DNA of 63,684 nt, counting the filler, from Reclinomonas americana ATCC 50394 (lineage: Eukaryota): the NCBI GenBank assembly GCA_048213135.1. It is 5 parts of 5 records of this genome, joined end to end, with 100 filler letters (N's around TTAATTAATTAA, not from the genome) between each part and the next. Parts side by side here need not be neighbours in the genome. Positions count along the whole stretch, not along the records: positions 48,949 to 62,064 come from PS015260.1; 4 more parts are not named here. One strand, 5' to 3'. The position numbers and the translations under genes are program-made. Under the pieces are notes generated by a model. It saw nothing but the letters and a program-made list of their open reading frames with translations. It made no database searches and had not been told where the DNA came from. Below are positions 1 to 63,684 of the stretch, piece by piece. The number at the start of each line of letters is the position of its first letter. Within the stretch, counting starts at the first letter, position 1.

Positions 1-57
<57 letters not shown>

Positions 58-312
58 AGGGGGGAGACAAGTGCGGCGAGACGTGGGCAGTGGGAGAGAG
101 AAGGCCAAAGAGAGAGAAACAAGATCGATGCAAGAACGAGAGAGAGACAGAGAGAGACGAGAATGAGTAAAACAAGTGCAGCAAGACGGGCAGAGGATAG
201 AGAGAGAAGGCTACAGGAAAGAGAAAACAAGCAAACAAGCAAGCAAGCACAAGAGTGTGTGTGAGAGAGTGTGTGTGTGTTTGTGCATTGGACTTAGTGT
301 TTGCGTGTCCAG

Positions 313-1610
313 CGATCGGTGGTTGCCGGCGAGGAGACAACTCCTGTCGAGTCGTCGGTGCAGTCGAGTGGCGAGGTTTCGATGGTTGTCGATTCCGAGG
401 CGGCAATGATGATTGCGGTGACGACGACCACAACCACGGTCACGACAGCGGCAGCAGCAGTGGGAGCAGCGATGGAGACGAGTGCGGATGCGGTGATGGC
501 GCCACCGCCCGCGTTGGCGGCACCCGTGGTCAAGAAGCGCCCGTCGAGTGGTGCAGGCAGTGCGTTTGCCTCTCCGCCTTTCTCTCTGTCTCTCTCGTTC
601 CATAATCGGTGCTGAGCGAGTGCATTGTTGCAGGCAAGCGACGCAAGACCGTGTTCAGCTCGAGAAACACTCGCAAGAAGCGAAAGGTGGCGCCGGGAAC
701 CGATGGTGCGTGTTGCGTGCCTCGGTGATGTGTCCCAGACTGCCGTGTTGTGATATGAATGTGCGCAGTGTCGGGTGGCAAGGACACGTCGGAAGCGACG
801 GCGGCGGCCGGTGGAGCCGGGGGTGAGATTGGCGACGGTGATGCCATGGGTGAGCTGGAGGACTATGAGTGTGCGACCGACACAAAAGTTGCGGGTGGAT
901 CGATTGAACACAGAACGAGGACGAAACTCACACTCACATGCGCAGCGTAATTTCTGCGTCTTCACGCTGAAACCCGGTCGAGAGCGCGACAAGAGCAAGA
1001 AGAAGCAGGCGGTGGTGTGGACCGATGCACCTTGCTTGTCGCCGCATGATAAGGGTCACAAGATTCAGGTGTTGGAGAACAATCAGGTGGCGCAGGGTGC
1101 ATTGGTGAGGGAGGGGAAAAGGGGAAGGGAAGGGAGGAATGGGAAAGGGGAAGGGAGGGAGGGAGGGGATATGAAAAGGGGGAGGCAGGGGAGGCAGGAG
1201 GGAAGCGCAGGGAGTCTGCGCCACGTTCCACACGAATGAGAGAGAGAGAGAGGAAGAAAGAAAGAGTGTGTGTGTGAGAGAGAGAGAGAGAGTGATAGTG
1301 AGCCTCCCGGTACCACCACCAGCACAACAACAATTGCAACACATGCATTGAGAGAGAGAAAAAGAGTCAGTCAGCACAGGGAGCACTTGCGAGTCTCCCC
1401 GCCCCCTTCCGCACGATAGAGAGAAAGAGAGAGAGAGAGAGAGTCAGAAGCCCAAGTGCCTTTTGAGTCTCCGTCCACGACGCACCGCTCCTGTACTGCC
1501 GCCACCACCACGATAGACACAGAGGGAGAGAGAGTAAGAAGCGAAGGAGAGCAATGATAGGTCCTTCCGCGTTACCACCACGACACGCATTGAGACAGCA
1601 AAAGCGGGAA

Positions 1611-1644
<34 letters not shown>

Positions 1645-1688
1645 TTAGGCAGTGTAGGGAGCAATAGCGAGTCTTCCCGTCCCCACGT

Positions 1689-1744
<56 letters not shown>

Positions 1745-2936
1745 GAAGAAAGAAAGAGTGTGTGGAAGAGAGAGGAGGAAGGCACTGGGAGTGACAGTGA
1801 GCCTCCCGGTACCACCGCTCACAACAATAACTGTAACAAAAGAGAGAGCGAGAGACAAGAGAGATAGGGAGTCAGGCGTACAGGGAGCACTAGCGAGTCT
1901 CCCACCTCTTCCACACGATAGAGAAAGAGAGAGGGAGAGAGAGAGAGTCAGTCAGTGTAGCGAGCTATAGCGAGTCTTCCCGTCTCCCTACTACCACACA
2001 CACAAGAGGGTGCGTGTGAGAGAGAGATCCAGGAAGCGCATCGCGCATGAGTGAGTCTCCGCCCACGACACAGTGGTCCTGTCGCTGCTTGTGTGCGTTG
2101 CTCACGAGAATGAATTGCAGGGCTATGAGACTGTGCGCGGAACGCACGCCGTGTCGGCCGGCACGTGGTACTACGAGGTGACCATGTTGAATGAGCAGGG
2201 ACACTGTCGCCTCGGGTGGGCCAGCACGCGGTGCGACACGGAGGCGCCAGCGGGCTTTGATGATTTCAGTGTGTCGTACGGCAGTCGCAACGGCTTTGCG
2301 TTTCGTCGTGCCAAGGGCCTCCCGTATGGCGAGCCGTATGGTGCGTGCCACTGGCGGAGGTGGTGCAGCTAATAGGCTTTCATGAGTGTGTGCGTGCGTG
2401 CAGGCTGTGGCGATGTAATTGGTGTGCAAATCACCATGGTTCCGCCACTGCCGGGCGATCAGCAGCCACTGCCCAAGGTGACGGAGACAATACATCGCGG
2501 GCAGGGCGTCAGGTATGCCGTGCGTCGGTTGGAGGAGACGCCGTATGTGATGAGCGGCACCAGTGTCAAGTTCTTCAAGAATGGCGTGTGTCAGGGTGTG
2601 GCCACCACAGATCTTATGAGTGGTGCGTATGAGTGGCGAGCGAGTGTTTCTCCTCCCTCCCTCAATAATTTTCGTCGTTTGGCAGGCCCCTACTGCCCGG
2701 CTATATCACTGTATGCCGGTGCGCGTGTGCGCGTGAATTTCGGGCCCGACTTTGCATGCCCTCCACCACCACCAGCCGACGATGCGTCACCGCCACGCCC
2801 AGTGTGCGAGCTGCCACAGACGCAAGTCGCCAACCAAGTGTCGTCGTGCGACTGGGCGTACTTTATGCGTGAGCCGCACCTGCTACCCGTGTCGGCGCCC
2901 GCAGCACCGGCCAAACCCACCCGAGCAAGACAATGA
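313..2936 (+). CDS. ASH2L/Bre2-like SPRY-domain protein (COMPASS subunit-like); multi-exon, 5' end uncertain
   Basis: Spliced exons (946-1104, 2121-2340, 2404-2622, 2686-2936 plus upstream exons) give LSPHDKGHKIQV..QGALGYETVRGTHAVSAGTWYYEV..CRLGWA..APAGFDDFSVSY..GEPYGCGDVIG..FFKNGVCQG..YCPAISLYAGARVRVNFGPDF. This closely parallels the ASH2L SPRY domain. Confidence 0.8.
1200..2010. repeat. Degenerate direct repeats interleaved with GA/CA microsatellites inside the 1105-2120 intron
   Basis: Recurring blocks: gtgagcctcccggtaccacc (~1298, ~1797), agggagcac..gcgagtctccc (~1378, ~1882), atagcgagtcttcccgtc (~1664, ~1967). Confidence 0.7.
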
Positions 2937-2981
2937 ATAGGAGCGCCAGTAATTTGTTACATCTCTCTCTTCCCACCTCTC

Positions 2982-4179
2982 TCATAACTCCATATCTTCG
3001 CCGCTGGCAAACCACCGCCGCCACCCGGTCTTGGCCGGTGGCGCCAACGGGTACCGCAGGGCGAGGGCCACGGCCGACAGCGACCACAGCATCCACACCG
3101 AGGACCACACCCAGTGCGGCACCAGGCCACCAAACAGATCGGCCACCGCGTGTGCATCCGACATGACAGACTGCAGCCGAAGACAGGCAGGCGGGTGAGA
3201 GAGAACGGACGGCAGGGGCATGATGGAGTGCGCGCCAACACGCACCGGACGTCCGGCCACTTGCGCAAACGACGAATACAACACGCGCACCGACATGACC
3301 GCATTCAACGAGCACACGGCCGCCACGAAAGTGTAGGCGTAGGGTGCGTAGGCAGTCACTCGTTGCGCCATGCCCAGGTACAGCATGATAAAGGCGGTGC
3401 AGAGAATCGCGAATGCGCCAAACCAATTGCGCACCCTTTATCCCATGATCAGCAGCAGCAGTGAGCGCAACGCGAAGAGCATGTGCATGCTGACTCACCA
3501 AAACACCACCGAGGCCATCATGAGGCCGCCGATGATGGTCAGTCCAATGTTGGCGGTGCCGGGTCGCAATCGCAGCGCCAACAGCAGTGCACCCTGTGCA
3601 TTTTGTTTGTATATGAGCTCGAGTTTCGTGGCCGCCACTGGTGACACGCAACGATAAAGGCTGTGCCGGGGTAGCCGGCCGAGGAGACCAGAAAGGCCGA
3701 CCACCACGTGTCGGGACGCACCGTGTACGCCAGGCCACTCCCATCGGAGAAGATCTCCAACTGCAAAACGTGGCCTGCATCCCACGACAGTTGTCAGCAG
3801 CTGCAGCAGAAGAGGAAGCGTGTGCGTGATGCGCGCACTGCTGTACCTCCACACAGGATCGCCGCCACTCCATGCGCACACTCGTGCACCCATGTCGATA
3901 AGAGCGTCAGCTGTTGTCGTGTGTCAGATGAAGCGACGATTCCTTGTCTCACACACACACGCGCGCGCACACACACAGAGATTGAAGGAGAGAGGGAGAG
4001 GAGGGAAGGAGAGAGAGCGCGCGCGCAACTGGCCACAAGATCCACCGTCCCCACGACCAGTTCTGCAGAAGCACCAGCACCGCCAGTGCGGTGAGCAAGC
4101 GACGTTCGCGGCGCATCACTTGCTGCCATGTGAGCTTGGTGCTTGTGGTGTATAGCTGGTTCACGGCGTCGCCCGCCAT
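2982..4179 (-). CDS. Peptidase M50B-like integral membrane metalloprotease; 6 exons
   Basis: Spliced product MAGDAVNQ..ILWP|LTLLSTWVHECAHGVAAILCG|GHVLQLEIFSDGSGLAYT..SSAGYPGTAFI|GALLL..SDAHAVADLFG..W. It has an HExxH motif, the AGY and SDA motifs, and several hydrophobic helices. All junctions are GT-AG and in frame. Confidence 0.8.
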
Positions 4180-4534
4180 TGCGAAGGATGAGGTGGGGGC
4201 GGCGGGAGAGGAGACTGGGGGGATGAGGAAGAGAGTTGTCAGAGAGACGGAGAGGAGGGAGAGGGAGTGTGTGGATGTTCTTTGTTATACGTAACGAGGT
4301 GTGCGCGTCGTGTGTAGTGCCTGTCCCATCGCAGAGAAGAAGAGGAACGAGAGTTCGTGTGTTCGCCTTTTCTCGCACTTGGCGTGAAAGAAAGATTACC
4401 GTAGAGCAACGAAGGCCGTTTCTTACTCACTCGGAGAACGGTGGTGCGCTGCGAGCGTAGCTTGTTCTCCGAGAGTCACTCCTGCGCCTGTCTTGTGCGT
4501 GATTGCACAGAAGACACGGGAGAAGTGTCTGCTG

Positions 4535-6182
4535 ATGGACTTCCCATTCTTCAACAGCGAGGATCTCTTCACTCCTTACGTTGCGTGCACACCCGCGCGC
4601 ACCGATCGCGAGAACACGCTGTGCTGTCTGTGGCACAAGAAAACACCACGTGTATATTGAATCTCTCTCTCTCTCTCTCTCTCTGACGCATAGAGATCTC
4701 GCCCCATCATCGCTGGTGGAATCACTCTCGTGGCCTGCAAGCGCATTGCTTCTCCTGACGATGAAGCAATGCCGCCGAGAAGAGCGCGTCTGCTGGCGTC
4801 GCGCGAGTATTGCGAGCGACTCTACCTACTTGAGCACGCAAAAGCGTCAAAGGAGGATGCTGCTCGCCTGGCGGACCAGCTGTACCCTGCCGGGTTGAGC
4901 TGGTGGTGCACTCCAGCTGAGGCGATGACGGAAGACGAAACCATGCGGGAGGTGGCGCTTGTCATTGACATTGGGGGCGACAGACCACATGTGAGTCTCA
5001 CGGACAGTCTGAAGTGAGCGTAGCGTGTGTAGCGATCTCACACTCTATCGCAGCAGCGTATCGAAGGTCCCAGCTTTGTCCACGTGCCAGCACCGCATCC
5101 GTGGTCACCAAAGCGACATCAAGCGTGGCGAGAGAAGGTGTGGACGGCGATTGGCAATGCCGAGCCTGGCAGCGTCGTCGCGATTCAGAGTTCATCTGGA
5201 CTCGATGATGTTGGTGCGCGCGTGTGTCCTCGTCGTGTGAGGCACTGGATCGCTCACTGCTGACCTTCACCACAGGCGACATCATCGTCACGTACTTACA
5301 CTACAGGCTGGGCGTTGACGCCGAGGAGGCATTGGCAAGCTACCAGAATCCAGACGACTCGGCGCGGTTCGCCAGCTGCAGCGACAGCTGCGACTTTTGG
5401 GAGCGTCTTCGCCGCGCACTTCGTTTGCCTCGTGCTGTATCTCAGTCACCAGCGTCTTCTGAAAGTGAGCCACATGCGGATGGAGACATCAAGACAAGGC
5501 TCGGCAACAGAATTCGATCGACCAAGGTTTGCATCGTCGATTACGTGTCGTTTCACTGTGCGCATTTGGCTGACTGGCCGTGGAATAACAGATTGAAAGC
5601 GAAGTGCGCCCCATCTTTGGCGACGAGAGCATTCGGTTTGTGGAGCGCTGTCAGCGAGCCATTGCCAGATACGAAGAAGTGGCTGAAGGGAGACATCCGC
5701 ACATGCATCTCTTCCTTCGAGTTGTGATCTGCAACTTGCTTCGATGTGTGTGGGACGCGGGCAATGTGGACGAGCTGCTGTTCGCGAGGGAGACGTGTGC
5801 CAAGCTGCCTGCTGGAGACAGGCAGCGTGCACTGTTCGAAACGACCATCGACGTGCTGCTGTCGGATGGCTCTGCACAACGTGATCGACATCATGCGGAA
5901 GTGGAGTCGCTGGCCACGGCCAAGCGTGCGAGTCCAGCAACAGTCCGTGATGACGCGAGGTCGCCAACGACTTCGGACTCTTCTGGTGGATCGTCCAGCT
6001 CGGCTGCACTGTCACAATCATCCGTCGATTCGCATGGTCGCTTACGAGGCAATTCTGCAACAGTGACTGTTGGTGAGAGAGAAGACGTGCCTGCAAATCC
6101 TGTGCATTCTGCTTTTCCGAGTCCTCCATGGATCCAGAGCCTGCGTCATATTATTAAACTCGAGTCGTACGCGTCGGATTGA
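4535..6182 (+). CDS. DUSP11/RNA-5'-triphosphatase-fold pseudophosphatase, copy 1 (5 exons)
   Basis: MDFPFFNSEDLFTPY|RSRPIIAGGITLVACKR..WCTPAEAM..EVALVIDIG..|QRIEGPSFVHVPAP..GSVVAIQSSSGLDDV|GDIIVTYLHYRLGVDAEEALASY..|IESEVRPIFGDES.. The exon structure is supported by all three copies; the family assignment is by eye. Confidence 0.65.
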
Positions 6183-6693
6183 TGTGTGGTGGAGTGGAGA
6201 TCAATTGTCGTAGCTCCGACAAGAGAGCACTGTAAGTGATGAGAGGAGTAAGAATGGTCTGCATGTAGTGCATACGAGAGACAGTCTGCGACTTTGAGCG
6301 ATAGGCGATAAGAGACAGTGAGGATCCGGAAAGATCAGCACCACCACAGTCATGAATCGGAAAAATCGAGACAAGTGCTCTCCTTGTCGTCGGTCTCGTC
6401 GATTTTCTTGCTCTTGTTCGCTTCTTTCGTGACGTTGGGTGTGCGCTATGTGCAATGCCTGTCCCACCACAGGGAGAGAATGAGTTCGTTGACCTTTTCT
6501 CGCACTTGGCGTGAAAGAAAATGACTGTAAAGAAGGTAGGCCGTTTCTTCGCCACTCAGTGAACGGTGGGCCGAAGTGACGCTGCGCGCTCAGTTTGTTC
6601 GCCAAGAATCACTTGTGCATTCAACACGGGGGAAATATCTGCTGACACGAAACACGCAGTGATCCACGAGTGATCCACGAGTGACGGCTGTGC

Positions 6694-8083
6694 ATGGAAG
6701 TCTTCCCCTTCATCGGCAGCGACGATCTCTTCACTCCCTACGTTGCGTGCACACGTCACTCGTCAAGAAACTTGCTGTGCTGTGTGTGCCACATGGTGGC
6801 ACCTCGTGTGCTGAAAAGCACTCTCTCTCTCTCTCACACACACGCACAGCGATCTCGCCCCATTGTCGCTGGCGGCATCACTCTGGTGGCCTGCAAGCGC
6901 ATTGCTTCACCTGACGATGAGGCAATGCCGCCAAGAAGAGCTCGTCTGCTGGCATCGCGTGCGTTTTGCGAGCGACTCTATCTCCACCACCACCCCACAG
7001 CCTCGAAGGACGACGCTGCTCGTCAAGTGGACCAGCTTTACCCGGCCGGGTTGAGCTGGTGGTGCACTCCAGCTGAGGCGATGATGGAAGACGAAGCCAT
7101 GCGGGAGGTGGCGCTTGTCATTGACATTGGACGCAACATGCCGCCTGTGAGTCTCGCGATTTGTCGCTGGTGAGCATGTGTGGTGATCTCACACTCCACC
7201 GCAGCAGGGTTTCGGAGGACGTGGCGTGGTTCACATATGCATGCCACCGCCTGACCCATGGTCGTCGGCTCGCCATCACGCATGGCGAGAGAAGGTGTGG
7301 ACGGCGATTGACAGTGCCGCGCCTGGCAGCGTCGTAGCGATTCAGAGTCCATCTGGACTCGATGATGTCGGTGCGCATGCGTGTTGTATGTGTCCTTGTC
7401 GTGTGCAGCACTCGATCGCACGCACTGCTGACCTTCTCCGCAGGCGAAGTCATCGTCACGTACTTGCATTACGGGATCGGTGTGGATGTCGAGGAGGCAT
7501 TGGCGAGCTATCAGAACCCAGACGGCTCGGCGAGGCATATCAATGGCAGCGAGCTGTGGGAGCGCCTTTCCGACGAGTTTTGCTTTCCTCGTGTTGCCTC
7601 TCGGCCATCAACCGAGTTCCAGCCACGCAGAGACCTCAAGAAAATGGTCGGCGACAGAATTCGGGAGGCCAAGGTACAACAGTTCCGTGTCGTTCCATTG
7701 CTGTGCCCTGGGCGCGGATTGACCATCGTGGAACAAAACAGATTGAAGGCAAAGTGCGCCCCATCTTTGGCGACGAGAGCATTCGGTTTGTGGAGCGCTG
7801 TCAGCGAGCCATAGCCAGATACGAAGTACTGGCTGGAGAGAGGCGGCCGCACCTGCATCTCTTCCTGCGACGCGTGATCGGCGATTTGCTTGGAAGTGTG
7901 TGGGACGCGGGCGACGTGGACGAGCTGCTGTTTGCCAGAGAGACGTGTGCCAGGCTGCCTGCTGGAGACAGGCAGCGTGCACTGTTCGAGACGACCATCG
8001 AATTGCTGCTCGAAGATGCCTGCGCATGCGGAGGTGGAGTCGTTGGTCACGGCCAAGCGTGCGAGTCCATCGACATTCCGTGA
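6694..8083 (+). CDS. DUSP11-like pseudophosphatase, copy 2
   Basis: Same exon structure as copy 1. Motif VVAIQSPSGLDDVGEVIVTYLHYGIGVDVEEALASY. The C-terminal tail is read in a different frame from copy 1. Confidence 0.65.
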
Positions 8084-8835
8084 TGGTGCGAGTTCGCCAA
8101 CCGCTTTGACTCTCTTCTGGCGGATCGTCCAGCTCGGCTGCACTGTCACAATCGGTATGGTCGGTTGCGAGGCAATTCCGCAACAGTGACTGTTGGTGAG
8201 AGAGAGGATGTGCCTGCGAATCCTGTGCATTCTGCTCCTCCGAGTCCTCCAGAGCCGTAGCCTGCGTCATATTATTCAACTCGAGTCGTCGGATTGATGT
8301 GTGATGGCGCCGGCGGCCGCGGTCGATTGTCGTAGCTCCGACAAGAGAAGCACGCAATGTAAGTGATGAGAGGAGTGCGGATAGTCTGGGTGTAGTGCAC
8401 ATGAGAGACGGTTTGTGACCTGCAGAGAGGCGACAAGAGACAGTGAGGAAAGATCAGCAACACAGTCATGACTCGGAAAAATCGAGACAGTGCTCTCCTT
8501 GTCGTCGGTCTCGTCGATTTTCTTGCTCTTGTTCGCTTCTTTCGTGACATTGGGTGTGCGCTTTATGCAAGGCCTGTCCCACCACAGGGAGAGAATGAGT
8601 TCGTTGATCACGCAACACCTTTTCTCGCACTTGGCGTGAAAGAAAATGACTGTAAAGTAAGTAGGCCGTTTCTTCGCCACTCAGTGAACGGTGGGCCGAA
8701 GTGACGCGCTCAGTTTGTTCTCCAAGAATCACTTCTGCACCCAACAGGTGTGTGATTGCACAGAAGACACGGGAGAAGTATCTACTGACACGAAACGCGC
8801 AGTGTTTGCATACAGTGTGAATTCGAAAACATTGC

Positions 8836-10159
8836 ATGGACGTCATCAGTAGTGAGAAAATCTTCACTCCCTATGTTGCGTGCACATACACGACGCACTG
8901 AGATGGCACAATGCTGCCTGTGCTACATGGTGACACCGTGTGTGCTGAACGGAATCTCTCTCTCACTCTCACACACGCAGCGATCTCGCCCCATCGTCGC
9001 TGGCGGCATCACTCTCGTAGCCTGCAAGCGCATTGCTTCCCCTGACGATGAGGCAACAATGTCGCCGAGAAGAGTACGTCTGCTGGCGTCGCGCGAGTTC
9101 TGCGAGCGCCTCTATCTACACCGCAACCCCACAGCCTCGGAGGGAGATGCCGCTCGTCAAGTGGATCAGCTGTACCCAGCCGGGTTGAGCTGGTGGTGCA
9201 CTCCAGCTGAGGCGATGACGGAAGACGAAACCATGCGGGAGGTGGCGATTGTCATTGACATTGGACGGAAAAAGCCAGCTGTGAGTCTCGTGGACTGTCT
9301 ACATGTACAGTGAGCTCGTGCGGTGATCTCACACTCCATCGCAGCAGTGCATCGAAGGACGCCATGTTGTCCACGTGCCAGCACCGCATCCGTGGTCACC
9401 ACTGCGACATCAAGCCTGGCGAGAGAAGGCATGGACGGCGATTGGCGATGCAGAGCCTGGCAGCGTCGTAGCGATCCAGAGTCCATCTGGTCTCGACGAT
9501 GTCGGTGTGTGTCCTCGTCATGTGCCGCCCGCACTCGCAGCGATCGCAGTGCTGACCTTCCCCACAGGCGAGATCATCGTCACGTTCTTGCATTACAGGC
9601 TGGGCGTTGATGCTGAGGAGGCACTGGCGAGCTTCCGAAACCCAGACGGCTCGGAGCGGTTTGCCATCGGCAGCGACTTGTGGGAGCACATTCGCGACGA
9701 GTTCTGCTTGCCTTTTGTTGCCTCTCAGCCATCCACCGACTTCGGCTCACACGGAGACATTTCGTTTGCCGGCGAGAACAGCGCGATATTGCGTGCGGCC
9801 ATGGTTTGCGTTGCACTTGATGCCATCGGAGACATTTGCTGTGGCTGACTGTGGTGGAGTGACAACAGATTGAGGACGCAGTGCGGCCCATCTTTGGCGA
9901 CGAGAGCATTCGCTTTGCTGAGCGGTGCGAGCGAGCCATTGCCAGATACGAAGAGCTGGCCGCGGGCAGACAGCCGTATCTGCACTTCTTCCTGCGACGA
10001 GTGATTCGCGAACTGATCGGCACTGTGTGGGACGAACACAACGCCGACGAGCTGCTGTTTGCCAGGGAAACATGTGCCAGGCTGCCTGCTGGAGACAGGC
10101 AGCGTGCACTCTTCGAAACAACCATTGCCTTGCTGCTCGAAGACCAACATGCATTGTGA
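8836..10159 (+). CDS. DUSP11-like pseudophosphatase, copy 3
   Basis: MDVISSEKIFTPY|RSRPIVAGGITLVACKR..VVAIQSPSGLDDVGEIIVTFLHYRLGVDAEEALASF..LLEDQHAL*. Confidence 0.65.
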
Positions 10160-10211
10160 GAATAATGCAGCACAACGCGACTCAAGTTGCAGCTGTCACG
10201 ATCACTGATGC

Positions 10212-10275
<64 letters not shown>

Positions 10276-10898
10276 GTCGACGTCGACGACGACGACGACG
10301 TAGAGNNNNNNNNNNNNNNNNNNNNNNNNNNNNNNNNNNNNNNNNNNNNNNNNNNNNNNNNNNNNNNNNNNNNNNNNNNNNNNNNNNNNNNNNNNNNNNN
10401 NNNNNNNNNNNNNNNNNNNNNNNNNNNNNNNNNNNNNNNNNNNNNNNNNNNNNNNNNNNNNNNNNNNNNNNNNNNNNNNNNNNNNNNNNNNNNNNNNNNN
10501 NNNNNNNNNNNNNNNNNNNNNNNNNNNNNNNNNNNNNNNNNNNNNNNNNNNNNNNNNNNNNNNNNNNNNNNNNNNNNNNNNNNNNNNNNNNNNNNNNNNN
10601 NNNNNNNNNNNNNNNNNNNNNNNNNNNNNNNNNNNNNNNNNNNNNNNNNNNNNNNNNNNNNNNNNNNNNNNNNNNNNNNNNNNNNNNNNNNNNNNNNNNN
10701 NNNNNNNNNNNNNNNNNNNNNNNNNNNNNNNNNNNNNNNNNNNNNNNNNNNNNNNNNNNNNNNNNNNNNNNNNNNNTACGTTAGGTAGGTAAAGTAAAGT
10801 AAGTACGTACGACGACGAACCGAACCGACCGTACGTAACGTTACGTACGTACGACGTCGTCGTACGTACGTACTACTACGTAGTGTCTCTCTCTCCTC

Positions 10899-10943
<45 letters not shown>

Positions 10944-11228
10944 TCCACCTTCTCTCGCACACAACATCAAAAAACCCTTTTGTCCCGTACCAAATCACCC
11001 GGAAACGGTCTCGCTTCTTCCTCTTCGACGCTTTCCTCTCACCCCGCACTTGTAGTTGTCCCGCGCTGCACACACACACAGACACACACACACGCACAAA
11101 CAAAACTGAGTGTGTGTGCGCGCGCGCAAGAGGTGAGTGTTGTTTCCCGCGCATGTGTCTGTGCCTCTCTCTCTCTCTGTGTGTGCTCACTTGTGTGTGT
11201 GCGCGCGCGCGTTCAGTGGTAGCACATC

Positions 11229-19070
<7,842 letters not shown>

Positions 19071-19129
19071 GTGTGAAGATACAAGNNNNNNNNNNNNNNN
19101 NNNNNNNNNNNNNNNNNNNNNNNNNNNNN

Positions 19130-19141
19130 TTAATTAATTAA
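19130..19141. other. Artificial scaffold linker TTAATTAATTAA
   Basis: Six-frame stop 12-mer flanked by equal-length N runs. Identical linkers occur at 38377, 48893 and 62109. Confidence 0.95.
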
Positions 19142-19750
19142 NNNNNNNNNNNNNNNNNNNNNNNNNNNNNNNNNNNNNNNNNNNNCAATACATGCGCAAA
19201 GATTGACCCTCCTCGTTGCTGGCGTTCTGCAAAATGGGGAAGCGTGACCAATGAGAGAGAACGACGACGAGGAGCGGACCGCAACTTGGACCAAGAAACT
19301 TTGCGGACTTGATAGCGACAACAAATTCATTCACTAACAAACATGTACAAGCAACAGCTGTCTTGATGACCAAGTTCAACCGTATCCAAAACATCAACAC
19401 AAACTTGAGGTAGCAGCAGGATTCAAGAGTGTGTGCGTTCGCCATCGGAGCTCCGAACAAGTCGAGAACTGCGACCTTCACCGCATAAATCGGCTTCGTG
19501 CAGCATGCATTTCGAAGCCAGGTGCATGTGCAGTCGCCAGCGCTCAGTGATTCTGCGCCGGTGTTGCAGCACGCACACAAGCTCTTCTCTGCAAAATATT
19601 AATCGACCTGCCGAATTTGCAGTCGAAATATTGCTTGACCAGCAATTCGAATTCCCGAACCAAGCACTGCCTTACGCTCGCCCGCACCTCCCACCAAGCA
19701 TCCTCACAGACACTTTGCCACCCACCATAAGAACCCGAACACCAAACATA

Positions 19751-19770
19751 TTTTCGCGCCATTTGGCGAG
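19751..19770 (+). promoter_or_regulatory. Possible E2F-type motifs (TTTCGCGC and TTTGGCG) just upstream of the ATG at 19802
   Basis: The sequence ttttcgcgccatttggcgag matches the TTTSSCGC consensus. Short motif, no functional evidence. Confidence 0.25.
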
Positions 19771-19801
19771 CAAAAAAATTATCGAACAACGGCTGAGCGA
19801 G

Positions 19802-22800
19802 ATGACCTCGCCACCTCCACCCACAGCTCCACTCACTGAAGGCCCACCACATGTCACAGGTCTCAAGAGAGAGAGAGAGAGACAGAGAGAGAACAAAGAC
19901 AGAAGAGAGAAGAAAGAAAGACTCAACTCAAGAATGCGATGATCACTGTTTCACTCTCTCTTCTCAATCTGTCGTTCACTGTTCTCGCTCTCTCTCTCTC
20001 TCACACACACACACACTCACTCACTGTGCAGTCGATCCATCACCTCACTCTCTCTCATCGCATCTCTAAATCTCACACTCACATTGTCTCTCGCGCACAC
20101 ACACACTCTCTCTCACACACACACTCTCTCTCTCTCACACACACACACTCTCTCTCTCTCACACACAGTTCCACACAGAGCGAGAGAGAGATCGTCTGTC
20201 TCTCACAGGTCATCTCAAATCAGTTTCTTTCTCTCTCTTCTCTCTCTTAGTTCTCTCTCCCCCTCCTCTCTGTTCTCTCTGTTCTCTTATCTCTCTTGCT
20301 CTTCTCTCTCTCTCTCTCTGTTCTCTCTTCTCTCCGCTCTGTCTTGCACACGGATCATATCTGCCACTGCAGTTCATCTCGAAAATCAGTTCTCTCTCTC
20401 TCACCTCCTTCTCCTCTCTCCCCTTTGCTCTCCCTCAGGCACCTCCAGTGTCCCCGGCTCCGCGCGTCTCCGCCACGCCGCCTCCTCGCAGCTTCTCCCG
20501 CCTAACAGCATCTCACCTCGACATCACCCCTCCCATCACCGACATCGCCCACTGCAACGCGCCAACAGTCGACGATTGCGAGTCGACGATGCGGCTTCGT
20601 CGCGCGCCGGCAGCGACGACATGTCGGATACGGAGCTGGATGCGTTGATTGATGATGTGGTGAGGAAGGAGAGGGGGAGAGGGAGAGAGGAACAGGAGAC
20701 AGTTNNNNNNNNNNNNNNNNNNNNNNNNNNNNNNNNNNNNNNNNNNNNNNNNNNNNNNNNNNNNNNNNNNNNNNNNNNNNNNNNNNNNNNNNNNNNNNNN
20801 NNNNNNNNNNNNNNNNNNNNNNNNNNNNNNNNNNNNNNNNNNNNNNNNNNNNNNNNNNNNNNNNNNNNNNNNNNNNNNNNNNNNNNNNNNNNNNNNNNNN
20901 NNNNNNNNNNNNNNNNNNNNNNNNNNNNNNNNNNNNNNNNNNNNNNNNNNNNNNNNNNNNNNNNNNNNNNNNNNNNNNNNNNNNNNNNNNNNNNNNNNNN
21001 NNNNNNNNNNNNNNNNNNNNNNNNNNNNNNNNNNNNNNNNNNNNNNNNNNNNNNNNNNNNNNNNNNNNNNNNNNNNNNNNNNNNNNNNNNNNNNNNNNNN
21101 NNNNNNNNNNNNNNNNNNNNNNNNNNNNNNNNNNNNNNNNNNNNNNNNNNNNNNNNNNNNNNNNNNNNNNNNNNNNNNNNNNNNNNNNNNNNNNNNNNNN
21201 NNNNNNNNNNNNNNNNNNNNNNNNNNNNNNNNNNNNNNNNNNNNNNNNNNNNNNNNNNNNNNNNNNNNNNNNNNNNNNNNNNNNNNNNNNNNNNNNNNNN
21301 NNNNNNNNNNNNNNNNNNNNNNNNNNNNNNNNNNNNNNNNNNNNNNNNNNNNNNNNNNNNNNNNNNNNNNNNNNNNNNNNNNNNNNNNNNNNNNNNNNNN
21401 NNNNNNNNNNNNNNNNNNNNNNNNGGACTGCACAAAGGATGAGGAAAGAAAGAGAGAGGCAGAGAGGTAGCACGAGGCAGCCGTGCAAAATGATCGGAGA
21501 GGAGGGCACAGGGACAGATACACAGTCGGGCATGTACTCCAAGAGAATGATAGACAAGAAAGACAGCATGTATGAGACAAAAGAAAGAGTGAGGCACAGT
21601 GAGGGTCGAGGAGCCAGCGAGCAAGATGGAGTGGAGATGGAGGGAACACAAGCAACGAGCAGAATACACGGATGCACAGGCCATGCAGGGAGAAAGAAAG
21701 AAAGAAAGAGGCATCGTGAGGTTGCGGGCCATGCTGACTGCTGGGCTGACAGCGAGAGAGACAGGACAGATATACAAGCGTGCACGCGGACAAGAGCATA
21801 ACTGAGATGGACTGCATGTATAAGACTAAAGAAAGAGTGAGGCACAGTGAGGGACGTGAAGATGGCGAGCAAGATGTAACATAGATAGAGAGGGAGCAGA
21901 ACACACAGATGCACAGGCCATGCAGAAAGAAAGAAAGAAAGAGACATGGTGAGGTTGCAAGAGATGGCCATGCTGACTGATGGGCTTACGGCGAGAGAGA
22001 AGGGGACACAAACAGACTAATTGCATAACAGACTGACAGACAGGCAGCCAAGGACAATATTAGACGGAAGAAAGAGAGCTGTGAGGATGCAGGAGATAGC
22101 AACGGGCTGACAGCGAGCAAGGGCAATGCAGACAGAGAGCAGAACAAACAGGTTCGTAAACATGCATACAGCCAGGAGCACAGACTGAGAGGTGCAGAGT
22201 GAAGGAGCAAGAGGCAGCCATGCTGACTGCTGAGCAGACTGCGAGCAAGGCGCTTGAGAGGGGGAGACGCAAACAACGAGCAGAAAACACAGGTTCACAG
22301 CTCGTGCAGAACAGAGGCAAAATGAAGAAGCAGTCCGTGCAAAACGGATGGGCAGACAGCGAGAAAGGATGAGGGAGAGCAGAACAAACAGGTTCGCAGA
22401 CATGCATGCAGGCCAAGATCACAGACTGTGGGAAACGGAGAGAGGATGCAGGAGGCAGCCATGCAAAGCGGATGGGCAGACAACGAGAAGAATGTGATAG
22501 CCGAAACACACAGAGAGCAAGTACGCAGACAGATGCACGCCAAGAGCATGGCAGGCAGTCAGCCACATGTGTGAGTGCATCGTGATTGACACAGACGCAT
22601 GAAGATGACTGGCGAGTCGCCGCACAGATGTGTGGACTGCATGTTTTGTGTTAATCGTCTGAGTCGCCTTCAATCTCTCTCTAACGTTCCTCACTCGCAG
22701 TCTCCGTCTTGCCTTTTCCTCATCCTCACCCTGCCCTCTCTCCACTCCCCACAGTTCAGCGACGGCGACGAAATGTCACTCGACTCCTTCGACGACAACA

Positions 22801-24482
22801 TGTTTGGCGAGGCCCTCGCCCAGGTAGCACCTCCTCTCCATCCCGCCCTGCCTGCCTCCATTCTGCATCCTGCCTGACACACGCGTGTTCGCAGTTTGCC
22901 GAGAAGCACGGCATCGCCAGAGACGTTCTCCGCACACCTGTACAGTCACCTCGGTTAATCGTGCGCGATCCGTCGGCCTCGCCAGCCATGCCAAAGAGTG
23001 GTGGCCGATCAAGGTCTCCACTCGCGCACGACAGCACAGTGGCGCTTGCTTTGGCTGACTGTCCTCTGCAGATGGTTCAAGAAGAGTGCCCCAATCTCCA
23101 GCAGCACACTCGGCGCCATGATCCAATCCAACCTGTCGTTCCGATCCACAAACAGCAGCTTCCGGTCGCGTACGGGAGATGCATCGCCTGGTTCGTGCGC
23201 TCACGCACCTTGCTTGAATCATCCCCTCATTCTCTCATTCTCTCTTTCCCAGCCTTTGTCGGCGTCAAGGGGCACATTCCGGAGGAGCTCATGAAAGCCC
23301 TCTTTTCCACCGACGTCGCTGAGGATCCGATTGTCGTCGAGATTCGCAAAGGTCACCTGCCTGTGTCTCGCACACTTTTGATCCCTTTGCTTGCCACTCA
23401 CGCCAATATCCGCACAGAACTGGAACGCGAGGAGTCGGTTTCATTGATCCAGGTGATTTTATCCCCCTCTGCGTCCATTATGTGCTTTCTTCACCACTCA
23501 TGTCATCGTCCACTGCGCAGCGCATGTGGCGTGGACATCGAGGCACGTCATTGGATGTTAATCTGCGCAACAAAACGTCTCTGATTCTCATCGTCTCTCT
23601 CTGTGTACCGCTGCAGCTCGTAAACAGGTGCAACGGATGCGAGAAGAGCGAGGCGTGAGTGCGCCGGCGGCACCACCACCACCCATCGCCGACTCGACCG
23701 ACGCTACAGAGCCGGCGGTGTGTGCTGGCGAACAAGTGCACCGCTTGTGTGTGACCCCCTCACTCTTTGCCTGGCACATCGCAGATACCGCTCGTTACGC
23801 CACTGCGCGACAAGTCCTCCAACTCGCCCCCACGCGGAACATCGCCTCCTCTTCGCAGTGGACGAGTTGTGTAACCCCTACCTACCTCGCCGACTGTCCA
23901 TGATCCTCTCCTCACATCCGCATTCCGCACGCACAGTCGCCTCCGCGCGAACCCGACAGCCTCACGCTCGACGTCGACACCTTGGAGTCCGTCACGCACC
24001 GCTCACCGACCAGCGGTCGCAGTGGCAGCAGTCCACGTCGCTCCGCCACTGTCCCATCGTCGCCAATGGCCGCTGGCTCGGCCTCGGCACCGTTGCAGTC
24101 TACGGTGGGTGTGGGTGAAGGCGTTGGTTCTCAATCAGTGATTGGTAGTGACGCAAGCGTGATGTGTGCGTGTACAGCGTGATAATCTAGCGCACGGTGG
24201 TGCATCTGCGGCAGCGAGACCACGAGGGAATTATCTCGCCAGTCCGCCTGCATCGAGTCGAGTTGAGTGCAGGGTGGGCTCTCTCTTTCTTTCTTTCTCT
24301 CTCTGTCCTTCTCATTCTTTCTCATTCTTTCTCTCTTTCTTTGTCTGTCTGTCTGCCTCTATCTGTCTCTTCTCTGTCTCTCCCTATTCGTTCGTTCATT
24401 CTTTCTTTCTCGTCTCTTTGTCTCTCTCCGCCTCTGAATCTCTCTCACTTGTCTGAGTGTCTGTCCCTCTTTCTTCTCTCGT

Positions 24483-24549
<67 letters not shown>

Positions 24550-27500
24550 CCGTCAACATATGCTCCCGTCCTGTCGCTGGAGGCGATGCAAAACATGACC
24601 TCTCCCTTCTGTTCCTCGTCCGTAGGGCCTCTCCGGTCCCGATTCAACCGGCTCAGGAGCGAGCGCCGGTCACAGTGGCAGCCCGCCGTCCACGATGGTT
24701 TGCGCCGCATTTGCAGACTCTCTCTCTCTCACGTCCCTCTCGCTCATCCCTTCGCCTCCCTGCCCACAGTCTCCTCGCCTGGCCTCTCACCGCTCTCGAC
24801 GTGACCTGTTGCTGGGAATGCTGGGAGCGCGTGCGCAGCAGGTGGCTGCCGCTCGACTCAACTCGCCCGACATTGAGGTCCGTGATGAGGGAGTGCTGCT
24901 GGAAGCTGAGAGCTGAACCTGACTTCCCGTTCCCCAGACACAATCCGTCGGCCGCATCAGCCCACGACGCTCTACCGACCGTCGCCAAGCAGACATGGTC
25001 CACAGCCGACCAACGGCACTGCAGGCCGCCGCCTCCACCCCGCAACTGCACCGTGCCGACAGGTCGGCGCACCTCACGCTGGACCGCAGTCTCTCCAATT
25101 TTGAATCCACCTCCACACTCGTGGTGGAGACCCCCGGCGGCTCCTCCCACGAGCTGCCGACCAGCACGGTGCTCGACGAGAGTGCCGTGGGTGACGGTGA
25201 CGGCGATGCCGACGCCAGGGTGCATGAGGGTCAGCTTGAGCCGCCCGCGGAGAGTTTCTCCGAGTCGACCACGCCTGTTTTGTCGCCGAGGGCGCCGACC
25301 GAGCCGCCCCTGCTGAGACCAATCGCACCACCGCCAGAGACACACGAGTCGGCATTACAAAAGCCGCCATCAACAGCGGCGGAGACGCGCGGTGCGGCAG
25401 CTGGCAGTTGTTTTTTTTTGCCTCTTTTGGTCGTCTCACTGTCTTTCCCTCTCTGTAGCAGACAGCGCGACACTGCCTCCCCCCGCATCGGCCACTGCCG
25501 CCACCGACTCGCAACCGTCGCCTCGCTTTCTGAGAGTCGCCGACACGCCGAGCAGGCCACTCGGCTACAGTGACAATGACTTTATCGGTCTGCATGTCCT
25601 TGTGCACGCATCGCCGCTCTCTCTCTTCTACTTCCGTGGGATTCATCTCTCTCTTTTTGCAGCACCGGATCAGTCACCTGCACAATCACCCGCCCCTCGA
25701 CGATTACCACCTCTCGGCGGCGCGCTGAATCGATCACTCACGGCGCCATTGTCTGGCCCTCTCGCTCTGTCGACCACTGTCCCCCCGTCACCATTACCAG
25801 CGTGGGCGGTGCGTTGTTGCTCTTTTTCGCGAGCACGCATCGTATAGCGGTTTCGTCCTCATGCAGTGTCGCAGGAACGGGCACCGTTGTCACGACCCGC
25901 ACCGCAACTCGCAGTCACCATCGACGAAGCTGCCGAGGACGTGCCAGCAGCACCTCCAAAATCAGTCAAGACTTCGTTGCTGTCGTCATCGTCCTCCACG
26001 CAAACACAGACCGATGGCGCTGGCGAGTACATGCTGCGGCCCATCTCCGCCCCCAGCACGCCGCTCACACAGGGTTTGTCGAGAGACTGCGCTGATCTTC
26101 AATGTGTTTCTCAACTGTGAGTGACAGGCGCCAGCTCCGGATCGCCCATGACGTCGCCTTCGGGTTACACGGCACGCGATCGATCGCCGTCCATTCGCTC
26201 GTCAGAAATCGGCACACCCAAGCAGCGCCGGTCCATTGTCTCCACCGGTTTGCACTTTATGCCTCCTGCACGATTACCTTGCCTGTTCTTCTGACCAGTG
26301 TCCAGGCGAGCTCGACTTGACGCAGCCAGGCTCACAGTCGGATCTGAACAAGGTGACACACGAGATGGTGTCTTATTCCTGTCGAAACGATCTCACGTCG
26401 ACTTTGTTGCAGAATCGGTACTGGAAACGCCATCGTGTGCACTTTCGCAAGAAAAAGGTGGCCGCGACCCCGGAGGAAGTGTCGTACATTCATCAACAGA
26501 TTGTCGATGTGGTGGTTGCGGGTTCGGTGGACGTTGCCTTGCGCCGCACGCAGTATGGGTATTAACTCAAGGACCGCAGATGCGATATTTGCGGGCGAGT
26601 CCGTCCTGGAGGGCCGCGCCGTGCAGCGGTCGTACGAGCGTCGTGTCGTGCCGAAGAACGCCTTCGGTATTCATTTGCTGGGGGCGTCGCAGACGAGAGA
26701 GGTTGGTCAACACAGAGGGGCACATTATGCGACGGGTGCTTTCCTATCTCTCGCTCTTGCGCTGGCTCACAGCAAGCGACTATAACAATGATCGTAAGAG
26801 TGGAGTGGAAAAGTGAGGAGATGGAAAGAGAGAGAGGATGTGTGTGTTACGAAAGATAGAAGGAGAACAAATTACTGGAGAATCTGGAAGATTGCAAGGC
26901 GACTGTCTGCGATGCCCGTCGCTGTCGATCGCTTTCTCTGTCTGTTAGATTTATCTCTGTCGGTTTTCTCCGTCTCACTGCACGTCTCTCTCTCTCTCTC
27001 TCTCTCTCTGTTCTCTCTTCAATTATTTGTCATTCACATTACTCGAATCCTGTCTCTGCACCCCTCCTCACGTCTGCTTTCCCTGCTCGCCACCTTCCCC
27101 ACTCCCCACATTCTCTTCCCTTCTCCCCCCTTTCCCATCGCGCTTCCCCTCCCCTTCTCACATTTTCTTCTCCGCTTCTCCCTGCACCCTTTGCCGTTCT
27201 CCCCTTTCCTTCTCCTTTTCCCTTCTCCCCTTCCCTTCTCCCCTTTCCTTCTCCCCTTCCTTCCCCGTTTGCCCTTCTCCCTCTACCCTCTCCCCTTTGC
27301 CCTTCTCACATTCTCCTTCCCGCGTCCCCCTTCCCCTTCCCCCTTTACCCCTTTACCCCCTTTTGCTCTCCCGCAGTCGGCCACCGTGTCAGCCTCCAAT
27401 CTCAACTGCATCAGCCCAACCACCTTTTGGGTGCTGTCCACCGACGTCGCCCAAGGCAGAGCCACGATGCTGGACGCGGTCACCGGCAAGGAGATCTCCA

Positions 27501-30500
27501 CACACATTCTGCCCCAAGTGCGCACACGTAGCTCGTCTTTCCAGTCATCTTCGCCGCCTCCTTGTTGACATCCGTGCGCACAGGCTCTGGGGCAGGCCGT
27601 CAGCTGCGCAATCGACTCGCGTCTCGATCGTGTCTACTTTCTCGCGCACGACCTCGGTGTGTGGTTCACGCCACTCGGCGCCGAAGACGACTGGCAATGC
27701 TTGATTTCGTCGGCGCAGGGTCAACCGGTTCGCGCTCAACACGTGTTTTCATTCACTCCACATCCCCTCCTCACCCCCCATGTGCAGGAGCGTGTGCAGC
27801 GCAAGTGGTGGCGATCCCTGGATCCCGTGTGTCGCACATTGGTCGTGGACAGTGCCGTCGGTACCGTGCTGGTGAATGCCACTCCGCATTTGGCACACGA
27901 TGCGTTGGCATGTGTGTTGGAGTTGCCGCCTTCGGGTCGTCACATTTTCTCGTTTGAGCCGACAGCTGGCAAACTTATTCGTGCGTGGAGTTTTGTCGAG
28001 TGTCTCACCCCGTCGTGGATGGTACGTGTTGGTTCAAGTGCGCGCACGCTCTCTGTTTTATTGTTTTTCATCGTGTTCTTGTCAGGTGGCACAAGCCAGC
28101 TGCCTGCCAGGAAATGAGTTGGATCTGCTCGTGTCGTACTGCCCCTCAGGAGGCAATGCCGATGTGCTGTCGCCTGGTGGTGAGTTTCTTTCGGTATCCT
28201 CTTCGCTCTCACTCCCTTCTCTCACTCCGACGGTGCAGCGGTGGCGCAATGGGATCGTGGACTGCTGGTGGAGTGGCTGCAAGCGACGGGTCCAGGGACG
28301 ACGGAGTGGCAGGTGCTTCGTCGCTTCTCCAACAGCCCCGATGCTGCGGCGCTCGACTCGCGAATACCGTCGCTCCGCTACTCGCCGACCATTGTGCACG
28401 CCAATGTGCACGTCTATCGCCTGTACGACAGGCAACTGCGAGACAATAGCGCAGTCGGCGACAAGCGCCTGGCCACCGACGTCATGCCTGCGGGGTATGC
28501 GACTCTTCATTTTGCCCCTGGTATCTCCCTGTGAGTTGTTGTCTCTCAAGCATGCACTGCGTCGCAGATATTCGTGGTGCGGATCTCGCCTTTCCGCACC
28601 TGTACAAGCGGGACCACGTCTGCAGCCGCCATCCACTATTCGGGGACGACGACCACGCTGCGATTTCGGAGTGGCACTCTACCCGTCGGTGGGACCACGT
28701 GAATCGCGGTCTACACTGTACCCGGATGTGATTCTGCTCGGTTTGTAAGCGATGATTCCGTAGAGCACGTTCGTGCGTTCCTACAATGCAATGCTGTACC
28801 ACAGGTCACGGGACGCCGGTGGTGGTCTGTGGCGAGCTGTCTGCTTTTCAGCTCGTTGTCACCGTGTCGACGGATGGGTGCTTGAGGTGAGGTCGACGGT
28901 GGCAAAAGGAGAGGAGACGCACGACCATGGCTGCTGACCACGGGATGCGCAGATTATGGAACCCGGCACTCACTCGCTTGCCGCTGGTGGACCCTAATGC
29001 ACCGCCAAGCATGCGCATTGGTTTCGGGTGGTATACAGTACCACCGCCACAATTCGCCACCACCAGCCATCCGTTCGCCTGCGTGTGCTACTGCTGGCTC
29101 CCGTCGTTGCTGAAACAGGACTCATTGAGGTTTGCTCCATCCACTGTTTATTGTGAGATAGACAGCCACAGGAACTCACGTGTTTGCTCTGCCAGTCTTG
29201 TTCGTGGCGACGTGTTGCGGGTCGGCGACTTGGACGTCATCTCGCTTCTTGGTGAGTAGTTTGTATTTTTCCCTCCTGCTTTCTCGATGTTCTCTGTATG
29301 TCCCTTCTTCATGTCCTCCTTCACTTCCCTTTCCCTGACAACACCCCGGAACGCAGATGCCTCTGGGCGCACGTTCCTGCTGAGCGTCGGAAGCCTGCGC
29401 ATGGAGGTGCCGGCTGTTGAGTTTGACATGCCACCGACGCCGGAGAACGTTGTGCGAGCGGAGAGAGATGCTGCCGACCGAGCCGCGGCGGCCAGCCGAA
29501 CAGTTGCGCCTCTATGTCACTATTCTAAGTCCTCTGCGAGTGTTCTGACGTACACGCGCACAGTCCCTGGTGGAGTTGCAACGGAGAATGCTCGCGCTGC
29601 GCACGTCTGAGCGGCGGTGGCAGAGTGACATCTGGGACAGTCTGTACATTCTCACTGTATCACGTGCTCGTTTCCACGGCGATTGTGCACCACAAGCCGT
29701 GGCTCGCATCTACGACACAATTCTGAGTGCGCCCAGTCGCGCCGAGTTACTTGCCGTGTGCAAGCCGGACGCGACAGAGTTGCAGCAGACCATCTACCTG
29801 TCCGAGGTGTTTCGTTTCATGCGCGCCGTGCGTTTGCTGTTGCCGGAACATCAGCAAGTGGAAAAGTTGTGTGCGCACCGCACCGCGCCGCGGCGGCTGT
29901 TGCTAAGTGCCTGTGTGTGTGATATGCAGATTCTTCTCTGACGGGTACCGGCGCGTGACGAGTGGCAACACCAGCAAGACGTCAGTGGACTTTTCACATC
30001 GCGTCAGTCGCACAGAGTTCACCAGCTGGGTGGCGCATTTGGATCCCATGAGCCGACTGCGAGGTCACATGAACATGTTTCTCGATCTGTTGGAGCAGCA
30101 GAATGCGGTGGTGGATGACCCGACGGTGCGTTGACGGGAAGTTGCGCGGTGCATTCTTCTGGCAGCCATGGGACTCACTGATGTGACTTCAGTTCTCGTT
30201 TGTTCGGCAACTTCGTGGTCTCAACCGTGCTGCTCTGGAGACGCAACGAACCACCTTGCGTGATGCACTCGCACTCGTGCGCGAGGACATTCATGGTGCG
30301 ACGTTTGTCTTTTGAGCGCTCATGCATCGCAGACTCATCTCGCTTTTGTACAGACTTGCAGCGACGCATGCAGAGCCGTCACCAAGAGCGACTGCGAGTC
30401 AAGCTCGAACACACCATTCAAGAGAGTTGCGACTTCCCTCACATTCTCCTTCATTTCTACTATCTGCGACTGACTATGCACCTCCATTTTATCGTGCAGC

Positions 30501-33500
30501 TGCACATGGAGCACAGCACTTGGATCACGAGTTTCCCCCGCTCGCACAGGCGGCACGAAGTGCCAGTCCTGTGCGCGATGACTGGTCACCGACGGAAGTG
30601 GCCGTGTTTGAGTACTATCCGTTCTTTGCGGCGCGGTGGGGCCATAATCTTGTTTCCTACCTGCGTGCAATCCATGTGGCTTACAATTGTTGCTCACTCA
30701 GGAATATCAAGATGACGATTCACGTGCTGCGGCGACCTGCCGACGGCACCACGTGGAGTGCCATTCCCATTGAGGTACGTGAACGAGGACCATCGACGAA
30801 CTGAGAGTTCATCAAGAGCTGATATTTACCACACCAATGCAGGACACTTCCGAGGATACGGTGCAGCGACTGGCCGCTGTGTACAACACTGCCAAATGGT
30901 ATGTGTTGAGTTTTGTGCAGCATTGCTCTGCCTTCGACAACACTGCTGACTTGTCTTTCTGCGACAGCTGTCCGCGCATTGCCAGTGTCCGTCGCCTCAG
31001 CGACCAGGCCGTGTTGGCCGGCGTGCCACCGGACTCGGCCGACACTTCGATTTTGCGCAGCCGCGCTCTGGTGGCCTCGTTTGCGCTGACGAGAAATCCG
31101 ACGCTGATGGCGTTTATGCGTTGCGTTGTTCGCGCTGGGGCTGTGTTGTGGTTCAGCTCTCATGGTGAGTTGTCTGGCAGGTAACTACGATCTGGGCAGC
31201 GATGGTGCCGCACGTGTAGCTCTATGCGCCGCTGTCCTCAAGGTTGGGGTTCCTCGTGTTGTATCAATGTCACTTGTGGCACTGATCGTTGTTGATGCGG
31301 TCCACAGAACCTGATGGAGCTGTCGCAAGTGTTTGACATGCAAGAGGATCGCTTCCTCTTGACCACAGAGAATGCCTTTGTCACTCGCGACGGCAATGTG
31401 CTGTTTGCTCCACTTCCTGTGAATGTGGGACGAGGTGAGATGAATCACAATCTGCGTGCATCATGGTGCTGAAGCTCACAAGTCTACGTGCAGGAGACTC
31501 ACCGTTTATTCCACCCGAGTGGACGCGGCTGCTGGATGCGGTGAGTGGCGGCATACTGAGCAACTTGTTCGGGCAAGAGCTCATCGCTTTGTCGCTGCAG
31601 GGTCTCAAAACTAGCAGCGATCCGCACGCTTGGCTCGTGTGGTCGTTTGGGTGTTTCATGCTGAGTCTGCTGGTGCTGAGTGGCCCGGGTCTCACCGACT
31701 ATGTCAGTCATGTCACACGGTGCGCCGTGCCTGTGCTGCTGATCGCTTTCGCCTTCAAATGAGTGGAGCTCACTGTGTGTGCGGGGACTTTAGGTACCTG
31801 CGACGTGTCGATCTGAAGCGGCTGGACGAGGACAGCTACTTTGTGCTCGATTTGGTCGGTCCCGAGAATGCGGCTGCGCTGCGGTGAGCACACAGGATGA
31901 TTCACGCAACACCTCGCGTGAAGGAGAAGCAGAGGAGAAAGGATTTGACGGAGTGTGCGCGAGGGAGAGAGAGAAGGGGAAAAGAATGCTTTCTTGCTGA
32001 AAGAGCGGAGTGTGTTGTTACTTGGCAAATGGGAGAAGCGTGAAGGAAAAGCAGAGGAGGAATGAGTTGACGGAGTGTGCGCGAGAGTGAGGGAGAGAGA
32101 GAAGGGGAAAGAATGCTTACTTGCTGTGAGGGAGTGAGAGAGTGGAGTGTGTTTCGTGGGGAAAGGGAATGGAAGAGTGGAAGAGGTGTGGAGGAGAAGC
32201 AGAGTACGCGAGAGGGAGATATCCTCGTGTATGTGCTCATAGAGTTGTGTGGCATTTGCAGTGCATACCAGCCGGATTTGAAGGACGACGATGTGTTGGA
32301 CCTGGCCACCCTGGCCTCGTGTTGCCTGCAGATTGTGCCCAAGTATCGCATCTCTTTCCGTGCTCTCGTCAATGTGAGTCAGGCGCGCGATGCAGTTGAG
32401 TCCTCCTCTTTTCTGCTGACATACCGGCACCACAGCATCCGTTTTTCAGAACTACACGACCAGACCTGCTGGCGTCGTCCATGCGACACAAGAACATTGC
32501 TATCGTGCTGAAGGATGTGAGTATCGTTGGAATCTGTGCACTTTCGTCACCATGCTCACCCAATGCGGCTGACTGCACAGTCGTTTGGCACGTTGGTTAG
32601 CAACCTGGAAGAGGGCATGCGCAATCGGAGTTCGATGGAGACGCACTCTTTCGAGGTGCTAGTTGATGCGCTGCTGAATGCGTTGTTGCCGGATGGTGAG
32701 AGCATGATAATCGAGGGCACCCACCACCTGACACTCGATGTTGACCACCGCTGTTGTTGCTGATGCAGATGATGTGCGAGCATTGACCTTTGAAGACGAC
32801 CGTTCGTCCGCGCCATCCTCGACCACCTTTACGGTGCATGGATATGTCGCGTTTTCGGCGCATGAAATCCTCGACTGCGGAGGTTAGTGACTGGCGCTTG
32901 AATGTTGCCGCGGCCTGGCTTCTCACTTCCCCGCCTCTCCAGTGTTGGAGACCATGATTGCGTATGGGCTGTACGACATTCACGCCAGTCAACTCGGCGA
33001 GAGCCCTGCCTTGTCTTGCTTGCTGGGATTCCTGCGCAGTGTGTTCAAACGGTTTGCACCCTCCCACGTCGTCCGTGGATAGCGATCCGACGCTCATTCC
33101 TCCCACCTGTGCACAGGCTGTGCGGTCACTCTCAAGGCTCAACGCTGCAGGGCTTGAGCGACCGGGTAGGCACCCTGCTTCGACTTCTCGTAAGCATTCA
33201 CTGCAGCCTAGTTACGTTTTCGCCGTCGTCCTTTTTGCCATCTCTTCTATCTGACCCGTACATCAGCTCGATGTGTGGGAAGACAACAAGAAGGAGCCGT
33301 ACTCGTTCAAGGGCCGTTCGTTTGCTCCGCGACCGCATGTGCTGGCCTTTCTCGGTGCGCATCTTTTCACTCCTCTAGTAGTGCGCTCATTCTCTTTCTC
33401 ACCCACCGCGGGAGCACAGCGAATCGCGCGTGTGACCGCAACGACGCCACTGGTGTTGCCCGCGAGCTCTTTGTGGAGGTGTTTGGTAGCGAGCAGAATC

Positions 33501-36500
33501 GCGACTGTCTCGCAGAGACGTCGCAGTTGTTGCGTGGCTATCTGCGCCAGTGCTCAGAGGCACAGCATCGCGCGCGCAGCATGGTCACATCGTACGACAA
33601 TGTTTCGTATTCTTGCCACTCCTTTTGCCGCCGCTGCCATCGATTCTTCACTCACCCGTACTGGTGGCAGAGTCACCGCAAGCTGCGCGAGTTTGTGTGC
33701 CGCACCCCGTCGTACTATCGCAAACTGCCGGCACTCGCCGACAACATCCTGCGCATCTGCCACGGGAGTACACACAGGCGCAAGTCTGGTGCGGGGAGAG
33801 AGAGAGAGAGAGAGAGAGAGAGCATCTCCTGCTAGATGCTTCATGTCAACTCACATCCTTTCTCCCATACAGCGCTGGTGTTTGTGCAAGGCGCCCTCAA
33901 TGAGTGGTCGGAGATGGTCGACTGCATCTGCTGCGAGTTCCATCTGTGGGAGTCGCTGGTGCTGTGTCTGGCCGACAGCGACGAGTTGATGCGCCGCGAA
34001 GCCTTGGTGACGCTGTGCGTTGTGCTGAAAGTGTTTGCCGTCACCGACAAGTGTGAGCTGGTTCGCATGCTGCGCCAGTGCGCCTTTGTGCCACGCCTGA
34101 CGTTGGCGCGAGAGACGGCTCGAGTGCGAGGTGCGTTGGCGAGGATCAACAAGTCGTCATGCAGTTGTCATCTTCATATTCACCTGGGTGTGATGTTGCA
34201 GCGCTGGCCGTGCAACTGTACCGTGTGCTGTCGACGCCCTCCGAGTCANNNNNNNNNNNNNNNNNNNNNNNNNNNNNNNNNNNNNNNNNNNNNNNNNNNN
34301 NNNNNNNNNNNNNNNNNNNNNNNNNNNNNNNNNNNNNNNNNNNNNNNNNNNNNNNNNNNNNNNNNNNNNNNNNNNNNNNNNNNNNNNNNNNNNNNNNNNN
34401 NNNNNNNNNNNNNNNNNNNNNNNNNNNNNNNNNNNNNNNNNNNNNNNNNNNNNNNNNNNNNNNNNNNNNNNNNNNNNNNNNNNNNNNNNNNNNNNNNNNN
34501 NNNNNNNNNNNNNNNNNNNNNNNNNNNNNNNNNNNNNNNNNNNNNNNNNNNNNNNNNNNNNNNNNNNNNNNNNNNNNNNNNNNNNNNNNNNNNNNNNNNN
34601 NNNNNNNNNNNNNNNNNNNNNNNNNNNNNNNNNNNNNNNNNNNNNNNNNNNNNNNNNNNNNNNNNNNNNNNNNNNNNNNNNNNNNNNNNNNNNNNNNNNN
34701 NNNNNNNNNNNNNNNNNNNNNNNNNNNNNNNNNNNNNNNNNNNNNNNNNNNNNNNNNNNNNNNNNNNNNNNNNNNNNNNNNNNNNNNNNNNNNNNNNNNN
34801 NNNNNNNNNNNNNNNNNNNNNNNNNNNNNNNNNNNNNNNNNNNNNNNNNNNNNNNNNNNNNNNNNNNNNNNNNNNNNNNNNNNNNNNNNNNNNNNNNNNN
34901 NNNNNNNNNNNNNNNNNNNNNNNNNNNNNNNNNNNNNNNNNNNNNNNNNNNNNNNNNNNNNNNNNNNNNNNNNNNNNNNNNNNNNNNNNNNNNNNNNNNN
35001 NNNNNNNNNNNNNNNNNNNNNNNNNNNNNNNNNNNNNNNNNNNNNNNNNNNNNNNNNNNNNNNNNNNNNNNNNNNNNTAACACGGCGTGAGAGGACTGGA
35101 CATGATGATGAGTTAGAGAGGAGATGGCAACGTGAGGGGATTGAGAAAGAAGGAGAGAGAGGGGGATTGGAAGTGTGATGGAGAAGGAAGGAGAGTGGAG
35201 AAACGTAGCAACGAGAGAGAGTGGCGATTCAAAAAAGAAAGGGATGCGGAAGAGGGAATGTGAGAATGGGAGAGTGGAAAGAAAGGAATAAGGACACGAG
35301 AGTGAATTAAGGTTGAAGCAAGCAACAAGAACAATAGCAGAGAGGGAGGGCGAGAGAGCGAGAGAGTGTGGAAGTGAGATGGAGTGCGTAGAGGATTGGG
35401 AGCGAGAAAGAGAGAGAAGCGAAGAATGCGAAAGAGAGGAAGGAGAAGTGAGGAAGGAAGAGGACGGGATAAGGATTAATGCATGTGTTAACAGGCGTTT
35501 TTTGGTGCACCAATTTCCGCAGAACGAAGCGAGAGAAATAGTTTCAGCTATCGCGATTCTTCCTCACTCATTCCGTCGTCCTTTAGTGATCATGACGCGC
35601 CTGGCACAAGCTGGAGTTCTGGAGCAACTCGGCAAGCACGCGCGTCTGTTGTCACCCGGCGGCCTCTCTGGTCCTCCGCCAGTGCCGCAGCTACCACGGC
35701 CGAACCCGAAAGCCGGTCTCACACCGCTGCCGACCATGTCGAGCGCCGGTGAGTGTGCAGTCTGCTCACACGTACCGACTCAGTGGTGACTCACTGGCCT
35801 CGTGCGCCGCGCAGGGTCCGGCTCGCAAGCGCCATTCTCCGCCGTCACTGGTCCCTCGTCGTCGTCGTCGTCATCATCATCGGCAGCCGGTGGTTCGTCG
35901 GGCGACGCACAAGGTGGTGTGGGGTTGCCGGTGGATGTGGCCGCTGCGTTGGAGACGTGCCAGTTCTTGGTGTTTTCGCGACGGCCCGCCGTGCTCAGGT
36001 TCAGAAGAGATGATGTGTGCGCGCGCAAGTCTTACTCTCTCCCCCTATTCAATAATCCACTTGCAGGAGTTTCTCACTGATCGCGGGCTTGTCGGAGTAC
36101 TTTGGACGGCATTTGGGCATTCTGGTGCCGCCGCTACGTGGATTCGTCGACCTGGAACAGACGGTGGTTCCGCGCGTTCGACAGTCGTTGATGTTGGTGA
36201 CGTCGAGCACGATGCCGTCGGAGTTGGCGGCGGCCAATGCCATGTCGGTGGTGCAGGCGGCGGGGAGTAATTCATCGCGAACGACTCCGTTTGCCGGAAC
36301 CATCTTGGAGAGGGCGGGAGGGAGATCAGTACACAGGTGCGCAAAGGGGGAAAGGGGAAAGGGGAAAGGGAAGGGAAGGAGGAAAAAGGCGAGGGGTAAG
36401 TTGGCTGAGAGATTGATGGAGTGAGTGACTGATTAACTAAGAGAATGAAGGGGTGGGTAGTGGACGAAAGAGTGGGAAAGTGAGTGAGTAGGGACTGAGC

Positions 36501-38010
36501 GAAGGTGGGATGAAGATCATGAGTGACTGGGTATTCACGTGGTATAGGGAGAGAGAGAGAGAGAGAGAGTTAGAAGAGAAAGAGACGATGTGACAGAATG
36601 ACTAACTAAGAGAATGAAGGAGTGGGTAGTAGATGAAAGAGTGGGGAATTGAGTGAGTAGGGACTGAGCGAAGTCAGTGACTGAGAGAGACGAGTGAGTG
36701 AGTGATTGAGTCAGCTAGTCAGTCAGTGCGTGAGTGAGCGATTGCGAGAAAGAGAAAGAGATCGAAGGGGAGCGGACAGTGCAAAAGTATTGGTTTGCAG
36801 TCAATGAGATAAGCTGTGAGTTCTGTAGAGAGTGATGCAAGTGGGCGAACCCAGCGATTGAGCAAATAAGTGAGTGCAACGAGGGAGAGAATGCCCGAGT
36901 GACTGAGTGCTGGTGTGAGTCATGTTGTGTGTTGTTTCTCTCCCCGAATTTCCTTCATCCCCCCACGTTCCCATCTTCTGACCAGCTGTCCACCACCACG
37001 AACACAGTGAGCGACCCCTGGCCTCTCTGCCCTTCCACGCAGTGCGCGAACTCCGCGACCAACTGTTGTATCCCTTCATTGCGCTGCTGCGAGAGGTGGA
37101 TTCGGCCGAGGCCGTCACTCGACAGTTGTTCACGGATCGCAAGACGGGCCAGTCGCCTGGTTTGCGAATTCTGTCCTTCTTGAGCGAGGTGCGTTGTGCA
37201 GTCATCATGGGTAGTAGCAGCAGCAGCACTCACATGATCAGTGTCAACCAGGCATTCAGCCGCTTGTGGCGATGGATGTCCAATGTTGCGAAGGGAGGCA
37301 CTGGGCATGTCATGCGATGCTGCTTGCGTTACTTATTATGGTGTGTGTACAGTCAAGCAAGGCCGTGAAGAGCGAGGTGACCGAGACACTGCAGTTGATT
37401 ATCGATGTGTTTGAGACTGCCGTTGCGTCAGCACACCACCTGTGTATGAATGGTGATTGGAGAAGATCGCTAATCAGTTGCGGGCAGGTGCTGCAAGGCG
37501 GTCGACTGTCGGAGGCAGTGCGGCAGAGTGCGTTCTTGTCAACCGTGTTTGACTTGTACATGCTCAGCAAGCCGTCGAACCGCAACACGGAGGGTTTGCA
37601 TCCGTCGCTGGGCATGCTTATTGTGGCCACTGTGAGGCAAAAGGTGGGTGGAAGGGAAAGGAAGGGATACGGGGCGGCGGAGTGAGAATGTGATTATGAA
37701 TTGGTGTACGATGCGTGAGAAAGGAGAAGGTGGGAGCGGAGTGAGCACGTGGTTTTGAATCTGCGTACGGTGGGTGCGGGTGGGAGAGGAAGGAGAAGGT
37801 GGGAGTTCAGTGAGAATGTAATTATGAATCGGTGTACAGTGAGGATTGGGAAGGTGGGAGCAGAGAGAGAATGAGAATAGAGTCACCGTTAGATTCGTGA
37901 GAGAGGAATGGAAAAGTGCGAGCTGAGGGAGATGTTGAATGGTGTCTGTGTGTTAGCGTCCAGCAGTTTTCCGTGTTATCTGCAATGCGCGTTCCTCTGT
38001 TGAAGATTGA
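19802..38010 (+). CDS. Giant multi-exon protein: long S/P-rich N-terminus, central pseudokinase domain (~30500-32450), helical ARM/HEAT-like C-terminus; 3' end approximate
   Basis: A chain of in-frame GT-AG exons starts at MTSPPPPTAP. Kinase-like segments: LLTTENAFVTRDGNVLFAPL, GDSPFIPPEW, LVWSFGCFMLSLL, LASCCLQIVPKYRISFRALVN|HPFF. Two large gaps lie inside, so it could be more than one gene. Confidence 0.6.
21425..22560. repeat. Degenerate ~240-250 bp tandem repeat in an intron
   Basis: aagaaagagtgaggcacagtgaggg at ~21581 and ~21829; agagcagaacaaacaggttcg at ~22136 and ~22376; gccatgctgactg recurs. Confidence 0.7.
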
Positions 38011-38376
38011 GTGGCTGTGTCACTCGGCTGTATGCAGAAGCCAGTGCGTCAGTGTTCAATCAGCAGTGTAACAGTTGGTACAGCAGCTGGACACAGTCGT
38101 TACTTTGCGCGCACAATATTGCTGTCAGTGAAGTGTGACGCACTGTGCAACATCTGTGTACAATAGCTGCTTTCTGTCACACTTTGCATCAAGATCTTGT
38201 GAATACTAAACACCCGCTCTATGCCTTCAGGACTCCGACTTTGACTCGGCGCTGGCTGGTTGGAACTGTGGTGGCGTGTTTGCTTCCACCTGCACCGAGC
38301 AGTATCAGCTGCTGGCGGAATGTGTTCGGGCCNNNNNNNNNNNNNNNNNNNNNNNNNNNNNNNNNNNNNNNNNNNN

Positions 38377-38388
38377 TTAATTAATTAA
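38377..38388. other. Artificial scaffold linker TTAATTAATTAA
   Basis: Same 12-mer between N runs. Confidence 0.95.
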
Positions 38389-38432
38389 NNNNNNNNNNNN
38401 NNNNNNNNNNNNNNNNNNNNNNNNNNNNNNNN

Positions 38433-38474
<42 letters not shown>

Positions 38475-38624
38475 GAGGAGGAGGAAGACAAGAGATGATT
38501 GCGATGAATGAATGACGTCAATGATGTGACTAAGAGAGTGAGAGAGCATGTATATGTGTGCATGTGCATGTGTGTGCATGTGTGAGAGAGGGGGGATGAG
38601 TGGAGGAGAGTGACTCTCACGCAC

Positions 38625-38909
38625 CTGTCGAATGGCATACTCAAACGAGTCAAAGTCAATGTACTCGCGTGCCTTGGAGTCGTTCTCCCACACAATCTCC
38701 TTTGCCTGTGCCTGTGCGTTCCCAGACACATACACACACAGAGAGAGAGTCAACACACACATAAAAAGGCGCGCAACACCCCACATTATGCTCACCAGTG
38801 TCACTGGCTTGCCAAGTCGACGCAGAATCGTCTGCAGAGTCTTGGGGGTGATGCGCCCGTGCCCATCCAGGTCGAGAATGCGATAGATTTGCTCCAGAGG
38901 AAGCTCCAT
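38625..38909 (-). CDS. Calmodulin/centrin-like EF-hand protein, 3'-partial (exons 38909-38796 and 38711-38625)
   Basis: MELPLEQIYRILDLDGHGRITPKTLQTILRRLGKPVTL|AQAKEIVWENDSKAREYIDFDSFEYAIRQ, a paired EF-hand pattern. The scaffold ends in the next intron. Confidence 0.8.
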
Positions 38910-39063
38910 GTCTCACAAAAGAGAGAAGAAGAGAGAAAAAACCAAACGTCGACGGACAAGTAAAGACAGATTGTGTTCTTTATTATCTTCCATGTGTTGA
39001 GCATAGTGGAAGGCTATGCTCTGCGCTCGTTGAAGTCCGTGTAGAAAAAAGAGAATGAACGAG

Positions 39064-39073
39064 TAAAAAAAAA
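39064..39073 (-). terminator. Pol III oligo-T terminator of the tRNA gene
   Basis: A run of about 9 T on the minus strand, about 12 nt downstream of the tRNA 3' end. Confidence 0.7.
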
Positions 39074-39084
39074 TCAAAAGACAG

Positions 39085-39156
39085 TGGACGGTGGGGGAAT
39101 CGAACCCCCGACCTCAGCCATGCGAAGGATGCGTTATACCACTAAACCAACCGCCC
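39085..39156 (-). tRNA. tRNA-Ala(CGC)
   Basis: Reverse complement GGGCGGT TG GTTT AGTGGTA TAAC G CATCC TTCGCAT GGCTG AGGTC GGGGG TTCGATT CCCCC ACCGTCC A forms a cloverleaf with anticodon CGC, the G3:U70 Ala identity pair and discriminator A. Confidence 0.93.
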
Positions 39157-40630
39157 AACTTGATAACGTCTAGTAACGGATGCAACGGGCCGCTGAGCAC
39201 AGCAAGCAAGAAAGCACGAGCTGCTGTGGTCGCGGCGTGGCAAAAGTCTTTGTGCAGGTGCACGGCATGATGTGCACAGAGAATGGAGTGAGCTGTGGCT
39301 GATCGCTCTTGGATCAGTGATCGACGAACAAAGCAAAACTTGAAAATCAATCTTCGAAACCTGCAAAACAGTGCCACTGGGTGTGCTCAACGACATGCCA
39401 CTATCTGTGTCGACTTGTGTGTGCGTGCGTGTGTGTGACACGGGAAACCGCTGACTGTGGACGATGGACAAGTGAGGCATGTGTGTGCTCCACCATCGCC
39501 GTGGGCGCCACGCACTCCGCCAGGCGACACGTTGTGCACATCCTTGCAGAATCTGCAAACAAGGTGCGTGCTGGTGTACTGCGCATGCACACGACAACCA
39601 ATTTCGATCGCGAGAGAATGCATGCAGCATGCATTGTGAATCATGCTGATGATGCTGAACCACTCGCGAGCGCTGCTGTCACCTGTCAATCCTTCGCCGG
39701 CACTATCACCACCACCGCCCGCTCACTGCCCATGCACCACGCAGCGAACAAAAATGCCTTTCCGATATGTGCGCGCGCTTGCGACCTCATGCTTGTCCCT
39801 CGCACACGCAGAGGGAATCGTGGCGAACTGCATGTCCACGCACCGCGTCGTGCATCCCACTGCCGCAGCCAGTAGAATCTCTCAGCCCCGAGCCAGCTGG
39901 ACTCGGCGTCGCACCACCAGCTACCTGTTTGTCAAGTGAGCAGCAATCTCACTTGTTTTTCATGCTCCTTCATTCATCCTTTTCCCGCTCCTGCAAGTGG
40001 AATCTTCTCACCTCCTCTCCCACCACCTTCCCTGCAGTGCGTGCGCGTTTCCACTGCCGTGCTTGATGCTCACTTCACGGTGTGCCCGACATGCAGCACA
40101 CACACACTGGTCAGCATCTCTCCTGTATCTCGGCATTATTATCAGCAAGGTGGTGACCATTCGCGACTCGAGACGCCGCATTGCATGCAGGCAGTCCAGG
40201 CAGGCGCTCATCGACGACGATGTATGCACTGCACTTATCCGCCAGAATCGAAGGTTTGTCGCGTGGTCGCGAAGGACGTTCACCCCCGGATCCCCACCAC
40301 TCACTTGTGCGTGAACAGTCACTCGGTAATCGACTCGCTGCTGCTCGAGTGGTCCGCACTTTGATTGCCCTCCCCCTTCATGCTCACGATTCTCCATATC
40401 CACACCATCACCATTTGGCGCCACGGCTGCGGCGGCACGGCGAGGTCGCAGCTGTCCGATTCCCTGCGCATGCAGGCGGCTGCCCAATTGTAAGAATCTG
40501 CTTTGTGCGCGCGCGGCGCCTCCGTTGGCGCCAAATCGATTCTTTCTCACTATTCGCTTCCTCCTACGGAGCACAGACCACCTCCCCGTACTGCCACTCC
40601 TTGCCGCCACTCAACGATAGACCCACCACC

Positions 40631-43278
40631 ATGAAGCTCGTCCTCATCCTCGCCTTGCTTGTCGTGATCGCCTGTGCGCACTCTGCGCAGGCCAGCGGCG
40701 GACCATGTGTGTACAACGCCGACTGCAACTTCCACTTGGGCCAAACGAGCGGCTACTGCGACCAGATTACCCACAAGTGTGTGTGCTACGCCGGCATTGA
40801 TGGTGCGTCTTGATACTCAGCAGTTGCAATGGCATATCATGCAGAGAGAATCGCGGGGCAGTGACCATCATGTCTGTGTTGGCACTACTCAGTGAATCTA
40901 CACCGCTGTTCTCCTCTGCACTCGTGGTGTCCTTCCTTTTGCATGTGTGTTGCGAGAGAGACGACGCAATAAGTTTGTGTTCGGTCCGCTGATTCCCTCC
41001 AGTTTTTGCTTCTGATTTTCTGCAATTCTGTTCACTTCTATATTATAGAGTGCACACTCCTTTGTGCCATACTCACCTCGCCATTCCACAGGACCCAACT
41101 GCCAGTGCCGCCCCGTCGAGTCGTGCAGCGGTCATGGCACCTGCAATGCCAATGGCACATGCAACTGGTGAGTTCCGGCACTCCCTCATCCCTCTTCCCC
41201 CTCCTGTCATCCTCTGCTCACGTGCACTCCACACCATAGCAACACGAACACGTGGACCGGCACGCACTGCGAGATTTGTGTGGTGCGTCTGCAGTCATGA
41301 TCACTGACCTGCTTGCCCTTCCTCCCCTCTCTCACACATGCACACCCATTGTCATCGCCAATCACAGAACGGCCAATGTGGAGCCAACTGCAACCAGACG
41401 GTCAGCTATCGTTTCTATTCCCTACGCACCTTTCGTCTCGCCCACCTCACTCTCTCTCTCTCTCTCTCTCTCTCTTTCCAACAGTGCCCGCCAGCGCTCT
41501 TCTGCACGACCTCGACTCTGCTGCAAGGTGTGAAGGACTTCTTCGCGCTGCCGCTGGATGGACCTACCACCCCGTCGCCCGCCCTGTCCGCCTCTGTCAG
41601 TCCGTTCCCGCATTCGCGTCAGTGGGATCAGGCGCTGCCGCTGGACAACTTCCTCACCACCACCTTCACGCTGCCGTCGGGCGGCGGAGCGGTCACGAGT
41701 GCCACACTCAACATGCGGTGCAAGCCGTACCAGAACTTGTCGACGAACGACACCATCAGTCTGCGAGTCTACAACGGCTTCACGCTGGTCGGTGTGTGGT
41801 CGCTACCGTTTGGCCTCGGCTTCGGCTACGCCCTGGATCTCTTTGGCACTTGGTCGAGCTCGCAAATCCCCCCGCTTGGTCAGCTCTTCTCGGTGAGTGT
41901 CTTTTTATCTCTCTGTGTGTGTCTGCGTGTGGTTGCTCGATTGCTTACTGTGCGAGGCATGATAGTTCGACCTGGACAAGTTGCCGATCGGTCCGCAGTC
42001 GTATCAGTCGCTGATTGCCGCCATTGACACGTATCGCAACTTGTCGGTGTGTATGGTGGCTGGGTGGGCACGCTGCACATGTGTGGAGTTGTGACCGATT
42101 GTCTACGTGTGCAGATCGTGGTGCAAGACGACACGGCGTGCGATTACGCGGAGCTGACCTTCACTCGCGTTGCGTTGCTGCGCAGGCATGTAATGTTGAT
42201 TTTTGCCTCTCTCACTCACCGTCTCCCTCTGTATTCATGACCACAGTGCGCGCCATGCCAGTCGACATTCACGCTGCACGGCATCAAGGATAACTTTGCG
42301 GGCGCCACGGAACCCACCTCGCCGAGCCCGAGTCTCACGGCCTGGCTCATTGCCAATGGCGCTGCGCCGCAAAAGCCGTTCGACTCCACCACTGTCAACG
42401 CCAGCCTTGCGGACTCGTTCCTCAACCTGCCAAACAACATCAACTCGGCCAAGCTTCGCTTCGTCGCCAAGCCTCGTTGCGTCCGGAGAGTCGTCTACAC
42501 TATCATGTGCTGTTTTCAGTCACTAATTGCGCTCGTCGTGCAGTGCCCGACAACCCAAGCAACGACGCCATCGCCTTCATGGCCTTTGACAACCTCGGAC
42601 AGCGCATTGCGGCGGGAAGTTCCTGCTTCGGCAACGGCGTACGTACCCTGCAGTCGTTCTTGCAAATGAGTTGTTGGCTCATCATTTCTCTCTGACCACA
42701 CAGAGCCCCACATGCCTGCGCCCGAACCTGTGGACCACGGCCAACTACCCGAATGGCTTTTCGTTCGTCATCGACCTTGCCACGGTGCCGATCACAACGC
42801 CAGTGGCCAGCCCGTACGCCACAGTTCTCGACCTCATCAAGGCGCAGAAGCGGCTGGACATCTACGTCGAGGGTACGTATCTTCTTGTCACTCGGTGGCG
42901 GAGGTGGTGCTCACTTCCTGCTCACAGACGACACCAACATCGACTACTTCGAGCTGGAGATTGAGGTGTGCGTGCCTCAGGGACCGATTCTGACGCCGAA
43001 TTGCCAGACGATCAATGGTGCGTCGTCGTTCAGTGTGTGTGCTTCTTGCGGCGAGTGTTTCCGATCGACTTACATTGCGTGCGCGCACAGATTGCAACGG
43101 CCAGAACAACTCGAGTGGCTGCGTGGGTGGCCAGTGCCAGTGCTGGCCGGGCATTGGCGGCCCGCACTGCGAGTGTCGCCCGGTGGAGACCTGCCACGGC
43201 CACGGCACGTGCGACTTGGTCACGGGCGCTTGCATCTGCCAGCCACCCGCCACTGGCACCTTCTGCGAAATCTACTGA
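40631..43278 (+). CDS. Secreted protein: signal peptide, EGF-like repeats, two copies of an unrecognised ~170-190-aa domain, C-terminal EGF-like repeats
   Basis: MKLVLILALLVVIACAHSAQA signal; EGF motifs CVCYAGIDGPNC, CSGHGTC and CQCWPGIGGPHC. The duplicated domain ends SIVVQDDTACDYAEL in one copy and DIYVEDDTNIDYFEL in the other. All junctions are in-frame GT-AG. Confidence 0.8.
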
Positions 43279-45062
43279 GCAGGAGGCGACGGCGGAGGAG
43301 GAGCCGACAATGGAGCTCAGTGTGGGGACGTGGTAGAGTGATTGTTTGTGGTGGCGTGCCCGTCCTCTCCCTCTTCCTCTCCCTCTCCCTCTCCCTGTCT
43401 ATCTATCGATATCTGTATCTCAACCCTCTCCATCTCCGCGAGTTCCAATGACATTTTGTGTGCGTGTGTTATGTGGACCAACACTGCTGCTTCCTGCTGT
43501 CACTGCGTGGGGTTATGAAACGAAAAAGAAAATGATGCATATGGAAAAAATCATGATCAGTGAAGCGAAGTGTGGTGACGGCGAACTCTGGTGTTGGCTG
43601 TTGGGCAACAGCAACAACAACTTTACTGATCCAGATAGAAACACAACTGCATGATGATCACCATCTTCAGTGAGCTCCAGGGACTCAAACGTCAAACTAT
43701 CACCTTTCTCTCCGTCCTTCTTTCTCTTCCTCTCTCTTGTCTCCAACAACAACTTTANNNNNNNNNNNNNNNNNNNNNNNNNNNNNNNNNNNNNNNNNNN
43801 NNNNNNNNNNNNNNNNNNNNNNNNNNNNNNNNNNNNNNNNNNNNNNNNNNNNNNNNNNNNNNNNNNNNNNNNNNNNNNNNNNNNNNNNNNNNNNNNNNNN
43901 NNNNNNNNNNNNNNNNNNNNNNNNNNNNNNNNNNNNNNNNNNNNNNNNNNNNNNNNNNNNNNNNNNNNNNNNNNNNNNNNNNNNNNNNNNNNNNNNNNNN
44001 NNNNNNNNNNNNNNNNNNNNNNNNNNNNNNNNNNNNNNNNNNNNNNNNNNNNNNNNNNNNNNNNNNNNNNNNNNNNNNNNNNNNNNNNNNNNNNNNNNNN
44101 NNNNNNNNNNNNNNNNNNNNNNNNNNNNNNNNNNNNNNNNNNNNNNNNNNNNNNNNNNNNNNNNNNNNNNNNNNNNNNNNNNNNNNNNNNNNNNNNNNNN
44201 NNNNNNNNNNNNNNNNNNNNNNNNNNNNNNNNNNNNNNNNNNNNNNNNNNNNNNNNNNNNNNNNNNNNNNNNNNNNNNNNNNNNNNNNNNNNNNNNNNNN
44301 NNNNNNNNNNNNNNNNNNNNNNNNNNNNNNNNNNNNNNNNNNNNNNNNNNNNNNNNNNNNNNNNNNNNNNNNNNNNNNNNNNNNNNNNNNNNNNNNNNNN
44401 NNNNNNNNNNNNNNNNNNNNNNNNNNNNNNNNNNNNNNNNNNNNNNNNNNNNNNNNNNNNNNNNNNNNNNNNNNNNNNNNNNNNNNNNNNNNNNNNNNNN
44501 NNNNNNNNNNNNNNNNNNNNNNNNNNNNNNNNNNNNNNNNNNNNNNATTTCCTGTTCTCCCCCTTTCCCTTTCCCACCCTGCCCCTTCCCCTCATTGTGT
44601 ACGTCCGTATGTTCGCTCTCGGTGCTTCGACTGAGTCGGGATCAGCAGCAAGCTTTTTCAACGAGCGGTGGAGCAACGACCTCTGCACGAATGAGTCCGA
44701 CAACTCGAACGCAATGATCCTGACATCGAAGTTGATTTCCGGACCCGGTTTTTCTCCGTTTTCCGGCCTGCACTTTTAACGACGGTAGAATGTAGACGAA
44801 GTCGTGGGGCCAGTCCACTGCTCAACCGTGTCGCTCTGCAACATCAGTCGAAGTTCTTGCTCCTTGCGATGAATTCGAATCGCGATATCGATCGATATCG
44901 CGATATCGCACACTCTTCGAACTCGTGGCACCACTGCTGTCGTCAAGGCTGGTGTCTTTCTATTGACTTCTGGCTGCTGTCATCAAGGCGCCTTGAATCT
45001 GGTCGTGAATGCACTTTGACATTCCAATCAACCAACACCAGTATCTCTCTATTCCTCTCACC

Positions 45063-48848
<3,786 letters not shown>

Positions 48849-48892
48849 NNNNNNNNNNNNNNNNNNNNNNNNNNNNNNNNNNNNNNNNNNNN

Positions 48893-48904
48893 TTAATTAA
48901 TTAA
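48893..48904. other. Artificial scaffold linker TTAATTAATTAA
   Basis: Same 12-mer between N runs. Confidence 0.95.
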
Positions 48905-49505
48905 NNNNNNNNNNNNNNNNNNNNNNNNNNNNNNNNNNNNNNNNNNNNTGAGAGTGGCGGAACATTGACACTTCTCACACGCAGACACACACACACACAC
49001 ACAAAGACACACACGCAGACAGACACTGGCACGCGCGCGCACATACACACGCGCATACACAGACACGCGCGCACAGACACACCTCTCTCGCAAAGCGCGC
49101 CTCTCTGTGTTCGGATTCCACCACTCCGCTCGATGGACCGAGTGCAGTCAAAGTCATATCACTCACTTTGGTGGTGTGCGACATCTACTTTATCTGCAAT
49201 CATGGATTTCCTCAACACAAAGTTGCGAAGAGTGGGAACGCAGGTGGTTTTCGCGGGGGGGGGGGATGGTGATGGCGCGTGTGATATCCATGCTTTTTTC
49301 AGGGGCGCGCGCACACTGCGCTCTCTCTCTTTATGTGTGTGTGTACACATGTGTCTCTTTTCCTGTGTGCGTGTGGGTGTGCGCTTTATTTTTTTGTGCA
49401 CGGGCAAGTTCAATTGGGCCCATGCATGTGTGTGGCGCTCTCACTCTTTCTCGTTTGGCTTTTGACTTTGCGGGGTTCAATTGCAGCCACGCATCTCTGC
49501 TTCAC

Positions 49506-50056
49506 GTGCATTCACTCGTCTTCTCTCACTTTGATTGCTGGGTTCAAGTGTATTCACCACTCTTCTTCTTCTACTTCTTCTTCTTCTCACTGTACTTCAA
49601 CTGCATTCACTTTCCTTCAGGTGCATTCACTCGTCTTCTCTCACTCTGATTGCTGGGTTCAATTGCATTCACCATTTTCCCACTCGTCTTCTTCTTTCTA
49701 CTTCAACTGCATTCACTTTCCTGCAGGTGCATTCACTTGTCTTCTCTCACTTTGATTGCTGGGTTCAAGTGCATTCACCCTTCTCCACTTCTTCTTCTTC
49801 TCACTGTACTTCAACTGCATTCACTTTCCTTCAGGTGCATTCACTCGTCTTCTCTCTCTCTGATTGCTGGGTTCAATTGCATTCACCATTTTCCCACTCG
49901 TCTTCTTCTTTCTACTTCAACTGCATTCACTTTCCTGCAGGTGCATTCACTCGTCTTCTCTCACTTTGCTTGCTGGGTTCAAGTGCATTCACCCTTTGCA
50001 CTCGTCTTCTTCTTCTCACTCTACTTCAACTGCATTCACTTTCCTTCAAGTGCACT
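49506..50056. repeat. Minisatellite, five ~106-115 bp units built on a TGCATTCAC sub-repeat
   Basis: Units start gtgcattcactYgtcttctc at 49506, 49621, 49727, 49835 and 49941. Confidence 0.92.
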
Positions 50057-50432
50057 GACCCTGTTCCATCACTGTTATGCACTCGTCGTCCTCCCTCCAC
50101 CCTTTTACTTCTTTTCCCACTNNNNNNNNNNNNNNNNNNNNNNNNNNNNNNNNNNNNNNNNNNNNNNNNNNNNNNNNNNNNNNNNNNNNNNNNNNNNNNN
50201 NNNNNNNNNNNNNNNNNNNNNNNNNNNNNNNNNNNNNNNNNNNNNNNNNNNNNNNNNNNNNNNNNNNNNNNNNNNNNNNNNNNNNNNNNNNNNNNNNNNN
50301 NNNNNNNNNNNNNNNNNNNNNNNNNNNNNNNNNNNNNNNNNNNNNNNNNNNNNNNNNNNNNNNNNNNNNNNNNNNNNNNNNNNNNNNNNNNNNNNNNNNN
50401 NNNNNNNNNNNNNNNNNNNNNNNNNNNNNNNN

Positions 50433-50555
<123 letters not shown>

Positions 50556-50746
50556 TCTCATATCCAGAATGTGCACGATGGTTTCCTTTCTCAGTCTTGT
50601 CCCCCCATCATCCCGTTTGTCTCACTCGTCTCGTCCGCTCCTTCACTCCCTCCCTCACACACCTCGCTCTTCGTTGCGCGCACATGCATCTCACGCTGCA
50701 GCTGCGTCCGCCATTTTTCGTGTTTGCGTAGAGACTGGAAGGCACC

Positions 50747-53700
50747 ATGTCGCGTCCCACTCTCCTCCCCTCCACCGCAACGCGGCTGTGCCTCTTCGCA
50801 CTCTTGTCGCTGGCTGTGCTGTGCAACAGTGCAGCAGCCGCAGGTGAGTGTGTGTACTCGCGCACACGCTACGCACACTTCTGCACTCGAAAACTTTATG
50901 TTTTCTCGCGCGCACACTCTGATAGAGAGTCTTCAACGGTTCGCTCGCGCCGCAATCACATGCACATGCACACACACACATACGCGCGCGCGGCATGCTC
51001 GACCACTTGTGTGTTTGTGATTCTGTGTGGTCTCCTACATGCGTACATTCTCCAACGAACACATGTGATACCGCTGCACTGTGCGCTGCGCGCGCGCAGA
51101 AAACTTCAGTATGTCTGCCTCTTTGCGGCACTCTCCTCCTTCCCTTCTCTGTGTCTTTCCTTGCCACACTGTCTGCCTTGATTCTATTTCCGCGTTCGTT
51201 GCGCGCGAAAGTCAACCGTTGGCATGCATCTCTTTTCGCGCGCAAACTCCATTTGTTGTTCTCCCTCTCTCCTTCGTTGTTGCAGTCGTCATCTCCCCGA
51301 GCAACATCGCCATCAGAGCCGGCACCGCTGGCCAGATCGTTGACATCAGTGTCGCTGGCTCGGCCATTGCCTGGTCAACTGCCTCTACTGCCACTCTCTT
51401 CCTCGACCGCGCGTGCACTGGCGTGTCGCCCACCACTGTCGTTAACTCCAGCACCATCTCTGCTGCCTCGCTCACTTTTAATGCGTCGGGTGATGTCAAT
51501 GGTGGTGAGCGATACCTGTGCATCGACATGGACGGTGCGGGCGCGGCCGCGCGCAACGAGTTTGTCGCCACTGTGTTTGTTTGTTGCGTCTCCATCACTC
51601 TCCCTCGCCTGTGCCTCCTCCGACTGACTCCATCCTCTCCTTCCCTTCCCACCCACACGCAGACACCCTTGGTTCGCAAAACAAGTCGCCGCAGCTGGTC
51701 AATGGTCTCGCCGACTTTCGGCTGACGGTGACTGGCCAGCACTTTGCCAATCGTGAGCTGGGTGCCGGCGGGTCGTTCGGCCTGTACTCGGCCGCCGACT
51801 GCAGCGGGTCGACGGCACCAAACTCGAGCGTCACTCAGCAGTCCAGCGATCCGGCTGGTCTCTACACTGTGTTCTCGGTGGCCACTGGCGCATTGTTCGC
51901 GCAGGGTGCGCTGGGTGTGACGGCCGCCGGCTCGTGCTCGCTGGTGACACCGGGCGTGTACTATCTGTGTGGCAAGTTGCGCTGATGTGCGGGAGAGAAA
52001 GGGAAACACTCAGTAATTTGTAATCATGTGAGGTCCGCCGCCTCCAAGAGGTGTGAAGAGAGAGAAGATGAGAGAGGTTGAAAGGAAGAATATACAGGAG
52101 AAGTGAGAAGAGAAGAGAAGAGAAAAAACGGAAAGAAGAGAAGAGACGCTTGTGTGGTTCGAGTCTCGCTCCCCCCTCTGCATTCCTGATGTGCCTGCGT
52201 ACTGTTCTTCTTTCTCTTCGTGTCTCTAACGTAATCACACGGTCACTCCACTCTCCTTCTCCCTCTCGCCCCACTTCTTCCTGTCTTTTTCTTTATTCTG
52301 ATTCCTCCTCTCCTTCCTCTCCTCCTTTCCCTCTCTTTCCCTCTGCCTCTCTAACTCACTTTGCCCTTCCCCACCATCAGATTCCAGGCCGGTGGCACCA
52401 CCGTGTACCGCCTGCAACCCCTCCCGATTATTGTGACTGCCGCCTCGTCGACGCCGCTGATCTCCTTTGCCAATCCGCCCGTGCTCAAGTACGGCATTGC
52501 CAACTCGATTGTGATTGGTTCCACCACTGAGAACCTCACCGACTGCACGAGCTTCAAGCTGGTGCCGGTCGGCGTCGATTGCTCCACTCTGTCGGACTAC
52601 TCGACGCTGACGGGCAGCGTAGGCGCGTCGTTGGTGGGCGCCGGTGCCGACACGTGTGAGTTTGCGACTGGCTGCCGCGTGTTCCGCGCGACCATCACGC
52701 CAAATGGATCGAGTGGCGGCGGTGCCTACGAGTTGTGCGTGGCGGCCAACAACGGACCGTACGTGTCGTCGGGGGAGTCGTTCACTGCCGGATTCATGAC
52801 GGCCGGTGGTCTCAGTGCGAGCAGCAGCGCGGCGCCCACATCGAATCCGTTCGTCACCGACGACATGGACAGCAGCCCTGCCACCCCGACGCCGAGCATG
52901 TCAACACTGGCAGTGACGGCAACCACGATCCAGTTCACATTTGCTCGCGAGTTCTACCGCCGCCCGCGCGTGTTGCTCGGCTTTGCCAGTGTCAGTCGTC
53001 AGGGCGCCGCTGGCCCAATTTCCACTCTTGCCGACGATCCGACTGACGGCACGTTTGCATTCTGTGCGGAGCCGGTGGTGACTGTGGCGCAACTGTCGAC
53101 TCGATGCCATGGCGTGTCAAGTGACGGCCAGCTGGGACCCACCATCACGCTGAGTTGCGTTCACTACGATAATGGACAAGGCATTGATGTATGTGGCTCA
53201 TCATCTTCCCTCCGCTTTGCTGCATGTGCAGGCTACCTGGCGTACTATGTGCATCAGACGAATGCTCTGTCGATGGACGGTCAGCGCACGCTGGCAAGCG
53301 CAGCGTGGGCGTCGGATGCGGTAAACAAGAACAGCTCAACTGTTGCGTGATTTTTGTGAATCCTCGTCTCTCTCGCGACTGCTCATCCAGCTTACTCCGT
53401 ATCATGCACAGTTGGTGAGTGTGTCGTCCACGTACCAGTTTGCGTCGGTGCCAGCCGTTCCCGTGGCCGTGATCGGTGTAATGTCGATGCGGCAGTCGGC
53501 TGCCGGCAATGATGGACGCGTTCGCGGCGATAATTTTTCGGTGACAAGCAGCTCAGCCTCGCGCTCGAGTTTCGTCATCAAGGGCACGGTGAGCAGCGAC
53601 TCACGCATTGAAGCGATGTCGGCACGCTTTGCGGTGGCACCGACACGCGCCGACAGCACCAACAACAGCGGATTTGTCATGCTGTCGGGAGGTGCGTTCT

Positions 53701-56700
53701 CAACCTCCACTTTGGTTGGAGCGACATCAGGTTGTCTCTGTGTCTGACCCGTGCGTGTGGTGCAGAGACGACGCACACCGGCAGCACGACGATGCAGACC
53801 GCCAGTCTGGTGACGGCGTCGACACCGAATGGCCTGCTGCGCGCCACCATCAGTGTGCAGCTGTTCCTGCGTGGGTGGAAGTCGTCTGCAATCACAGTGC
53901 AGAACCGCATCGACAAGCAGTCGCTACAGTTCACCACGAAGCGCCTCGGCAACGAGTACTATGTGACGGCGATCTCGTACGGCGCCAGCGGGGCCGACGC
54001 GTCTGACATTGAGTTCGTGACGTGGGTGGCGATTGGTCGTGCGGCGCAAGGCGCGCCGATCTCGTGCCCTGTCGGCTACAGCGGCTCCAACTGCGGCGTG
54101 TGCACGCTGCCCGACGGTACCACGACGTGCTCACTGAACCGACGTGCGGTGCTGAGCTGTGCCTACGGCACCACTCAGATTGTTGCTGAGTGTGCCGAGG
54201 GTCGCGAGTGCTTTGAGGCTTACGGCTCGGCGCAATGTGGATGCTCGGCGAACGGTGCTGTGTGCTTGAATGGTGGCGACTGCTGCTCTGGTAGCTGTGA
54301 TTCTGGTCTGTGTGTGTCAGCGTGCAGTCCAACCACCACGTGCTCTGGTCATGGAACGTGCAAGAGCGACGGAACGTGCCAATGCGATACCGACTATTAT
54401 GGTGCATCGTGCAATGTGAACTGTGTGGCATCCTCGACGTGCTCCGGCAACGGAGCTTGTAAGAGTGACGGCACTTGCCAGTGCAACAACAACTATTACG
54501 GTGCCTCATGCAATGTGAACTGCGTGGCGGGCACGACGTGCTCGGGCCACGGAACGTGCAAGACAGACGGTACGTGTCTGTGCACGGGCGACTACACCAA
54601 TGCCAGCTGCAACTGCAGTCCCACTGCGACGTGCTCCGGCCACGGAACGTGCAAGACCGATGGAACATGCCAGTGCACGGGCGACTACACCAATGCCAGC
54701 TGCAACTGCAGTCCCACTGTGACGTGCTCTGGTCATGGAACTTGCAAGACTGACGGCACATGCCAGTGTGACATCGGGTATATCAGTGCATCGTGCAATG
54801 AGACCTGTGTGGCAGCAACGGCATGCTCTGGTCACGGATCGTGCAACGTCGATGGATCGTGCCAGTGCGATGCTGACTACTACGGTTCATCGTGCAACGT
54901 GAACTGTGTGGTGGCCACAACGTGCTCTGGTCACGGAACGTGCAAGACTGACGGCTCGTGTCAGTGCGACACTGACTATTACGGTGCATCGTGCAACGTG
55001 AACTGCGTGGCGGCGACCACGTGCTCTGGTCACGGAACGTGCAAGACTGACGGCTCGTGTCAGTGCGACACTGACTATTACGGTGCATCGTGCAACGTGA
55101 ACTGCGTGGCGGCCACCACGTGCTCCAGCAACGGAGCTTGTAAGAGTGACGGCACTTGCCTGTGCACGGGCGACTACACCAACNNNNNNNNNNNNNNNNN
55201 NNNNNNNNNNNNNNNNNNNNNNNNNNNNNNNNNNNNNNNNNNNNNNNNNNNNNNNNNNNNNNNNNNNNNNNNNNNNNNNNNNNNNNNNNNNNNNNNNNNN
55301 NNNNNNNNNNNNNNNNNNNNNNNNNNNNNNNNNNNNNNNNNNNNNNNNNNNNNNNNNNNNNNNNNNNNNNNNNNNNNNNNNNNNNNNNNNNNNNNNNNNN
55401 NNNNNNNNNNNNNNNNNNNNNNNNNNNNNNNNNNNNNNNNNNNNNNNNNNNNNNNNNNNNNNNNNNNNNNNNNNNNNNNNNNNNNNNNNNNNNNNNNNNN
55501 NNNNNNNNNNNNNNNNNNNNNNNNNNNNNNNNNNNNNNNNNNNNNNNNNNNNNNNNNNNNNNNNNNNNNNNNNNNNNNNNNNNNNNNNNNNNNNNNNNNN
55601 NNNNNNNNNNNNNNNNNNNNNNNNNNNNNNNNNNNNNNNNNNNNNNNNNNNNNNNNNNNNNNNNNNNNNNNNNNNNNNNNNNNNNNNNNNNNNNNNNNNN
55701 NNNNNNNNNNNNNNNNNNNNNNNNNNNNNNNNNNNNAAGACAAACGGCACGTGTCTCTGCACCGGCGACTACACCAACGCCAACTGCAACTGCAGTCCCA
55801 CTACAACATGCTCTGGTCACGGTACATGCAAGACAAACGGCACGTGTCTGTGCACGGGCGACTACACCAACGCCAGTTGCAACTGCAGTCCCACTGTGAC
55901 GTGCTCTGGTCACGGTACATGCAAGACAAACGGCACGTGTCTGTGCACGGGCGACTTCACCAATGCCAACTGCAACTGCAGTCCCACTGCGACGTGCTCT
56001 GGCCACGGAACGTGCAAGACAAACGGCACGTGTCTGTGCACCGGCGACTTCACCAATGCCAGCTGCAACTGCAGCCCGAGCGTCACGTGCTCTGGTCATG
56101 GAACGTGCAACACCGATGGAACGTGCGCTTGTACAATTGCATGGAATGGTGAGCAATGCTGCTTTTTCTTGACTGTCTGTGAATGCTCATATTCTTTGTT
56201 GTGCATAGGGCCCGCGTGCTCAACCTGCTCTGGCAATCCTGTTGTTTCGCTCGGATACATTGGCAACTGGGCAACCTTGGCCTCCAGCAGTGACGGCACC
56301 AAACTGGTGGCTAGAGGGAGTGGCAGTGGTCGGATCTTCACCTCCACTGATAGCGGTGCGACGTGGACAGCACGCGAGTCCAGTCGCAGTTGGAGTGGGG
56401 TGGCATCCAGCAGTAGCGGCACCAAATTGGTGGCTGTGGTTTTTAATGGTCAAATCTACACGTCTGTCGACTCTGGCGTGACGTGGACGGCTCGTGATTC
56501 CAACCGCGCATGGATCTCAGTAGCCTCCAGCAGTGACGGAACCAAGCTGGTGGCGGTGGTGGACGGTGGTCAGATTTACACTTCCACGGACTCCGGCGCA
56601 ACGTGGACGCCTCGTGAATCCAATCGCCAGTGGTGGTCAGTGGCCTCCAGCAGCGATGGCACCAAACTGGTGGCTGTGGTGAACATTGGTCCGATTTACA

Positions 56701-57923
56701 CCTCCACTGACTCTGGCGTAACATGGACAGCTCGAGAGACCAATCGCCCTTGGCAGTCAGTGGCCTCCAGCAGTGACGGCACCAAATTGGTGGCTGTTAC
56801 AGTTGGAGGTAAGATTTACACCTCAACCGACTCTGGTGCAAATTGGACAGCTCGTGACTCCAATCGCAGTTGGCAATCAGTGGCCTCCAGCAGTGACGGC
56901 AGCAAGCTCGTGGCTGTGGTGAATGGTGATCAGATTTACACTTCCACTGATTCTGGGGTGACATGGACGCCTCGTGATTCCACTCGTGCGTGGCTATCAG
57001 TAACCTCTAACAGTGACGGCACCAAGTTGGTGGCTGGGATTCGCAGCGGGCAGATGTATACCTCCACTGACTCTGGCGTGACGTGGACTGGGGTGACTTC
57101 CGAAGGGCTACATGGGTCGAGTACCTGGCGGGCAGTGGCCTCCAACAGTGACGGCACCAAGCTTGTTGCAGCTGTGCAAGGGGGTCAGTTGTATACCTCC
57201 GCTGACTCGGGCGTGACGTGGACGCCTCGTGAGTCCAGTCGCGGTTGGCAATCAGTGGCCTCTAGCAACGATGGCACCAAGCTGGTGGCTGTTGCACGCA
57301 ATAATCGGATCTACACCTCCACTGACTCTGGCGTGACGTGGACTGCTCGTGATTCCGCTCGCCTCTGGACTGCAGTGGCCTCCAGCAGTGACGGAACCAA
57401 GTTGGTGGCTGTGGTGAGCGGTGGTCAGATCTACACCTCCACTGACTCTGGTGTGACATGGACGGCTCGTGGATCCAGTCGTAACTGGACTGCAGTGGCC
57501 TCCAGCAGTGACGGAACCAAGTTGGTGGCTGTAGCAAGCTCTGATCAGATCTACACCTCCACTGACTCGGGCGTGACATGGACGGCTCGTGATAGCATTC
57601 GCAACTGGACTGGAGTGGCCTCCAGCAGCAATGGCACCAAGCTGGTGGCTGTTGAGCAGTTTGGCCAGATCTACACTTCCACTAACTCGGGTGTGACGTG
57701 GACGCCTCGTGATTCCAGTCGCGGCTGGACTGCAGTGGCCTCCAGCAGTGACGGCACCAGGCTTGCGGCTGTTGCAGGTAGCGATCAACTGTACATCTCC
57801 ACTGACTCTGGTGTGACGTGGACGCCTCGTGATACCAGTCGCGGCTGGCTGTCAGTGGCCTGCAGCAGTGCCGGCATCAAGCTCGTGGCCGGTGCGGATC
57901 AGGTGTACACTTTCCCGTGTTGA
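50747..57923 (+). CDS. Large secreted protein: signal peptide, beta-rich N-terminal domains, H-type-lectin-like domains, long EGF-like array, C-terminal 14-blade Asp-box (BNR) beta-propeller region
   Basis: MSRPTLL..LCLFALLSLAVLCNSAAA signal; EGF units CSGHGTCKTDGxCxC of 31 and 33 aa; 40-aa repeats WxSVASSSDGTKLVAVxxxGQIYTSTDSGVTWTxR; ends FPC*. One internal gap at 55184-55736. Confidence 0.85.
54320..56148 (+). repeat. Coding tandem array of 93-bp and 99-bp EGF-like units
   Basis: A 99-bp period is seen at 54923/55022 and a 93-bp period at 55748/55841. Confidence 0.9.
56265..57923 (+). repeat. Coding tandem array of 120-bp propeller-blade units (13 complete plus 1 truncated)
   Basis: gtggcctccagcagtgacggcaccaag..tacacctccactgactctggcgtgacgtggac recurs every 120 nt. 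Confidence 0.95.
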
Positions 57924-58620
57924 CCGTTTTTTGCTGCACGCTCATGTTGTTTCGAGCGATGTGGTCGCGGGAGAACGACTCCCCGCTCTTCGTTTGCTTC
58001 CACTCTCTTCCCATTTTTCTTGCCTTGTTGTTCGTGCCCTTGCGCCCTTCATCAGTTCCTTTCCCGGGGTTTTGTAGTGAGATAAATAGGGCTTGTCTGT
58101 TCTGGCCCACAATCAGCGATATGANNNNNNNNNNNNNNNNNNNNNNNNNNNNNNNNNNNNNNNNNNNNNNNNNNNNNNNNNNNNNNNNNNNNNNNNNNNN
58201 NNNNNNNNNNNNNNNNNNNNNNNNNNNNNNNNNNNNNNNNNNNNNNNNNNNNNNNNNNNNNNNNNNNNNNNNNNNNNNNNNNNNNNNNNNNNNNNNNNNN
58301 NNNNNNNNNNNNNNNNNNNNNNNNNNNNNNNNNNNNNNNNNNNNNNNNNNNNNNNNNNNNNNNNNNNNNNNNNNNNNNNNNNNNNNNNNNNNNNNNNNNN
58401 NNNNNNNNNNNNNNNNNNNNNNNNNNNNNNNNNNNNNNNNNNNNNNNNNNNNNNNNNNNNNNNNNNNNNNNNNNNNNNNNNNNNNNNNNNNNNNNNNNNN
58501 NNNNNNNNNNNNNNNNNNNNNNNNNNNNNNNNNNNNNNNNNNNNNNNNNNNNNNNNNNNNNNNNNNNNNNNNNNNNNNNNNNNNNNNNNNNNNNNNNNNN
58601 NNNNNNNNNNNNNNNNNNNN

Positions 58621-58809
<189 letters not shown>

Positions 58810-58835
58810 ATCAATGTCGCTCCCTTGCCTCACAG

Positions 58836-59003
58836 GCCAGACCGCAGACCGCTCTCTGGAGATTGCCACGGCCGTGCAGAACATGCTGGGCCTGGAGACA
58901 CAGATGCATTTGACCTGTGCCGCATACCCCGAGGAGCAAGTCAAATCGGCCCTGACACGCGCGTACGACGCTGGTGTGCGCAATATTTTTGCGCTGCGTG
59001 GTG
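58836..59003 (+). CDS. MTHFR: Single internal exon of methylenetetrahydrofolate reductase
   Basis: cacag|GQTADRSLEIATAVQNMLGLETQMHLTCAAYPEEQVKSALTRAYDAGVRNIFALRG|gt. The ETxMHLTC and GxxNIxALRG motifs are typical of eukaryotic MTHFR. Confidence 0.88.
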
Positions 59004-60127
59004 GTGTGTTGTTGTGGATGATGATGCTGGCAGCTGGATCCACATTCCTTTGCTCACCTCCCTTGATTCTTATTATTCGGCAGCGCCCCAGCCCGACACG
59101 ACTGCCACTTTTCGGTTCGCCATCATTCTCCTCTCACATTTTTTCATCCTTGTCTGCTTGCTTCTCCTGAATAAATTGTCTTTTATTTTTGTAGTCTTGT
59201 CCCCCTTCCCCGCTTCTCTCTCATCTCCCTTCATCATTCTTCTTCTCCCTCGTCGTGCTCCCGACCTCTGACTTCCCTCTCTCTATCTCTCAGTGCTCTG
59301 CTCCCGCTGATTCAAGCACATGGATGATCGGTACTGCTGTTCACTCGCTGGTGTGTTGGTCTCTTCTCGCCTTCCCCCCTCTTCTCATTGCCATTCACAG
59401 AACCTTGATAATTTGNNNNNNNNNNNNNNNNNNNNNNNNNNNNNNNNNNNNNNNNNNNNNNNNNNNNNNNNNNNNNNNNNNNNNNNNNNNNNNNNNNNNN
59501 NNNNNNNNNNNNNNNNNNNNNNNNNNNNNNNNNNNNNNNNNNNNNNNNNNNNNNNNNNNNNNNNNNNNNNNNNNNNNNNNNNNNNNNNNNNNNNNNNNNN
59601 NNNNNNNNNNNNNNNNNNNNNNNNNNNNNNNNNNNNNNNNNNNNNNNNNNNNNNNNNNNNNNNNNNNNNNNNNNNNNNNNNNNNNNNNNNNNNNNNNNNN
59701 NNNNNNNNNNNNNNNNNNNNNNNNNNNNNNNNNNNNNNNNNNNNNNNNNNNNNNNNNNNNNNNNNNNNNNNNNNNNNNNNNNNNNNNNNNNNNNNNNNNN
59801 NNNNNNNNNNNNNNNNNNNNNNNNNNNNNNNNNNNNNNNNNNNNNNNNNNNNNNNNNNNNNNNNNNNNNNNNNNNNNNNNNNNNNNNNNNNNNNNNNNNN
59901 NNNNNNNNNNNNNNNNNNNNNNNNNNNNNNNNNNNNNNNNNNNNNNNNNNNNNNNNNNNNNNNNNNNNNNNNNNNNNNNNNNNNNNNNNNNNNNNNNNNN
60001 NNNNNNNNNNNNNNNNNNNNNNNNNNNNNNNNNNNNNNNNNNNNNNNNNNNNNNNNNNNNNNNNNNNNNNNNNNNNNNNNNNNNNNNNNNNNNNNNNNNN
60101 NNNNNCGCGTAGAGACTGGAAGGCAAC

Positions 60128-62064
60128 ATGTCGCGTCCCACTCTCCTCCCCTCCACCGCAATGCGGCTGTGCCTCTTCGCGCTCTTGTCGCTGGCTGTGC
60201 TGTGCAACAGTGCAGCAGCCGCAGGTGAGTGTGTGTACTCGCGCACACGCTACACACACTTCTGCACTCGAAAACTTTATGTTTTCTCGCGCGCACTCTG
60301 ATAGAGAGTCTTCAACGGTTCGCTCGCGCCGCAATCACGTGCACATGCACACACACACACATACGCGCGCGCGGCATGCTCGACCACTTGTGTGTTTGTG
60401 ATTCTGTGTGGTCTCCTACATGCGTACATTCTCCAACGAACACATGTGATACCGCTGCACTGTGCGCGCGCGCAGAAAACTTCAGTATGTCTCTGCCTCT
60501 TTGCGGCACTCTCCTCCTACCCTTCTCTGTGTCATTCCTTGCCACACTGTCTGCCTTGATTTTATCTCCGTGTTCGTTGCGCGTGAAAGTCAACCGTTGG
60601 CATGCATCTCTTTTCGCGCGCAAACTGCATTTGTTGTTCTCCCTCTCTCCTTCGTTGTTGCAGTCGTCATCTCCCCGAGCAACATCGCCATCAGAACCGG
60701 CACCGCTGGCCAGATCGTTGACATCAGTGTCGCTGGCTCGGCCATTGCCTGGTCAACTGCCTCCACGGCCACTCTCTTCCTCGACCGCGCGTGCACTGGC
60801 GTGTCGCCCACCACTGTAGTTAACTCCAGCACCATCTCTGCTGCCTCGCTCACTTTTAATGCGTCGGGTGATGCCAATGGTGGTGAGCGGTACCTGTGCA
60901 TCGACGTGGACGGTGCGGGCGCGTTTGCGCGCAACGAGTTTGTGGCCACTGTGTTTGTCTGTTACGTCTCCATCACTCTCCCTCGCCTGTGCCTCCTCCG
61001 ACTGACTCCATCCTCCCATTCCCTTCCCGTCCACGCAGACACCCTTGGCTCACAGAGCAAGTCGCCGCAACTGGTCAATGGTCTCGCCGACTATCGCCTC
61101 ACGGTGACAGGTCAGCACTTTGCCAATCGTGAGCTGGGTACTGGCGGCTCGTTCGGCCTGTACTCGGCCGCCGACTGCAGCGGGTCGACGGCACCAAACT
61201 CGAGCATCACTCTGCAATCCAGCGATCCGGCTGGTCTCTACACTGTGTTCTCGGTGGCCACTGGCGCATCGTTCGCGCAGGGTGCGCTGGGTGTGACGGC
61301 CGCCGGCTCGTGCTCGCTGGTGACACCGGGCGTGTACTATCTTTGTGGCAAGTTGCGTTGATGTGCGGGAGAGAAAGGGAAACACTCAGTAATTTGTAAT
61401 CATGTGAGGTCCGCCGCCTCCAACAGATGTGAAGAGAGAGAGAGAGAGGAGAAGAGTTGAGACGAGAAGACAAGGTGAGAGAGGTTGAATGGAAGAGAAG
61501 AGAAGAGAAAGAACCGGAAAAAGAGAAGAGACGCTTGTGTGATTCGAGTCTCGCTATANNNNNNNNNNNNNNNNNNNNCCCTCTGCATTCCTGATTTGCC
61601 TGCTACCGTTCTTCTTTCTCTTCGTGTCTCTAACGTAATCACACGGTCACTCCACTCTCCTTCTCCTTCTCGCCCGACTTCTTCCTCCCTTTTTGCTTTA
61701 TTCCGATTCCTTCTCTCCTTCCTCTCCTCCTTTCCCTCTCCGTCCCTCTTTCCTCCATCCTCCGTCTCTCTAACTCACTTTTGCCCTCCTCTACCATCAG
61801 ATTCCAGGCCGGTGGCACCGCCGTGTACCGCCTGCAACCCCTCCCGCTCATTGTGACTGCCGCCTCATCGGCACCTGTGGTTTCCTTTGCCAATCCGCCC
61901 GTGCTCAAGTACGGCATTGCCAACTCGATTGTGATTGGTTCCTCCACTGAGAACCTGACCGACTGCACGAGCTTCAAGCTGGTGCCGGTCGGCGTCGATT
62001 GCTCCACTCTGTCGGACTACTCGACGCTGACGGGCAGCGTTGGCGCGTCGTTCGTGGGCGCCGG
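60128..62064 (+). CDS. Close paralog (5' part) of the 50747-57923 gene; truncated by the scaffold end
   Basis: The first four exons and their introns are near-identical to the upstream copy (e.g. VISPSNIAIRTGTAGQIVDISVAGS, FQAGGTAVYRLQPLPLIVTAASS). Confidence 0.88.
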
Positions 62065-62108
62065 NNNNNNNNNNNNNNNNNNNNNNNNNNNNNNNNNNNN
62101 NNNNNNNN

Positions 62109-62120
62109 TTAATTAATTAA
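62109..62120. other. Artificial scaffold linker TTAATTAATTAA
   Basis: Same 12-mer between N runs. Confidence 0.95.
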
Positions 62121-62181
62121 NNNNNNNNNNNNNNNNNNNNNNNNNNNNNNNNNNNNNNNNNNNNAGAAGGAGAGACAGAGA

Positions 62182-62213
<32 letters not shown>

Positions 62214-62258
62214 CAGAGGTAGACAGAGAGAGGGAGGGAGAGAGAAACCACAACGCAC

Positions 62259-63606
62259 CTTGCTGCAACGGATCAGTGGCCTCCACCACCGCCATGTCCA
62301 CCATGTCTGGCACACTACCCTGCAGCGACTCGATTTGTCGCTCCAGATCCATGCGAGCTGTGTCAATGTCGGCACGATATCGCTCCGTAATCTGCATGCC
62401 GAAAGAGAATTGAGCACAAGATCCAGTAGATCCATGCGCGCGCGAAACCGCTCACCGCCCCATGCGTCTCGTCCATGCGTTCGCGAATCTCTTCACGCAG
62501 CGCACGCTCAGCGTCGCCGGATAACGTCGACGACGGCGGAGCCTTGCTGCTGTTGCTACTGCTGGCCTCTTGTGCAGCCGCTAATCTCTTCTCGAGCTGC
62601 GCCACGACACCCTCGCAGTGCTTGGCGACGCCCTCGCAGCCACGCTCGCAAAACTGCACGCAGTGAGCGACGGCGCATCAACAACAACAACGTCGGTGGG
62701 AGAACCAAACCTCTTTCAGTTTGCTGTCCACCTCCTTCACCTCCCGTAAACAATCGGTGTGCTGCGCGGTCAGTGCCAACTGCGTTTGCTTTGTCTGCTC
62801 CGTGAGCGCCTTGTCCAGCAGAGACCGGACGTGCGCGTCGTTCTCCGACTTGAGTGCATCGAGTGCTGAGCGCACACCAGCAATCTGCTGCTCCAGTGTA
62901 GCCACGCTGCGGTTCGCACGATCCACGTCGGCCTGCAGTTTTGGCGAGACCTGCTGAATAATGATACATGAGTATGTCTTTCTCGTTGTCGCCAGCAAGC
63001 CGCAACAAAAACGCACCTCGGTGGAGGCGGAAGTTGTCTTGGGTGCCGATGCTGCTGCTGCTGCTGCCGCGGAGGATTCACGGAGGGCGGCCAACTGCGC
63101 CTCTAGCTCCTGTTTCTGCGCACTCAGCTGGCGCATCATGTCCCCTCGCAACGCCTGCAGCGACGAGTCGACATCGACGGCGGGTGCTGATGGAGCAGCT
63201 GATGCAGCGGATGCACTCTGCCTCCGCTGTGCCTCCAGCGCCTTGGTCCACTCTGTGCGCTCCTTGGAGAAGCGCTCATCCACTTCGGTGGACAGCTTTG
63301 TCAACTCCAGTGCCGTCTCCTTCTTGATGTCGCCACGCGCCGCTACCAGTTTTCGATCCACCGACTGATTCACCTCCTCCTCGCAGATTTGCACGCGACG
63401 CTGCATGCTCGTCTCCAACTCCACGCGGTACGTTCGCAGTGAATCGACACACTCCAGACGCACGGCATCAATGCGCTTGTCGGCATCGGCGGTGGCCTTG
63501 GTTGCGGCCTCCTGGGCACGCAGGGTGGTCTCACGCAGGCCGGTGGAGCGCTGATGTGCCTCGTCGTCGAAGCGGCGCTGCACGCTGCGGACGTGCTCGT
63601 CGACCT
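62259..63606 (-). CDS. Long coiled-coil protein, internal exons only
   Basis: Heptad-rich E/Q/R/A exons (VQRRFDDEAHQRSTGLRE.., LQADVDRANRSVATLEQQI.., ITERYRADIDTARMDLERQIESLQ) bounded by GT-AG. Confidence 0.7.
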
Positions 63607-63684
63607 CTGTGGAGGGAGGGGGAAGTGAGGAGAAGGGGGAGAAGGGGGAGAAGGGGGAGAAGGGGGAAGGGAGGAGAGGGAGAA

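Follow-up and report, generated by a model that had tools for sequence, protein, structure and literature searches.

A predicted secreted protein of Reclinomonas americana with a double Asp-box propeller behind a teneurin-type EGF array

Introduction

GH74 xyloglucanases hold a catalytic Asp pair in the cleft between two propellers, the Vps10 domain of sortilin is a ten-bladed propeller followed by 10CC modules, and teneurins originated when a toxin-like module of bacterial origin was fused to EGF repeats. In Asp-box propellers, which make up ~5% of a highly repetitive propeller set (Pereira and Lupas, PMC9218822), the functional face is reported to be the top face (Quistgaard and Thirup, PMC2716378). 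The Asp-box motif itself lies in loop 3-4 of successive blades (PMC9218822, PMC2716378), and loop 2-3 is where catalysis and binding are located in the known Asp-box glycosidases (PMC2716378). The repeats of the fungal HNWD proteins have been reported to reach up to 100% DNA identity (PMC1805685).

We analysed a window of 63,684 nucleotides, filler included, from the Reclinomonas americana ATCC 50394 assembly GCA_048213135.1. Its first-pass annotation described a double seven-bladed propeller with a near-invariant scaffold and hypervariable surface positions, and read it as a secreted analogue of the HET-E/HNWD WD40 repeats on an EGF stalk. Judged from the sequence, the predicted product is most likely a secreted stalk bearing a propeller head that binds a ligand, its transcript assembled by splicing of several putative exons.

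Gene organization

The features of the locus are collected in Table 1. A gene spanning approximately 50748-57923 probably encodes a secreted modular eukaryotic protein, with a 3' exon that comprises the end of the EGF array and the double propeller. Joining the exons across putative intron 1 would maintain the frame into ...VVISPSNIAIRAG. Four pieces of the N-terminal part matched no Pfam family at E up to 0.01, and the Atlas returned a weak lead for this part (score 0.75). The first portion of the EGF array matched Pfam EGF_Teneurin (1.7e-33) and EGF_TEN (4e-31), with Tandem Repeats Finder (TRF) periods of 99 and 93. The second portion matched the same two families and gave a TRF period of 93 bp (4.0 copies, 90% matches).

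Table 1. Features of the propeller gene in window coordinates.
Feature	Start	End	Strand	Description	Basis
Putative exon 1	50748	50844	+	ATG in cacc-ATG context, hydrophobic signal-peptide-like stretch, GTGAGT donor at end	Direct sequence reading and frame translation; splicing predicted
Putative intron 1	50845	51285	+	GTGAGT, polypyrimidine tract, TTGCAG	Predicted
N-terminal beta-rich modules	51286	53350	+	Recurring Y-x-C motifs over several exons	Open frames; exon borders approximate
Cys-rich region and teneurin/tenascin-type EGF array, part 1	54062	55183	+	9 CSGHG-like modules	Pfam, TRF, motif count
Assembly gap	55184	55736	.	N-run within EGF array	
EGF array, part 2	55737	56148	+	4 modules of 31 aa, 93-bp period	Contiguous with propeller exon
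Putative 60-nt intron	56149	56208	+	GTGAGC...CATAG, in frame	Predicted from sequence
Last EGF module end and short linker	56209	56261	+		Model residues 1-18, pLDDT below 50
Propeller 1	56262	57104	+	Asp-box blades 1-7; blade 1 of 41 aa, others 40 aa	
Inter-propeller codons	57105	57119	+	Five extra codons, part of GVTSEGLHGSS	Model confidence low at residues 297-302
Propeller 2	57120	57920	+	Blades 8-13 full; blade 14 of 27 aa, three strands, two Cys, without Asp-box	
Stop codon	57921	57923	+	TGA directly after blade 14	

The assembly is a draft interrupted by many gaps (22 N runs). The reading frame differs on either side of the 553-N gap, so this N-run is not readable as a true length; since it lies within the EGF array, the N-terminal part is joined to the propeller exon by scaffolding. 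A downstream partial copy stops at a gap ahead of any EGF or propeller part. The propeller itself lies in an ungapped stretch (55737-58124) that contains four EGF modules, the 60-nt intron, a 1.66-kb open frame and the 3' flank. Removal of this putative intron would leave the motif C-x-C-x3-W-x-G-x2-C-x2-C, with a spacing identical to that of the EGF modules of P0242; if kept, it would add 20 residues including 4 extra Cys. The placement of the protein outside the cell on an EGF stalk, as earlier proposed, is very likely, given the signal-peptide-like exon, the teneurin-type EGF repeats and an open reading frame in which no hydrophobic C-terminal segment or anchor precedes the stop.

Repeat anatomy and predicted fold

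The open frame at 56262-57923 (+ strand) contains 13 complete repeats of 40 aa, followed by a fourteenth of 27 aa that terminates in QVYTFPC and the stop. The first unit begins at 56262, a codon ahead of the regular register, and contains one additional loop residue. Every complete repeat, or 13 of the 14 units, has the Asp-box S-x-D-S-G-x-T-W. TRF delimited a 120-bp period at 56278-57889 (13.3 copies, score 1179). A degenerate DNA pattern for the Asp-box matched 13 times, all within 56349-57823, against 0.23 expected, and 13 matches were reached in 0 of 100 shuffled controls. The annotated repeats are thus real and far above chance. The longer linker described after blade 7 includes the five extra codons between the propellers. 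Across the 13 realigned blades 10 columns are invariant and high-entropy columns are few, in agreement with the proposed near-invariant scaffold and clustered variation. Entropy is highest at column 20 (2.93 bits), followed by columns 2 (2.87), 4 (2.72), 40 (2.19), 19 (2.14), 21 (2.04) and 5 (1.74).

The AlphaFold2 model has a mean pLDDT of 89 and a pTM of 0.60, which leaves the relative orientation of the two propellers uncertain. Its strands form two blocks, at residues 20-295 and 306-569, and Foldseek matched tandem seven-bladed propellers at probability 1.00. Top matches were the tandem seven-bladed GH74 structure 6p2l (8e-26) and the tandem WD40 propellers of 5i2t (TMq 0.80). The 7+7 arrangement of blades holds because of the two strand blocks and because tandem seven-bladed propellers are the best PDB matches. 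The prediction also has the four-stranded blades and closed propellers of the Asp-box fold. Variable columns occupy the beginning of strand 1 and loops 2-3 and 4-1, and DSSP strand order combined with the published blade topology would place them on the top face.

Family relationships

A scan of 728 residues matched Pfam Sortilin-Vps10 (1.5e-24), BNR (2.4e-13), BNR_6 (2.8e-8) and EGF_Teneurin (3.1e-11); neither these residues nor the upstream parts matched a WD40 or NACHT family. On sequence evidence, we assign the repeats to the Sortilin-Vps10-like/DUF6242_C class of BNR/Asp-box blades; the idea of a WD40 analogue is not sustained. The name DUF6242_C (PF25852) comes from Atlas annotation, and membership of the class was scored by similarity to annotated proteins. 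The searched library holds 35,229, 16,115 and 4,323 cluster representatives of the class at E up to 1e-3, 1e-10 and 1e-30, respectively. Among 8000 scored candidates there were 5189 matches, the best with 58-75% identity over one propeller; the top homologues (E 1e-214 to 1e-117) are mostly annotated PF25852 and/or PF15902.

Those matches that carry a source name come from metagenome-derived bacterial genomes, and relatives also occur on viral contigs. One 130-kb viral contig encodes a stand-alone propeller of 311 aa that is 73% identical and adjoins minor-tail-protein genes. Homologues contain Collar, Peptidase_S74, Collagen and DUF7151 domains as well as PHROG tail-fibre families, and the shafts that bear prokaryotic and viral members of the class are of collagen, Ig, cadherin or phage tail-fibre type. 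No EGF family was present in the best 120 long propeller proteins examined, no true propeller of the class occurred in 120 long EGF proteins, and no EGF-like pattern was present in any of the 42 viral Asp-box ORFs compared. Fusion of EGF modules to a DUF6242_C-type propeller was not found elsewhere among the proteins and viral ORFs compared. Some family members are named glycosyl hydrolase by their sources, and many homologues are auto-named 'photosystem II stability/assembly factor-like'. A full-text literature search for DUF6242 yielded 2 papers, neither apparently a functional study.

The distribution of variable residues in the gene recurs throughout this family. Columns 2, 4, 19-21 and 40 are variable across the whole family as they are here, and column entropies in the 13 blades and in 537 blades from 118 other proteins are correlated (Spearman 0.82). 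Against 830 homologue registers, identity at the variable columns averaged 0.20 (maximum 0.43), with scaffold identity up to 0.9. For 12 of the 13 blades, a match among 1644 foreign blades was equal to or better than any within the protein. Internal blade identity is 0.689 against a family median of 0.632, and 28% of 166 proteins are equally or more repetitive. The contrast between scaffold and variable positions, previously taken as a mark of diversification at this locus, is by this correlation a property of the whole family. As far as the compared sequences go, a constant frame with a variable face is typical of the entire family, and there is no sign of a special diversifying mechanism here.

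Sequence divergence among blades

Mean DNA identity between blades is 73% (range 62-87%), third codon positions are 62% identical, and between-blade dS is 0.65-0.71 (0.71 overall). The scaffold is strongly constrained, with dN/dS of 0.15 in pairwise comparison and 0.19 by tree-based counting (deficit of replacements p = 2e-16). At the variable columns, which were chosen for their variability, dN/dS is 0.75-0.87 (pairwise) and 0.94-0.99 (tree-based), and none of the 40 columns has an excess of replacement changes (smallest p 0.21). The dN/dS check proposed in the first-pass annotation therefore gives no support for positive selection, its values being 1 or less, which is one half of the outcome named there as refuting the diversification reading. 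With pN 0.59 and pS 0.62 the variable sites are nearly saturated, and this, together with the comparison between blades, limits the power of the dN/dS test; old diversification or past positive selection may underlie these sites.

Recent exchange among blades 10-13 had been suggested from a shared DNA variant. The variant exists (TGG ACT GCA/GGA GTG), but the one significant exchange tract lies between blades 10 and 11. These two blades match at 28 consecutive polymorphic sites, a run reached in 17 of 2000 permutations (global p about 0.009); no other blade pair has a tract longer than permutation gives. Freshly amplified blades do occur in the family, as in phage L001, where the blades have 86% DNA identity and 82% identity at third positions.

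Discussion

We propose a protein composed, in order, of a signal peptide, N-terminal modules without a known family, a long EGF stalk and a C-terminal head. The head would consist of two tightly linked seven-bladed Asp-box propellers built of minimal 40-aa blades. Conserved residues would make up the strands together with loop 1-2 (SSSDG) and the Asp-box in loop 3-4, and would stabilise the fold at the bottom face. Residues beside the strand-1 Trp and in loops 2-3 and 4-1 vary, and would give each blade its own contribution to an asymmetric top face. This face most likely binds a ligand, glycan or protein. The blades would be old copies whose scaffold is under purifying selection, with no recent homogenising or shuffling.

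A glycoside hydrolase of GH74 or sialidase type, carried on the EGF stalk and acting on a polysaccharide, would account for several matches. GH74 xyloglucanases, with their tandem seven-bladed Asp-box propellers, are the best PDB matches both by sequence (3.3e-8, in a partial-chain alignment) and by E-value of the fold comparison (8e-26), NCBIfam NF045728 (F510_1955 glycosylhydrolase) is matched at 1.2e-39, and glycosyl hydrolase is the auto-name of some Atlas clusters. We nevertheless consider an enzyme unlikely: the NCBIfam match reaches 136 bits against a curated cut-off of 175 and is split into 5 partial stretches, identity to GH74 is 14-19% with TMq about 0.5 and a sequence E-value of 3e-8, the matched GH74 chains have 685-771 residues against 552 here, and loop 2-3 here has 2-4 residues and is unconserved in the family. 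Without any specific recognition role, the head could instead give rigid structure or spacing to an extracellular-matrix or cell-coat protein, its variable columns being unconstrained surface loops. Their dN/dS of about 1 is as for unconstrained sites, and the literature search found no ligand for close relatives. We judge this quite unlikely, as phage tail-fibre and bacterial fibre architectures repeatedly place relatives at their distal end and the top face is functional in solved Asp-box propellers (PMC2716378).

Concerted evolution and shuffling of blades with positive selection on a few surface codons, as in HET-E/HNWD, would fit variable columns that are few and by topology on one face, the variant common to blades 10-13 with its significant 10/11 tract, variable residues that no homologue matches (maximum identity 0.43), and the amplified blades of phage L001. 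Such a module is very unlikely here, given the 73% DNA identity, 62% third-position identity and dS of 0.65-0.71 where HNWD repeats are reported to reach 100% (PMC1805685), dN/dS of 0.75-0.99 at columns chosen for variability, with 0 of 40 columns in excess, foreign matches as good or better for 12 of 13 blades, ordinary internal identity, and the absence of a NACHT or other signalling domain. We regard as highly improbable that the propeller exon is a contaminant, a chimeric assembly or a recently transferred, decaying fragment and not a working part of the gene. In favour of such an origin, every source name among the nearest relatives is prokaryotic, with viral relatives besides; the best 240 propeller matches have no eukprot or mmetsp labels, which were present in the EGF search; CG-ending codons are rarer than in upstream exons (TCG 0.04 vs 0.29, GCG 0.09 vs 0.30); and the draft has many gaps. 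Against this, EGF modules, intron, open frame and 3' flank share a single ungapped stretch, the propeller has a GC of 0.58 and GC3 of 0.62 beside neighbouring coding parts of 0.58-0.64 and 0.52-0.72, and the strongly constrained scaffold runs through 553 open codons.

For the locus itself the result is sobering: the invariant scaffold and hypervariable face are inherited from a very large family, with no local generation of diversity seen. That family, of the DUF6242_C type, has cluster representatives in the tens of thousands but has hardly been studied; it behaves as a natural constant-frame binder scaffold, with face residues shared by no two members examined. We speculate, as a doubtful but possible reading, that this free-living flagellated protist took up a receptor-binding propeller of phage tail-fibre, bacterial surface-fibre or giant-virus type and set it on its own teneurin-type EGF stalk, giving a lectin-like receptor, secreted or in the cell coat, that recognises prey bacteria or other cells, and that the whole family is an exchanged binder scaffold. 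If so, the uptake would be an independent replay of the origin of teneurins, and the family would offer one constant frame, with about seven face positions per blade differing from member to member, that has passed between bacteria, viruses and eukaryotes.

Comparison with known systems

The Podospora HNWD proteins (HET-E, HET-D, HET-R) likewise pair a constant scaffold with a small number of codons that vary at the interaction face (PMC1805685). They are cytosolic NACHT receptors with WD40 repeats and an effector domain, whereas this gene encodes an Asp-box propeller on a predicted secreted EGF protein. HNWD repeats vary in number among isolates and paralogs and are under proven positive selection, whereas dN/dS between the present blades is 1 or less, and the near-identical DNA repeats of concerted evolution are replaced here by moderate identity with one tract. 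The GH74 xyloglucanases (6p2l, 6p2o, 2cn2, 1sqj) also carry tandem seven-bladed Asp-box propellers in one chain, but are ~130-220 residues longer, and neither family-level similarity nor long cleft-forming loops were found in the present protein. Ycf48/HCF136 and the designed 'Cake' propellers (2xbg, 5ojr; 6tjg-6tji), with seven to ten blades, are weakly similar (E 1e-4 to 3e-3). PSII_BNR (PF14870) was not among the 12 Pfam families at E up to 0.1, Ycf48 chains matched at E 2e-3, and nothing in the gene suggests a role in photosynthesis. The Vps10 domain differs from the 7+7 blades seen here, nothing follows blade 14, and PF15902 matched partially, in 6 stretches (for example 3-110 of 446).

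Teneurins also combine EGF repeats of this type with a C-terminal head that contains a beta-propeller and has bacterial affinity. The present gene is without the NHL propeller, YD shell and Tox-GHH, and its draft model has a putative signal peptide instead of a type II anchor. DUF6242_C-class propellers of bacterial surface proteins, phage tail fibres and giant-virus contigs share the 40-aa blade, with the consensus RNW.SVASS.DGTKLVAVV.GGQIYTSTDSGVTWTAR.S. identical to that of the gene. They also share its variable columns and its seven blades per propeller, often in tandem. The gene can be described as a DUF6242_C-type scaffold on a eukaryotic EGF stalk, an architecture particular to it in the comparisons made: unlike in these relatives, a eukaryotic teneurin-type EGF array serves as the shaft, and the gene appears to bear introns.

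Gene structure and surroundings

We followed the gene from its signal-peptide exon to the end of the propeller repeats (see table). Once the putative 60-nt intron is removed, the cysteines have the same spacing as in a related protist protein's EGF modules. This intron lies in one ungapped stretch together with the last four EGF modules, the propellers and the 3' flank, and the EGF-propeller fusion is therefore not a scaffolding artefact. The translated frame stops right behind blade 14, with no hydrophobic tail. The earlier proposal of a protein secreted on an EGF stalk is thus supported by the signal-peptide-like exon, the EGF modules and the lack of such a tail.

Features of the Reclinomonas americana gene and, per blade, of its repeat unit
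Feature	Position or motif	Strand	Remark
Putative exon 1 start	ATG 50748	+	opens signal-peptide-like stretch, ends at GTGAGT donor
Putative intron 1 acceptor	polypyrimidine tract and TTGCAG 51280-51285	+	frame restored after it
N-terminal modules	51286-53350	+	beta-rich; no Pfam family
Cysteine-rich segment, then at least 13 visible EGF modules		+	broken by 553-N gap
Putative intron, 60 nt, GT-AG	56149-56208	+	within last EGF module
Propeller 1	56262-57104	+	blades 1-7
Propeller 2	57120-57920	+	blades 8-14
Strand 1	W-x-x-V-A-S		per blade, strand string of AlphaFold2 model
Loop 1-2	S-S-D-G-T		per blade, strand string of AlphaFold2 model
Strand 2	K-L-V-A-V		per blade, strand string of AlphaFold2 model
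Tight turn	columns 19-22		per blade, strand string of AlphaFold2 model
Strand 3	Q-I-Y-T-S		per blade, strand string of AlphaFold2 model; Asp-box next
Strand 4	T-W-T-A-R		strand string of AlphaFold2 model; then five-residue crossover to next blade

For the N-terminal modules, Atlas gave no more than a weak lead to an unnamed eukaryotic cluster. With Y-x-C motifs (for example YYLC, YLC, YELC) that recur at intervals of about 100 residues, they recall Ig-like sandwiches. The propeller has a GC content of 0.58 and a GC3 of 0.62, similar to neighbouring coding parts. Codons ending in CG are rarer in it than in the upstream exons at 52355-56148 (TCG 0.04 versus 0.29, GCG 0.09 versus 0.30, ACG 0.25 versus 0.41), a contrast that could reflect foreign origin or codon copying between repeats.

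The 5' part of the gene (50726-52644), from the exon with the signal-peptide-like stretch through intron 1 to the foremost N-terminal modules, has a second copy downstream at 60107-62064; the two share 92% of their DNA sequence over some 1970 bp. This copy meets assembly gaps at 62065-62164, and the sequence past these gaps bears no relation to the gene. Tandem paralogy, partial duplication or a fault of scaffolding could each explain the copy. Directly upstream of the gene start, 49500-50073 contains tandem copies about 110 bp apart that are 85-94% identical. A perfect (CT)93 microsatellite lies just 3' of the gene (58621-58807), followed by an open frame on the plus strand (about 58830-59170) that resembles, and may be, a methylenetetrahydrofolate reductase fragment. 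Other long runs of CT/GA and CA/TG are spread across the window, which also contains 22 N runs; it is a draft, with many gaps, from a eukaryotic genome rich in repeats.

Fold of the repeats and position of the variable sites

The long open frame on the plus strand that ends at 57923 contains, from 56262, 13 complete 40-residue units (the first has 41 residues) and a fourteenth of 27 residues, with five additional codons after unit 7. Tandem Repeats Finder detected a 120-bp period (13.3 copies, score 1179), and a degenerate DNA pattern for D-S-G-x-T-W-T matched 13 times versus 0.23 expected, always within the propeller repeats. Translation, period and pattern counts therefore confirm the repeat array, and the linker after blade 7, described in the first-pass annotation.

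Every complete unit has the Asp-box (BNR) motif S-x-D-S-G-x-T-W. The repeats match Pfam Sortilin-Vps10 (1.5e-24), BNR and BNR_6, and the segment before them matches EGF_Teneurin and EGF_TEN; the NCBIfam 'glycosylhydrolase' model F510_1955 scored 136 bits, under its cut-off of 175. Sequence matches to the repeats in the PDB are GH74 xyloglucanases (3e-8), designed Cake propellers and Ycf48. An AlphaFold2 model built with 24 homologs (mean pLDDT 89, pTM 0.60) has strand blocks at residues 20-295 and 306-569 with a linker of low confidence between them. In the PDB, its fold is closest to tandem seven-bladed propellers, with GH74 enzymes ranking first by E-value and Pwp2, Aip1 and 2ymu by TM-score. 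Together, the sequence motif, the Pfam and PDB matches and the model place the repeats in the Asp-box superfamily, with a predicted 7+7 arrangement as a double propeller, and not among analogues of WD40.

Blade 14 (57840-57920) has neither an Asp-box nor a fourth strand, and contains two cysteines, one within strand 1 and one as the final residue. In a bacterial propeller homolog (P0004), both propellers begin with a cysteine ahead of the first strand and end in a similar ...Y(T/A)SEC motif. These cysteines hint at a disulfide clasp shutting the propeller ring.

The blades vary mainly at columns 2, 4, 5, 19-21 and 40 of the unit. According to Quistgaard and Thirup (PMC2716378), the top face of an Asp-box propeller comprises loop 2-3 and the ends at which the inner strands begin (N-terminal), with loop 1-2 and the Asp-boxes on the bottom face. 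Combined with the modelled strand order, this definition would place columns 2, 4 and 5 at the start of strand 1, columns 19-21 in loop 2-3 and columns 38-40 in loop 4-1 all on the top face. Blade topology thus upholds the earlier suggestion that the variable sites lie on one side of the propeller.

A very large propeller family

Relatives of the propeller are abundant. A word-indexed search returned 5189 matches among 8000 scored candidates, the best with 58-75% identity over one propeller and 40-55% over both. A full HMMER search with propeller 1 against 1.84 billion cluster representatives detected 35,229, 16,115 and 4,323 proteins at E <=1e-3, 1e-10 and 1e-30, respectively. The named matches are from metagenome-assembled bacterial genomes (Flavobacteriales, Verrucomicrobia, Opitutae, Burkholderiaceae, Paceibacterota and others), and most matches are annotated with PF25852 (DUF6242_C in the Atlas output); a literature search for DUF6242 found no functional study. 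In homologs, the propeller sits on modules of the collagen, DUF7151, phage tail collar and endosialidase-chaperone kinds, and two homologs match PHROG tail-fibre families. Viral contigs encode relatives at 47 loci. Six of these loci, with 37-57% identity to propeller 1, are on contigs bearing a label for metagenomic giant-virus genomes (GVMAG). The one GVMAG-labelled contig examined encodes a 967-aa BNR ORF with 17 Asp-boxes (L007, 4393-7296), adjoining DnaJ and RFC-like genes.

The scaffold/variable pattern of the blades is not peculiar to this gene. Across the columns of the unit, the entropies of its 13 blades correlate with those in a set of 537 canonical blades taken from 118 further proteins (Spearman 0.82, with some columns fixed by the extraction pattern), and its own consensus is identical to that of the family. 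Against 1644 foreign blades, identity is 0.689 own-to-own and 0.583 own-to-foreign, and for 12 of the 13 own blades a foreign blade matches at least as well as any other own blade. Internal repetitiveness is matched or exceeded by 28% of 166 other proteins. Scaffold identity to homolog arrays reaches 0.9; when the variable columns are compared in all registers, mean identity is 0.20 (maximum 0.43, 830 comparisons), and the face residues differ in every family member examined. The high level of identity with bacterial and phage proteins thus reflects a common, strongly constrained frame. Because the similarity sits in this consensus, and residues at the variable columns are practically random from one protein to the next, a domain-level donor tree would be mostly noise. 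We rejected an in-register orthologous propeller elsewhere, as none of the 830 registers exceeded 43% identity at the variable columns. Whole-propeller duplication (blade i with i+7) was likewise rejected: six pairs are 67-82% identical, not above the overall mean, and variable-column identity at shift 7 is 0.10.

Diversification of the blades

The first-pass annotation had proposed a self-diversifying array like that of fungal HET-E/HNWD proteins, with recent exchange between repeats. Four features characterise the HNWD system according to Paoletti et al. (PMC1805685): concerted evolution with repeat identities of up to 100%, repeat numbers that vary among isolates, positive selection on four codons, and a NACHT architecture. 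The blades studied here have a mean DNA identity of 73% (range 62-87%; 0.80, 0.78 and 0.62 at codon positions 1, 2 and 3), with overall Nei-Gojobori dS of 0.71 and dN of 0.23. The scaffold dN/dS is 0.15 by Nei-Gojobori and 0.19 by tree-based counting (p = 2e-16, replacement deficit). For the variable columns the values are 0.75-0.87 under every definition of them and 0.94-0.99, respectively, with an upward bias from the choice of columns for being variable. These columns are also near saturation, and the blades compared belong to one protein; the test therefore excludes recent, strong diversification, and ancient diversification may have occurred. Tree-based counting found a replacement excess at none of the 40 blade columns (smallest p 0.21).

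The ACT GCA/GGA codons common to blades 10-13 are real. A GENECONV-like permutation test found one significant common tract, of 28 sites between the neighbouring blades 10 and 11 (reached by 17 of 2000 permutations), so exchange is upheld for this pair but for no other blades. With a DNA identity of 73%, variable-column dN/dS of 0.75-0.99 and a single tract, a HET-E-like array is not supported.

Other family members do have freshly amplified blades, unlike this gene. The closest viral relative (L001, 5908-6843 of a 130-kb contig) consists of a single propeller of 311 aa that shares 73% identity with propeller 1 and adjoins minor-tail-protein genes. Its six blades share 86% of their DNA sequence (as much as 95%) and 82% of third codon positions, and differ chiefly at the same variable columns. 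This phage gene fits a recently amplified, face-variable propeller better than the R. americana gene does. Pereira and Lupas (PMC9218822) put highly repetitive Asp-box propellers at about 5% of the recently amplified propellers surveyed.

Architecture and probable role

We found no EGF family among the best 120 long propeller relatives and no EGF-like pattern in the 42 viral Asp-box ORFs. Matches to the EGF part among the best 120 long proteins are teneurins, tenascins and protist proteins, one flagged PF25852. This protein (P0289), considered as a second EGF and propeller case, was rejected: it is of the Kelch/attractin type by Pfam and has no real similarity to the blades by BLASTP (E 0.016). 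A literature search for BNR and EGF in a protist with horizontal transfer gave no relevant report. These results weakly suggest that the combination of EGF stalk and Asp-box propeller does not occur elsewhere among the best-scoring part of very large match sets.

Of the original interpretation, secretion on an EGF stalk and a one-sided variable face are supported, but the HET-E-like core is not; a recognition role for the propeller head is plausible. Most likely, this is a secreted stalked protein whose Asp-box double-propeller head would bind a ligand by its top face. In it, a propeller family of prokaryotes and viruses, very large but little studied, has a eukaryotic variant borne on EGF modules. 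Contractile-injection-system fibres, for which the available passages of PMC12923769 predict 'beta-propeller lectins' on collagen shafts, leaving the propeller family unstated, are analogous in build to this EGF-borne head.
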